DNA of 58,554 bases from Gammaproteobacteria bacterium (lineage in GTDB: Bacteria; Pseudomonadota; Gammaproteobacteria; Magnimaribacterales; D2472): assembly GCA_002721465.1 (NCBI GenBank), contig PBKO01000015.1, forward strand, positions 31,700-90,253, given 5' to 3'. Under the pieces are notes generated by a model. That model did no database searches and was not told the origin of the DNA. It worked only from the letters and a program-made list of their open reading frames with translations. The position numbers were made by a program, and so were the translations under genes. Below, one piece after another: positions 1-58,554 of the stretch. Positions within the stretch are counted from its first letter, which is position 1. Each line of letters begins with the position of its first letter.

Positions 1-177
1 GAAGTCATGAACATCACAGATTCAAAAAATATACCTTATATGGGTTGGCAATATGAAGAGAGTATTTTTTGGCCAGAAGAAAAACCTAGCTGGACTGCAG
101 CTGCTTTAATTTTAGCCGCTGACACTATTTTTGAATTTACTGCAGGCTCAGATCTTTTTACAAAGAACCAATTATGA
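1..177 (+). CDS. 3' end of an unidentified CDS entering from upstream of the window (last 58 codons)
   Basis: Frame 1 is open from base 1 to TGA at 175-177 (..GWQYEESIFWPEEKPSWTAAALILAAD..). It is below the ORF-track length cut-off. I cannot assign any motif. Confidence 0.3.
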   Translation, partial: EVMNITDSKNIPYMGWQYEESIFWPEEKPSWTAAALILAADTIFEFTAGSDLFTKNQL

Positions 178-774
178 TTTTATCAAACAAACAATAGTAT
201 CAGTCCTTTCAAAATCACTAAATCCATTTTGAAGAGCATAAAGATAAACTTCATATGGAGCTTGGCCTCCATCTTCTGGTTTTTCATATATATCATGAAT
301 TACAAGTGCGCCACCTGAAATTATCTTTTTATTCCAAAAAAGAAAATCTTTCATTGCGGACTCTAATGAATGACTTCCATCAATAAACACCATAGCAAGG
401 GGAGAATTCCAATTTTTTGCAGCAGCAGATGATTCTAAAACTATAGGTACTACATTCTTCACTTTAAAAATATTCATATTTTTTATAAATAATGGAAATG
501 TATTAATTATTTCTTTTTTGTAATCGTAAATTTCTTCATCAAAATATTCCTCGTTTAGCTGATGCTCTTCAGAACCTAAATGATGATCAACTGTGAAAAT
601 ATATCGATCATTATTAATGACACCTTTTGCGATATACAAAGTTGATTTCCCACAATATGTTCCAATCTCTAAAATATCACCTTTTAAAGAAAATTTTTGT
701 GACCATTTTGTAAGAGCTTTACCCTCATGTATCGGCATAAAGCCTTTTACTGAATCTATTTCGCTAACTTTCAT
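172..774 (-). CDS. class I SAM-dependent methyltransferase (Methyltransf_24 / TylF-like pattern)
   Basis: 200-aa ORF. EIGTYCGKST resembles the SAM-binding motif I region. FIDGSHSLES...GGALVIHDI matches the typical D-G-x-H..GG.ivfhD pattern. The start overlaps the lpxL-like stop by 4 nt. Confidence 0.75.
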   Translation of the reverse strand: MKVSEIDSVKGFMPIHEGKALTKWSQKFSLKGDILEIGTYCGKSTLYIAKGVINNDRYIFTVDHHLGSEEHQLNEEYFDEEIYDYKKEIINTFPLFIKNMNIFKVKNVVPIVLESSAAAKNWNSPLAMVFIDGSHSLESAMKDFLFWNKKIISGGALVIHDIYEKPEDGGQAPYEVYLYALQNGFSDFERTDTIVCLIKS

Positions 775-1643
775 TTATAAATATTATCTTTACCTAAAGT
801 AGATTTAAATCTTCTGTGTTGCCATAGATACTCGTGTGGACTCAAAATTATTTTGCTCTCAATATACTCATTAAGTTGTTTTGAAAATGATATTGAAGAT
901 GAATTATCTAATTTTAATTCTTCAATATTTATATTTAAAATATTTTGTTTGAAGAATGTATCTACAAAAAAAGTTTTACATTTTGTTTTTTTTACGATCT
1001 TTGAAGGAGCTGAGATGGTGCTTGCTGGGTTGTTAAAAAAATTTATTTCATTTGAATTTTTTGTTCCATAATCCTGATCTGGTGCATAGAGCACAGTTTT
1101 ACCACTTATTAACCATTTCATAAATCTGATTGCATTTCTTCTATCTGCAATCCCCTTTATACTTCTAAGCCTTCCATTTTTTTGAAGTTGTTCAAAAATT
1201 TCTGAATTATGATTTCTTTGAACACCATAAACTTCACAATTCATTGCTAATATTCTTGCGTCAAGCTCTAGGTGCAAGGAATGTTTGAAAAACATTAAAA
1301 TACCTGTTCCGCTATCTTGATGCTTTTTTAAATTTTTTAACCCATTGATCTTATATGGTATATTTTTATCAATTTTGGAATCAGACCAAAACCAAGCAAC
1401 ACCTGTATCAAATAAAACTCTCGCACTACTCATGATATTTTTTTTATAGATTTTATTTCTTTCTAATTCTGAATAATTTTTGAAACAAAGATCTATATTT
1501 ATCTTACTAAACTTATTTCTCTCAATATTTAAAAGTATGAGAACTTTTCCAATAATTGTTGATAAAAAAATCTGAAAACTTCTCGGTAACAACATTATTG
1601 TTTTCCAGAACAGTATAAGAATCGTAATTAATGTTCTATTCAT
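771..1643 (-). CDS. lpxL: lipid A biosynthesis (Kdo)2-lipid IVA acyltransferase, LpxL/LpxM (HtrB) family
   Basis: 290 aa with an N-terminal hydrophobic anchor. It has an H-x4-E acyltransferase motif (KHSLHLELD) and the C-terminal YLWQHRRFK family signature. It is divergent from waaA. Confidence 0.8.
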   Translation of the reverse strand: MNRTLITILILFWKTIMLLPRSFQIFLSTIIGKVLILLNIERNKFSKINIDLCFKNYSELERNKIYKKNIMSSARVLFDTGVAWFWSDSKIDKNIPYKINGLKNLKKHQDSGTGILMFFKHSLHLELDARILAMNCEVYGVQRNHNSEIFEQLQKNGRLRSIKGIADRRNAIRFMKWLISGKTVLYAPDQDYGTKNSNEINFFNNPASTISAPSKIVKKTKCKTFFVDTFFKQNILNINIEELKLDNSSSISFSKQLNEYIESKIILSPHEYLWQHRRFKSTLGKDNIYK

Positions 1644-1689
1644 AAGTCATTAGCATGTATTATTACACTATAAGCAATTTGAATTATTA

Positions 1690-3263
<1,574 letters not shown>

Positions 3264-3265
3264 AG

Positions 3266-4204
3266 ATCATAAATAATAAAAAGCCAATAATATTTTTATT
3301 TGGTCCTACCGCTTCCGGTAAGACAGAAATTGCAATAGAACTTTTAAAAAAATTTCCAATAGAAATTATAAGTGTTGATTCAGTAATGGTTTATAAGGAT
3401 TGTAATATTGGATCTGCAAAACCCAGTAAAAGTATTCTTAAAAAGTATAAGCATCACATGATAGATATTCTTGAGCCAAGTGAGCTTTTCACTGTTGCAG
3501 ATTTTTGCACAATTTCTAGAAACTTAGTCAAAAAAATACATCTTAAGAATAAAATTCCTTTATTTGTTGGTGGATCACTGATGTATTTTAAGTCCCTTAT
3601 GGATGGAATTCATGACTTACCAAAAAGAAATGAAGCGTATAGAAAAATTCTCCATGAAAAAAAGATTAAAAATGGCGACGATTATTTATTTAATATGTTG
3701 AAGGACCTAGATCTAAAATATTCATTAACTATTAATAAAAATGATGATGTAAGAATACTAAGGGCGTTAGAAATTATTCATGCAACTGATGAAAAACTTA
3801 GCAATATTCTATCTGAAAAACCAAAAAATAGTTTTAAGGATGATTTTACAATCTTTCATTTTGGAATAGAAAATGAAAGAGATATTCTTCATCAAAGAAT
3901 TGAAAAAAGATTAAAACAAATTATTGAAGCAGGTCTTATAGATGAGGTTATTTTTTTACTTGATAAATATCATATTCCTTTAGATCATCCTCTTAGAAAA
4001 GCAGTAAATTATAAGCAAGCCATTCATTACATAGAGAAAAAATATACTTTAAAAGAATTTGAACAAGAATGTTTATATGCAACAAGGCAACTAGCCAAAC
4101 GTCAAGTTACTTGGCTTCGAAGTTGGGATAAAAATAAGATCTATGATATAAACGATACAAATATAATGGAAAATAAATTTAAAAAGGCTATATCTTTACT
4201 TTAA
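3266..4204 (+). CDS. miaA: tRNA dimethylallyltransferase (start codon uncertain, non-canonical)
   Basis: The ORF-track ATG (3386) lies downstream of the essential P-loop GPTASGKT (3302-3325), which is in the same frame. The frame is open only from 3248 (in-frame TAA at 3245-3247) and contains no ATG, GTG or TTG before 3386. ATC 3266 and ATA 3269/3287/3290 are the only near-cognate options. The rest of the protein is typical MiaA (VDSVMVYKDCNIGSAKP, ..TRQLAKRQVTWLR). Confidence 0.8.
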   Translation: MINNKKPIIFLFGPTASGKTEIAIELLKKFPIEIISVDSVMVYKDCNIGSAKPSKSILKKYKHHMIDILEPSELFTVADFCTISRNLVKKIHLKNKIPLFVGGSLMYFKSLMDGIHDLPKRNEAYRKILHEKKIKNGDDYLFNMLKDLDLKYSLTINKNDDVRILRALEIIHATDEKLSNILSEKPKNSFKDDFTIFHFGIENERDILHQRIEKRLKQIIEAGLIDEVIFLLDKYHIPLDHPLRKAVNYKQAIHYIEKKYTLKEFEQECLYATRQLAKRQVTWLRSWDKNKIYDINDTNIMENKFKKAISLL

Positions 4205-4259
4205 ATCTAATAATAAGCCCCAACATATTATAAAATACATACTACAATGAGGTACTAAC

Positions 4260-5319
4260 GTGAATTGGGATAATCAAAATAAAGATCCATGGGGCAATAA
4301 GAATGATGCACCTGACTTTGATGAGTTAATGAGAAAGTTTTCATCTATTCTTGGTGGTGGTAAGAAATCATCCTCAAATGGTTCAGGATCAGGTTCAGGT
4401 CCAGGAAATGGTTTTAATTTTCCTCTATCAAGAGTCTTACTCTATGGCTTCTTTGCTTTTTCAATTGTTTATGCATCTCAGTGCATATATCAGCTTGATG
4501 CTTCAGAAAGGGCAGTCATCTTAAGATTTGGTAAATTTTACGAAGAACAAGAAGAAGGTTTAAATTTTAGACTTGCTGGTATCGATGAACGTTATATTGA
4601 AAATGTTTCTTTAACAAGAAGATATACGCAAACTAATAGTATGTTAACAAAGGATGAAAATATTGTAGATGTTACTGTTTCTGCTCAATACAGGATTGCA
4701 AACTTAAAAGACTTTGTTTTAAATGTAAGAGATCCAGAAGGAAGTTTAAGAAATGCCATTGAGAGTGCTCTAAGACATGTTGTAGGAGACAATACATTAG
4801 ATCAAACACTCACAGTTGGCAGAGAAAATATAGCACAAGAGGTTCAATCAAGGCTTCAGGAATACCTTGATATTTATCAGACTGGTCTATTGGTTCAGCA
4901 AGTTAATATTGAAAAAACTGACCCGCCTGCAGCTGTAAAAAATGCTTTTGATGATGTTGTAGCAGCAAGAGAGGACAAGGAAAGACTTCAAAATGAGGCA
5001 GAAAGATATGCTTTGTCAATTGTTCCCGAAGCAAGAGGGCAGGCACAAGCAAGAATAAGAGGAGCCGAAGCATACAAAGAGGAAGTTGTAGCAAAAGCCG
5101 AAGGTGAAGTTGAAAGGTTTAATCAATTATTAGCAGAGTACTCTAAAGCACCAGAAGTAACTAGAGATAGACTATATCTTGATGCGCTTCAGTCCGTGCT
5201 TTCAAATTCTACTAAAATCATGGTTGATGTTGAGGGTGGAAATAATCTGCTTTATTTACCACTTGACAAAATAATGGAAGAAAACAAGAAACAAGAAAAT
5301 TCTAGAACCTTAAGGAGAG

Positions 5320-5333
<14 letters not shown>
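4260..5333 (+). CDS. hflK: FtsH protease modulator HflK
   Basis: GTG start with GAGG 8 nt upstream. The N-terminus is Gly/Ser-rich (DPWG..GGGKK..GSGSGSGPG), followed by one TM segment and an SPFH/band-7 domain. Confidence 0.9.
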
Positions 5334-7424
<2,091 letters not shown>

Positions 7425-7426
7425 AT

Positions 7427-7834
7427 TTATTTTTTTATAAAATTATCTAGACTGGCGTTTATAAATTTATATGATTCTGGACTAGAAAATTTTTTCGATA
7501 ACCTAAGAGACTCATCAATTGCAATTAGTTTATCTAATTTTCCATAAAGTATTTCATTGATTGCAAAAAAAAGAATAGATTTATCTATAAGCTCAATGCT
7601 GGAGCTTTTAATATCTAACCCTTTAATTACTTCTTCAATTTTAAATTTATTCTTTTCTATTGATTTCAAAGAGTTACAAAACATCTTAAAATCAACTTTT
7701 TTAGATTTATGTTCTTGTTTAAATTGATTAATAATTTCCGATGTAGCTTGAGAATTGAACAAAAATTGAAATATAGCTTGAATTAAATATTCTCTTGTTT
7801 TTACAGATATTTTAAAATTAGCAAGATTTTTCAT
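7427..7834 (-). CDS. nusB: transcription antitermination factor NusB
   Basis: 135 aa and divergent, but the NusB-like C-terminus (AIDESLRLSKKFSSPESYKFINASLD) is recognisable. It is in the conserved position directly after ribH. Confidence 0.78.
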   Translation of the reverse strand: MKNLANFKISVKTREYLIQAIFQFLFNSQATSEIINQFKQEHKSKKVDFKMFCNSLKSIEKNKFKIEEVIKGLDIKSSSIELIDKSILFFAINEILYGKLDKLIAIDESLRLSKKFSSPESYKFINASLDNFIKK

Positions 7835-8222
7835 GTATTAAGCTTTTTAGAGCATTACAATTATTTAGAGTATTTTTTTCAATCCTCTCAACAAGCTGAG
7901 TTTCGTTTTCGATGCAAATAACATTATTTATAAAAGCTTTATCTGGATATTCTAAAGCTAAATTTCCAATTGACCTAAAGGTCTCTTGTGATACTAAATC
8001 ATAATGTGAGGTTTCTCCTCTTATAATAATCCCTAAAAATAAAACACCTGAGAAATTTTCCTTGCTTAAAGAGTTTTTTGCTAATGCTGCTAATTCAATT
8101 GCACCCGGAGCAGTCAAAAATTGAACGTCATATTCACTTTCAAAAGAAGTCTTGGAAATTTGGATCATTTTTTTTAAATGATCTTCATACCAAGATGTGC
8201 AAACTATAAGAATCTTACTCAT
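7818..8222 (-). CDS. ribH: 6,7-dimethyl-8-ribityllumazine synthase (short, divergent)
   Basis: 134 aa. APGAIELAALAK and GIIIRGETSHYDLVSQE align to the PGAFELP and GxVIRGxTxHFDYV cores. It occupies the conserved ribBA-ribH-nusB position. Confidence 0.72.
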   Translation of the reverse strand: MSKILIVCTSWYEDHLKKMIQISKTSFESEYDVQFLTAPGAIELAALAKNSLSKENFSGVLFLGIIIRGETSHYDLVSQETFRSIGNLALEYPDKAFINNVICIENETQLVERIEKNTLNNCNALKSLIHEKSC

Positions 8223-9294
8223 TTTTAAAACCAGTTATCTCAATATCAAAGCCAGAGACTGCGTTATATTTGGTCGGAGTTCCTAATACAGTTATTTTTT
8301 TTAAATTAAGAGCTCTTAATATTTGTGATCCAACACCTATGACCCTTCTATTTGTTTTTGGTTCAATCTCTTTTTTGGTTAGCTTATTCAACCAGTAACT
8401 TTTGGCATCTCTATGATTAATTAAAACAAATAAACCTGAGTCCTCCTCAGATATTCTTTTCAAAGAATTCCTTATAGACCAATTTTTTCCTAGCTCTTCT
8501 ATTCCGAGCATATCTTGAAGAATGCTTTGTGTCTGAACACGCACTAGAGGTGATTCTGCTTTTGATAAATCTCCTTTTGATAGTGAAAAATGATACTCGT
8601 CATAAATTTTATCGCGCCATACATTAAGAACAAATTCACCAAACTCATTTTTTACATTTTTTTCAACAACTGACTCAATAGTCGAATCAGTTGAAAGTCT
8701 ATAGTCAATAAGGTCAGCAATCGTTCCAACTTTGATGCTGTTTTCTTTTCCAAACTTTATGAGATCGTCTCTTCTTGCCATTGTCCCATCTTCATTCATT
8801 ATTTCACAAATTACTCCTGCTGGCTGGAGTCCAGCTAATTTTGATAAATCACACGCAGCTTCAGTATGACCAGCTCTACTAAGGACTCCTCCTTTCATGG
8901 CTTTTAGCGGAAACACATGTCCAGGTTGAACAATATCATCTGAGCTTGAATTTTTATTAACTGCAGTTTTAATAGTATGAGCTCTGTCCGCTGCAGAAAT
9001 TCCAGTTGTAATTCCTTCAGCAGCTTCAATAGAAACTGTAAAAGCTGTTTTATTTGCGGCACGATTATTACTAGTCATCATTTTAAGACCGAATTTTTTA
9101 CATAAATCTTGACTCATTGGAAGGCAAATCAGACCTTTACCTTTTGAAGCCATAAAATTTATAATTTCAGGAGTTATAAGCTCAGCTGCACAGACTAAAT
9201 CACCCTCATTTTCTCTAGACTCGTCATCAAGAATTATTACCATTTTTCCATCTTTAATATCTTGAATAATTTCTTGAGTGTTATTTTTATTCAT
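8215..9294 (-). CDS. ribBA: 3,4-dihydroxy-2-butanone-4-phosphate synthase fused to a degenerate GTP cyclohydrolase II-like domain (RibBX type)
   Basis: The N-terminal half has [14 protein letters not shown] and [12 protein letters not shown]-synthase motifs. The C-terminal half aligns to RibA but has no Cys at all after residue 163 ([11 protein letters not shown] in place of VRVHSECLTGD). Confidence 0.9.
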
Positions 9295-10295
9295 TTTTTG
9301 TATGTTTCTTTAATGTCATTATCAATTCTACAAGAGGATTCTAATTTAAAATCATATTTTTCAATAGCATTATTATCTTCAAACCAGTCAACTCCATCAC
9401 TACCTAATTCGATATTAGACCTATAAACAATAAGTTCATCAACTAAATTTGCTTTTAAAAATGAATTTACCAATTTAGGCCCTGCTTCAACTAATATTGA
9501 AGTTATCTCATCACGATAATAAGATTTTATAATCTTGTCTAAGTTCTTAGTTTTATGAATATCAACATTATTATCTTTAAAAAAATTATATGTTAAATCA
9601 AAAGATTTGTTTGTGAGAAGAATCTTTTTAGGCTGATTTAGTGAAAAATGAACTCTTGCGTTCATTCTAGGGTTGTCACTTCTTAGAGTATTTCCTCCAG
9701 TTAGAATGGCATCATGATTTGCTCTAACAATTTGGACATCTTTTTTAGATTCTTTTGAAGTTATATCTGTTTGTGAAATATTTGGGTAATGAGATTTGCC
9801 ATCCTTAGAGGATGCAATTTTAACAGTTATGTATGGTCTCTTATTTCGATGCTTAAAAAAAAAGGATTTGTTTTGTTGCTCTACGAGTTCATCTAAAATA
9901 CCAATTGTTACACTTACATCATTATCTTTTAAAATTTTTATACCCTTACCAGATACTTTTGGATTTGGATCAATTGACCCAATTATGACATTCTTAATCC
10001 CTGATTCGACAATTTTATGAGCGCAAGAGCCTGTCTTCCCAACATGACTACAGGGCTCAAGTGAACAAATGAGAGTAAGTTCAGAAAAATCTTTAAAAAT
10101 TTTTCCAATATTCTTCTTTGCGTTCTCAATTGCATTTATTTCAGCATGATTACATCCGTATTGTTCGTGACACCCTGAAGAAATTATTGATTCTTCTTTT
10201 AATAAAATAGCTCCAACAACTGGATTAGGCTTTGCTGTATATTTATATTTATCAGCATCATTAATAGCCTGAAGCATGAATTTTTTGTAATTCAT
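9291..10295 (-). CDS. ribD: bifunctional diaminohydroxyphosphoribosylaminopyrimidine deaminase / 5-amino-6-(5-phosphoribosylamino)uracil reductase
   Basis: 334 aa with the HAEINAI and SLEPCSH..TGSC zinc deaminase motifs, plus a C-terminal reductase domain. Confidence 0.9.
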   Translation of the reverse strand: MNYKKFMLQAINDADKYKYTAKPNPVVGAILLKEESIISSGCHEQYGCNHAEINAIENAKKNIGKIFKDFSELTLICSLEPCSHVGKTGSCAHKIVESGIKNVIIGSIDPNPKVSGKGIKILKDNDVSVTIGILDELVEQQNKSFFFKHRNKRPYITVKIASSKDGKSHYPNISQTDITSKESKKDVQIVRANHDAILTGGNTLRSDNPRMNARVHFSLNQPKKILLTNKSFDLTYNFFKDNNVDIHKTKNLDKIIKSYYRDEITSILVEAGPKLVNSFLKANLVDELIVYRSNIELGSDGVDWFEDNNAIEKYDFKLESSCRIDNDIKETYKK

Positions 10296-10771
10296 TTTTT
10301 ATTTTGTTTACTTGACGGCTTTTCTTTTTTAAGTGAATTAATCTCTTCTGAAAAATCTTTAATATCTTGAAAATCACGATAAACAGAAGCAAATCTTACA
10401 TAAGCAACACTATCAACTTGTTTTAGAGCATTCATCATTATTTCTCCAATTTCAATGGACTTTATCTCACGAACACCTCTTGTTCTAATTTCTTTTAAAA
10501 TTTTGCCAAAAACTGTATCTATTTCTTCAGTTGACAATGGCCTTTTTTCTAAAGCTCTCAACATACCTTTTTTTAATTTTGAGCCATTAAATGGTTGTCT
10601 CTCACCATTACTTTTGATAACTCTTGGAAGAGCAAGATCAATTGTTTCAAATGTTGTAAACCTTGAATGACAAATTTCACATTCTCTTCTTCTTCTTATT
10701 TGTGAACCATCTGCAACTAATCTGGAGTCAATCACCTTAGTATCTTCGGCTTGGCAGAAAGGACAATACAT
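10292..10771 (-). CDS. nrdR: transcriptional repressor NrdR
   Basis: MYCPFCQ..RRRRECEIC zinc ribbon followed by an ATP-cone (VAYVRFASVYRDF). Confidence 0.95.
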   Translation of the reverse strand: MYCPFCQAEDTKVIDSRLVADGSQIRRRRECEICHSRFTTFETIDLALPRVIKSNGERQPFNGSKLKKGMLRALEKRPLSTEEIDTVFGKILKEIRTRGVREIKSIEIGEIMMNALKQVDSVAYVRFASVYRDFQDIKDFSEEINSLKKEKPSSKQNKK

Positions 10772-12094
10772 TTATAAGTTATATACAGGAAAATTAATAG
10801 TTAGATTTCGTACTTCCTCTTTGATATTTTTTTGTAATTCTTCATTATCGAAGTCATTAATGATATTAGATATCCAATTACTAACTTGGATTATTTCTTT
10901 TTCTTTAAAGCCTCTAGTTGTTACTGCTGGCGTACCAATTCTTATTCCTGACGTAACAAATGGCGAGGCAGGATCATTTGGAACTGCATTTTTGTTTACA
11001 GTGATGTTCACAGATCCAAGAAGTTTTTCTAGATCTTTTCCAGTGATTCCTTTTTTTTGAAGATCAACCAAAACAATATGATTTTCAGTTCCATTGCTAA
11101 CGATATCAATACCATTAGAGATTAAAGTGGCTGCCATTATCTTGGCGTTATCTTTAACTTGCTTAATATAATTTTTAAATTCAGGATCTAATGCCTCTTT
11201 GAAGCATAAAGCTTTTGCAGCAACTACATGCATAAGTGGGCCCCCCTGAGATCCTGGAAAAACAGCTGAGTTAAGTTTTTTTTCAATTTCTTCATTTGCT
11301 TTAGCAAGAATGATTCCTGATCTTGGTCCTCTTAAAGTCTTATGTGTTGTTGAAGTTACTACATCTGCAAATGGAACAGGCGAAGGGTACAGATCAGCAG
11401 CAACTAATCCAGATACATGGGCCATATCAACTAAAAAATATGCACCAACTTCGTCAGCAATATCTCTAAATTTCTTCCAATCAATAATACCTGTAAATGC
11501 TGAGAATCCTGCAATTATTAGCTTAGGGTTATGTTCTTTTGCAAGAGATCTAACTTCTTCATAGTTAATATCATTAGTTTCTGGATGAAGCCCATACTGA
11601 AAGCTTTTATAGTTCCTGCCAGAAAAATTTACCTTTGATCCATGAGTAAGATGACCACCATGATCAAGACTCATTCCTAAAATAGTATCGTTCGGCTCTA
11701 ATAACGCAAGATATGCTGCTGCATTGGCTGAAGAGCCAGAATGAGGTTGAACATTTGCATAATCCGCTTTAAAAAGTTTTTTTGCTCTTTCAATTGCCAG
11801 ATTTTCAGCAATATCAACATTCTCACATCCACCATAATATCTCTTAGATGGATAGCCCTCTGCATATTTATTTGTTAATAGTGAACCTTGAGCTTCCAAA
11901 ATTCTTTTTGAAGCATAATTTTCAGATGCAATAAGTTCTATATGATCTTCTTGCCTTAAAGCTTCAAATTCAAAAGATTGCCATAATTCAGAGTCATAAT
12001 CTTTAATAGATTCTTCGTTAGAAAATATATTATCGCTTCTTGAAGATTTCGAAACATTTTTTGTAAAAATATTATAGCTTTTTGATTGTGTCAT
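10772..12094 (-). CDS. glyA: serine hydroxymethyltransferase
   Basis: [24 protein letters not shown] and the [17 protein letters not shown]-lysine motif are present. Confidence 0.96.
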
Positions 12095-12142
12095 AATTTA
12101 TTTATAAAAATATTAATAGGATTTATCGTAATTTTATATTAT

Positions 12143-12796
12143 CTACGGCTTTTTGTGCACAAAAGGTTTTTTTCTTTTTGGATAACATGTTTTGCATATT
12201 GTACATTCAATACCGTGACATGATCTAGCCATACAATATTGACGGCCCCAAAAAATAATTTGCAAGTGAAGTTTATTCCATGATTCTTTTGGAAAAACTT
12301 TTTTTAAATCTTCCTCAGTCTTTTTTACACTCTTACCATTTGTGAGTCCCCATCTCTGCGCAAGTCTATGGATATGAGTATCAACTGCAAACGCAGGAAT
12401 ACCAAAACCTTGACTCATAACAACAGATGCTGTTTTATGCCCAACACCTGGTAATTTTTCAAGATCAGAAAAATTATTTGGAACATTAGAACTAAATTTT
12501 GTAACTAAAATCTTTGAAAGCTTAGAAATTGCCTTTGACTTTTGAGGACCTAATCCGCAAGGCTTAATAATTTTATATATTTTGTTAACAGATAGCTTAG
12601 ACATGCTTAGGGGGTCAGAAGCAATCGAAAATAAATTTGGAGTGACCTTATTAACTCTCTCATCGGTACATTGTGCTGATAAAAGTACAGCTATCAGCAA
12701 AGTAAAATTATTATTATGATCAAGAGGAATAGGAACTTCGGGGTAGGCCTTATCTAAAATTTCTCTAACAACATTTGCCCTTTCAGATTTAATCAT
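12143..12796 (-). CDS. nth: endonuclease III
   Basis: HhH-GPD motif (LPGVGHKTASVV..AVDTHIHR) and a C-terminal C-x6-C-x2-C-x5-C [4Fe-4S] cluster loop. Confidence 0.92.
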   Translation of the reverse strand: MIKSERANVVREILDKAYPEVPIPLDHNNNFTLLIAVLLSAQCTDERVNKVTPNLFSIASDPLSMSKLSVNKIYKIIKPCGLGPQKSKAISKLSKILVTKFSSNVPNNFSDLEKLPGVGHKTASVVMSQGFGIPAFAVDTHIHRLAQRWGLTNGKSVKKTEEDLKKVFPKESWNKLHLQIIFWGRQYCMARSCHGIECTICKTCYPKRKKPFVHKKP

Positions 12797-12828
12797 ATTA
12801 ATAAATGTAGCATAATATTTTCTTAATT

Positions 12829-13140
12829 ATGAATACAGATAAATTAAAGCAAAATCTTTTAAAGCTAAAAGATCTTTTCCTTGAAGAAACTGAAGAAAAT
12901 AAGAAGATGCTTGACATTTATATGAACTATCTAGAAGGGGATGCTACAGAGGATGACATTAGTAGTGCAAACAAACAATTAAAACAAATATTTAAGAGTT
13001 TGGGACTTGGTATGCTAGTAGTTCTTCCATTTAGTCCAATTTCCATTCCATATATTCTTAAAAAGGCAAAGGAATACGATATAGATCTCATACCAGACTG
13101 GTATAAAGCTTTAAGTAAAGATAAAGATAGACTAGAATAG
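12829..13140 (+). CDS. hypothetical small protein with one central hydrophobic segment
   Basis: 103-aa ORF in its own 300-bp slot between divergent nth and the thiolase gene. The N-terminus is acidic, and the segment GLGMLVVLPFSPISIPYIL is hydrophobic. No family is recognised. Confidence 0.5.
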   Translation: MNTDKLKQNLLKLKDLFLEETEENKKMLDIYMNYLEGDATEDDISSANKQLKQIFKSLGLGMLVVLPFSPISIPYILKKAKEYDIDLIPDWYKALSKDKDRLE

Positions 13141-13162
13141 TCTTCTATTTTATGGAGTAATT

Positions 13163-14350
13163 ATGAAAAATGTAGTAATTGTTGACAGTGTCAGAACAGG
13201 ATTAGCAAAATCTCATAGAGGTGGTTTTAATATGACAAGACCAGATGAGATGCTTGCACATATTATAGATGCAATGCTTGATAGAAATCCGAATTTACCA
13301 CCTGAAGATGTAGAGGACATAATTATGGGATGTGGAAATCCAGAAGGTGCTCAAGGTCATAATGTAGGAAGGAACGCTGCAGTTTTATCTAAACTCCCAA
13401 TAACAACTGGTGGTACAACTGTTAATAGATATTGTTCATCAGGCATGCAATCAATATCAATGGCTGCTGGTCAGATTATGGCAGGTTGCTATGACACTGT
13501 CATTGCTGGAGGTGCTGAAACAATTTCAATGATGAATATGAATATGGATAACTTCGTAAATGAGAAGCTAGCTCAAGAATCACCTGGTATTTATTTTCCA
13601 ATGGGCATGACGGCTGAGGTTGTTGCCAAAAGATATAATATTTCTAGAGAGGCTCAAGATGAATATGCGTATGAAAGTCAAATGAGAACTGCTGCGGCTC
13701 AGCAATCAGGTTCTTATGACGATGAGATTATTCCTATGGGCACTAAAATGCTTCTTAAAAATAAAGAAACTGGAGAATCAAAAGAAATTGATTGCACAGT
13801 AGATAAAGATGAGTGTAATAGACCAGAGACGACTCTTGAAGGATTATCTTCTTTAAAACCAGTATTCGATCCAGAAAATGGCTCAGTTACTGCAGGTAAC
13901 TCATCCCAGCTTTCAGATGGTGCATCTGTAACTCTCGTTATGTCTGAAGATAAAGCAAAAGAGTTAGATCTTAAACCATTAGCTTACTTTAGAGGCTTTA
14001 CAACAATGGGGTGTGAGCCAGATGAAATGGGAATTGGCCCAGTATTTTCAGTACCAAAAATGCTTAAAAACTATAATTTATCAATTGAAGACATTGACAT
14101 TTGGGAATTAAATGAGGCTTTTGCTGTTCAAGTCGTTTATTGCAGGGACAAGCTGGGAATACCAATGGAAAAATTAAATTTAGATGGTGGATCAATTTCA
14201 ATTGGCCATCCTTTTGGAATGACTGGTTCAAGACAAGTAGGTCATTTGGCCAGACAACTTAACAATATGGATAAACAATTTGGTGTTGTGACTATGTGTG
14301 TTGGTGGAGGTATGGGCGCAAGCGGATTGTTTGAAAGATATCCTTCTTGA
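13163..14350 (+). CDS. acetyl-CoA C-acyltransferase (thiolase)
   Basis: The NRYCSSGMQS active-site Cys region, NEAFA, GHPFGMTG and CVGGGMG thiolase signatures are present. Confidence 0.92.
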   Translation: MKNVVIVDSVRTGLAKSHRGGFNMTRPDEMLAHIIDAMLDRNPNLPPEDVEDIIMGCGNPEGAQGHNVGRNAAVLSKLPITTGGTTVNRYCSSGMQSISMAAGQIMAGCYDTVIAGGAETISMMNMNMDNFVNEKLAQESPGIYFPMGMTAEVVAKRYNISREAQDEYAYESQMRTAAAQQSGSYDDEIIPMGTKMLLKNKETGESKEIDCTVDKDECNRPETTLEGLSSLKPVFDPENGSVTAGNSSQLSDGASVTLVMSEDKAKELDLKPLAYFRGFTTMGCEPDEMGIGPVFSVPKMLKNYNLSIEDIDIWELNEAFAVQVVYCRDKLGIPMEKLNLDGGSISIGHPFGMTGSRQVGHLARQLNNMDKQFGVVTMCVGGGMGASGLFERYPS

Positions 14351-15240
14351 TATCTGAACTAGATATATTAAATTGCTTTCAGCATTTAGTTGAAGCTCCT
14401 TTTGATGATGCTCAACTAGTAGTAGGCTCAGGAGATGATGCAGCTGTAATAAAATCAAATATAAAAGATTTAGTTCATTCATTAGATGTTTCAACAGTTT
14501 CAAAACATTTTCCCAAGAACTCTGATCCAAAAGATATTGCCTACAGATCAATCTCTACAGCATTAAGTGATCTTGCAGCAATGGGTGCATATCCATCTTT
14601 TATAAGCATTGGATTAACTGCTGACTCAAAAGATATTCAATGGTACAAAAATTTTACGAATGGAACTGAACAAATTTTAAAAGATTTCAATCTCAAATTA
14701 GTAGGTGGCGATATAACCTATGGAGAATTAAATATTTGTGTAAATGTTTTTGGATACCCATATAAAAAACCATTAACAAGGTCAAATGCACAAGTAGGTG
14801 ATGATATATATATAACGGGGAAACTTGGTCTTGCCAGACAAGGATTAAAAGATTTTAAACTCAAAAAGAAATCTGAATTTATAAACTATTATTTTAAGCC
14901 AGAACCAGAGTTTAAAAAAAGTGAATTAATTTCTCCTTTTGCGTCATCATGTATAGATATATCTGATGGTTTATTAAAAGATCTAAAAACTATATGTTCA
15001 CAGTCAAATGTTGGGGCAACAATCGATTATGAAAAGATACCAATTCATAATGATATGCATGATTTAACTTATGGTGATGACTATGTTTTATGTTTTACAA
15101 CTTCAAAAAAAAACTCTGATAATTTTCAGGAACCAGATTTTTATAAAATTGGACAAATTTCAAATAAAAAAGATGTTGTAATTAAAAAAAATAATAAAAA
15201 GTTAGAATTTGATAAAAATGGTTGGGATAGTTTTGAATAG
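14347..15240 (+). CDS. thiL: thiamine-monophosphate kinase
   Basis: TTG start overlaps the thiolase TGA. GDDAAV, ALSDLAAMGA, GGDIT and DISDGL AIR-synthase-fold motifs of ThiL are present. Confidence 0.85.
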   Translation: MISELDILNCFQHLVEAPFDDAQLVVGSGDDAAVIKSNIKDLVHSLDVSTVSKHFPKNSDPKDIAYRSISTALSDLAAMGAYPSFISIGLTADSKDIQWYKNFTNGTEQILKDFNLKLVGGDITYGELNICVNVFGYPYKKPLTRSNAQVGDDIYITGKLGLARQGLKDFKLKKKSEFINYYFKPEPEFKKSELISPFASSCIDISDGLLKDLKTICSQSNVGATIDYEKIPIHNDMHDLTYGDDYVLCFTTSKKNSDNFQEPDFYKIGQISNKKDVVIKKNNKKLEFDKNGWDSFE

Positions 15241-16282
15241 GACTGTGGGTATAGTTGGTGGAGGCGTAACTGGCTTAATTATTGGAATATTCTTAGCAAG
15301 AGAAGGATTTAAAGTATCAATATTTGAAAAAAATAAGCTTTTAAGTCAAACAAGCTCTAAGACAACTAAATTACTTCATGGAGGCCTTAGATATTTAGAA
15401 AATTTTCAGATCAAGGAAGTACAAAATGGTCTGAAAGATCGAGAATGGTGGCTTAAAAACTTTCCTAAGCACACAAATAAAATGCAAATAGCTATGCCTT
15501 TTAAAAGTTCTAAAAATTTAAATTTTTTTAAATATTTTATAGGTATTAAGCTTTATGAAATGCTTGCAGGCTCAAAAAAAATAGGTGGCAGCAAAATACT
15601 TGATATCAGTAAATATGATTCTTTTGATTTAAAAGAAGATTATTCAAAATATATTTCATTTTTTGATGGATTTATGGATGATGAAATGCTTGGACAAGAA
15701 CTTATTAATTTAGCAAAGGATCTTAATATAGATATTTTTGAAAATCACGAAATTAAATACTTTGATGATAGAGGTAATATTGATAATTATAAATTTGATA
15801 AGATAATTTTATCTGTTGGCCCGTGGACTGAAATCCTTTTAGAAAAGAATAAAATTAAACCACTAAAAAAAATTGATTTTATTAAAGGTAGTCATTTAAT
15901 TATTAAAAGAGAAATAAAAAATGGAATTATGCTCAAAGGAAGATGTAAAAAAAGATATATTTTTGCACTTCCATATAAAAAAATGATGTTATTAGGAACA
16001 ACAGAAGAAAGAGTAAATTCACCAGAAAGTCCTAATGTTGATACTCACGAAGTAGAATATCTTTTAGATAGTATAAATTTTTATTTAAAAGATCCTATTT
16101 CAAAAAATGAAATAGTATCTTCTTATGCAGGCGTAAGGCCTCTTATAAAGTCAAACAAAAAAAGTTTTGTTAATTCATCGAGAGATTTCTTTATCCAAAA
16201 TGAGGATAAGCTTATAGCAATATATGGAGGTAAATGGACCACATCTCCATCAATAGCAAGAGAAGTTGTTACAATAATTTAA
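15218..16282 (+). CDS. FAD-dependent oxidoreductase, glycerol-3-phosphate dehydrogenase (GlpD)-like but C-terminally short
   Basis: VGIVGGGVTG dinucleotide fold followed by TSSKTTKLLHGGLRYLE, the GlpD signature region. Alternative starts in the same frame are TTG 15209, ATG 15218 and GTG 15245. Confidence 0.7.
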   Translation: MVGIVLNRTVGIVGGGVTGLIIGIFLAREGFKVSIFEKNKLLSQTSSKTTKLLHGGLRYLENFQIKEVQNGLKDREWWLKNFPKHTNKMQIAMPFKSSKNLNFFKYFIGIKLYEMLAGSKKIGGSKILDISKYDSFDLKEDYSKYISFFDGFMDDEMLGQELINLAKDLNIDIFENHEIKYFDDRGNIDNYKFDKIILSVGPWTEILLEKNKIKPLKKIDFIKGSHLIIKREIKNGIMLKGRCKKRYIFALPYKKMMLLGTTEERVNSPESPNVDTHEVEYLLDSINFYLKDPISKNEIVSSYAGVRPLIKSNKKSFVNSSRDFFIQNEDKLIAIYGGKWTTSPSIAREVVTII

Positions 16283-16768
16283 ATGCAAAACTTTCCTAAT
16301 CTTAAAAACCCACTTCACTTTATTGCAACCCTAGGAGGTCTCGGTAAAATTCCTATCGCCCCTGGAACTTTTGGAAGCATTTTTGCGTGGTTCGTTTTTA
16401 TATTCTTGTCGCACTATATCAATATGATTTTTCTAACATTTGCTGTTGGAATTTTTTCGGTTTGGATTTGTGAAAAAATTACTAAGGATTTAGTTATTAA
16501 AGATCATAAATCAATTGTTATTGATGAGTTAGTGGGCACATGGATTTCCTTATTACCAGTATTATTTATTGCAGATGATCGATATGAAAGAATAATTTAT
16601 GCTGCCATAGCTTTAATACTATTTAGATTTTTTGATATTCTTAAACCTTATCCTATTTCATTTTTTGATAAAGAGTATAAAAATGGATTGGGCATTGTCT
16701 TAGACGATGTTATTGCAGGTATATTTTCTGGAATACTATCTGTCATTTTATTAATTCTTTTAATTTAG
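16283..16768 (+). CDS. pgpA: phosphatidylglycerophosphatase A
   Basis: 161 aa. GLGKIPIAPGTFGS, DELVG and FRFFDILKPYPI motifs are present, and the profile is multi-TM. Confidence 0.87.
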   Translation: MQNFPNLKNPLHFIATLGGLGKIPIAPGTFGSIFAWFVFIFLSHYINMIFLTFAVGIFSVWICEKITKDLVIKDHKSIVIDELVGTWISLLPVLFIADDRYERIIYAAIALILFRFFDILKPYPISFFDKEYKNGLGIVLDDVIAGIFSGILSVILLILLI

Positions 16769-18614
16769 ACTCTATTTTTTCAGATGTTAATCCAGCCTCA
16801 TCAAGCATTTCATCTCTGGAAGCATGTTCAATAAATTGATCAGGTATACCAAATAATACTGATTGAATATTTATTCTTTCTGATGAACAAAATTCCTGAA
16901 CAAGGCTGCCAGCTCCACCTTTTACACAGGCATCTTCAATAGAAACAAACATACTAGCTTTAGAGAAATATTTTTTGAGCATTTTTTCATCCAATGGCTT
17001 AACAAATCTCATATCAATCAAGGTTAATTTTAAATTTTTTGCAACCTTCTTGGCTTTATTAAGCAAAGCGCCAAAATTCAGCATAATAATTTCACTATTT
17101 CCTTCACATATTAATCTAGATTTTCCTAGTGGTACTGATTTAAGACTTTTTTCAACTTTTGAATTCGGTCCAATTCCTCTTGGATATCTAACTGCAGCAG
17201 GACCATCATATTCATATGCTGTAGTGAGTAATTTTCTAGTTTCATCCTCATCGGAGGGGGTACAAATAACCATATTTGGAATGCATCTTAAATATGCAAT
17301 ATCATAGTTGCCAGAGTGTGTTGGCCCATCTTCTCCTACAAGTCCTGATCTATCTAATGCAAAAGTTACATCAAGATTTTGAATTGCAACGTCATGAATA
17401 AGTTGATCATAACCTCTCTGAAGAAATGTAGAGTAAATAGCAACAACAGGCTTCATCTTTTCTGCAGCAAGACCTGCAGCAAAAGTCACAGAATGCTGCT
17501 CTGCAATTGCAACATCATAATATCTATCTGGAAATTCTTTACTAAACTTTACAAGTCCCGAACCTTCTCTCATCGCTGGTGTAATTCCTATGAGTTTATT
17601 ATCTTTTTTCGCCATATCTAATATCCAATCACTGAATATATCCTGATACTTTTTCTGATCTGATTTTTCTTGCTTAATTGAATTAATTTTACCTATCGCA
17701 TGAAACCCTATACGATCTGCTTCTGCAGGGTCAAGACCAGCACCTTTTTTAGTAATTACATGAAGGAACTGAGGACCTTCAAAGTCTTTCAAATTAGAAA
17801 TTACGTCGTTTAACTCTTTAATATTATGTCCGTCAATTGGTCCAATATAGTTAAGTCCCAACTCTTCAAACATTGTTCCAGGAGCAACCAAGGCTTTCAT
17901 TTGTGTTTCAGCTTTTCTGGCTAAATGATATGCTTGAGGTAAAGGTTTTAGGAATGAGGCACCGCTTTTTTTTATACCTTTATATATTTTAGAAGCCCAT
18001 ATTCTTGAAAAGTAATTTGATAGTCCACCTATGTTTTCTGAAATAGACATATCATTATCATTTAATATCACTAGAATATTTGATTTTAAATGTCCCATAT
18101 GGCTAAGAGCTTCAAAAGCCATGCCAGCAGTCATGGCACCATCTCCAATTACAGCAATGTGTTTTTTATTAGGATTTAATAATTGATTAGCTTCTGACAT
18201 TCCAAGAATTGCACTCAAAGAAGTACTAGAATGACCTACTCCAAATGAGTCAAATTCACTTTCTGATCTTGTTGGAAAGGGGGCAAGCCCACCCCTTTTT
18301 CTAATCGACTCAATTTGATCTTTCCGACCAGTTAAAATTTTATGTGGATAGGCTTGATGTCCAACATCCCATATAAGATTATCATTTGGTGTATCAAATA
18401 AATAATGCAGAACAATTGTAAGTTCAATAACACCCAGGCCACCTGCCAAATGACCACCACTCTTACCTACAGAGTAAAGTAAAAATTCTCTTAATTCATT
18501 AGCTAGTGACTCTAACTCATTAATAGAAAAAGATCTCATTTCAGAAGGAACATTCACTCGATCAAGCAATAGTGTTTTTGGTTTTTGAGTAGGTATTTTT
18601 TTAAAAACTTTCAT
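16743..18614 (-). CDS. dxs: 1-deoxy-D-xylulose-5-phosphate synthase
   Basis: 623 aa with GGHLAGGLGVIELT, GHSSTS, the GDGAMTAGMAFEAL..NDN ThDP motif and DGPTH. Confidence 0.96.
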   Translation of the reverse strand: MKVFKKIPTQKPKTLLLDRVNVPSEMRSFSINELESLANELREFLLYSVGKSGGHLAGGLGVIELTIVLHYLFDTPNDNLIWDVGHQAYPHKILTGRKDQIESIRKRGGLAPFPTRSESEFDSFGVGHSSTSLSAILGMSEANQLLNPNKKHIAVIGDGAMTAGMAFEALSHMGHLKSNILVILNDNDMSISENIGGLSNYFSRIWASKIYKGIKKSGASFLKPLPQAYHLARKAETQMKALVAPGTMFEELGLNYIGPIDGHNIKELNDVISNLKDFEGPQFLHVITKKGAGLDPAEADRIGFHAIGKINSIKQEKSDQKKYQDIFSDWILDMAKKDNKLIGITPAMREGSGLVKFSKEFPDRYYDVAIAEQHSVTFAAGLAAEKMKPVVAIYSTFLQRGYDQLIHDVAIQNLDVTFALDRSGLVGEDGPTHSGNYDIAYLRCIPNMVICTPSDEDETRKLLTTAYEYDGPAAVRYPRGIGPNSKVEKSLKSVPLGKSRLICEGNSEIIMLNFGALLNKAKKVAKNLKLTLIDMRFVKPLDEKMLKKYFSKASMFVSIEDACVKGGAGSLVQEFCSSERINIQSVLFGIPDQFIEHASRDEMLDEAGLTSEKIESKLKELIK

Positions 18615-19484
18615 TTAATTATTTCTGTAAGAAATGTACTTCGCTAATTCTATTAACATATCAAATCTCTTATTTTTAAGCTTTTCTAAATCAGATATGG
18701 CTGACATGGATAGCTCTTGAGATATATTAATTGCCTCATTCAAACTGACAACTTTCAAATATGTTGACTTATCATTTCTTTTGTCTGAGTTAGCATTTTT
18801 ACCAAGTGTTTTTTCATCAGAAACTTCTTCTAGTATGTCATCAGTAATTTGAAAAGCTAGGCCAATTTTTTGTCCAACATTTTCTAATACATTTGTTAAG
18901 TTAATATCTTCATTACCAGTTTGGCCAAGAAGAACACAAGCTTTAATAAGCTCACCTGTTTTTAAAGAATGTATTTTTTCTATTTCTTCATGAGAGATTG
19001 CTTTTGATTCACTATCAATATCGAGATATTGTCCGAATACCATTCCACTTTTTCCACACGCTTTGCTTAGTAATTTTATTGCACTTATCTTACAAGTGTC
19101 ATTCATGTCATTATCATCACAAATAATTTCATATCCAAGACTTTGGAGTGCGTCCCCAGCAAGAATAGCATTTGCCTCACCATACTTAATATGACTAGAT
19201 TCCTTTCCTCTTCTTAAATTATCATCATCCATAGAAGGTAGGTCGTCATGAATCAGAGAGTAAGCGTGAATTAATTCAACTGATGCCGCTAAGGTAGATG
19301 TGCTACATGATGAAAGATTTTTATTATTTTCAGCTGAAGCAAAAATTAATCCTGCTCTTATCATTTTACTTTTGCTCAATGCTGTGTAGCTCATCACTTT
19401 TTCAATGAAATTAGAATTACCAATACTTTGTTCTATTTTTTTAGAGACATTATCTCGGACATGAGATAGAAAATTTTCAAGCAT
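18615..19484 (-). CDS. ispA: (2E,6E)-farnesyl diphosphate synthase
   Basis: Two Asp-rich motifs (LIHDDLPSMDDDNLRRG and FQITDDILE). The conserved xseB-ispA-dxs order is present. Confidence 0.9.
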   Translation of the reverse strand: MLENFLSHVRDNVSKKIEQSIGNSNFIEKVMSYTALSKSKMIRAGLIFASAENNKNLSSCSTSTLAASVELIHAYSLIHDDLPSMDDDNLRRGKESSHIKYGEANAILAGDALQSLGYEIICDDNDMNDTCKISAIKLLSKACGKSGMVFGQYLDIDSESKAISHEEIEKIHSLKTGELIKACVLLGQTGNEDINLTNVLENVGQKIGLAFQITDDILEEVSDEKTLGKNANSDKRNDKSTYLKVVSLNEAINISQELSMSAISDLEKLKNKRFDMLIELAKYISYRNN

Positions 19485-19493
19485 TTATCTATT

Positions 19494-19715
19494 TTAAGTT
19501 TCTATATCTTCAGAAGTGCCATCATCGAGAAGTTTTTGTATTTTTAGCTCGGCACTTTTAAGCTCTTCTTGACAACTTTTTACAAGATTAATGCCTTCCT
19601 CAAATGATTTTACTGAATCTTCTAGACTGATATTCTCATCTTCAAGTTTTGTAACAATTAACTCTAGCTTATTAAGCGAAGATTCAAAATTTGATTGTTT
19701 ATCAGATTTAGCCAT
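19494..19715 (-). CDS. xseB: exodeoxyribonuclease VII small subunit
   Basis: 73 aa. FESSLNKLELIVTKLEDENISLEDSVKSFEEG is the typical XseB helix pattern, and the gene is in the conserved position. Confidence 0.87.
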   Translation of the reverse strand: MAKSDKQSNFESSLNKLELIVTKLEDENISLEDSVKSFEEGINLVKSCQEELKSAELKIQKLLDDGTSEDIET

Positions 19716-19718
19716 TGC

Positions 19719-22700
19719 TTATTGTAAATTATTGGAAGGATTTTTAAATAATTTTTTATAATCATTTTTAATTGCAAATGGAAGAGATAGAATTGCAGGC
19801 GTTAGAATCAAAGTCACAAAAGTACTAAAACCAAGACCGAATACAATTGAAACTGCTAGATTAGACCACCAATCCACAATCCTACTACCAACAAGAATAT
19901 CTCTAGAAATAATATCAAGGCTTATACCCATTGCTAAAGGCAATAAACCAAATATTGTTGTAAGAGATGTCAAAATTATTGGTCTTAATCTCTGTTTACA
20001 TGCTTCAATAATATGTTTAGATGCCTCTAAGTGCGGAGCTTCCTCTTTTAGCCTATTAAATGTATCTATTAAAACAATATTGTTATTAACGACAATACCT
20101 GCGAGAGTAACAATTGATAAACCAGTCATTGTTGTACTAAAAGATTTGCCAGTGATTAGAAGACCCAGCAGAACTCCAACAAATGATATTGCAACTGATG
20201 ACAAAATAATAAATGACTGATAAAAACTATTAAACTGAGTTATTAACATTAATAACATTATGAAAACAGCAGTAATTCCAGCTGTAATCATAAATGTATT
20301 TACTTCTTCAGTTTCTTCAGCCATTCCACCAAAGCTATATGAAATACCTTCTCCCAAATATGCTGTTTTTAACCAATTATCTAATTCAGCAACTTTGGAT
20401 GAAACTTTTGATTCATCAAGTGTACCAGCACCTACTTCTTGAAAGTATTTTCCATTTTTCCTATTTACAGTTTGCCGGTTTTCTTTTGGTACAACATTGA
20501 TAAAAGAACTCACAGGGACAGTTCCCTTTTTTGTTACAACATTTAGATCTCTTATGCCGGTAATTGTTCTATCAGATTCAGGGAATCTTGCTCTAATTTC
20601 TACCTCATCTTTTGCATCATCAGGCCTATATTCACCAACTTTAAATCCATTTGTAAGCATTTGGACTAATGCTCCAACATCACTCACACTTACTCCAAGC
20701 TGAGCTGCCTTTTGTTTATCAACTTCGACACTCCACTCAACTGATGGATATGCTTTTGAAGAAAAAATATTTATTAATCCTTTCATATCATTTCTCATAT
20801 AGTTTTCAATGATACTTACTGCATAATTAACAGAATCTTCAGTGCTGCCATAAATATCTAATTCAATGGGAGAATCAAATGATGGTCCTCCAAGATCAGC
20901 TTCAACCTCTACAGCTATACCGGGTAAATCTTTAGTAGAGGAGACAAGATTATCCATTATTTGAAAACCAGAAATATCCCTTTGAGAAGGCTCAAGTGTT
21001 TCTATAAAACCACCACCGATTCTATCAGCACCAGATTCCCACCAATTTGTACCAGATCTCAAATAAACATTTTTTATACCTTCAACTTCAAGGAATCTTT
21101 CTTCAACTTTTTCAATAATTTCTTTGGTCTCTAAAGCAGAAAAGTTTCCTCTTGCTTTTATGGTTATGTTTGCTTGAACTGGATCAACTATTGCAAAATA
21201 AATAGTACCTTTGCCAGAAAATATATAGCTCATAATTATGATCGCTAGAATTGAAACGACTGCGATTATTGTCTCAACAGGATTAGTAACAAACTTTTTA
21301 ATGTATTTCCCATACCATTCTGTAAGTCTTATGAAAATTGAAACATGATCTGTGTCTTTATCATTCAATGCTGAATTCTTCTGACCAAAATATGAACCTA
21401 AAACAGGGATAACAATTAGTGAATAAAATAATGATGCAGACAAAACAAAAAATATTGTAATTGGGAGGTACCTCATAAATTGACCAGTAAAGCCAGGCCA
21501 AAACATAATAGGAATAAATGCAGCTAATGTTGTTCCTGTTGAAGCAATTATTGGAAAAAACATTCTTTTAGCTGAAATTGTATATCCTTCTATTCTCGAT
21601 AATCCTTCTGATATTTTTTTATCAGCATACTCTGTAATAACAATTGAACCATCGATTAACATCCCCATCCCAAGAAGAAGACCCATCATGACAAGGAAAT
21701 TTACTTCCATATTGAGCCCATATAAGATTAAGTAAGTCATTAAAAAGCAAAATGGTATCGATAAACCTACAAGCATAGAAACTCTAATTCCCATGCTTGC
21801 AATTATAAGAACCATAATTAATATTACAGCAGCTATGATATTACCATTGAGCTCCTTAACCATTAAATTTGCATAGACAGTATCATCATTTGAGACCTCA
21901 ATTTTAAGATTATCGGGTAAGGTAGATTCAAAATCTTTCAAAATACCTCTAATAGCATTTGATGCGTCAATTGCATTAGCACTTTCTCTAAGTGAGACCT
22001 CTAAAGTTACTGCATCTTGACCGTTTACTCTGGCGTAAGAAGTGAAATCTTTAAAAGTTCTTTTTACTGTAGCAATTTCACCTAAAGTTACAATAGCATC
22101 TTTTGTAACTTTAACCGGAATTGCATATACATCTTTTGCTGATTCAATAATACTAGGAACTTCGATATTAAAACTTCCTCTTCCAGTATCTTGCTTTCCT
22201 CCTGGAATTATTAAATTATTGTTAGAAACTGAATAATAGATATCAGAAAGGGTTACTCCATAAGATTCCATTTTTGCTTTATTAATTACACCCTCCAGAA
22301 CTTCTTCTGGAGCGCCTGTCATATTTACTTCAAGAATTTGCTCAATTGGCTCAATTCTGTCTTTTAATTCACGTGCATAAAATACTTTTTGTCTAATTGA
22401 CTGACCACCAACAATGCTTATATTCATTACTGGAAAGCTTGCTTCACTATATTCTTCAATTTGTGGATCTTCTGCCTCTAATGGAAGTTGATATTTAATT
22501 TCTTCTACTCCCTGTTTAACATCAACAAGAGCTTGGTCAATATCAAACCCAACCTCAAATTCTAAGAAAATTCTAGCAAAGCTCAGATAGCTAGTTGATC
22601 TGATATTTTTTACTCCTGTTACAGTCTTTAATCTATTCTCAAGCGGCCTAGCTATTAATCTAGATGTATCATTTGGAGATGCTCCATCAAGAAATACAGA

Positions 22701-22844
22701 TACTGTGATAAAAGGCAATTGAACATTTGGGGCGGCTGCTATTGGAATTTCTTGACGTGCGTATGAACCTGCAATAATGACCATTAAAGCAAGCAATAGG
22801 GTTGTCTTTGCTTTTCTTAAAGCAAAATCAATAATTTGTGTCAT
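19719..22844 (-). CDS. efflux RND transporter permease subunit (AcrB/AcrD/AcrF family)
   Basis: 1041 aa with the 12-TM plus two large periplasmic loops layout and typical N-terminal (LLLALMVIIAG) and TM4 regions. Confidence 0.9.
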   Translation of the reverse strand: MTQIIDFALRKAKTTLLLALMVIIAGSYARQEIPIAAAPNVQLPFITVSVFLDGASPNDTSRLIARPLENRLKTVTGVKNIRSTSYLSFARIFLEFEVGFDIDQALVDVKQGVEEIKYQLPLEAEDPQIEEYSEASFPVMNISIVGGQSIRQKVFYARELKDRIEPIEQILEVNMTGAPEEVLEGVINKAKMESYGVTLSDIYYSVSNNNLIIPGGKQDTGRGSFNIEVPSIIESAKDVYAIPVKVTKDAIVTLGEIATVKRTFKDFTSYARVNGQDAVTLEVSLRESANAIDASNAIRGILKDFESTLPDNLKIEVSNDDTVYANLMVKELNGNIIAAVILIMVLIIASMGIRVSMLVGLSIPFCFLMTYLILYGLNMEVNFLVMMGLLLGMGMLIDGSIVITEYADKKISEGLSRIEGYTISAKRMFFPIIASTGTTLAAFIPIMFWPGFTGQFMRYLPITIFFVLSASLFYSLIVIPVLGSYFGQKNSALNDKDTDHVSIFIRLTEWYGKYIKKFVTNPVETIIAVVSILAIIIMSYIFSGKGTIYFAIVDPVQANITIKARGNFSALETKEIIEKVEERFLEVEGIKNVYLRSGTNWWESGADRIGGGFIETLEPSQRDISGFQIMDNLVSSTKDLPGIAVEVEADLGGPSFDSPIELDIYGSTEDSVNYAVSIIENYMRNDMKGLINIFSSKAYPSVEWSVEVDKQKAAQLGVSVSDVGALVQMLTNGFKVGEYRPDDAKDEVEIRARFPESDRTITGIRDLNVVTKKGTVPVSSFINVVPKENRQTVNRKNGKYFQEVGAGTLDESKVSSKVAELDNWLKTAYLGEGISYSFGGMAEETEEVNTFMITAGITAVFIMLLMLITQFNSFYQSFIILSSVAISFVGVLLGLLITGKSFSTTMTGLSIVTLAGIVVNNNIVLIDTFNRLKEEAPHLEASKHIIEACKQRLRPIILTSLTTIFGLLPLAMGISLDIISRDILVGSRIVDWWSNLAVSIVFGLGFSTFVTLILTPAILSLPFAIKNDYKKLFKNPSNNLQ

Positions 22845-23719
22845 AAACGATTAGTAATAACTTTTTGACCATCTTCAACAAAACCCTGTCCTTGAACAAT
22901 AATTTCAATAGAATTTGAAATACCTGTTACCCATAAACCATCTTCAGAATCTTCTAGAATAATAATTTCATTAAAATTGGCTTGATTATCATTTTCAATA
23001 ACTCTTATTCCAAGCTTCCCCTCATCGTTCAATAATAAAATTGAAGGTGAAATTTTATGAGCCATTACCTTATCTATCTTAATTGTCATATTAGCTGTCA
23101 ATCCATCTTTAACAGATCCATTCTTATTTTCTATTTGAGACTCCACATTAAATGTTCTTGTTTCTGATGATGCACTTTTGGAAACAAATGTTAATTTACT
23201 TTCTATTATTTCCCCAGTCACCAGCTCAATAACCACATCTTGATTTTTTTTAACTTTATTAATCTCATACTCCGGAACCCCAGCAGTGAAAATTATTGGA
23301 TTAAGTCTAATAAGCGTTGCACAAACTTGACCTCTTTCTATAAAATTACCAGGTTTTACAATCTGCTCAATAAATCCTGAAAAGGGGGCCTTAACTTCTG
23401 TTCTGTTAAGCTCAACAATTCCCAGACTGCAAAGGACCTTATCTTTATTTACAAACTCACCCTGAATTGCTCCAATTTTTACAACTTCACCAGAGGTTTT
23501 GGCTATTACATTTATCCTTGCCTCAGATTTTGATGTAGCTTTTAATTTTATTAGTGGTTGATATTCAACAGCATTACTTAAAACTGTTTGAACAGAAAAT
23601 AATCCAGTATTATCATCTTGTTTTTCAATGCCGTCATATTTAAAAAAACCAGATATCATCCACAAAACAATAGGAATGAGGATATATAGAGATATTCTTA
23701 TGTTTTTTGTAAATTTCAT
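22841..23719 (-). CDS. efflux RND transporter periplasmic adaptor subunit (short)
   Basis: 292 aa with an N-terminal anchor and a biotinyl-lipoyl-like hairpin (GEVVKIGAIQGEFVNKDKVLCSL..VKAPFSGFI). It overlaps the RND permease start by 4 nt. Confidence 0.8.
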   Translation of the reverse strand: MKFTKNIRISLYILIPIVLWMISGFFKYDGIEKQDDNTGLFSVQTVLSNAVEYQPLIKLKATSKSEARINVIAKTSGEVVKIGAIQGEFVNKDKVLCSLGIVELNRTEVKAPFSGFIEQIVKPGNFIERGQVCATLIRLNPIIFTAGVPEYEINKVKKNQDVVIELVTGEIIESKLTFVSKSASSETRTFNVESQIENKNGSVKDGLTANMTIKIDKVMAHKISPSILLLNDEGKLGIRVIENDNQANFNEIIILEDSEDGLWVTGISNSIEIIVQGQGFVEDGQKVITNRL

Positions 23720-23739
23720 AACTTTAGATTAATTATTTG

Positions 23740-24321
23740 TTAAATCTTATATTTTTTGCGAAGTTTCTCAAACAAACTCTTGCTAAATGGTTTGCGGGCT
23801 TTATCCTTGTCTTTTGATAAATCTATTTCAAAAGATTTTTCGTTGATAAATTTGTTTTTTAATTTTACATATTCTTTTCTAAAAACATAAAAATTTTCTT
23901 TGGTATCTTTTTCATTTAAGAGATTCCAACCAGTTTTGCGTCCTGCGAAGTAAACAATTGGATGAGACCATTTAAAATTTTTTCTTGGTTGATATGACTT
24001 TCTTGCTTCAAGGTATGCTTCTTCAGGACTTGGAAAGCCATCGTTATTGATTATATTCTCACACGCTTTTGAAATATCAGTGAGTGTTGGTAAAAAAGAT
24101 TGTGAGGAAATGACATCTTCCACAGCATTTATAATTACCTCGTTATCAATATTCTTCAAACTAGTAGCCCAAATTTTTTTTCCTTCACTCAATCTTTCGT
24201 CAGTTCCGAAAACCTTATAAAACTGATAATGATAGGCTAGCTCAAGCTTAAGAAACAAAAGATCAATAGTTTTTATAAACTCTTCTTTAGTCGAATTTAA
24301 TTTCTTTTGCCCATGAATCAT
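23740..24321 (-). CDS. phage lambda replication protein P-like protein (candidate helicase loader)
   Basis: The core (aa 40-175 of the 215-aa ORF) matches, from my memory of lambda P, the pattern ..W....L...I......V.....FLP(S/T)....I..C...GFPSPEE.Y......W.H..VY.... I prefer ATG 24321, which has AAGGAAAG 6 nt upstream, over ATG 24387, which has no Shine-Dalgarno sequence. Confidence 0.62.
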   Translation of the reverse strand: MIHGQKKLNSTKEEFIKTIDLLFLKLELAYHYQFYKVFGTDERLSEGKKIWATSLKNIDNEVIINAVEDVISSQSFLPTLTDISKACENIINNDGFPSPEEAYLEARKSYQPRKNFKWSHPIVYFAGRKTGWNLLNEKDTKENFYVFRKEYVKLKNKFINEKSFEIDLSKDKDKARKPFSKSLFEKLRKKYKI

Positions 24322-25078
24322 CTTCTTTCCTTTCGTTGAATGCTTTCGAGTATTTACCTGGTTCAGAATGTTTTGTACTTTTTTCATTATTATCTATGTC
24401 TTTGTGAGTATATCTTCTTTTAACATGTTCAATGTACTTTGAATTCCATGTAGTGAATGCTGATCCATTATCTTTCCAATAAAGGATGAACTCTCTTAAA
24501 TATTTTAACGCAGAATCTTTTGATATATTTGACAACTCAAGAATATCAAATACTTCTTCACCTGGATACCATCTTTCATCAATAGAAAATGGCAAACCCT
24601 TATTAGAACTGGATTCTTTTGCCCATTCCCTTCTAATAAAATCAATAAATGTGATATTCCAATTGTTTCTTTGTTGCGCTCTTTCTATCCAATATACTTT
24701 AAATTCTTTTAACTTAATATCTAAAAAATCTTTACTAATTTTTGTCATTTCAATTATGTCTAAACTTTCTTTTGAGGGCATCCAATCTTGTGAAAGTCTA
24801 GAAAAGGTTTTATTTGATGTTGGTTTCTTAACCTCATAATTATGATTATTTTTTTTGTTCTCAAAATTAATAAATTTATATTTTACTAATTTATTAATTG
24901 ACTTAGCTAAAGAGCCTTCGTCTATAAAACTTATATGTTTTGCAAGTTGATTTGTAAGTTCACTACTTGAGGAAATTTTATTAAAATTTTCTTTTTTATA
25001 TAAATCTAGGACAATTGCGCAATGTAATCCAAGGGTTTCAGCCACTTCTGAAGAAAAAGAGAGTTTACTTTTTGACAA
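24287..25078 (-). CDS. replication-organiser-like protein: putative N-terminal wHTH plus two tandem DnaT-like / phage O-type W-x-P..YW..W repeats
   Basis: TTG start 3 nt after the DAHP synthase stop, with a GGAG upstream. Residues 99-152 and 170-223 form a clear internal duplication (DWMPSKESLDII..ISKD..EFKVYW..W and RWYPGEEVFDIL..ISKD..EFILYW..W). It lies directly upstream of the P-like gene, as O precedes P in lambda. Confidence 0.5.
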   Translation of the reverse strand: MSKSKLSFSSEVAETLGLHCAIVLDLYKKENFNKISSSSELTNQLAKHISFIDEGSLAKSINKLVKYKFINFENKKNNHNYEVKKPTSNKTFSRLSQDWMPSKESLDIIEMTKISKDFLDIKLKEFKVYWIERAQQRNNWNITFIDFIRREWAKESSSNKGLPFSIDERWYPGEEVFDILELSNISKDSALKYLREFILYWKDNGSAFTTWNSKYIEHVKRRYTHKDIDNNEKSTKHSEPGKYSKAFNERKEDDSWAKEIKFD

Positions 25079-25081
25079 TAC

Positions 25082-26131
25082 TTACCTACTCCTTCTTTCT
25101 ATAACCGCATCATTTAATTTATTTAAGCAGTTAACGGTATCTTCCCAACCCATGCACGCATCAGTGATGCTTTGCCCATATATTAAATTGTCTGATATTT
25201 TTTGATTACCTTCATTTAAATGACTTTCAATCATTATCCCCTTGATATTCTTATCACCAAGCTTTATTTGTTCTGAAATATTTTCAATTACAGGTATTTG
25301 CTGTTTAAATTTTTTCTGACTATTTCCATGACTAGCATCTATCATAATAGATTCATTTACATCTGCTTCTCTCAGAGCAGTCAGAGTAGCCTCAACAGAT
25401 TGTTGGTCATAATTTGGATTTTTTCCTCCACGTAAAATAATATGTGAGTCATGATTACCAGCTGTTTTAAGCATAGCAATATCAGCCTCTTTTGTTGCTC
25501 CCAAGAAAACATGTGAATGATTTGCAGCTTGTATTCCATCTATAGCTGCTTTAAGTCCACCATCAGTCCCATTCTTAATACCTATGGGACAGGACAAGCC
25601 TGACGCTAACTCTCTATGAATCTGACTTTCTGCAGTTCTTGCGCCAATTGCACCCCAAGATATAATATCTGTGACATATTGTGGTGAGATAGGATCTAAA
25701 AATTCAGTTCCTGCAGGAAGTTTTAGATTAGCAATTTCAATAAGAAGTTTCCTTGCCATTTCAACTCCTTTAGCTATATCGTATGTTTCATTTATATTTG
25801 GATCATTAATTAATCCTTTCCAGCCTACAGTTGTTCTAGGTTTCTCAAAATATACTCTCATAATTATGAGCAAATTTTCTTTTAATTTTGAATTTTGTTC
25901 CGTAAGTTTAGTGGCATATTCAATTGCACTTTCAGGATCGTGAATTGAACAAGGTCCAACAACAACAAAAAGACGATCATCTTTTCCATGTAAAATTTGA
26001 CTTATTTCATTTCTTGTTCCGTATACAAGTTTTGCAATTTCATCATTAATTGGAAATTTATTCACAAGCTCATAGGGAGCAGGGACCTTTCTACGATCAA
26101 TGATTCTTGTATTATCTGTCGAATAATTCAT
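25082..26131 (-). CDS. 3-deoxy-7-phosphoheptulonate (DAHP) synthase, class I (AroF/G/H type; feedback specificity not determinable)
   Basis: 349 aa with GPCSIHD, YFEKPRTTVGWKGLINDP, IGARTAESQ.HRELASG and DASHGNS motifs. Confidence 0.94.
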   Translation of the reverse strand: MNYSTDNTRIIDRRKVPAPYELVNKFPINDEIAKLVYGTRNEISQILHGKDDRLFVVVGPCSIHDPESAIEYATKLTEQNSKLKENLLIIMRVYFEKPRTTVGWKGLINDPNINETYDIAKGVEMARKLLIEIANLKLPAGTEFLDPISPQYVTDIISWGAIGARTAESQIHRELASGLSCPIGIKNGTDGGLKAAIDGIQAANHSHVFLGATKEADIAMLKTAGNHDSHIILRGGKNPNYDQQSVEATLTALREADVNESIMIDASHGNSQKKFKQQIPVIENISEQIKLGDKNIKGIMIESHLNEGNQKISDNLIYGQSITDACMGWEDTVNCLNKLNDAVIERRSR

Positions 26132-26303
26132 ATTTTAAATTTAAAATTACTAGTGGATGCTTATTATTAAATGAAAGCAAGATAATATAAACAAATTATT
26201 AAAAATTCTTACTTCAATAAAACTTGATATAAAAACATTTTTTTAAGGAAATACACAATATATTGTATTAATATATACTCAAATAACATTATGTTGTGTT
26301 TTT
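26132..26303. promoter_or_regulatory. divergent promoter region between the DAHP synthase operon (-) and scpA (+)
   Basis: This is the largest non-coding spacer in the window (172 bp) and lies between divergent starts. It is very AT-rich and contains the 12-nt perfect palindrome ACAATATATTGT (26255-26266) and TATACT (26274-26279). No -35/-10 pair could be fixed confidently. Confidence 0.4.
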
Positions 26304-27110
26304 ATGCAAAATATTAATCCTGTACAGTCAGAACTTCCGACCATCTTGGGAAAACAATTTGATAGTTTGCCAGAGGATCTCTTTATACCCCCCAATGCAT
26401 TTGAGCTTTGTCTAGAATCTTTTTCAGGCCCAATGGATCTTTTGCTATACCTTATAAGAAAAGAGAATATTAATATTTTAGATTTAAATATTTCAACTAT
26501 TACAGATCAATATCTTGAGTATATTGAGATGGTTGATTCTTTAAAATTTGAACTTGCTGCTGATTATTTAGTAATGGCAGCAACATTAGCTGAAATCAAG
26601 TCAAGATTAATGCTGCCAAAGGAGTCATCTGAAGAATATGAAGATGATCCGAGAGCTGAACTAATAAGAAGATTACAGGAATATCAAAGATATAAGTCAG
26701 TTGCTGAAAAAATTGCAACACTCCCATTGGTTGATAGAGATTTTTATATTGCATCTGCACAAATTCCTGATGTTGAACCCCTTGAAAAGAAGAAATTCAC
26801 AATCTCAGAACACGAGCTTATATCAACAATCAAAGAAGTACTTAATAGGCCAAACTATAAATCGAATCACTTAATTGATTTTGAGGAGCTCTCTACACAA
26901 GAAAGAATTCAGATAATCTTAGAATTTTTAAAAGAAAATAAAATACTTAGCTTTTCAAAAACCTTAAGAAAATCAGAGGGAAAAAAAGGAGTAGTTGTTA
27001 CCTTGCTAGCATCTCTTGAATTAGCAAAAGATGGATATATTGATCTAATTCAAAATAGAAGCGAAGAGTTATTCATTAAATCTAAAAGGAGCTCAAGTTT
27101 TGGATCTTAA
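26304..27110 (+). CDS. scpA: segregation and condensation protein A
   Basis: 268 aa. FSGPMDLLLYLIRKENINILDL..I..QY and AADYLVMAATLAEIKSRLMLP are classic ScpA motifs. Confidence 0.88.
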   Translation: MQNINPVQSELPTILGKQFDSLPEDLFIPPNAFELCLESFSGPMDLLLYLIRKENINILDLNISTITDQYLEYIEMVDSLKFELAADYLVMAATLAEIKSRLMLPKESSEEYEDDPRAELIRRLQEYQRYKSVAEKIATLPLVDRDFYIASAQIPDVEPLEKKKFTISEHELISTIKEVLNRPNYKSNHLIDFEELSTQERIQIILEFLKENKILSFSKTLRKSEGKKGVVVTLLASLELAKDGYIDLIQNRSEELFIKSKRSSSFGS

Positions 27111-27657
27111 AATTATTAATAGCATTGAAGCAATTTTGTATGGAGCAGCTAGACCAATAAGGCTATCTGAATTAAGGGGCATACTTGAAAGTGACGGAAC
27201 GAGTATTGAGCTGTCTGAAATCAAACAATCAATAAATATTCTTGAGGATAGATATAAAGATACTTCAATTGAAATCAAGGATGTAGCATCAGGGTATAGA
27301 ATACAAATTAAAGAAGTGCATAGTTCAAGCATTGGACATTTATGGAGCGACAAAACTCAAAGAATTTCTAGAGCTTTAATGGAAACAATATCAATTATTG
27401 CATATAAACAACCTGTCACAAGAGGAGATATTGAGGACATCAGGGGTGTCACAGTTAGTACTAGAAGCATAAGAACATTGTTAGAAAGAAATTGGATAAA
27501 AGTATCTGGTTACAGAGATGTTCCAGGCCGACCAGCTCTATATATTACGACAAAAAATTTCCTTGACGATCTTGATATGAAAAATCTCTCGGATCTGCCT
27601 CAGCTTCCTGATATTGTTGAAATTGAAGATAAAGAAGTTATATCAAAAGCAATTTAA
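27100..27657 (+). CDS. scpB: segregation and condensation protein B
   Basis: TTG start with AGGAG 8 nt upstream. IEAILYGAARPI, LMETISIIAYKQPVTRGDIEDIRGV and PGRPALYITT motifs are present. Confidence 0.88.
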   Translation: MDLKIINSIEAILYGAARPIRLSELRGILESDGTSIELSEIKQSINILEDRYKDTSIEIKDVASGYRIQIKEVHSSSIGHLWSDKTQRISRALMETISIIAYKQPVTRGDIEDIRGVTVSTRSIRTLLERNWIKVSGYRDVPGRPALYITTKNFLDDLDMKNLSDLPQLPDIVEIEDKEVISKAI

Positions 27658-27660
27658 ATT

Positions 27661-28386
27661 ATGGCAGAAAGACTGCAAAAGTTCCTTGCAAAATCAGGAC
27701 TAGGATCAAGAAGATATTGCGAAGAGCTAATTAAATCAAAAAAAATTAAAGTTAATGGTGCTATCGCTGTAATTGGTTCATCTGTTAATAAAAAAGATAT
27801 AGTTGAGTTTGATGGAAAAATTTACAAATTCATTGATCAAGAAACACAACTCTTAATGTTAAACAAACCAGAAGGAGTTCTATCCTCAAATAAAAAAGAA
27901 AAAAACTTGCCTATTGTTTTCGATTTTTTACCGAGTAAAGATGATGATATAAGATGGATATCAATTGGCAGATTAGATATCAATACTTCAGGATTAATGC
28001 TTTTTACAAATGATGGTAAATTTGCAAACTTTTGTATGCACCCCTCATCACTAATTGATAGAGAATACCTCGTCAGAGCTAGAGGTGAATTTAATCAAGA
28101 GATTAAAGAAAAAATGCTTGAGGGTATTAATATAGAAGGCCATAAATATAAATTGTCAGACATTGTAGAAGGTGAAAAAATATCTTCAAATCAATGGTTT
28201 TCAGTTTGTCTAATGACTGGAAGAAATAAAGAAGTAAGAAAAATCTTCAATGAAATGGGCCTTGAGGTTAGCAGATTAAAAAGAACTAGATTTGGACCAA
28301 TATTTATGCCATCGAGCTTAAAGAAAGGTCAGTATTTAAATTTGTCAAATAAAGAAATTGAATCACTCAAGCATTATGGAACATAA
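27661..28386 (+). CDS. rluB: 23S rRNA pseudouridine synthase (RluB/RsuA family)
   Basis: ERLQKFLAKSGLGSRR S4 domain and the GRLDINTSGLMLFTNDG catalytic Asp motif. It follows scpAB as in Pseudomonas-type genomes. Confidence 0.86.
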   Translation: MAERLQKFLAKSGLGSRRYCEELIKSKKIKVNGAIAVIGSSVNKKDIVEFDGKIYKFIDQETQLLMLNKPEGVLSSNKKEKNLPIVFDFLPSKDDDIRWISIGRLDINTSGLMLFTNDGKFANFCMHPSSLIDREYLVRARGEFNQEIKEKMLEGINIEGHKYKLSDIVEGEKISSNQWFSVCLMTGRNKEVRKIFNEMGLEVSRLKRTRFGPIFMPSSLKKGQYLNLSNKEIESLKHYGT

Positions 28387-28987
28387 AAAGGCTTTTGATT
28401 TTCTTATAAAAAAATCGTTAAGCATGAATTTTAAAGAACTTGCCAAACATATAAAAAAAGTTGGCCCTCTAAAAATAAAAACATCAAATATGAAATTTGT
28501 TGATCATCTAGTAAAAATAATTGTTGGACAACAACTTTCAGTCAAATCAGCTGCTGCAATATGGGAAAGAACTGAAAAAATACTTAATGAAAGTAATTAT
28601 AAAAAACCAAACGATAGTTTGAATAAAAAATTTAAGTCTGCTGGATTATCTAGACAAAAAATTGAATATTTAAATGGAATTATTTTTAATCATGAATTAA
28701 TAGATATGAAAAAAAAAGATCTAATAAAAATGAACTATAACCAGTATTATGATTTTTTAATTAAGCTAAAAGGAATAGGTCCGTGGTCCATAGAAATGTC
28801 ACGTATTTTTTATGTTGGTGACCCAGATATATTCTCAATTCTTGACTTGGGATTAAAAAATGCCCATTTAAAAATATTTGATTTGAAAACATATAACCAA
28901 ATTTTTTATCAAGAATTCAGTCCATACCGAAGTTACATGTGCTTATTTCTGTGGAGAATTCTCGAAGATGAAAACGTTACTATTTAA
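28376..28987 (+). CDS. DNA-3-methyladenine glycosylase II-like HhH-GPD family protein
   Basis: IVGQQLS.KSAAAIW, LKGIGPWSIEM (HhH) and ILDLGLK (catalytic Asp region) are present. The start is ambiguous (28358, 28376 or 28424). Confidence 0.72.
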   Translation: MEHKKAFDFLIKKSLSMNFKELAKHIKKVGPLKIKTSNMKFVDHLVKIIVGQQLSVKSAAAIWERTEKILNESNYKKPNDSLNKKFKSAGLSRQKIEYLNGIIFNHELIDMKKKDLIKMNYNQYYDFLIKLKGIGPWSIEMSRIFYVGDPDIFSILDLGLKNAHLKIFDLKTYNQIFYQEFSPYRSYMCLFLWRILEDENVTI

Positions 28988-29727
28988 TCTTCGTATTCAA
29001 TATAATTATTATCTGAGCCAGAACTTTCTTCAGACAACATCCATAAATAATATTTAATTAATGCATCTGGTTTTTTTAATTGAAGAGGATCTTCGGCTGG
29101 AAACGCATGGGCTCTCATATCAGTTCTTGTTGCTTTTGGATCAAAATTAAAGATTTTGAGTCTCGAAGTTGTCTCAACCTCATCTTTTAAGATTTCAGCA
29201 AGGATTTTAATTCCACCCTTTGAAATAGAATAAGCTCCCCAAAACGAACTTCCTTTTTTAGCCACACCTGACGATGTAAATATAATCCTTGGGATTTCAG
29301 AAATTTCAAGAATTGGTAATAAAAATCTAGATAGTAAGAAAGAGCTTGTGAGATTAACTTTCATAACTTTTTCCCATGTTTTCAAATCGTAATTTTCAAT
29401 TGTCGACAATTTCTCAACAATAGCAGCATTGTTAATAAGAGCATCAAGATTACCATATGTCTTTTGAATGCTGTTTGTAATTTCTTGACAATAATTCTCA
29501 TCAAGATTATTTAAATCACACGTTATAATCATTGGATTAGTTTTATATTTTCTTTTGATTTCGTCATAAACCTGATCTAAAAGTTTTTCATCTTTTGATA
29601 ATAGGATTGTATTTGCGCCATACTTACTGAAATTAAGTGCTAAACATTTTCCAATTCCCCTTGATGCACCTGTAATTAGAATATTTTTATTTAATAAAAA
29701 TTTTGTATCTTCAATATCAATATTCAT
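28984..29727 (-). CDS. SDR family oxidoreductase (YciK-like)
   Basis: TGASRGIGK, NNAA and YSISKGG short-chain dehydrogenase motifs. It is in the conserved ubiG-phosphatase-SDR arrangement. Confidence 0.82.
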   Translation of the reverse strand: MNIDIEDTKFLLNKNILITGASRGIGKCLALNFSKYGANTILLSKDEKLLDQVYDEIKRKYKTNPMIITCDLNNLDENYCQEITNSIQKTYGNLDALINNAAIVEKLSTIENYDLKTWEKVMKVNLTSSFLLSRFLLPILEISEIPRIIFTSSGVAKKGSSFWGAYSISKGGIKILAEILKDEVETTSRLKIFNFDPKATRTDMRAHAFPAEDPLQLKKPDALIKYYLWMLSEESSGSDNNYIEYED

Positions 29728-30389
29728 AGATTAAGATTTGATGAGACCTCTGACACCTCATTTACAAAGGGATAATCATTTTCTTTTAAAAAAATTTCTT
29801 CTAATGAATATCCATAAGAGCATCCAAGTATCCTTGTTCCGGCAGCCAGTCCTGCCTTCAAATCATTTGGATGATCACCAAGATATATTGTTTCTTCTGG
29901 AGCTATACTCAAGTATTTACAGGCTAGTAATATTCCTTCAGGATCTGGTTTAGAGATTTGAACATGATCAGGACATACAATAGTTTTAATATTTTTAAGT
30001 TCTGAAAAAGAATCTAAGATAGGCTTTGCATATTTATAAAACTTATTTGTTACCACTCCATATCTAATAGAGTTTAAATCTAAGAATTCTATGAGCTCAG
30101 GTATTCCAGAGAAAAGCCTTGACTCATTTGTTAAGTTTTTTTCATATTCTGCAAGGAATTCAGATCTATATTTTTTAAAATTTAAATCAGTTTCGTCTAT
30201 TTCAAAAAAAAACTTAATTAATTTTGAGGTTCCCTCTGAAATATGATTTTTTATTCCTTCAATTGAAGCCTTAGGTCGATTATATTTTTTTAAAATATTA
30301 TTAAGTGATATCAAAAAATCTGGAGCTGTATCTACAAGAGTTCCATCCAAATCAAATAAGACAAGTTTAGTTTTATGATTTTCTGGCAT
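29724..30389 (-). CDS. HAD-IA family phosphatase (phosphoglycolate phosphatase Gph / MupP-like)
   Basis: The LVLFDLDGTLVDT motif I, VVTNK motif II and GDHPNDL motif IV are present. Confidence 0.78.
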   Translation of the reverse strand: MPENHKTKLVLFDLDGTLVDTAPDFLISLNNILKKYNRPKASIEGIKNHISEGTSKLIKFFFEIDETDLNFKKYRSEFLAEYEKNLTNESRLFSGIPELIEFLDLNSIRYGVVTNKFYKYAKPILDSFSELKNIKTIVCPDHVQISKPDPEGILLACKYLSIAPEETIYLGDHPNDLKAGLAAGTRILGCSYGYSLEEIFLKENDYPFVNEVSEVSSNLNL

Positions 30390-31074
30390 ACATGAGATAA
30401 TTTACACCAAGATCATTATTAAGATTTGCTTTATGAGTCAAAGGATTATAGAACATGCCCTTTGTTTCAATTAATTCCGCATTTGCTTCTCTAACAAATT
30501 TTGCCAAAGAAGATGGCTTAATGAACTTGCTGAATTCATGAGTTCCCTTTGGAAGAATATTAAAAATATATTCTGCACCAACTATTGCAGTAATCCATGA
30601 TCTTGGATTTTTGTTAATAGTAGAAAGAAAAAGAAAACCATCTGGTTTTAAAAGATCAACACAATTTTTTACAAGATGTCCTGGATCTGGAACGTGTTCT
30701 AATACTTCAAGACATGTAACGACGTCGTAATAGTTTTTCTTTTCAGAGATCAATTCTTCTGCTGTTTTTTCAAAATAGTCAATATTTTTGTTATTTTTTT
30801 GAGAATGTATTTTTGCAACCTCAATTCCAGGTCCTGCTGCATCAATGCCAGTAACAATTGCACCTTGATCAAACATAGCCTCACACAAGAGACCACCCCC
30901 ACAACCCACATCTAATACATTCTTATTTTCTAGATTAATTTTTTCACTGATGTAGGACGCTCTTAGTGGATTAATTACATGCAGTGGTTTAAAGTCACCA
31001 TTTATATCCCACCAGTTTTCAGCAATATCAGAAAATTTTTTTACTTCTTGTTGATCAATGTTTGACATGGCCAT
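30373..31074 (-). CDS. ubiG: bifunctional 2-polyprenyl-6-hydroxyphenol / 3-demethylubiquinol 3-O-methyltransferase
   Basis: VKKFSDIAENWWD..G.FKPLH.INP.R and the VLDVGCGGGLL SAM motif, with the typical UbiG C-terminus. Confidence 0.9.
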   Translation of the reverse strand: MAMSNIDQQEVKKFSDIAENWWDINGDFKPLHVINPLRASYISEKINLENKNVLDVGCGGGLLCEAMFDQGAIVTGIDAAGPGIEVAKIHSQKNNKNIDYFEKTAEELISEKKNYYDVVTCLEVLEHVPDPGHLVKNCVDLLKPDGFLFLSTINKNPRSWITAIVGAEYIFNILPKGTHEFSKFIKPSSLAKFVREANAELIETKGMFYNPLTHKANLNNDLGVNYLMYARKS

Positions 31075-31242
31075 ATTTTAACTCGTAAAAATTTATTAAA
31101 GAACAAATAAAAAAACTATATTTGTAGTGAAACTACAGTTATCTGTATCTAAATTTACTTTAAATTGGTATTTTTTAATTTAATTGACTTGATACAGCTG
31201 TTAAGATTAACTTCACTACACATTATTATATTAAATTTAATT

Positions 31243-32361
31243 GTGATTATTTCTGCACTCAAATCAACAAGTCATACTGATACCAGGTCCCCCATCCATA
31301 TTGATACTATTAAAACTCTAATCGATCTTGAAATAGAAGTTTGGTTTGAGGAGGGAGTTGGCTCTGGTATTAATGTAAATGATAGTGCATTTGAGGATAT
31401 TGGTTTAAAAAAACATTCTAGAAACGATTGTCTAAAAAATGCAAATCTTTTAATAACAAATGAATCACTTAGTTCTGAAGAGCTAGAACTGGTTAAATCT
31501 GGTTCAACAATATTAGGTATGGTAAATCCGTTTAACAACAATGCTTTCATAAAGTCATGTTCAGACAATAATATAAATCTTGTTAGTATGGAATTTATCC
31601 CTAGAATTACTAGAGCTCAAAAAATGGATGTTTTGAGTTCTCAAGCTAACCTTGCGGGATATGTTGCTGTAATAGAATCTGCTAAACATTTATCAACAGC
31701 TTTGCCCATGATGATGACAGCTGCAGGTACACTGAAACCTGCTAAAGTTTTTGTAATCGGAGTTGGAGTCGCAGGACTTCAGGCCATTGCAACTGCAAAA
31801 AGATTGGGCGCTAGAGTGGAAGCATTTGATACAAGAGATGTTGTGGAAGAGCAGGTTAACTCTCTTGGTGCTAAATTTGTAAAAATTGACATTGGAGAAA
31901 CTGGGGAAACAGATCAAGGTTACGCAAAAGAACTTTCAGAAGAACAAATTAATAAGCAAAAAGAATTACAATCAAATGTTTGTGCACGATCAGATATTGT
32001 AATTACAACTGCTCAGCTTTTTGGAAGACCTGCCCCTCTTCTTGTTGATAATCAGACGATAGATAAAATGGCACCAGGAAGTGTCATTTTTGACATGGCA
32101 GTTGAATCTGGTGGAAATGTTGAAGGCTCAGCAATCGATAAAATCATAGAAAGAAATGGTGTAAAGATAATTGGTATTTCTAATATAGCCTCCAAAGTTT
32201 CTAATCATGCGTCCTTGGCATTATCTAATAACTATAATAATTGGATTGCTGATTTTTATGATGTTGAATCTTCTAATATCAAATTTGATTTTGAAGATGA
32301 AATTATTAAAAGTAGTGTTTTGGTTTTTGAGGGTAAAATCACAAATGAGAGGTTTCAATAA
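31243..32361 (+). CDS. pntAA: NAD(P) transhydrogenase subunit alpha, part 1
   Basis: It aligns to the E. coli PntA N-terminus from GTG 31243 (IISALKSTSHTDTRSP vs RIGIPRERLTNETRVAATP). RITRAQKMDVLSSQANLAGY and VIGVGVAGLQAI NAD-fold motifs are present. The upstream ORF extension to 31165 has no counterpart. Confidence 0.88.
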   Translation: MIISALKSTSHTDTRSPIHIDTIKTLIDLEIEVWFEEGVGSGINVNDSAFEDIGLKKHSRNDCLKNANLLITNESLSSEELELVKSGSTILGMVNPFNNNAFIKSCSDNNINLVSMEFIPRITRAQKMDVLSSQANLAGYVAVIESAKHLSTALPMMMTAAGTLKPAKVFVIGVGVAGLQAIATAKRLGARVEAFDTRDVVEEQVNSLGAKFVKIDIGETGETDQGYAKELSEEQINKQKELQSNVCARSDIVITTAQLFGRPAPLLVDNQTIDKMAPGSVIFDMAVESGGNVEGSAIDKIIERNGVKIIGISNIASKVSNHASLALSNNYNNWIADFYDVESSNIKFDFEDEIIKSSVLVFEGKITNERFQ

Positions 32362-32633
32362 TGGAAACATATATTCTACTTGGGTTTGTTTTAATATTAT
32401 CAATTTATTTAGGCCTTGAGTTAATCTCAAAAGTACCTAGTACTTTGCATACTCCATTGATGTCTGGCGCAAATGCAATCTCTGGAATTGCTCTAGTAGG
32501 AGCTCTGTCTTTGGGATCTGATACACAATTACAAGAAATATTGGCATTTCTTGCTGTAACATTTGCATCTATAAACGTTTTTGGTGGTTATTTAGTTACT
32601 AACAGAATGCTAAGAATGTTTAAGAAAAAATAA
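32361..32633 (+). CDS. pntAB: NAD(P) transhydrogenase subunit alpha, part 2 (membrane)
   Basis: 90 aa with three TM segments. LHTPLMSGANAISGI and INVFGGYLVTNRMLRMFKK match the PntA C-terminus. Confidence 0.87.
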   Translation: METYILLGFVLILSIYLGLELISKVPSTLHTPLMSGANAISGIALVGALSLGSDTQLQEILAFLAVTFASINVFGGYLVTNRMLRMFKKK

Positions 32634-32635
32634 AA

Positions 32636-34015
32636 ATGAGTTTCATAGACAATATCTCATCATTTCAAAATATAATTTATATTTTTTCCTCTATTTTATT
32701 TATATCAGGAATTAAGATGCTAGGAAAAGAAGAAACTGCAGTAAGAGGTAATTTTTTGTCAGCCCTTGCAATGCTAATCGCAGTATCTGTAACACTAATA
32801 AATATTTTTAATCCGCTGCTGATCATAATGGGAATATCTATTGGAGCAGTAGTTGGCTCATTAATTGCTTTAAAAGTAAAAATGACATCAATTCCAGAAA
32901 TGGTTGCTCTTTTTAATGGATTTGGAGGATTGGCAACATTCTTTATTGCCTGGTCTGAGTTTAATTCGTCTATTGATAATTCTTTTCAATATATATTAAT
33001 AATGTTAACGGTTTATATTGGAGGTGTTACCTTTTCTGGAAGTATTGTCGCCTACGGCAAATTATCAGAAAGACTTAAGATTGCAAAAACATCAATAATT
33101 ACAAAATTATTTACTACGATTTTTTATATTTCTTTGGTTTATCTTCTTTACACAGCTGCATTAACAGAAATATTCATACCAACTTTTGACTTTTTTACAC
33201 TTTTGCTTGTTTTAGCTTTGTTAGGTGGAGTTGGATTTGTTTTACCAATTGGTGGCGGAGATATGCCTGTTGTTATATCACTTTTGAATTCTTTTTCTGG
33301 AATAGCTGCAGCATTTGCAGGTTTGCTGCTGCTAAATAATGTTTTAATTGTTGCAGGATCCTTAGTAGGTGCAAGTGGTTTAATTTTAACCATAATTATG
33401 GCTAAAGCTATGAATAGATCTATTGGAAATATTCTTTTTGTTGGATATGCTGCCTCATCTCCAAGCTCAAAATCTGAAGAGACAGGAGAAGTAAAACCCA
33501 TTAATGTTTCAGATGCATATCTAATATTGGAAAATGCAAATTCTGTTTTAGTAATTCCTGGCTATGGTATGGCTGTTGCTCAGGCACAACATGTTGTAAG
33601 AGAACTTGGTGAACTTCTTGAATCAAATGGAACAGAAGTGAAATATGGTATTCATCCAGTTGCAGGAAGAATGCCAGGACATATGAATGTTTTATTAGCA
33701 GAAGCAAATGTACCTTATGATGTATTAGTAGAACCTGAGGATGTAAATCCAATGATGGATACTGTTGATGTTGCCGTTGTTATAGGTGCAAATGATGTCG
33801 TAAATCCATCTGCAACAGAAGAGCCTGGAAGTCCAATATATGGTATGCCAATCATAGAAGCACATAATGCTAGAACTGTTTTTGTATTAAAAAGATCAAT
33901 GTCATCTGGTTTTGCAGGAGTTCAAAATCCCTTATTTTTCAAAGAAAATACTAGGATGTTATTCGGTGATGCAAAAGATTCTATAGGTGGTCTTGTATCT
34001 GAATTTAAAGAATAA
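32636..34015 (+). CDS. pntB: NAD(P) transhydrogenase subunit beta
   Basis: 459 aa with an N-terminal multi-TM region and a C-terminal NADP(H) domain (PGYGMAVAQAQH, HPVAGRMPGHMNVLLAEA, GANDVVNP). Confidence 0.94.
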   Translation: MSFIDNISSFQNIIYIFSSILFISGIKMLGKEETAVRGNFLSALAMLIAVSVTLINIFNPLLIIMGISIGAVVGSLIALKVKMTSIPEMVALFNGFGGLATFFIAWSEFNSSIDNSFQYILIMLTVYIGGVTFSGSIVAYGKLSERLKIAKTSIITKLFTTIFYISLVYLLYTAALTEIFIPTFDFFTLLLVLALLGGVGFVLPIGGGDMPVVISLLNSFSGIAAAFAGLLLLNNVLIVAGSLVGASGLILTIIMAKAMNRSIGNILFVGYAASSPSSKSEETGEVKPINVSDAYLILENANSVLVIPGYGMAVAQAQHVVRELGELLESNGTEVKYGIHPVAGRMPGHMNVLLAEANVPYDVLVEPEDVNPMMDTVDVAVVIGANDVVNPSATEEPGSPIYGMPIIEAHNARTVFVLKRSMSSGFAGVQNPLFFKENTRMLFGDAKDSIGGLVSEFKE

Positions 34016-34096
34016 ATAAGACCCTAATTATGTTAAAATATTTACATAATTGAGGGGATAAATCCGTCAAAATTTTAAGGACTACTCAAGCAAAAA

Positions 34097-36628
34097 ATGA
34101 GTGATTTTGCGAAAGAAATAATATCTGTAAACATTGAAGATGAGCTTAAGCAATCTTATCTAAGTTATGCTTTAAGTGTTATCCACGGCAGAGCATTACC
34201 TGACATAAGAGATGGACTAAAACCTGTTCATAGAAGAATTTTATTTGCTATGTATGACTTGAGAAATTTTTATAATAAACCTTACAAAAAATCTGCGAGA
34301 GTTGTTGGCGATGTAATTGGCAAATATCATCCTCATGGTGATTCAGCTGTATATGATGCAATGGTCAGAATGGCACAAGATTTTTCAATGAGGTACCCAC
34401 TAGTAGAAGGACAGGGTAACTTTGGTTCAATCGATGGAGATCCTCCAGCGGCCATGAGATATACAGAAGTTAGAATGGCAAAAATTTCTGATGAAATGCT
34501 TGGTGACATAGAAAAAGAAACAGTATCTTTTTCACCAAATTACGACGGTAGTGAACATATTCCAGATGTTTTACCAACAAAAATACCAAATCTACTTGTT
34601 AATGGTTCTTCTGGAATCGCAGTTGGAATGGCTACTAATATCCCACCTCACAATTTAACAGAGGTTATTAATGGCTGCGTTAATTTAATTAATAATCCTA
34701 AAATATCTATTGATGAACTTATCAAGCACATATCTGGCCCTGATTTTCCTACTGGTGGAACAATTGATGGAAAAGCTGGCATATATGAGGCATATAAGAC
34801 AGGAAGAGGAATAATTCATATTAGGTCAAATACCTCTATTGAAGAGGATAAATCTGGCAAACAGTCGTTAATTATTAATGAAATACCTTATATGGTTAAC
34901 AAAGCAAAAATGCTTGAAAAAATTGCTGAACTGGTTAAAGAGAAAAAAATTGAAGGAATAACAGAAATTAGAGATGAATCTGATAAAGACGGCCTTAGAG
35001 TTGTAATTGAAATCAGAAAAGGAGATTCTGCTGATGTTCTTGAAAATAATCTATTTGCTCAAACACAACTAGAGCAGTCATTTGGCATTAACTTTACAGT
35101 TTTATCAGAGGGACAACCCAAAGAAGTAAATCTCAAAGAGATGCTTCAAGCATTTGTTAAACATCGTAAAGACATTATTACCAAAAGGACTAAGTATGAT
35201 TTAAAAAGGGCAAAAGATAGGGGCCATGTTGTAGAAGGATTAATGGTAGCTATAGCCAACATTGATGAAATTATTGCCATCATAAAAAAATCAAAAGATC
35301 CAAAAATTGCCGCCATAGCACTTACTAAAAAAATATGGAAATCGGGACCCGTTGAGGTCCTACTTAAAAAGGTTGGAAGTGATGCATGCAAACCTAAGGG
35401 TTTAAGTAAAGATTTCGGATTAAAAGGAAAAAAATATAAATTATCACAAGATCAAGCTAAGGCAATTCTTGAGCTAAGGCTTGGTAGGCTAACCGGATTA
35501 GAACAAGAAAACTTGAGCAAAGAATTTTCTGAAATTGTTGAGAAAATAATTGGATTACAAAAGATTCTTGATGATAAGGAAACATTAATCAAGCTCATGG
35601 TGAATGAGCTTGAAGAAATAAAAAGTAATTTTGGTGACGAAAGAAAAACATTAATCAATGACACTAGAAGAGGTATAACAAACGAAGATTTAATACCTGA
35701 GGAAATAAGAGTATTAACAGTCTCACGAAGTGGCTATGCGAAAACTCAACCTCTTGATGAATATCGTGAACAGAGAAGAGGTGGTCAAGGAAAAGCAGCA
35801 GCTTCTGTAAAAGAAGAGGATTTAATTCAAAATTTATATGTTTTAAGTAGTCACATTCAAATACTTTGTTTTACAACGAAAGGGAAAGTTTTCTGGTTAA
35901 AAGTTTATGAAATTCCAGTCGCATCTAGAACCTCTAAAGGGAGACCATTAGTTAACATGTTAAATTTGGATGATGATGAAAGGGTAAGCGAAATACTTCC
36001 AGTGGAAGAATTCTCGGATAAGAATTATATCTTCATGGCTACAAGAAAGGGAATTACAAAAAAAACTAATTTGAGCTTATTCGCAAGAAAATGGAAATCA
36101 GGAATAAAAGCAATTAATCTTGATGAAGATGATAAATTAATAGGAACCGCAATCACAGATGGTAATCAGGAAATCCTTTTAGCATCCTCTGCAGGTAAGC
36201 TTATTAGATTTAAAGAATCAAAAGTAAGACCAATGGGAAGAACTGCTAGGGGTGTTAAGGGTATCAAGCTAAAAAAAGATCAGGTATTAATATCACTTAA
36301 TGTTGCTGATTCTTCAAAAATGGTTCTATGTGTTTCAGAAAATGGATATGGAAAGAAAACTCAACTAGATGACTTTCCTACTCATAATAGGGGTGGCCAA
36401 GGAGTCATTTCCATTAAGACTAGTGAAAGAAATGGTTTAATGGTTGCTGCAACTCTTGTAGAAGAAGAGGATGGGATTATGTTGATAAGTGATAAGGGTA
36501 CAATGATTCGTACCAATGTTTCTCAAGTCCCAACGTTGAGCAGAAATACTCAAGGGGTAAAAATAATTACTCCTAAAGAAGGTGAAAAGCTTATGGAGTG
36601 TGTAACCATCCCTAAAGAAGAAGAGTAA
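34097..36628 (+). CDS. gyrA: DNA gyrase subunit A
   Basis: 843 aa with SYAMSVI-type [14 protein letters not shown], the [34 protein letters not shown] region, active-site AAMRYTE, and the GyrA-box QRRGGQGK. Confidence 0.97.
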
Positions 36629-36632
36629 TATC

Positions 36633-37709
36633 ATGAGGCAGTGGAATTTTTGTGCAGGTCCTGCAGCAATCTCTGAAGAAGTTCTTCAAGATCTTAAATC
36701 AGAATTATTAGAATATAAGAATTCAGGCACTTCAGTGATGGAAATGAGTCATCGTTCAGAAATATATTCAAAGATAGCTCATGAGGCGAAAAGTGATCTA
36801 ATTCAAATTTTAAATATTCCCGATAATTATGAAGTTCTATTCCTTCAGGGGGGTGCAACTTATCAATTCTCAATGATACCAATGAATTTTAAACATCTTA
36901 CAGGTGCAGCTGATTATGTTACAACTGGGACTTGGACAAAAAAGGCTTTTGCAGAGGGATCAAAAATTATTAGCATTAATGAAATATATTCATCAGAAGA
37001 TTCTAATTTTACATGTGCACCAGATATAGAAAAATTAGATATATCAGAAAATGCATCATATGTTCATTATTGCCCAAATGAAACAATCCAAGGTAATGCG
37101 ATTCATAATGTACCAAATATAAAGAAACCTTTAATTGCTGACATGTCTTCAGTGATCTTGAGTGAGCCTATTGATATAAGTAAATTTTCATTAATATACG
37201 CAGGAGCACAAAAAAATATTGGGCCAGCAGGCCTAACCATAGTAATTATTGATAAAGAATTTATGAGGCTGGACGACGATAGTCTTCCAAATATTTTAAG
37301 ATATTCACAGCATTCAAAATCTAATTCAATGCTAAATACACCACCAACTTTTGCGTGGTATATGGCGGGAAAAGTCTTCAAATGGATTAAAAATTCTGGT
37401 GGATTAGATTACTTTAGTGAACTAAATCATAAAAAGGCATCTAAATTATATAAATACATAGATGATTCGTTATTTTACAGTAATCCTATAAATATAAATA
37501 ACAGATCAATAATGAATGTAACATTCGTATTAGCAGATAGTGATTTAGATCCTTTATTTTTAGAAGAATCAAATGCAAATGGTCTTCTTAGTTTAAAAGG
37601 GCATCGATCTATTGGAGGAATGCGAGCCAGCATATATAATGCAATGCCTTTAGAGGGAGTAGAGGAATTGATAAAGTTCATGAAGTATTTTGAATTAAAG
37701 TATGGATAA
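36633..37709 (+). CDS. serC: phosphoserine aminotransferase
   Basis: NFCAGPAA, FLQGGAT.QF, the GAQKNIGPAGLT PLP-lysine motif and GHRSIGGMRASIYNA are present. Confidence 0.94.
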   Translation: MRQWNFCAGPAAISEEVLQDLKSELLEYKNSGTSVMEMSHRSEIYSKIAHEAKSDLIQILNIPDNYEVLFLQGGATYQFSMIPMNFKHLTGAADYVTTGTWTKKAFAEGSKIISINEIYSSEDSNFTCAPDIEKLDISENASYVHYCPNETIQGNAIHNVPNIKKPLIADMSSVILSEPIDISKFSLIYAGAQKNIGPAGLTIVIIDKEFMRLDDDSLPNILRYSQHSKSNSMLNTPPTFAWYMAGKVFKWIKNSGGLDYFSELNHKKASKLYKYIDDSLFYSNPININNRSIMNVTFVLADSDLDPLFLEESNANGLLSLKGHRSIGGMRASIYNAMPLEGVEELIKFMKYFELKYG

Positions 37710-37715
37710 TTTTTT

Positions 37716-38804
37716 ATGACTACTAAAAAACTTAAAAATCTTAGAAATAATATTGATAAAGTTGATAAGGATCTTTATGCGCTTGTTCAAAAAAGAGCAT
37801 CATATGCAATAGAAATAGGTAAATTAAAGTCAAAGTTAAGTCCAAAAGATTCTTACTACAAACCAGATAGAGAGTCTAAAATTTTAAGAAATGTTTTAAA
37901 AGCTAATGAAAAAGGCTTGTTACCTGATTCAAAAATTCGAATGATTTTTAAGGAACTTATCTCAGGTTGTCTTTCTCTTGAAGAAGTTTTGAAAGTAGCC
38001 TTTTTGGGGCCTGAGGGCACACACTCAGAGTCTGCTGTTCATAATCAGTTTGGATCACAAGTTATAAGAATACCAACAAGTACAATTGAAGATGTGTTTT
38101 TTCAGACTCTTAATGACGGAGTAAATATGGGAGTTGTGCCTGTTGAGAATTCTTCTGAGGGCGTAATTAATACGACACTAAATTGCCTTGCCGATAATGA
38201 AGATATAAAAATTATTGGCGAGATTTATGTGGATATTGAACATCAGCTTGCAGCAGGCAATAAATTTAATATTAAAGATGCTTTTGCCATTGCCTCCCAT
38301 CCTCAAGCATTGGGCCAATGTTCAAAATGGATTGAAAGAAACATCGGCAATATAAAAAGACTTGAAATGCCAAGCTCTGCAGTTGCTGCACTGTATGCCA
38401 AGGAAAATAAGAATATTTTGTGCATAGTAAATGATATGGCAATAAGTAATTACAAATTGCAACTAATTAAAAAAAATATCCAAGACTATTCTGAAAATAA
38501 AACAAGATTTCTTGTAATTGGAAAAATAGATGTTGAAAAAACAGGAAGAGATAAAACTTCTTTTTTGATCCAGACGCCTAATAAGCCAGGATCTTTAATG
38601 TCTGTTTTGAAGCCTTTTGATAAAAGAAAAATTAATTTGAGCAAAATCGAGACTCGTCCATCTCGAGGAAATACTAATTCTCACGATTTTTTTATTGATT
38701 GCGAGGGCCACATCAATGACAGAAAATTAAATCATGTTATAAAAGAAGTAAATGAAACTGGAGCAATAATAAGACACTTCGGTTCATATCCAGAATACGT
38801 ATGA
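37716..38804 (+). CDS. pheA: bifunctional chorismate mutase / prephenate dehydratase (P-protein)
   Basis: An N-terminal CM_2 helix (LRNNIDKVDKDL..L...RA) is followed by a PDT domain (VAFLGPEGTHSE, VPVENSSEG) and an ACT domain (ENKTRFLVIG, KTSF.., LSKIETRPS). Confidence 0.92.
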   Translation: MTTKKLKNLRNNIDKVDKDLYALVQKRASYAIEIGKLKSKLSPKDSYYKPDRESKILRNVLKANEKGLLPDSKIRMIFKELISGCLSLEEVLKVAFLGPEGTHSESAVHNQFGSQVIRIPTSTIEDVFFQTLNDGVNMGVVPVENSSEGVINTTLNCLADNEDIKIIGEIYVDIEHQLAAGNKFNIKDAFAIASHPQALGQCSKWIERNIGNIKRLEMPSSAVAALYAKENKNILCIVNDMAISNYKLQLIKKNIQDYSENKTRFLVIGKIDVEKTGRDKTSFLIQTPNKPGSLMSVLKPFDKRKINLSKIETRPSRGNTNSHDFFIDCEGHINDRKLNHVIKEVNETGAIIRHFGSYPEYV

Positions 38805-39673
38805 GTAATCATGTTGAAACAATTCTTATTATTGGAATAGGAATGATAGGTGCTTCGATTGGCTTAGCAGCAAAGCAAAAGGGCTTAAAAGTTTTTGGAT
38901 ATGATCTTAATAAATCTAATATCAAAGTGGCATTGGATGAAAAAATAATTCATGAAGAATTGAAATCATTAGATCAAATTAGCATAGAACCAATCTCAAA
39001 TGATATAGATTTAGTTATCATATCAGTACCACCAAAACAGACTTTAGATGTTTTAAATGATCTAAGTGAAATCTGGAATACAGAAATAACAATCACGGAA
39101 ACTTGTAGTGCAAAGAACCATATACAACTGGATAATGTATCAAATATTATTCTTTCACATCCAATAGCAGGATCTGATAAGTCAGGTCCAAGCGCTGCTG
39201 ATGCTAATTTATTCATTAACAAAAAAAATATAATATGCAATCCATTTAAAGCTGAAAAAAATCATATTAAAAAAGTTATAAATTTTTGGAAAGATGCACT
39301 TCAAATGAGGACTGAATTAATGAGTGTTAGTGAGCATGATTTAATTTTTGCAATGACAAGCCATCTTCCTCATCTAATTGCATTTGCATTAATAGATTCA
39401 ATTAGATTAGCCAACACAAAAGTTGGTGATAATGCTGGTGGAGGATTGAAAGAATTTATAAGATTAAGTGGATCCAATCCTGAAATGTGGAGAGACATTT
39501 TTACCATTAACAGAGTAGACATCATAAAAGCTCTTGCAGGTATGCAGGTTTCAATAAATAATCTTTTAGAGCTAATCACAGAAACAAAAGAAATTCCTGA
39601 AATGCTTTCGCACTCAGAAATGTTAAAAGAGGAACTTAAAGAGATTAAGGCCTTTAAAGAAGATAAGTTTTGA
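38801..39673 (+). CDS. tyrA: prephenate dehydrogenase
   Basis: The ILIIGIGMIGASIG Rossmann motif, HPIAGSDKSGP and SHLPHLIAFAL PDH motifs are present. It lies between pheA and aroA. Confidence 0.82.
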   Translation: MSNHVETILIIGIGMIGASIGLAAKQKGLKVFGYDLNKSNIKVALDEKIIHEELKSLDQISIEPISNDIDLVIISVPPKQTLDVLNDLSEIWNTEITITETCSAKNHIQLDNVSNIILSHPIAGSDKSGPSAADANLFINKKNIICNPFKAEKNHIKKVINFWKDALQMRTELMSVSEHDLIFAMTSHLPHLIAFALIDSIRLANTKVGDNAGGGLKEFIRLSGSNPEMWRDIFTINRVDIIKALAGMQVSINNLLELITETKEIPEMLSHSEMLKEELKEIKAFKEDKF

Positions 39674-40983
39674 ACCTGATATCTAATCAAATCAGTTGTT
39701 TAAAAGGGGAAGCCTTATGCCCTGGAGACAAATCAATTTCGCAAAGAATTTTAATATTGGGATCATTATTAAATAGTAATTTGATTATTGATGGTTTTTT
39801 AGATGCAAATGATCCAAATTCAACGCTCAATGCTTTAAATAAAATTGGTGCTTCAATTTTAAAAAAGGATGGAAAGATTATTCTTTTCAAGAGAGAAAAG
39901 AATTTTCTTCAACCTGAAGAAGATTTAGATTTAGGCAATTCAGGAACCGGTGCAAGACTAATACTAGGTTTAGTATCTGGACTTGGATTAAATACGAGAT
40001 TAGTAGGCGACTCATCATTATCAAATAGACCAATGTTGAGAGTTGTAAATCCTCTAAAAGATATGGGTGTTGATATTGAAACCAATGATGGAAAATTGCC
40101 GGTAAAAACATCAGGCGGAGAAATAAATAATTTTTTTGAATACAAAATGCCAGTTGCAAGCGCACAAGTTAAATCATGTTTGATATTAGCTGCACTTTCA
40201 TCAAATAAAGAAATTAAAATTTTTGAGCCAAAGAAAACTCGGGATCATACTGAAAGAATGATTGAATATTTTGGTGGAGATATAAAATACGGTGATTCAA
40301 AAAATCCAGGAGAGATTAAATTAAATAAAACTAAACTTAAATCTAGAAATGTATACTCTATAGTTGGAGATTTCTCCTCAGCCTCTTTTATTATTGTTGC
40401 AGCATTAATTGCTCCAAAATCTAATGTAATAATTAGGAATGTTGGACTTAACAAAACAAGAAATGGATTAATCAAAGTTCTTTTATCAATGGGAGCATCT
40501 CTTAAAATAACTAATAAAAAAACTAAATGTAATGAAGAGGTTGGGGATATTCTTGTTACTTCGTCAAAGCTAAATAGTGTAATTGTTCCAGAAAAAATTA
40601 TTCCAAATATCATTGATGAAATACCCATTTTGAGTATTGCAGCTTCATTTGCAGAAGGTAAAACTATAATAAAGAATGCATCGGAGCTGAAAATTAAAGA
40701 ATCTGACAGATTACATGCTATATCAGATGGATTATTGAAATTAAAGATAAACCACGAGTTATTTTATGATGGATTATCTATCGAAGGTCATGATAGACAA
40801 ATAGATACAAATGAAATCATTGATTCATATGATGATCATAGAATTGCAATGAGTTTCCTAGTTGCAGGAATAAGATCAAAGAAAGGTATAACTGTAAAAG
40901 ACTGTAAGAATATAGAAACTTCGTTTCCTAATTTTATAGAGATAATGAATAACCTTGGAATGTCTATTGATGAAAAAAATTAA
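39670..40983 (+). CDS. aroA: 3-phosphoshikimate 1-carboxyvinyltransferase (EPSP synthase)
   Basis: TTG start. PGDKSISQR, LGNSGTGARL, KESDRL and DDHRIAMSF motifs are present. Confidence 0.93.
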   Translation: MNLISNQISCLKGEALCPGDKSISQRILILGSLLNSNLIIDGFLDANDPNSTLNALNKIGASILKKDGKIILFKREKNFLQPEEDLDLGNSGTGARLILGLVSGLGLNTRLVGDSSLSNRPMLRVVNPLKDMGVDIETNDGKLPVKTSGGEINNFFEYKMPVASAQVKSCLILAALSSNKEIKIFEPKKTRDHTERMIEYFGGDIKYGDSKNPGEIKLNKTKLKSRNVYSIVGDFSSASFIIVAALIAPKSNVIIRNVGLNKTRNGLIKVLLSMGASLKITNKKTKCNEEVGDILVTSSKLNSVIVPEKIIPNIIDEIPILSIAASFAEGKTIIKNASELKIKESDRLHAISDGLLKLKINHELFYDGLSIEGHDRQIDTNEIIDSYDDHRIAMSFLVAGIRSKKGITVKDCKNIETSFPNFIEIMNNLGMSIDEKN

Positions 40984-41629
40984 TGTTATTACAATCGATG
41001 GCCCATCTGCATCTGGCAAGGGCTCTTTAGCAAAGAATATTGCTAATCAATTTGGCATAGATATTCTTGATAGTGGATCACTTTATAGATTATATGCATA
41101 TTTTACAGAATTAAAATTTGATAGTGTTGAAATACAAAACAAGATAAGTAACGAAATAAAGTTTGAACTTAAAGATATGAGTATTGATATCAAATATAAA
41201 TCAAAAAATATTTCTAATGAAATTAGATCTGAAGACATTGCAAAATTTGCTTCTAAATTGAGCACAAGATCAGAAGTAAGACAATCCCTATATAGCATCC
41301 AAAGAAATTTTTATATGCAAAAAGGTTTGGTTGCAGATGGAAGAGATATGGGTACAGTAGTATTTAAAGATGCAAAGTTAAAAATATTTTTGACTGCATC
41401 AATTGAAGAGAGAGCAAAAAGACGATATTTAGAGTTGCAGAATCGAGGACAAGAAGTTAATATGCCCGATCTGATGGCAGATATTGAGCAAAGAGACTTT
41501 AAAGATAGATCAAGAGATTTATCGCCACTCTTTCCAGCAGATGATGCTCATATAATTGACTCGTCTAATATGTCTGCAGAAGAGGTGTTTTTATGCACTA
41601 AAAAATTATATGAGAAGGAATTTTATTAA
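40970..41629 (+). CDS. cmk: (d)CMP kinase
   Basis: MKKINVITIDGPSASGKGS aligns to the Cmk N-terminus and P-loop. ADGRDMGTVVF is present. The ORF-track start at 40955 adds 5 unaligned residues. Confidence 0.93.
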   Translation: MKKINVITIDGPSASGKGSLAKNIANQFGIDILDSGSLYRLYAYFTELKFDSVEIQNKISNEIKFELKDMSIDIKYKSKNISNEIRSEDIAKFASKLSTRSEVRQSLYSIQRNFYMQKGLVADGRDMGTVVFKDAKLKIFLTASIEERAKRRYLELQNRGQEVNMPDLMADIEQRDFKDRSRDLSPLFPADDAHIIDSSNMSAEEVFLCTKKLYEKEFY

Positions 41630-42937
41630 ATGTCAGAATCTTTTGCTACGCTTTTAGAAGAAAATCTAAGTACACTAGACATGAAACCTGGATCAATTGT
41701 CTCTGGAGTTGTTTTAGATGTTGATAGCGACTGGGTAACTGTTCATGTTGGTCTCAAATCTGAGGGTATAATTTCTCTTAACGAGTTTAAAAATAATGAT
41801 GGTGAAGTAGACATTCATGTTGGTGATGAGGTTGAGGTTGCTCTTGAAGCTGTTGAGGATGGGTACGGTGAAACAAGGATCTCAAGAGAAAAAGCTAGAA
41901 AAATCTCCACTTGGAAAATGCTTGAAGAGTCTCTGGATACTGGCGAATTTGTAACTGGTAAAATTCACAATCGAGTAAAGGGTGGGTTTGCTGTTGAAGT
42001 TGATATGGTAAAAGCCTTTCTTCCTGGTTCTTTGGTAGATGTCAGACCTGTAAAAGAAGCACCAGATATAGAAAATACTATTCAAGATTTTAAAGTTATC
42101 AAACTGGACTATAAAAGAAATAACGTAGTTTTATCAAGAAAAGCTGTATTGGAAAAGAATAACTCGGCTGTAAAAGTTGAACTTTTGAAGAACCTTGATG
42201 AAGGACAAATAGTGAAGGGCATTGTTAAAAATATTACTGATTATGGAGCATTTATTGATCTGGGTGGTTTAGATGGACTTCTTCACATTACAGATATTTC
42301 TTGGTCAAGAGTTGCCAATCCTTCTGAACACCTCAATCTTGGAGAGGAAATAGATGTGAAAGTTTTAAATTTTGATAAAGAAAAATTAAGGGTTTCTTTG
42401 GGCTTAAAACAAATACAAAATGATCCTTGGGAGAATGTGGAGTCAAAATATTCTGTAGGTGGAATATATGAAGCCGAAGTTTCTAACATAACTGATTATG
42501 GCTGCTTTGCCCAAATAGAAGAAGGTATAGAAGGGCTAATTCATTTATCTGAATTAGACTGGACAAGTAAAAATATACATCCATCAAAGGTTGTTGAAAT
42601 GTCAGAAAAAATTAAAGTAATGATTCTTGAAATAGAGTATGACAAAAGAAGAATTTCTTTGGGCTTAAAACAAACAAAACCAAATCCATGGACTGATTTT
42701 AGTAATAAATATAGTATTGGTGATAAGGTTGATGGCATCATTAAATCTATTACAGATTTTGGTGTTTTTGTTGGTCTTGAGGGCGATATAGATGGTTTGA
42801 TTCATTTATCTGATATTTCGGAAGATGAGGATCCTAAAAAATCTCTTGAAGAATTTAAAAAAGACCAAAAACTTGATTGTATCGTTTTCGCAATTGATGC
42901 TGAAAGAGAAAGAATTTCTTTAAAATTGAGTGAATAG
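41630..42937 (+). CDS. rpsA: 30S ribosomal protein S1 (five S1 domains only)
   Basis: 435 aa. Five recognisable S1/OB repeats begin at GSIVSGVV, GEFVTGKI, GQIVKGIV, GGIYEAEV and GDKVDGII. The protein ends ..ERERISLKLSE right after repeat 5. Confidence 0.93.
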   Translation: MSESFATLLEENLSTLDMKPGSIVSGVVLDVDSDWVTVHVGLKSEGIISLNEFKNNDGEVDIHVGDEVEVALEAVEDGYGETRISREKARKISTWKMLEESLDTGEFVTGKIHNRVKGGFAVEVDMVKAFLPGSLVDVRPVKEAPDIENTIQDFKVIKLDYKRNNVVLSRKAVLEKNNSAVKVELLKNLDEGQIVKGIVKNITDYGAFIDLGGLDGLLHITDISWSRVANPSEHLNLGEEIDVKVLNFDKEKLRVSLGLKQIQNDPWENVESKYSVGGIYEAEVSNITDYGCFAQIEEGIEGLIHLSELDWTSKNIHPSKVVEMSEKIKVMILEIEYDKRRISLGLKQTKPNPWTDFSNKYSIGDKVDGIIKSITDFGVFVGLEGDIDGLIHLSDISEDEDPKKSLEEFKKDQKLDCIVFAIDAERERISLKLSE

Positions 42938-43223
42938 TAAAAAACAAGATATCATAAATAGATCAGACATAGAGTTACTAATTTTAAAGAGAATTCCCGA
43001 TTTAAATAAAGATAACGTCTCTAAAGCTATAAATATTATTTTAGACTCAATCATTGAAGCAGTTGCTTTAGATGAAAAAGTAGAGATAAGAGGTTTTGGT
43101 ACTTTTTCAAAGAAAAATATAAGACCTAGAAAATTTACAAATCCACGAACAAAAAAAGTTTCATACTTAGGAGAAACATCAATACTGCACTTCAAACCTT
43201 CAAAATCTTTAATAAAACAATGA
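42930..43223 (+). CDS. ihfB: integration host factor subunit beta
   Basis: GTG start overlaps the rpsA stop by 8 nt. The HU/IHF fold motifs VEIRGFGTFS....PR...NPRT and HFKPSK are present. The conserved rpsA-ihfB order is kept. Confidence 0.88.
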   Translation: MNSKKQDIINRSDIELLILKRIPDLNKDNVSKAINIILDSIIEAVALDEKVEIRGFGTFSKKNIRPRKFTNPRTKKVSYLGETSILHFKPSKSLIKQ

Positions 43224-43245
43224 ATTTTAGATTAAACTTTTATAT

Positions 43246-43917
43246 ATGCAAAAAAAAATAATTGTTGCTATCGATGAAACTAACATTAGTACATTTAAAA
43301 AAATTTTAAACTGTCTTGATAATAAAAAATGCCTGATAAAGATTGGTAGCGTTGCATTTAATTCTATTGGTCATTATGCAATCAATTATGCAACTGAAAA
43401 TGACTTTGAAATATTTCTTGATCTTAAATTCCATGACATACCAAATACTGTAAAGAAATCTATTCAAGGATTACTATCTCTTCAATTAAAAATGCTTACA
43501 ATCCATACATCTGGTGGAAAAGAAATGATGTTAGCAGCAATGGAAGCAGTTGCTGGAACAAATATTAAAGTATTCGGAGTTACAGCTCTTACCAGCCTTA
43601 ATGATCAAGATACAAGACAAATATATCAAAGAGATTCATTTGAACACGTAAATGCAATGTTGGACATAGCTGAACAAGCTGGAATCGATGGGGTTGTGTG
43701 TTCACCTCATGAGTTAGAATTGGTTAGTAAAAGGAGTTCTTTGTTATCGATCACACCTGGTATTAGATTAAAAAGTTTAAAAGATGATCAAAAAAGAGTA
43801 ATGACACCAAGAGAGGCAATTAATTTGGGAGCTGATTATTTGGTTATTGGAAGACCTATAACAGCATCAAATGATATTAGGAAATCACTTGAAGAAATAT
43901 ATTTTAATATTCAATGA
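43246..43917 (+). CDS. pyrF: orotidine-5'-phosphate decarboxylase
   Basis: IIVAID, the FLDLKFHDIPNTV catalytic Lys/Asp motif and LVIGRPIT are present. Confidence 0.91.
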   Translation: MQKKIIVAIDETNISTFKKILNCLDNKKCLIKIGSVAFNSIGHYAINYATENDFEIFLDLKFHDIPNTVKKSIQGLLSLQLKMLTIHTSGGKEMMLAAMEAVAGTNIKVFGVTALTSLNDQDTRQIYQRDSFEHVNAMLDIAEQAGIDGVVCSPHELELVSKRSSLLSITPGIRLKSLKDDQKRVMTPREAINLGADYLVIGRPITASNDIRKSLEEIYFNIQ

Positions 43918-45260
43918 AAGCAGAAAAAATAACAAATTATATTTTTGAAAATAATGTTTTACGACACAAATCACTAATTAGTGATTTTAGTAATGAAATT
44001 TTTAAAGAGTTTGATAATTATGCAAAAAAAATAAATCTTTCAAAAAAGATTGATAATTTAATGTATGGTGAAGTTGTAAATAATAGTGAAAATCAAGCTG
44101 CAACTCACCCTTTAATTAGAGAAAATAATGGTGACCTTAAAACTACAGCAACCCACAATTTTTTATATAAAATTAAGCTAGAACTTAAGAAGACGCGTTT
44201 CAAATATTTGACAATATCACCTAATAGAGTAAATCTTATAACACTTGGTATTGGAGGTTCTTTCGAAGGACCTAAACTATTGTCAGAAGCAAGAGAAAAA
44301 GATCCTTTATTTAAATATGATTTTATTACTGGCTCTGACTTATCTGAATTTTCAAAAAAACTTCACGGACTTGAACCAAAAAAAACATTTTTTGTAGTTT
44401 TTTCAAAATCATTTAAGACTGATGAAACTATTGAACTTTTTAAAAAAGCTATTGATTGGTCAAAAGATCATAATAAATTTTTGTTTATTACGTCTAATCC
44501 TAATGAGGTTAAAAAATATAAATGCTTTGGTAAAAGATTCACCAATGAATCAATAGATTATTTTGATAAAACAATTGGAGGTAGATATTCTATTTGGCTT
44601 GATATTGTTTCATACATTTATGGAGATATAGAATTTAGGTCTGGAGGTAAAGATGCTGATAAAGATCTAAAAGAAAATAAAGATTATCTTAATTTTATAA
44701 AAAGATTATCTTATAGTGATATCTGGAATCATAACGTAAAAGGTAAAGACTCAAGAGCAGTTTTATCATACATTTGGCGTTTGAGATCTTTACCGAATTA
44801 CATTCAGCAATTAGAAATGGAGTCATTAGGTAAACCACCAAATCCAGATTCAGAATTCAAAAAGACTGGACAAATTATTTTTGGTGGTTATGGCCCGACC
44901 GCACAACATTCTTACTTTCAGTTATTGCACCAAGGAACTCATAAATTATGTGCAGATATTGTTACGTCTTACAAAGATGAGGAGAGCCTAGCTTATGCAC
45001 AAGCAATAACACAGTCTAAACTTCTTGCATATGGAGAAGGTGAAATTAAGCTTGACAATGAATCAAAAATAAATGGAAATGTACCAGTAAATTTATTTAT
45101 GCTTAAAGATTCTGATGAACACAGCTTAGGTTATTTTATAGCTTCATGGGAGCATAGAGTTTTCATAACAGCATCGATACTTGGTATTAATCCTTTTGAT
45201 CAATTTGGTGTTAGTGCTGGCAAGATTTATACTAAGAAATATTTAGCAGACAAATATTAA
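43914..45260 (+). CDS. pgi: glucose-6-phosphate isomerase (short ~450-aa type)
   Basis: LGIGGSFEGP, SKSFKTDET, IGGRYS, QLEMESLGK and QHSYFQLLHQG motifs are present. Confidence 0.86.
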   Translation: MKAEKITNYIFENNVLRHKSLISDFSNEIFKEFDNYAKKINLSKKIDNLMYGEVVNNSENQAATHPLIRENNGDLKTTATHNFLYKIKLELKKTRFKYLTISPNRVNLITLGIGGSFEGPKLLSEAREKDPLFKYDFITGSDLSEFSKKLHGLEPKKTFFVVFSKSFKTDETIELFKKAIDWSKDHNKFLFITSNPNEVKKYKCFGKRFTNESIDYFDKTIGGRYSIWLDIVSYIYGDIEFRSGGKDADKDLKENKDYLNFIKRLSYSDIWNHNVKGKDSRAVLSYIWRLRSLPNYIQQLEMESLGKPPNPDSEFKKTGQIIFGGYGPTAQHSYFQLLHQGTHKLCADIVTSYKDEESLAYAQAITQSKLLAYGEGEIKLDNESKINGNVPVNLFMLKDSDEHSLGYFIASWEHRVFITASILGINPFDQFGVSAGKIYTKKYLADKY

Positions 45261-45278
45261 ATTCATAATTATTTCTTC

Positions 45279-47060
45279 ATGTCTATTAATTTAAAGAAAT
45301 TACCAAACACACCTGGAGTTTATAAATTTTTTTATAATCATGAAATTATCTATATTGGTAAAGCAAAAGATTTAAAAAAAAGAGTTTCATCTTATTTTGG
45401 TAAATCTTTCAAAGACAGAAAAACTTCTCAAATAAAGTTTTTAACAGACAAGATCGAAACATTCACTACTAAAAATGAAGTTGAAGCATTATTGCTCGAG
45501 CAAATGCTTATCAAAGAGAATAAGCCAAAATTTAATATTTTATTAAGAGATGATAAAACATACCCATACATATATTTTTCCTTAGATCATGAATATCCTG
45601 GTATATATCTTAAAAGGACTAAAAAAGCAGTTGATTCAAAATATTTCGGTCCATTTGTTAGCTCAGAAGCTGTAAAAAAATCTATTAAAGAAATTCAGAA
45701 AATTTTTAAAATAAGGAACTGTAGTGATAATACTTTTTCAAATAGAACAAGACCCTGTATTGAATTTCAAATGAAAAGATGTTCTGCACCATGTGTTAAC
45801 AAAATAAAAAAAACAGATTATTTTGAGGATATTTCGAGTTCAAAATCTTTCCTTTCTTCATCTGATACAAAAACTGTTTTACACCTAGAGACTAAAATAG
45901 AAAAAGCTGTATCACTGCTTGAATTTGAAAAAGCTGCAGAAATAAGAGATCGTTTAAAAAGAATAAATTTACTGAAAGAGGAACAGTCAGTGGTTTCAGC
46001 GGCATACGATGTTGATATTTTTTCAGTGCACTATGAGCTTTCTTATATTGGGATTTCTATAATTGTTGTAAGAAGAGGAAAAATAAGAGGAACAAAAACC
46101 CATCTTATTAAACAAGCACATTTTCAAAATTTAGAGGAAGTTTATCAAAGTGTGATCGTTAATTTTTACGAAAATCAAGCAGATATTCCTCAAAAAATTC
46201 TTTTAAAGAATGCCCTAGAAAATAATAAACTTTTAGAGGATATGTTTTGTGAGAAATATCAAAAAAAAGTTAAGATTATAAACAGCCCGAATAAATCAAT
46301 CAGACCAATATTTAATTTATGTAAGCTAAATGCAAAACAGGTAATAAAAAATCATATAAGTAAAAAAGATAAATATTCTTTTGCTCTTAAGGAGCTTGAA
46401 GGATATTTAGGGTCTAATGAGATTAATAAAGTTGAAGGATATGATGTCAGTCATATTTCAGGAGATAATGCTGTTGCATCATGCGTTGTTTTTTCAAAAA
46501 ATGGACCTAAAAAAAAGGACTACAGATTATTTAATATCCCTAAAGAAATTTCAGGCAATGATGTCGGCTCATTACAGCATGTTATTAAAAGAAGATTAAA
46601 GTATTATGGAGATTCAAAAGTAAAACCTGATTTAATCCTGATAGATGGCGGAAAAACTCAATTAAATTATGTGGACAAAATTATTGGTAAATCTAACTAT
46701 AAAGATATAAATATAATCTCAATTGTTAAAGGCTTGGATAGAGTAAGAGCAACTGAAACTATTATTGAAAAAAATGGAACAGTCGAACTTGATAAGCACT
46801 CAAAAGCATTTTTGCTTTTACAAGAGATTAGGGATGAATCTCATAGGTTTGCATTACAAGCTCTTAGAAGAAAAAAAAGAGGTAAAATTACTAAATCAAA
46901 ATTAGATAATATAAAAGGTATTGGTTCAGCTCGTAAAGCAAAATTAATAAGAAGGTTTAAGAGTATTAAAAATATTAAGTCAGCAACAAAAGAACAAATA
47001 ATGACTGTTGACGGTATAAATGAGAAAATAGCTTCATCAATTAAGGATAATATTAAATGA
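45279..47060 (+). CDS. uvrC: excinuclease ABC subunit C
   Basis: N-terminal GIY-YIG (PGVYKFF...IYIGKAKDLKKRV), a UVR domain (FEKAAEIRDRL), an endonuclease V-like domain (ESHRFA), and a C-terminal (HhH)2. Confidence 0.94.
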   Translation: MSINLKKLPNTPGVYKFFYNHEIIYIGKAKDLKKRVSSYFGKSFKDRKTSQIKFLTDKIETFTTKNEVEALLLEQMLIKENKPKFNILLRDDKTYPYIYFSLDHEYPGIYLKRTKKAVDSKYFGPFVSSEAVKKSIKEIQKIFKIRNCSDNTFSNRTRPCIEFQMKRCSAPCVNKIKKTDYFEDISSSKSFLSSSDTKTVLHLETKIEKAVSLLEFEKAAEIRDRLKRINLLKEEQSVVSAAYDVDIFSVHYELSYIGISIIVVRRGKIRGTKTHLIKQAHFQNLEEVYQSVIVNFYENQADIPQKILLKNALENNKLLEDMFCEKYQKKVKIINSPNKSIRPIFNLCKLNAKQVIKNHISKKDKYSFALKELEGYLGSNEINKVEGYDVSHISGDNAVASCVVFSKNGPKKKDYRLFNIPKEISGNDVGSLQHVIKRRLKYYGDSKVKPDLILIDGGKTQLNYVDKIIGKSNYKDINIISIVKGLDRVRATETIIEKNGTVELDKHSKAFLLLQEIRDESHRFALQALRRKKRGKITKSKLDNIKGIGSARKAKLIRRFKSIKNIKSATKEQIMTVDGINEKIASSIKDNIK

Positions 47061-47596
47061 TACAAAGGCTTATTAACTTTCTAACTATTTCAAGAATGTT
47101 TTTAGCGCTAATGATATATTGTCTTTTAGTTTTACAAACTAATTATATATTGGCTATATGTTTATTTTTTCTTGCTGGTATGTCAGATTACTTGGATGGC
47201 TTTTTTGCTAGAAAATACAATGCAACCTCTCAGCTTGGAGAAATTTTAGATCCAATTGCTGATAAGATTTTAATACTCTTTCTTTTATTTGGACTTGCAA
47301 TTAATTTATCAAGTATATTAATTGGTTTCATAGGTAGCATTATTATTTCAAGAGAAATATGGGTAAGTGCTTTAAGAGATTTAAATGCAAGAAATAATAA
47401 TAAAAATGCTACTAAAGTTACATATTTAGCAAAGATAAAAACAACCATACAGTTATTTACTATAGGTATTTATCTTTTAGGACTAGCTACCAACACAATG
47501 CTTTTGATCGTTATTGCTGATATATTTTTAATAATATCTTTATTAATTACTTTGTATACAGGGTATCAGTATACAAAAGCTTCACTAAACAATTAA
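47057..47596 (+). CDS. pgsA: CDP-diacylglycerol--glycerol-3-phosphate 3-phosphatidyltransferase
   Basis: The CDP-alcohol phosphotransferase motif DYLDGFFARKYNATSQLGEILDPIADK is present. It is a four-TM protein in the conserved uvrC-pgsA-tRNA position. Confidence 0.91.
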   Translation: MIQRLINFLTISRMFLALMIYCLLVLQTNYILAICLFFLAGMSDYLDGFFARKYNATSQLGEILDPIADKILILFLLFGLAINLSSILIGFIGSIIISREIWVSALRDLNARNNNKNATKVTYLAKIKTTIQLFTIGIYLLGLATNTMLLIVIADIFLIISLLITLYTGYQYTKASLNN

Positions 47597-47639
47597 TTTT
47601 CACTTTTACCTCAAGACAGATACAATAGCTACTTTAATA

Positions 47640-47713
47640 GGCTGGATGGCAGAGTGGTTATGCAGCGGCCTGCAAAGCCGTTTACGCCGGTTCGATTCCG
47701 GCTTCAGCCTCCA
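47640..47713 (+). tRNA. cysT: tRNA-Cys (anticodon GCA), CCA encoded
   Basis: GGCTGGA acceptor pairs with TTCAGCC (one G-U pair). The anticodon loop is CT-GCA-AA and the T arm is GCCGG-TTCGATT-CCGGC. It is 74 nt long and close to E. coli tRNA-Cys. Confidence 0.92.
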
Positions 47714-47720
47714 TAAAAAT

Positions 47721-48680
47721 ATGAAAATATTAGTAACAGGTGCAGCAGGGTTTATAGGATCTCACTTATGCAAGAAACTTCTTGATCTTGATCATGACGT
47801 ATTTGGAATAGATAATTTAAATAATTACTATGATGTTAGTTTTAAATTATTAAGACTAGACAGATTAAATTCGAGTAGATTTAGTTTCAATGAAATTGAT
47901 ATTTCAGATAATGAGAAATTACTTCCATATATATCAAATATTAAACCTAACCTTATTATTAATCTTGCAGCACAAGCAGGGGTGAGATACTCATTGGAAA
48001 ATCCAAAGGCTTACTTTGATTCAAATATTGTTGGTTTTGGAAACATATTAGAATCAGCCAGAATAAATAATGTAAAAAAAATTATTTATGCATCTAGTAG
48101 TTCAGTTTATGGAAATTCAAAAGAAATTCCTTTTTGTGAAACTTTAAAAGGTTTGAGTCCAATTTCTCTTTATGCTGCATCTAAATTTTCAAATGAATTA
48201 ATTGCAAAAAGCTATTCATACAATTTTGGAATTAGTTTGATTGGACTAAGGTTTTTTACAGTTTATGGTGAATATGGTAGACCAGATATGGCATATTATA
48301 GCTTTACTGAAAAGATAAAGAATGATGAACAAATCACTATTTATAATAAAGGAAAAATGTCTAGGGATATGACTTTTATTGATGACATTATAGATGGTAT
48401 AAATAGATCTATTATTTACATCAATGATAATGAAAATATTGATAACGAAATATTTAATCTAGGCAATAATAATCCTGTCTCTGTATGGGACCTCGTAAAC
48501 TATATAAGTAATTTCTTAAATAAAGATGTTAATTATACCTATATGGATTTAAATACAGAGGTTGATATCACTTATGCAAATATAGAAAAGGCAAAAGAAT
48601 ATCTTGGATGGATACCAAAAACAACTTTTGAGGATGGTATGAATAAATTTTTGTCATGGCACTCTAGGAAAAAACAATAA
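47721..48680 (+). CDS. NAD-dependent nucleotide-sugar epimerase, UDP-glucuronate 4-epimerase-like
   Basis: MKILVTGAAGFIGSHL, the NLNNYYDVSFKLLRL pattern of the UDP-GlcA 4-epimerase group, and YAASKFSNE (YxxxK) are present. The ORF-track start at 47646 lies inside tRNA-Cys and is rejected. Confidence 0.85.
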   Translation: MKILVTGAAGFIGSHLCKKLLDLDHDVFGIDNLNNYYDVSFKLLRLDRLNSSRFSFNEIDISDNEKLLPYISNIKPNLIINLAAQAGVRYSLENPKAYFDSNIVGFGNILESARINNVKKIIYASSSSVYGNSKEIPFCETLKGLSPISLYAASKFSNELIAKSYSYNFGISLIGLRFFTVYGEYGRPDMAYYSFTEKIKNDEQITIYNKGKMSRDMTFIDDIIDGINRSIIYINDNENIDNEIFNLGNNNPVSVWDLVNYISNFLNKDVNYTYMDLNTEVDITYANIEKAKEYLGWIPKTTFEDGMNKFLSWHSRKKQ

Positions 48681-49990
48681 TGAAGATTACGGTAGTTGGC
48701 ACAGGATATGTTGGATTAGTATCTGGTGTATGCATGTCTGAAATAGGCCACAATGTTACATGCCTCGATATTAATAGAAATGTTATTAATAAATTAAGAA
48801 AAGGCAAAGTCCCTTACTATGAACCTAAATTAGAGAAGATGATTCTAAGAAATATTAAAAAAAATAATTTGTCTTTTTCAAATTCGTATAAAAACTCAAC
48901 TCAGGAAGTAAATATATTTTTTATTTGTGTTGGCACCCCAGAAAATAACGATGGAAGTTCAAATTTAAAATATGTATATGATGTTGCTAAAAGTCTAGCT
49001 AAAAATATTTCAGAAGATGCAATTGTTTTTATTAAATCCACCGTACCTGTTGGAACAAATGCCTTAATTCAAAAATTAATTAATGAAAATAAAAAAAATA
49101 ATATTAATATTATGGTTGCATCAAATCCAGAATTTTTAAAGGAAGGAGATGCTGTTAATGATTTTTTGAATCCAGATAGAGTAATTGTTGGAACTTCTAG
49201 CAAAGATGTGATGAGTGTTGTAAAAAAAATATATGAACCATTAAAGATCAAAAACGAAAAGATTGTTTTCATGCCAATTAAAGCTGCAGAATTGACAAAA
49301 TATGCAGCTAACTCATTTCTAGCAACAAAAATAAGTTTCATTAACGAGCTATCTATACTGTCTGACGCTTTAAACATTAATATTGAGCATATTAAAAGGG
49401 GTATTGGAAGTGACCCTAGAATAGGTGATAAGTTTCTAAATGCAGGTTTAGGTTTTGGAGGTTCGTGTTTTCCAAAAGATATAGCTTCTTTAATTAATAT
49501 CTATGAACAAAAGAATCTGGAATCTAACTTATTAAGATCTGTAAGAGAGGTTAATAAAAACCAAAGAATAAACTTTATGAAGAAAATTCTTTCACATTTT
49601 AAAAATTCAAAATTGACTAATAAAAAATTAATGATTTGGGGTCTCTCTTTTAAACCTGAGACTGACGATATTAGAGAGTCAATAAGTATAAAATTAATTA
49701 AAGACCTAGCTAAAAAAGTAAAAAAATTATATGTTTATGATCCAATTGCAATTAAAAATTCACAAAAAGAACTAAACAGATTCAATAATATAGATTTCTT
49801 AAAATCACAGTATTCAAATATTAGTGAATGTGATGCTTTAATAGTTTGCACAGAATGGGAGATTTTCAAAAATCCAGATATGGCAAAGCTTAAGAAACTT
49901 AAATCTAAAGTGGTGTTTGATGGAAGAAATTGTCTAAATAAAGAAAAAATTCTTCAAAACAATATAAAATATATAGGAGTAAGTAAATAA
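48680..49990 (+). CDS. ugd: UDP-glucose 6-dehydrogenase
   Basis: MKITVVGTGYVGLV, NPEFLKEG and the GFGGSCFPKD catalytic Cys motif are present. Confidence 0.93.
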   Translation: MKITVVGTGYVGLVSGVCMSEIGHNVTCLDINRNVINKLRKGKVPYYEPKLEKMILRNIKKNNLSFSNSYKNSTQEVNIFFICVGTPENNDGSSNLKYVYDVAKSLAKNISEDAIVFIKSTVPVGTNALIQKLINENKKNNINIMVASNPEFLKEGDAVNDFLNPDRVIVGTSSKDVMSVVKKIYEPLKIKNEKIVFMPIKAAELTKYAANSFLATKISFINELSILSDALNINIEHIKRGIGSDPRIGDKFLNAGLGFGGSCFPKDIASLINIYEQKNLESNLLRSVREVNKNQRINFMKKILSHFKNSKLTNKKLMIWGLSFKPETDDIRESISIKLIKDLAKKVKKLYVYDPIAIKNSQKELNRFNNIDFLKSQYSNISECDALIVCTEWEIFKNPDMAKLKKLKSKVVFDGRNCLNKEKILQNNIKYIGVSK

Positions 49991-49992
49991 AT

Positions 49993-50079
49993 GCCCGGGT
50001 GGTGGAATTGGTAGACACAAGGGACTTAAAATCCCTCGCTAGAAATAGCGTGCCGGTTCAAGTCCGGCTCCGGGTACCA
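49993..50079 (+). tRNA. leuZ: tRNA-Leu (anticodon TAA), CCA encoded, long variable arm
   Basis: GCCCGGGTGGTGGAATTGGTAGACACAAGGGACTTAAAATCCC.. is nearly identical in its 5' half to E. coli leuZ as I remember it. The T arm is GCCGG-TTCAAGT-CCGGC. It is 87 nt long. Confidence 0.92.
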
Positions 50080-50089
50080 GATTGTTATT

Positions 50090-50977
50090 ATGGATAAAAT
50101 TGAGAACTATATTGAGGTATTTCAGAATCGTTTTAAAACACTTTTATTAATTGGCATTGTTTCAGCTTTATTTTGTATTGTTTTTTTAAATACTGTTACA
50201 CCTAAATATACAGCTTTTATGAAAATTGGCCCTGTTGACTCTAATGAGACAACGAGTAATTCTAATGGATTGGGCGCTGCAGCTGGATTAATTGGTTTAA
50301 ATTTAGGTGGCTCTGAATCAGCTTCAAGTTATTTAGTTTTTCAGGAAACAATAAGCTCAACTAGATTAGCTAATCGCCTTATTGAAAAAAATGATCCTAG
50401 AAAAGTATTCTTTGGAAGCATGTATGACGAAAAAAATGATATTTTTGCTCGACCAAATGGTTTTGTAAATCGGATCAAAAATATTATTAAAAATATTTTA
50501 GGCTACCCTGATTGGTCTGAGCCTGTAGCATCGAACATTTCAACAATTATTGAAAACAGTGTCATAAAAACCTCTAATTTAGATAATAATTTTGTTACTT
50601 ATTATTTTGAATTTGAAGATAAAGATTTTGCAATTTCTTTTTTAAAAGATATATATGAAGAAACTGAATCTTTAATAAAGGAACAGCAAAAAATGATTGC
50701 ATCTGAAAAAAAACAATATTATTTAGATGCATTGAAAGATGTTACAAGCGATACTCACAGAAAGATTATCTCGTCTCAAATTATTGAGCAAGAGAGGATG
50801 TTATCAAAAACTGGTATTTCTACCCCAATTTCAGCAATGCTTATAGATGATATTGACGCTTATCCACAACAAACTTATCCAAAAAGAATCCAAAGCATGT
50901 TCTTTTTCGTCATCGTCGGCTTTCTGTTTGGATATATTTATTTTGTCATTCGAGATATCTTCTTAATTAACAAATAG
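50090..50977 (+). CDS. polysaccharide co-polymerase / chain-length determinant (Wzz-like, PCP-1)
   Basis: 295 aa with an N-terminal TM segment followed by ..TPKYTAFMKI (Wzz N-motif). The middle region is predicted helical. A Pro-containing YPQQTYPKR segment comes immediately before a C-terminal TM segment. Confidence 0.66.
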   Translation: MDKIENYIEVFQNRFKTLLLIGIVSALFCIVFLNTVTPKYTAFMKIGPVDSNETTSNSNGLGAAAGLIGLNLGGSESASSYLVFQETISSTRLANRLIEKNDPRKVFFGSMYDEKNDIFARPNGFVNRIKNIIKNILGYPDWSEPVASNISTIIENSVIKTSNLDNNFVTYYFEFEDKDFAISFLKDIYEETESLIKEQQKMIASEKKQYYLDALKDVTSDTHRKIISSQIIEQERMLSKTGISTPISAMLIDDIDAYPQQTYPKRIQSMFFFVIVGFLFGYIYFVIRDIFLINK

Positions 50978-50984
50978 GCACTAA

Positions 50985-52556
50985 ATGTTTTTAAAAAGTG
51001 ATGATTTTTTAGATCTCACATCAACAAATCAAGAAAATTTAGATGTAATCCTGAGTGCTGACGAATTTAATTTGAAAGGAATCCGCACACAATCCTATAA
51101 GACAAGAATCATTGAAGAATTTAACAATTCTTTTGATAACTTCTTATTATTTGTTTCAAGAAAATATAATTTAGAAAAAGATTTGAGACTTCAAAATTTT
51201 ATGAAGCCTTGGTGGCTCCAGGCAGTTTTATTAAAATTAGACAGAGAAGACTTTTGTCATGCATTGTTACAAAAGGGTGTTAAAAACTTTATTTGTGAAA
51301 AAAAAATTGACCTTCAGCCATTTTTAAATCATACAGATATTAAAGATAAGATTGGCAATGATAAACATTTCAATGATTTTTTGATTGCATTAATTCTAAA
51401 AAAACATGGAATAAAATTTTCATGCAGCAATTCTTCAAAAAATTACGGTTTTATAAAAACTGTATTTAAAAAAACTTTCATAGAAAGGCTTAAATCTATA
51501 CTGCAGAATTTAATGCTCAAATATGTATCAATTTGTTCAAAAATATTTGGTAAAAACTTTGAAATAGTAACTGATACTTCAAATTATTCTAGAAAAGAAA
51601 TCATTTTTGGAACAATAAAATGCAAATTACTTCCTTTAATTGATTTAAACGATATTTTCTCATCAGACACTCATGAAATAACAGAGTTTAACTTTGATGA
51701 AATAAATTTTGATGAGTTTCTCTATAATATGTTTGTATCAAATAATCTTATAAAAAATTTCAATAAGTACAAGATTAATAATACAAACGTTTCATTAGCA
51801 AAATCTTACAAGGGCTTTATCAATAATTTGAATACGAGATCTTTCATTACTGCACGTTTAAAAGACATGAATAAAGTTAAATTATATCCTCATGGAGGCC
51901 TGACAAATGCAATCTGGACAGAAGAAAAATTATCAACTGAGTTGTCAGGAGCAAAATTTCAAAACATTAGAATAAATAAAGATGAAAAAAAGTATTTCGT
52001 AAATACTAATAGTCAAAATGTAAAATTTGACATACTTGTAACATTATTTGGCCATACAAAATATGTTTCTAGGTTTAGATCTGGAATGACTCACCATGAG
52101 TATATTACTGAATATATTAAAGGCATGGAGCATTTTTTGACTAATCTTAATAAGGATAAATATAAAGTAAAACTAAGGTTTCCATCAGACAATAGATTTA
52201 ATAAGAAAATAATTGATAAATACAGTAGCTTAGGTTTCGAATTTGATACAAATAAAAGTATCAATAAATCTTTATCAGAAACAAGAATTCATATCCCTAC
52301 CTACAATGCTACTTTGCCTCTATATTCAATTATTAACAATATTCCCTCAATATTCTTTTGGAATGACAATCATTTTCCTTTACCAAGTATATTTGAGAAC
52401 ATTCTTACAGAATTAAAAAGTAAAAATTTATTATTTAATCATTCCAAAGAATTGGTTAATTATTTAAATGAAGTTACAGCTAGTGAAATAAAAGAAAATT
52501 GGAATACTAATAATGATCTCATAAAAGGCTTTGGGTCTTTAATTGTCAATAATTAA
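50985..52556 (+). CDS. hypothetical protein (orphan; possible novel sugar transferase)
   Basis: 523-aa uninterrupted ORF in a very AT-rich stretch, with no TM segment and no motif of a known GT fold that I can see. It lies between the wzz-like gene and a cytidylyltransferase gene. Confidence 0.5.
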   Translation: MFLKSDDFLDLTSTNQENLDVILSADEFNLKGIRTQSYKTRIIEEFNNSFDNFLLFVSRKYNLEKDLRLQNFMKPWWLQAVLLKLDREDFCHALLQKGVKNFICEKKIDLQPFLNHTDIKDKIGNDKHFNDFLIALILKKHGIKFSCSNSSKNYGFIKTVFKKTFIERLKSILQNLMLKYVSICSKIFGKNFEIVTDTSNYSRKEIIFGTIKCKLLPLIDLNDIFSSDTHEITEFNFDEINFDEFLYNMFVSNNLIKNFNKYKINNTNVSLAKSYKGFINNLNTRSFITARLKDMNKVKLYPHGGLTNAIWTEEKLSTELSGAKFQNIRINKDEKKYFVNTNSQNVKFDILVTLFGHTKYVSRFRSGMTHHEYITEYIKGMEHFLTNLNKDKYKVKLRFPSDNRFNKKIIDKYSSLGFEFDTNKSINKSLSETRIHIPTYNATLPLYSIINNIPSIFFWNDNHFPLPSIFENILTELKSKNLLFNHSKELVNYLNEVTASEIKENWNTNNDLIKGFGSLIVNN

Positions 52557-52611
52557 ACAATATCCATTTTAAAGATGAAATGCTAAAATCATTAGTATAT
52601 AGGGCTCCAGA

Positions 52612-53331
52612 ATGATATCTAATAAAAATGTTTTAGCAATAACTCTTGCAAGAGGAGGGTCAAAATCTATATACAAAAAAAATATTGCTTTACTTAAAAA
52701 TAAACCATTAATAAGTTACACAATAAATGCTGCTTTAGATTCTAAATATATCGATGAATATATTATTTCGACTGATGATAAAGAAATTGCAGATGTTGCA
52801 GAAAATCTCGGCGCTACTATTCCTTTTCTGAGACCAGAAAATCTATCAAGTGATACGGCTTCAAGTGCAGATGCTCTTATTCATGCTGTAAATGCATACG
52901 AAGAAATAACAAAGAAAAAATATGATTACATTATTGAGTTAATGTGCACAAATCCGTTTAAATCTGGTGAGATGATTGATGATATTATTTCTAAGCTTGA
53001 TAGAAATGAAAAAGCAGATGCAGTAATTACTGTTGAGAGACTATTAGATCATCATCCAGCAAGAATAAAAAAAATAGAAAATGGATATATAAGAGACTTC
53101 TGTGTTGAGGAAGAGCTCGAATCAAGAAGACAAGATTTAAAACCAGAAGCATATATCAGAAATGGGAACATATATGCTTTGAGGAGAGATTTATTGATGA
53201 TTCAAAAAGCTCGATATGGAACAAATTTTTGTATTCCTTATTACAAAGAAGATATACCTTCAGCAAATATTGATGAACCTTCAGATTTTTATAAAGCTGA
53301 ATCCCTTTTGAATGATTGGGATCAAAAATGA
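52612..53331 (+). CDS. acylneuraminate (CMP-nonulosonate/ulosonate) cytidylyltransferase family protein
   Basis: AITLARGGSKSIYKKNI, the LRPENLSSDTASS pattern and RRQDL..Y.RNG of the CTP_transf_3 (NeuA/KdsB-like) family are present. Confidence 0.84.
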   Translation: MISNKNVLAITLARGGSKSIYKKNIALLKNKPLISYTINAALDSKYIDEYIISTDDKEIADVAENLGATIPFLRPENLSSDTASSADALIHAVNAYEEITKKKYDYIIELMCTNPFKSGEMIDDIISKLDRNEKADAVITVERLLDHHPARIKKIENGYIRDFCVEEELESRRQDLKPEAYIRNGNIYALRRDLLMIQKARYGTNFCIPYYKEDIPSANIDEPSDFYKAESLLNDWDQK

Positions 53332-54293
53332 AGAAAAATATTTTACTCATAACACCTATAAAGCATATTCCTAGAGTTTTTGATTTGCTTGAAAAAAGTT
53401 TTAATGTTTATTACTTTCCTGATTTTAAATATAAAGATTTAGTTAAACTCAAAAATGTTAATTTCTATGCAATTTATACTAACCCAAATAAGTCAAGAGT
53501 AAGAATTGATAAGAAAATTATTGATGCATTGCTCGATCTAAAATATGTTGTAACAGCTTCAACAGGAACCAATCACATTGAAAAGAAATTACTAAAACAA
53601 AAAAAAATTAAATTAATTTCACTTACTAGAGATCTAAAAACAATTAAGAGAATAAGCTCTACTGCAGAACTTGCATTCGCTCTTACACTTAATGCTATAA
53701 GAAATATTGATGAAGCATCTAGATCGGTCAGAAATGGAGGGTGGGATTATTTACCCTTCGTGGGAAGGCAGATGAATAAATTAAATATTTTAATTGTTGG
53801 ATTTGGAAGGCTTGGCAAGATGTACTATAAGTATGCAAAATCATTTGGATCAACAATAAAAGTTTGTGACCCTTATGTTCAAACAAATACAAATAATAGT
53901 AATGTTTGCTTTGTTGATTTGATTGAAGGAGTTAAAGATGCAGATATAATTTCTTTACATATCCATCATACCAAGGAAACAGAAAAAATAATTAACAAAA
54001 AAATTCTAAAACGCTGTAAGGATAATGTGACTATTATCAATACTTCAAGAGGTGAGATTGTAGATGAGGATGATGTTGTTGATTTTTTAAGATCCAATAA
54101 GTCTTCCAAGTATTACACTGATGTGATCTCTGACGAAATTAGATCAAAATCTAAAAATATTCTTTTAAAAGAAAATACTAAAAATACAAATATATTTATT
54201 ACGCCTCATATTGGAGGCATGACATTGGATGCTCAACAAATCGCCTTTGAAAGAGTTGCAACTAAATTAATTAATACTTTGAAAAATGAATAA
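53328..54293 (+). CDS. D-isomer-specific 2-hydroxyacid dehydrogenase family protein
   Basis: The IVGFGRLGK NAD-binding motif, NTSRGEIVDE and TPHIGG catalytic His motif are present. ATG 53328 forms an ATGA overlap with the preceding stop. Confidence 0.8.
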   Translation: MKKNILLITPIKHIPRVFDLLEKSFNVYYFPDFKYKDLVKLKNVNFYAIYTNPNKSRVRIDKKIIDALLDLKYVVTASTGTNHIEKKLLKQKKIKLISLTRDLKTIKRISSTAELAFALTLNAIRNIDEASRSVRNGGWDYLPFVGRQMNKLNILIVGFGRLGKMYYKYAKSFGSTIKVCDPYVQTNTNNSNVCFVDLIEGVKDADIISLHIHHTKETEKIINKKILKRCKDNVTIINTSRGEIVDEDDVVDFLRSNKSSKYYTDVISDEIRSKSKNILLKENTKNTNIFITPHIGGMTLDAQQIAFERVATKLINTLKNE

Positions 54294-55326
54294 AAAAATA
54301 ATTGTTACTGGTGGAGCTGGATTTATAGGAGCCAATCTTACAAACATGGCTTTGTCAAAGGGTTACAAAGTGCTTGTTATGGACAAGTTAACATATGCTG
54401 GAAACAGAAAATCTTTAAATCTTAAAGATAAAAATTTAATTTTTAAAAAAATTGATATCTGTAATAAAGCTTTAGTTTATAAAACAATAAAGGATTTTAA
54501 ACCAAACTTTATATATCATCTTGCGGCCGAGTCACATGTTGATAGATCAATCGATTCACCTGACTTGTTTATAAAAACAAATGTATTAGGCACTTTTAAT
54601 ATTATTGAATGCATTAGAGAACTTTCAAGAAATAAATCTTTCAAGAAAATTTTTCAAAGACTAGTGCATGTTTCAACTGACGAAGTTTATGGTACCGCAA
54701 CTTTAAAAAAACCTTTCACAATTAATACGCCCTATAATCCATCATCACCTTATTCGTCTTCAAAGGCATCGAGTGATCACTTAGTAAAAGCTTGGTGTAA
54801 AACTTATGACCTGCCTTTTGTCGTAACGAATTGTTCTAATAATTATGGGCCATATCAATTTCCAGAGAAATTGATTCCACATATCATACTTAGAACTATT
54901 AAAAGAAAAAAATTACCAATCTATGGAGATGGACTGCAAAAGAGAGACTGGATTCATGTAACCAATCATGTTGAAGGGCTCTTAAAAGCTGGTGAAAGAG
55001 GTATAAATGGAGCTACTTATTTATTTGGTACTGCTAAAGCAACAACAAACCTTAGTTTAGTAAAAATTATTTGCAGTGAAATTGATAAAAAAACAAATAA
55101 AAATAACTCTTTTCAACTAGTCAGTCATGTTAAAGATAGACCCGCCCATGATAGACTTTACTTAATTGATCCATCCAAAAGTATAAAAGATTTAAATTGG
55201 AAACCAGATTTGAAACTTAAAGAAAACATTTCTCAAACAATCGATTGGTATTTAGATAATACAGATTGGTTGAAGTCAATCACAAAGTCATCAAGTTATA
55301 ATTTATCAAGGTTAGGCAATAAATAA
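54286..55326 (+). CDS. rfbB: dTDP-glucose 4,6-dehydratase
   Basis: IIVTGGAGFIGAN, HLAAESHVDRSI, STDEVYG and YSSSKASSDHL are present. Confidence 0.93.
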   Translation: MNKKIIVTGGAGFIGANLTNMALSKGYKVLVMDKLTYAGNRKSLNLKDKNLIFKKIDICNKALVYKTIKDFKPNFIYHLAAESHVDRSIDSPDLFIKTNVLGTFNIIECIRELSRNKSFKKIFQRLVHVSTDEVYGTATLKKPFTINTPYNPSSPYSSSKASSDHLVKAWCKTYDLPFVVTNCSNNYGPYQFPEKLIPHIILRTIKRKKLPIYGDGLQKRDWIHVTNHVEGLLKAGERGINGATYLFGTAKATTNLSLVKIICSEIDKKTNKNNSFQLVSHVKDRPAHDRLYLIDPSKSIKDLNWKPDLKLKENISQTIDWYLDNTDWLKSITKSSSYNLSRLGNK

Positions 55327-56207
55327 TGAATGTTAAAGGGATTCTTTTGGCAGGTGGTCATGGGACTAGACTCTGGCCAATGACCAAGCTGGTAAGCAAA
55401 CAAATGCTTAACATATATGACAAGCCAATGATTTATTATCCTTTGTCTTCATTGATTTTGGCAGGAATCAGAGATATTTGCATAGTAAGTCAAAATGAAA
55501 ATATCCAAATATATAAAAATTTTTTTGGAGATGGCAATCAACTGGGATTAAACATATCTTATCAAGCACAAAACGACCCTAAAGGTATTCCAGATGCAAT
55601 CAATATAAATAAAAATTTTATTGGAAAATCTTCAGTAGTTTTAGCGCTTGGTGATAATATATTTTATGGACGCGATTTTGAAGAACAGTTGAAAGATGGA
55701 ATTAAATCTCTTAATGAGAAAATAGCAAGCGTCCTTATTCACAAAGTGAGTAATCCTTCTGATTTTGGAGTTGCAAAAATTTCAGATAATAAAATAGTTG
55801 AGTTAATTGAGAAACCTAAAAAATTTGTATCAAATCATGCTGTCACCGGACTTTATTTCTTACCAAATGATTGTATTAATTTTACGATAGATCTCAAACC
55901 CTCAGATCGTGGAGAACTTGAGATAACCGACTTACTAAATTTTTATCTTAAAGAGAGTAGATTACGTCATATTTTTACTGGCCGAGGTACTTTTTGGACT
56001 GATTCTGGTAGCGTAGGTTCGCTCAATGATGCTTCAAATTTTGTAAGAGCTATTCAAAATTCACAAGGTCTTGTGATATGTGCACCTGAAGAGATTGCTT
56101 TATATAAAAATTTCATATCTAAAGGACAATTTAAAAAATTAATCGAGAATTACAGTTCTGAATATGCTGAAAAATTAAAAAATACGATTGATTACAATGA
56201 AAGTTAA
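55326..56207 (+). CDS. rfbA: glucose-1-phosphate thymidylyltransferase
   Basis: KGILLAGGHGTRLWPMT, KQMLNIYDKPMIYYPLS, LGDNIFYG and EITD motifs are present. Confidence 0.93.
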   Translation: MNVKGILLAGGHGTRLWPMTKLVSKQMLNIYDKPMIYYPLSSLILAGIRDICIVSQNENIQIYKNFFGDGNQLGLNISYQAQNDPKGIPDAININKNFIGKSSVVLALGDNIFYGRDFEEQLKDGIKSLNEKIASVLIHKVSNPSDFGVAKISDNKIVELIEKPKKFVSNHAVTGLYFLPNDCINFTIDLKPSDRGELEITDLLNFYLKESRLRHIFTGRGTFWTDSGSVGSLNDASNFVRAIQNSQGLVICAPEEIALYKNFISKGQFKKLIENYSSEYAEKLKNTIDYNES

Positions 56208-56254
56208 ATTGAAAAGATTCAACAAGATAAGACGAAATTTTTAAATAAAACTTT

Positions 56255-57286
56255 ATGAAAATTGTTCATATTATAAATAATCTTGAAATTGGTGGTGGCG
56301 CGCAAGCCTTGGTTAAGGATATTATCAAATATGGAAAATATGATCACAAAGTAATAACTTTAGAGAAGCCCTCATTACATTTTGCAGAAATAGAACAGTT
56401 AAGTTTATTAAGAAATCCAATTAAATCAATAAACCATATATTTAATTCAGACCTCATACACTTTCATCTATTCCCAAGTTTATATTTAGCACCAATTTTC
56501 TTTCTTAAAAAAAAGATTTTTACAGAGCACAATACATTTAATAGAAGAAGAAAATATAAAATCTTCAAATATATTGATTCCTTTTTTTATTCATTTTTTA
56601 TAAAAATTTTTTGCATTAGCGATGGGACAAAAAAAACACTTAGTGACTGGCTAATTGGAAAGTACTTCACTTCAAAATTTGAGGTTATTTATAATGGAGT
56701 TGATTTCTCTGCTTTTAAAAAAAATGATAACAGATTCAGTAATTCAAGAAAAAAATATCATAATAATGAGAATATAGTTATCGGAATGGTTGGATCATTC
56801 ACAGATCAAAAAAATCAAAAATTTTTATTAGAAGTACTAGCTGATTTACCTATTAACTACTCTCTTAGATTTGCCGGAAGTGGTAAAACTTTTGAATCTA
56901 TTCAAAATTACTCCAATCAGATTTGTTTAAAAGACAGAGTTCAATTTTGTGGGTTAATTAGTGATATACCTTCATTTTATGATGACTTAGATATATATGT
57001 TCATGCAGCACATTGGGAGGGGTTTGGACTAACAATTATTGAGGCAATAGCGTCAGGACTACCTGTTCTTGCAAGCAATGTTAGCGGTTTAAAAGAAATT
57101 ATTGAACCAAGTTACCTATTTAATAATGATGATAAGAGCAATTTAGTAAAGCTTATTGAAAATATCTTTATTGATAAAAAACTAATTGACTTGGAGAACT
57201 TGTATAAAAATTCCAAAGAAGCATTTGATATAACTATAATGGTAAAAAAATATGAATCTCAGTATAAGCTTATAAAAAATGGTTGA
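56255..57286 (+). CDS. glycosyltransferase family 4 (GT-B, retaining)
   Basis: An N-terminal IINNLEIGGGAQ segment and the C-terminal EGFGLTIIEAIASGLPVLASNVSGLKEII (E-x7-E) motif are present. Confidence 0.86.
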   Translation: MKIVHIINNLEIGGGAQALVKDIIKYGKYDHKVITLEKPSLHFAEIEQLSLLRNPIKSINHIFNSDLIHFHLFPSLYLAPIFFLKKKIFTEHNTFNRRRKYKIFKYIDSFFYSFFIKIFCISDGTKKTLSDWLIGKYFTSKFEVIYNGVDFSAFKKNDNRFSNSRKKYHNNENIVIGMVGSFTDQKNQKFLLEVLADLPINYSLRFAGSGKTFESIQNYSNQICLKDRVQFCGLISDIPSFYDDLDIYVHAAHWEGFGLTIIEAIASGLPVLASNVSGLKEIIEPSYLFNNDDKSNLVKLIENIFIDKKLIDLENLYKNSKEAFDITIMVKKYESQYKLIKNG

Positions 57287-58511
57287 ACAAAGTATAAAGA
57301 AAGATATTTGGATTAGCACCATTGGTGGATATTTTGTTGCTGCCTTAAATTTTATGATTAATTTAATCCTAATAAGATTTCTATCAGCAGAACTTTACGG
57401 ATTATTTTCATTCATTGTAAATCAGTTTAGAAGAGTTTTAAGGTTACTAGATTTTTCATTTGTTGAATTAATTTTAATTTCAGAGAAAAGAAATCTTAAG
57501 CCATCTGAATTAATAGAATCTTTTGTATTTCATTCAATTATAAGAATTTTGATTGTTTTCATTGGCGGACTAATCACGGCTTGGTTTACCGATAATTTAA
57601 AACTGCTTTCTGTAATATCATTTTTATTAGTTTATTCAAATGTTAGATACTTTTATGTCTTTGGAATAACACATTTTTACGAAGTATATTTTAATACAAA
57701 GTATGCACAATTTTTTTACAGTATAAGTGCTGTAATTTTTCTCTTTTTTGTATTCTTTTTACCATTTTTTTTTGAAGCTAGTTTATTTAACTTTGCACTA
57801 TCTTTATTTATAGCATCTATTATTGTAGTTTTAATAATCTCTGTAAAAATCTTTCGAAAAGCTGGCTATAAAAATACTAAACTTTCATCAAATGTATTTA
57901 ATGCTTTAAAAAGTCATTCTATATTTCTTCAAATACCTGTGTTAGCAGGATTAATCATAAAATTCATTCAGGATACTTTAATAATTTTTCAACAGTCCTC
58001 AGAAGTTTATGCGCTTTACAGTGTAGCTATCTTAATTGGCTCAGTTGCTGTAGTAGGAGCAAGAGGTGCAATAAGACCTCTTGCGCCATATGTTTGGTCA
58101 AAAGAAAAGAACTCAATAAGACCCTATATTTATATTGGTATATTTATGTATGCAATTGGAATATTTAGTTCATTATTTGGCAATTTTTTTGAGAGAATTT
58201 TTTTACTTCTTAATGATGAATATATCGGCGTAAGTATTTATTTTAGCTTGGGTATAATTTTGGCAGTTTCTTTAGCTTACTCTCAGTTATTTACAACTTT
58301 TATAAAAGGCGTTGGATTAATAAAACATTTTTCATTAGTATCCACATTTATGGTCTTTATAAGTTTGATTTTAACGTTACTTGCATATTACTTTTTTGAT
58401 AAAGAATATTTTGCAATAAATTTACTTATAATTGATATTTTTGTAACTATCTCTTCAATCTTGTTACTTTTATGTGTTTATAAATTTAAAATAAGGATCA
58501 TTAATGAATAA
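57279..58511 (+). CDS. oligosaccharide-unit flippase (Wzx-like, MOP superfamily)
   Basis: 410 aa with about 12 hydrophobic segments. The N-terminal pattern ..ALNFMINLILIRFLSAELYGLFSF resembles the Polysacc_synt family. A Wzy polymerase cannot be fully excluded. Confidence 0.62.
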   Translation: MVEQSIKKDIWISTIGGYFVAALNFMINLILIRFLSAELYGLFSFIVNQFRRVLRLLDFSFVELILISEKRNLKPSELIESFVFHSIIRILIVFIGGLITAWFTDNLKLLSVISFLLVYSNVRYFYVFGITHFYEVYFNTKYAQFFYSISAVIFLFFVFFLPFFFEASLFNFALSLFIASIIVVLIISVKIFRKAGYKNTKLSSNVFNALKSHSIFLQIPVLAGLIIKFIQDTLIIFQQSSEVYALYSVAILIGSVAVVGARGAIRPLAPYVWSKEKNSIRPYIYIGIFMYAIGIFSSLFGNFFERIFLLLNDEYIGVSIYFSLGIILAVSLAYSQLFTTFIKGVGLIKHFSLVSTFMVFISLILTLLAYYFFDKEYFAINLLIIDIFVTISSILLLLCVYKFKIRIINE

Positions 58512-58554
58512 GAAATATTCAATAAATAAACTATGCTAAATATTTATAAGTACC

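Follow-up and report, generated by a model that had tools for sequence, protein, structure and literature searches.

How does SAR86, one of the most abundant bacterial lineages of the surface ocean, load its replicative helicase? The question is raised by two overlapping genes in a 58-kb window (the whole stretch of DNA analysed here) of SAR86 clade DNA, which the first-pass annotation had proposed to be a helicase-loader pair of dopC/dopE type. DopC/DopE was described in 2017 in Cellvibrionales and some Oceanospirillales, where DopC, with an HTH-like N-terminus and a DnaT C-terminal domain, is encoded upstream of a λ P-like protein (Brezellec et al., PMC5509034). The pair was reported in lineages that possess neither dciA and dnaC nor any other loader (PMC5509034; PMC5109545 supplement).

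Layout of the dopCE locus

The two open reading frames (ORFs) are co-oriented on the minus strand, as first described: the TTG start of dopC (25078) lies 3 nt past the end of an aroG-type ORF (25082), and the RND adaptor gene starts (23719) 20 nt past the dopE stop (23740), within a same-strand run reaching from 26131 to dxs (16743). The 101-nt overlap of the two ORFs had gone unmentioned. The features of the locus are as follows.

25089..25094, minus strand: Shine-Dalgarno sequence AAGGAG of dopC, within the final aroG codons (read from the sequence)
24287..25078, minus strand: dopC, 263 aa, TTG start, stop included (ORF listing, two PF17948 domains, orthologues)
24869..25078, minus strand: N-terminal helical, putatively HTH-like domain of DopC, residues 1-70 (AlphaFold2, Foldseek, hhalign)
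24602..24799, minus strand: DnaT DNA-binding domain repeat 1 of DopC, residues 94-159 (best PF17948 stretch; Foldseek)
24392..24589, minus strand: DnaT DNA-binding domain repeat 2 of DopC, residues about 164-229 (second PF17948 stretch)
24287..24387, minus strand: dopC/dopE overlap, 101 nt, read as the DopC C-terminal tail and, in the +1 frame, as DopE residues 1-33
23740..24387, minus strand: dopE, 215 aa, ATG at 24387, stop included (PHROG 109, PF06992, hhalign to λ P)
23851..24270, minus strand: DopE core matching Phage_lambda_P, residues 40-179 (Pfam, profile positions 2-152)
23743..23790, minus strand: predicted C-terminal helix of DopE, with invariant L205, L209, R210 and K212, aligned to λ P 211-232

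A GGAG, GAGG or AGGA motif is present at positions -18 to -4 of dopC in 52 of 66 loci. Because the dopE ATG has no Shine-Dalgarno sequence and is placed 101 nt inside dopC, and the TTG of dopC is preceded by a good one, the arrangement suggests that both genes are translated from the aroG…dxs same-strand run with coupled expression, which is probably low. An internal ATG at 24321 (M23), from which many gene callers derive 193-aa products, was rejected as the dopE start, since many species have a GTG in its place or lack it, and the ATG at 24387 is kept wherever a locus includes the 5′ end of dopE. Scans for promoters and terminators performed no better on the locus than on shuffled sequence. 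The sign of the GC skew tracks the gene strand in the window and is therefore uninformative on an origin there.

DopE resembles the phage λ P protein

Profile comparisons indicate that DopE is homologous to Replication protein P (PF06992). DopE matched PHROG 109, “P-like helicase loader”, at 1.7e-15, and the copy in the window scored just under the 26-bit cutoff of PF06992 (E=4.8e-5, 23.6 bits), which the orthologues L068 (35.9 bits) and that of Halioglobus (36.3 bits) pass; a precomputed PF06992 match is present in most SAR86 DopE homologues. Direct comparison with λ P using hhalign gave E=6.6e-4 over a collinear alignment that includes both termini, in which the columns of F45, W73, P100, C109 and P119 are invariant from λ P to SAR86. 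The first-pass annotation had proposed the likeness to λ P, and the motifs bear it out: SFLPTLTDISKAC, GFPSPEEAY and KWSHPIVYF are present in DopE, the corresponding RPFLPSPGQFVAWC, GLP and YPW..HYW occur in λ P, and hhalign pairs the two sets.

The C-terminal helix of DopE sits after a variable linker. The element of λ P to which it aligns binds the DH-LH site of DnaB (PMC12661323), and by analogy the predicted helix may contribute a DnaB-binding role to DopE. Residues 64-123 weakly resemble the N-terminal domain of G39P (Pfam 0.02; PDB 1NO1, 0.021), and when PDB sequences were searched with a profile of the DopE alignment, only SPP1 G39P (E=0.021) came up and λ P did not. The AlphaFold2 model of DopE, built from a 24-sequence alignment, had a pLDDT of 41 and was unusable for structural confirmation. 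Pfam revealed no ATPase domain in DopE, and no AAA+ (IstB/DnaC) or DciA/DUF721 match was found for either DopC or DopE in Pfam/NCBIfam at E up to 1. The two proteins thus appear, from these profiles, to be distinct from both the DnaC/DnaI AAA+ loaders and DciA.

DopC carries two tandem DnaT domains

Pfam assigned two tandem DnaT domains (PF17948) to DopC with E=1.9e-32, far beyond chance, and these account for the tandem repeats noted earlier at nt 24410-24784. Foldseek on the DopC model matched repeat 1 to the DnaT84-153/ssDNA structure 4OU6 with a probability of 0.99 and a TM of 0.64, and the PDB profile match of repeat 2 to DnaT spans residues 164-214; matches of DopC to DnaT PDB sequences were marginal (E=0.05-0.4).

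The N-terminal domain of DopC was modeled by AlphaFold2 as four helices (residues 10-16, 18-29, 38-48 and 54-66) with a pLDDT of about 80. It gave weak Foldseek matches to Fur/Zur winged-helix regulators (probabilities 0.14-0.33), and hhalign aligned it (E=0.0019) with the N-terminal part of the O-position protein of a Klebsiella phage, a protein that carries Phg_2220_C. Together with the four helices, these matches lend weak support to an HTH-like domain, for which the first-pass annotation had suggested a winged HTH. This domain has the conserved motif A13-x-T15-L16...A21, and the C-terminal tail of DopC follows the pattern EPGKY..F..RK.D.SWA.EI. Every SAR86 locus with a contig that extends to dopC has an orthologue, and SAR86 DopC aligned with Halioglobus DopC at E=1.5e-32 (hhalign).

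The description of the proximal gene as O-like holds for its position and, weakly, for its N-terminal domain, but not for the rest: Pfam found neither PF04492 nor PF09524 in DopC, comparison with λ O gave no significant similarity (hhalign E=0.43), and the C-terminal domain of λ O and the iterons are absent. A tblastn search with SAR86 DopC against 50,697 phage records gave no match; phage initiators were reached only with the Halioglobus protein, which is longer. By its place immediately upstream of and overlapping dopE, its DnaT domains and its possibly HTH-type N-terminus, DopC corresponds to the companion protein described for DopE.

A conserved dual-coding overlap

The overlap between dopC and dopE is out of frame, and in each of the 62 complete SAR86 loci its length is either 101 or 98 nt. 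In three Cellvibrionales-type loci (Halioglobus, Porticoccaceae and LSUCC0057) it spans 86-95 nt, and in phage O/P pairs 1-8 nt. Third-position entropy is 0.64-0.77 within the overlap versus 1.2-1.45 outside. As dopE occupies the +1 frame, a DopC-DopE fusion by programmed +1 frameshift is a purely formal possibility.

Synteny and selection of the pair

The order rluB-scpB-scpA, aroG-dopC-dopE-RND adaptor-RND pump-ispA-dxs is identical in 71 SAR86 species-level genomes, as judged wherever the contig reaches, with every segment present in that order, and the comparison includes SAR86 branches that are about 40% identical. Nearly all 71 representatives have the two ORFs intact at this position, and two dopC copies look disrupted. 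The dN/dS values of 0.13-0.18 indicate purifying selection (dopC, median 0.175; dopE, NG86 median 0.129, range 0.04-0.34, over 89 unsaturated pairs). Synteny and purifying selection had been suggested as checks on the first-pass reading, along with the profile search against λ P; all three came out in its favor.

Pfam analysis covered the window's substantial ORFs (65 ORFs of 100 aa or longer, except short ORFs lying inside others on the other strand) as well as a syntenic 20-kb relative; it revealed housekeeping genes only as neighbors of dopCE, and no phage genes near the pair. A search of the region 22800-26400 for iterons and att-like repeats brought up nothing beyond short chance matches in AT-rich sequence, and the nearest tRNA is 23 kb from dopCE, in agreement with the phage-free context first described. 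A scan of IMG/VR viral contigs for the DopE motifs, which is pattern-based and of limited sensitivity, found no relatives. No dciA, dnaC or dnaI is encoded within the 58-kb window. The dopCE genes are thus a resident chromosomal pair in a non-prophage context, with a distribution congruent with the SAR86 lineage.

Relatives of the SAR86 proteins

The nearest DopE clusters outside SAR86 belong to Porticoccaceae, Cellvibrionales UBA7375, Halioglobus, OM182 and Pseudohongiellaceae; all are chromosomal genes, and phage P proteins are more distant. In BLASTP, DopE is 27-36% identical to the proteins of Porticoccaceae, Halioglobus, OM182 and Pseudohongiellaceae (E 1e-26 to 1e-39) versus 22-26% to phage P proteins (E about 1e-11). 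A neighbor-joining tree, which is a distance tree only and leaves out the named genomes of the 2017 paper, placed SAR86 DopE as sister to the proteins of these nearest chromosomal clusters, with phage P outside. DopC is 25-32% identical to its Cellvibrionales-type relatives, and the DopC proteins of Halioglobus and LSUCC0057 share the N-terminal motif, the DnaT repeats, the SWA tail and the long overlap with SAR86. On these comparisons, SAR86 DopE appears to group with a resident Cellvibrionales/Oceanospirillales clade and not with phage P.

Comparison with known replication modules

The SAR86 pair corresponds to the published DopC/DopE (PMC5509034) in gene order, λ P-like DopE, DopC domains, non-prophage chromosomal context and lack of iterons, and two families of that description, Porticoccaceae and Halieaceae, hold its nearest sequence relatives. 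With this architecture, the synteny, the purifying selection and the Cellvibrionales-type affiliation, the dopC/dopE-type reading of the locus is well borne out. The SWA tail and the long overlap are common to SAR86, Halioglobus, Porticoccaceae and LSUCC0057. There are also differences. The SAR86 host lineage is absent from the published DopCE genome sets. The context is aroG-dopCE-RND in SAR86, compared to radA-dopCE-aceK in two relatives and a dopE beside dnaB in Halioglobus; and SAR86 DopC, with two DnaT repeats against three in two Cellvibrionales-type relatives, is shorter by about 110 aa.

In λ O/P and in the Pseudomonas and Marinomonas phage pairs, an initiator/organiser gene likewise precedes a loader gene, and the best phage matches of DopE are annotated as P-like helicase loaders, with DopE 12-26% identical to phage P proteins. 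However, phage O has PF04492, plus ori iterons in λ, whereas DopC lacks both and has DnaT domains in their place; DopC accordingly falls outside the λ O type defined by PF04492, Phg_2220_C and ori iterons in the gene. The E. coli DnaT-DnaC pair resembles dopCE in that the gene of a DnaT-type ssDNA-binding protein lies immediately upstream of that of a phage-derived DnaB loader, and the DopC model superposes on the E. coli DnaT84-153-ssDNA structure. In contrast to DnaC, DopE is non-AAA+, and DopC does not have the architecture of E. coli DnaT: it combines two tandem DnaT domains with an unrelated N-terminus, whereas DnaT has a single C-terminal domain and a DnaT-specific N-terminal domain.

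SPP1 G38P/G39P-type modules, such as that of Geobacillus phage NIIg9.7 (initiator, G39P-like loader, helicase), also have the initiator before the loader, and the N-terminus of Halioglobus DopC matches the Geobacillus phage initiator. This initiator, however, has a DnaD/DnaB_2 domain and not DnaT domains, and the similarity between DopE and G39P is below significance thresholds. Finally, VdhL1 and VdhL2 of Vibrionaceae are phage-derived loaders that replace dciA; they are accompanied by an O-like gene and remotely resemble PF06992 (PMC11087808). By their description they are a separate family, sporadic and horizontally spread, compared to the clade-wide syntenic SAR86 pair.

Proposed function of DopCE

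We consider it probable that dopCE represents the DopC/DopE module in SAR86, as a resident pair that is inherited vertically, descends from phage initiator/organiser and λ P-type loader genes and acts by the following mechanism. DopE would bind the DnaB hexamer in the manner of λ P, and DopC would serve as an adaptor, its two DnaT-type domains binding single-stranded DNA at stalled forks, at an unwound oriC, or at both. Through its HTH-like N-terminus and its conserved D-x-SWA tail, DopC may be tethered both to DNA or DnaA and to either DopE or DnaB; in this way the DopE-DnaB complex would be brought to the loading site. SAR86 most likely loads its replicative helicase with DopCE. In agreement with the first-pass annotation, which had called the hypothesis published but not experimentally demonstrated, a literature search returned no experimental report of helicase loading for any DopE, which is only cited as a loader family; nor did it return a paper naming SAR86 together with dciA.

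A narrower role is conceivable, in which dopCE is a replication-restart module, a DnaT-like primosome adaptor with a loader, comparable to E. coli dnaT-dnaC with PriA, and DnaB is loaded at oriC by another factor or by none. The only strong domains of DopC are DnaT ssDNA-binding domains, which fit a role in restart at least as well as one in initiation, and the succession of a DnaT-domain gene and a loader gene is that of E. coli, where dnaT is followed by dnaC. In addition, radA lies about 0.1-1.4 kb upstream of dopC in three Cellvibrionales-type loci, and fork reactivation was raised in the 2017 paper (PMC5509034). Yet a single E. coli loader serves both pathways, so a part in restart does not exclude general loading by DopCE, and DopCE lineages are reported to lack any other loader; we regard a pure restart module as unlikely.

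Less probable by far is a domesticated phage-exclusion module, in which the P-like protein sequesters or guards DnaB from incoming phages and a canonical loader does the housekeeping. It would agree with the ability of λ P to out-compete DnaC for DnaB, with the anti-phage advantage speculated on by the 2017 authors (PMC5509034), and with a dopE start whose missing Shine-Dalgarno sequence is compatible with low expression; but defence genes are as a rule patchily distributed and located in variable islands, whereas dopCE is universal in the sampled SAR86 representatives and syntenic between aroG and the RND pump. It is scarcely credible that dopCE is what remains of a prophage, a cryptic lambdoid replication module that lies inert or is decaying and has no role in the cell. 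Both domains are of phage ancestry, but the ORFs remain intact at one site in all but a few of the representatives (the two disrupted-looking dopC copies noted above), they evolve under constraint, they have no phage neighbors, and IMG/VR yielded no relative with the conserved motifs; the synteny and selection data effectively refute this reading.

Within the preferred reading of dopCE as a DnaB-loading module, a bolder version can be put forward tentatively, and we think it somewhat less likely to be right than wrong. DopCE would be the only replicative-helicase loader of SAR86, and the 86-101-nt overlap a family-wide functional device: the D-x-SWA tail of DopC, overprinted on the N-terminal codons of DopE, would tether DopC to DopE or DnaB, and the overlap would enforce coupled, fixed-ratio synthesis.

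Implications for helicase loading in SAR86

The DopCE idea itself is not new: it dates from a 2017 publication, later work cites DopCE as a loader family, and the SAR86 pair extends a known kind. What seems to be new are the two DnaT repeats of SAR86 DopC, the different genomic context and the conserved long out-of-frame overlap. With SAR86 as a member of the DopCE group, this putative third loader system of bacteria is no longer confined to the orders for which it was described. That the pair has come through extreme streamlining of the genome, albeit shortened, speaks for an essential role of dopCE. The SAR86 alignment, which covers dozens of species, points to the C-terminal helix of DopE, the SWA tail of DopC and the conserved overlap as candidate interaction elements.

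Gene organization

The putative helicase-loader pair lies between two co-oriented housekeeping genes of the window, arranged as follows.

25082-26131, minus strand: DAHP synthase gene (aroG), co-oriented flank of dopC
25076-25094, minus strand: start region of dopC, with its Shine-Dalgarno sequence inside the last aroG codons
24287-25078, minus strand: ORF 1 (dopC), 263 aa, TTG start
23740-24387, minus strand: ORF 2 (dopE), 215 aa, ATG start
22841-23719, minus strand: RND adaptor gene, co-oriented flank of dopE

The spacing given in the first-pass annotation is exact: dopC begins 3 nt past the aroG stop, and the RND adaptor gene starts 20 nt past dopE. A 101-nt overlap between the ORFs (24287-24387, minus strand) went unrecorded in that annotation. 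The dopC start codon is TTG in about 50 of 62 SAR86 loci and ATG in some clades, and a GGAG/GAGG motif precedes it in 52 of 66 loci. Such a Shine-Dalgarno-type motif accompanies the dopE ATG in 4 of 68 loci and is missing from the other 64. The combination of a TTG with a good Shine-Dalgarno sequence and an ATG without one suggests low, coupled expression. In two SAR86 loci of the survey (L021 and L059, ~5300-6100), the dopC frame appears broken or shortened in its 5' part, as tblastn matches start only at residue 94 or 141. Either a misassembly or a genuine truncation could account for this; dopE is intact in both.

DopE resembles the lambda P helicase loader

Profile comparisons place DopE with the 'P-like helicase loader' family PHROG 109 (1.7e-15). 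Its match to Pfam Phage_lambda_P (E=4.8e-5, 23.6 bits) falls just under the 26-bit cutoff; a precomputed PF06992 match is present in most close homologues, and deep SAR86-related (35.9 bits) and Halioglobus (36.3 bits) orthologues pass the cutoff. A DopE profile of 27 sequences aligned to lambda P by hhalign at E=6.6e-4, and the motifs paired in this alignment are precisely those named in the first-pass annotation (FLPS/FLPT, GLP/GFP and YPW/KWSHP). An alignment of 14 sequences, running from lambda P through P-like proteins of Pseudomonas and Marinomonas phages to SAR86, is collinear, with F45, W73, P100, C109 and P119 invariant; the N-terminal segment and the C-terminal helix of DopE also align with lambda P. 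The linker is variable, with an entropy peak at residues 188-198. The C-terminal helix that follows is basic, amphipathic and conserved, and L205, L209, R210 and K212 in it are invariant.

DopC combines DnaT domains with a probably phage-derived N-terminus

The tandem repeats described as DnaT-like are two PF17948 DnaT DNA-binding domains (E=1.9e-32; Pfam, cutoff 25 bits), the first with its best stretch at residues 94-159 and the second at about 164-229. Among PDB structures, the AlphaFold2 model of DopC (mean pLDDT 73) is matched best by 4OU6, the complex of DnaT84-153 with ssDNA (probability 0.99, target TM 0.64). For the N-terminus, a putative winged helix-turn-helix had been suggested: residues 1-70 are predicted to form four helices, with only weak matches to winged-helix DNA-binding domains (probability 0.14-0.33). 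Neither DopC nor DopE has an AAA+ or DciA domain in Pfam or NCBIfam.

Two phage proteins resemble Halioglobus DopC at their N-termini, with 34-37% identity to its first 86 residues (E about 1e-4). The first, from a Klebsiella phage, occupies the O position and, like lambda O, ends in Phg_2220_C; the second, from a Geobacillus phage, is an initiator of the DnaD type, encoded directly upstream of a G39P-like loader and a helicase. The SAR86 DopC profile is collinear with the Klebsiella phage N-terminus (E=0.0019). Based on these matches, of which the SAR86 scores are weak, the N-terminal domain of DopC probably derives from a phage initiator, in agreement with Brezellec et al. (PMC5509034). Membership of DopC in the lambda O family itself was rejected, as it lacks PF04492, Phg_2220_C and iterons, and aligned to lambda O only at E=0.43 (hhalign).

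The pair belongs to the DopC/DopE family

In the 2017 paper (PMC5509034), dopE is a lambda P gene that has been domesticated; its companion dopC, located upstream, encodes an HTH N-terminus and carries a DnaT motif in place of the lambda O C-terminus. The system is proposed there as a third 'matchmaker' for the helicase. DopE has since been cited as a loader family, and the literature searched yielded no experimental test. An exhaustive profile search returned only 550 clusters (50% identity level, E <=0.001). The nearest clusters outside SAR86 bear the names Pseudohongiellaceae, OM182, Porticoccaceae, Cellvibrionales UBA7375, Pseudomonadales and Halioglobus, with 27-36% identity to the window DopE (BLASTP E 1e-26 to 1e-39), compared to 22-26% (E about 1e-11) for the closest P-like proteins of phages. 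Neighbour-joining groups the SAR86 clade with a Cellvibrionales-type clade as its sister and leaves the phages outside. In three Cellvibrionales-type genomes the gene upstream of dopE is a dopC, whose product shares the N-terminal motif, the DnaT repeats and the C-terminal D-x-SWA tail; the SAR86 DopC profile matches Halioglobus DopC at E=1.5e-32 (hhalign). The affiliation of DopE and the matching DopC upstream in relatives identify the window pair as a DopC/DopE orthologue, which bears out the proposed dopC/dopE type. SAR86 is absent from the published DopCE genome sets, and no dciA paper in the literature searched names it. The DopCE kind itself was known, with a loader role that is still putative; its occurrence in SAR86, an ecologically dominant and genome-streamlined clade, is added here.

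At 257-269 aa and with two DnaT repeats, DopC of SAR86 is shorter than the Halioglobus and LSUCC0057 proteins, which have three repeats and ~375 aa; the SAR86 repeats match repeats 2 and 3 of the longer form. In SAR86 the pair is flanked by aroG and an RND pump, in contrast to the three relatives, where it lies beside radA and aceK or has dopE convergent with dnaB. On the Halioglobus-type contig (L076 6001-8093), dopE stands tail-to-tail with dnaB, 15 nt apart, in an rpsF-rpsR-rplI-dnaB cluster, and radA is ~0.1-1.4 kb upstream of dopC in all three relatives' contigs (L076, L077, L078). This proximity to dnaB and radA hints, through guilt by association, at a link between DopE and the replicative helicase. 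The side-findings in SAR86 are a shortened DopC, a new genomic context and a conserved dual-coding overlap. The Halioglobus dopC ORF (L076 4854-6089, plus strand) was missed by the source annotation, which lists inside it a 190-aa minus-strand gene without a Pfam match; a miss of this kind is reported for Congregibacter in PMC5509034.

A long overlap of dopC and dopE

The out-of-frame overlap is present in all 62 SAR86 loci with both genes complete, measuring 101 nt, or 98 nt in five of the 62. It recurs in the relatives.

L076 6001-6089: overlap in Halioglobus, 89 nt
L078 5953-6038: overlap in LSUCC0057, 86 nt
L077 5992-6086: overlap on the Porticoccaceae contig, 86-95 nt

The dopE ATG equivalent to 24387 occurs in every locus containing the dopE 5' end, usually just past an in-frame stop. 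The internal ATG chosen by many gene callers was rejected, being GTG or missing in many species. As expected from dual coding, third-codon-position entropy is lowered to 0.64-0.77 within the overlap, compared to 1.2-1.45 elsewhere. Conservation is greater in the DopC frame (invariant E239, G241, F247, R250, D253, W256 and A257) than in the DopE frame (K2 and G26), and the same nucleotides encode 'SWA' of DopC and 'xGQ' of DopE. Phage O and P genes overlap by only 1-8 nt in lambda and two inspected phage pairs. The N-termini of DopE and lambda P can be aligned. Most simply, the tail of DopC would have arisen after domestication, through extension over the dopE 5' end. No mention of this arrangement was found in the main text of PMC5509034.

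The pair is resident in SAR86

With each GTDB species represented by a single genome, the scan yielded 71 loci, mostly titled SAR86 cluster and the remainder unclassified Gammaproteobacteria MAGs. Most share 53-67% identity; one SAG reaches 99%, and in four deeper MAGs (L068-L071) the proteins of complete genes are 38-42% identical. Synteny and purifying selection, which the first-pass annotation had named as checks, both held. Wherever the contig reaches, 71 of 71 loci share the order rluB, scpB, scpA, then aroG, dopC, dopE, RND adaptor, RND pump, ispA and dxs, and the median dN/dS is 0.175 for dopC and 0.129 for dopE (Nei-Gojobori, 89 pairs with unsaturated dS). Pfam annotation of the rest of the 58-kb window and a 20-kb syntenic relative revealed housekeeping genes only, including gyrA, pntAB and genes for riboflavin, LPS and aromatic amino acids. 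The vicinity of the pair had been described as free of phage genes, and these two regions contain no integrase, repressor, structural or lysis genes, and a repeat search found no iteron-like or att-like repeats in the dopC/dopE region; the closest tRNA is 23 kb off. The shared order, housekeeping neighbours, lack of phage repeats and low dN/dS together exclude a decaying prophage remnant. Pfam detected neither dciA nor dnaC within the 58-kb window or the 20-kb relative.

Proposed mechanism

In lambda P, residues 211-232 form a C-terminal 'lasso' helix that binds the DH-LH site of DnaB and probably engages first; together with an N-terminal lasso and the central domains, it makes up a pentameric clamp by which the ring is opened (PMC12661323). 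DopE has the same layout, in which the N-terminal segment is followed by the P-like core, the variable linker and the conserved C-terminal helix, and by this analogy would be expected to bind and open DnaB. DopC would bind ssDNA via its DnaT domains and bridge to DopE-DnaB via its tail and/or N-terminus, at oriC and perhaps also at stalled forks. A role in replication restart only, with no part in loading at oriC, seems less likely.

Other observations in the window

A 103-aa ORF (12829-13140, plus strand) has no Pfam match at E <=1e-5. Downstream of rluB lies a 209-aa ORF (28358-28987, plus strand); no Pfam family is recorded for its 203-aa counterpart in a SAR86 relative (L073 5325-5936). 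In the segment 47640-58554, past tRNA-Cys (47640-47713) and around tRNA-Leu (49993-50079), lies a sugar-nucleotide and polysaccharide biosynthesis cluster of lower GC content (26-31%). Two sizeable ORFs in it (50090-50977 and 50985-52556) have no Pfam match at E <=1e-5. Such features are typical of a variable surface-polysaccharide island, which this segment probably is. The listed start of an epimerase/dehydratase gene (47646-48680, plus strand) falls inside tRNA-Cys, and the Pfam match runs from about residue 26; the true start is therefore probably downstream of 47646.
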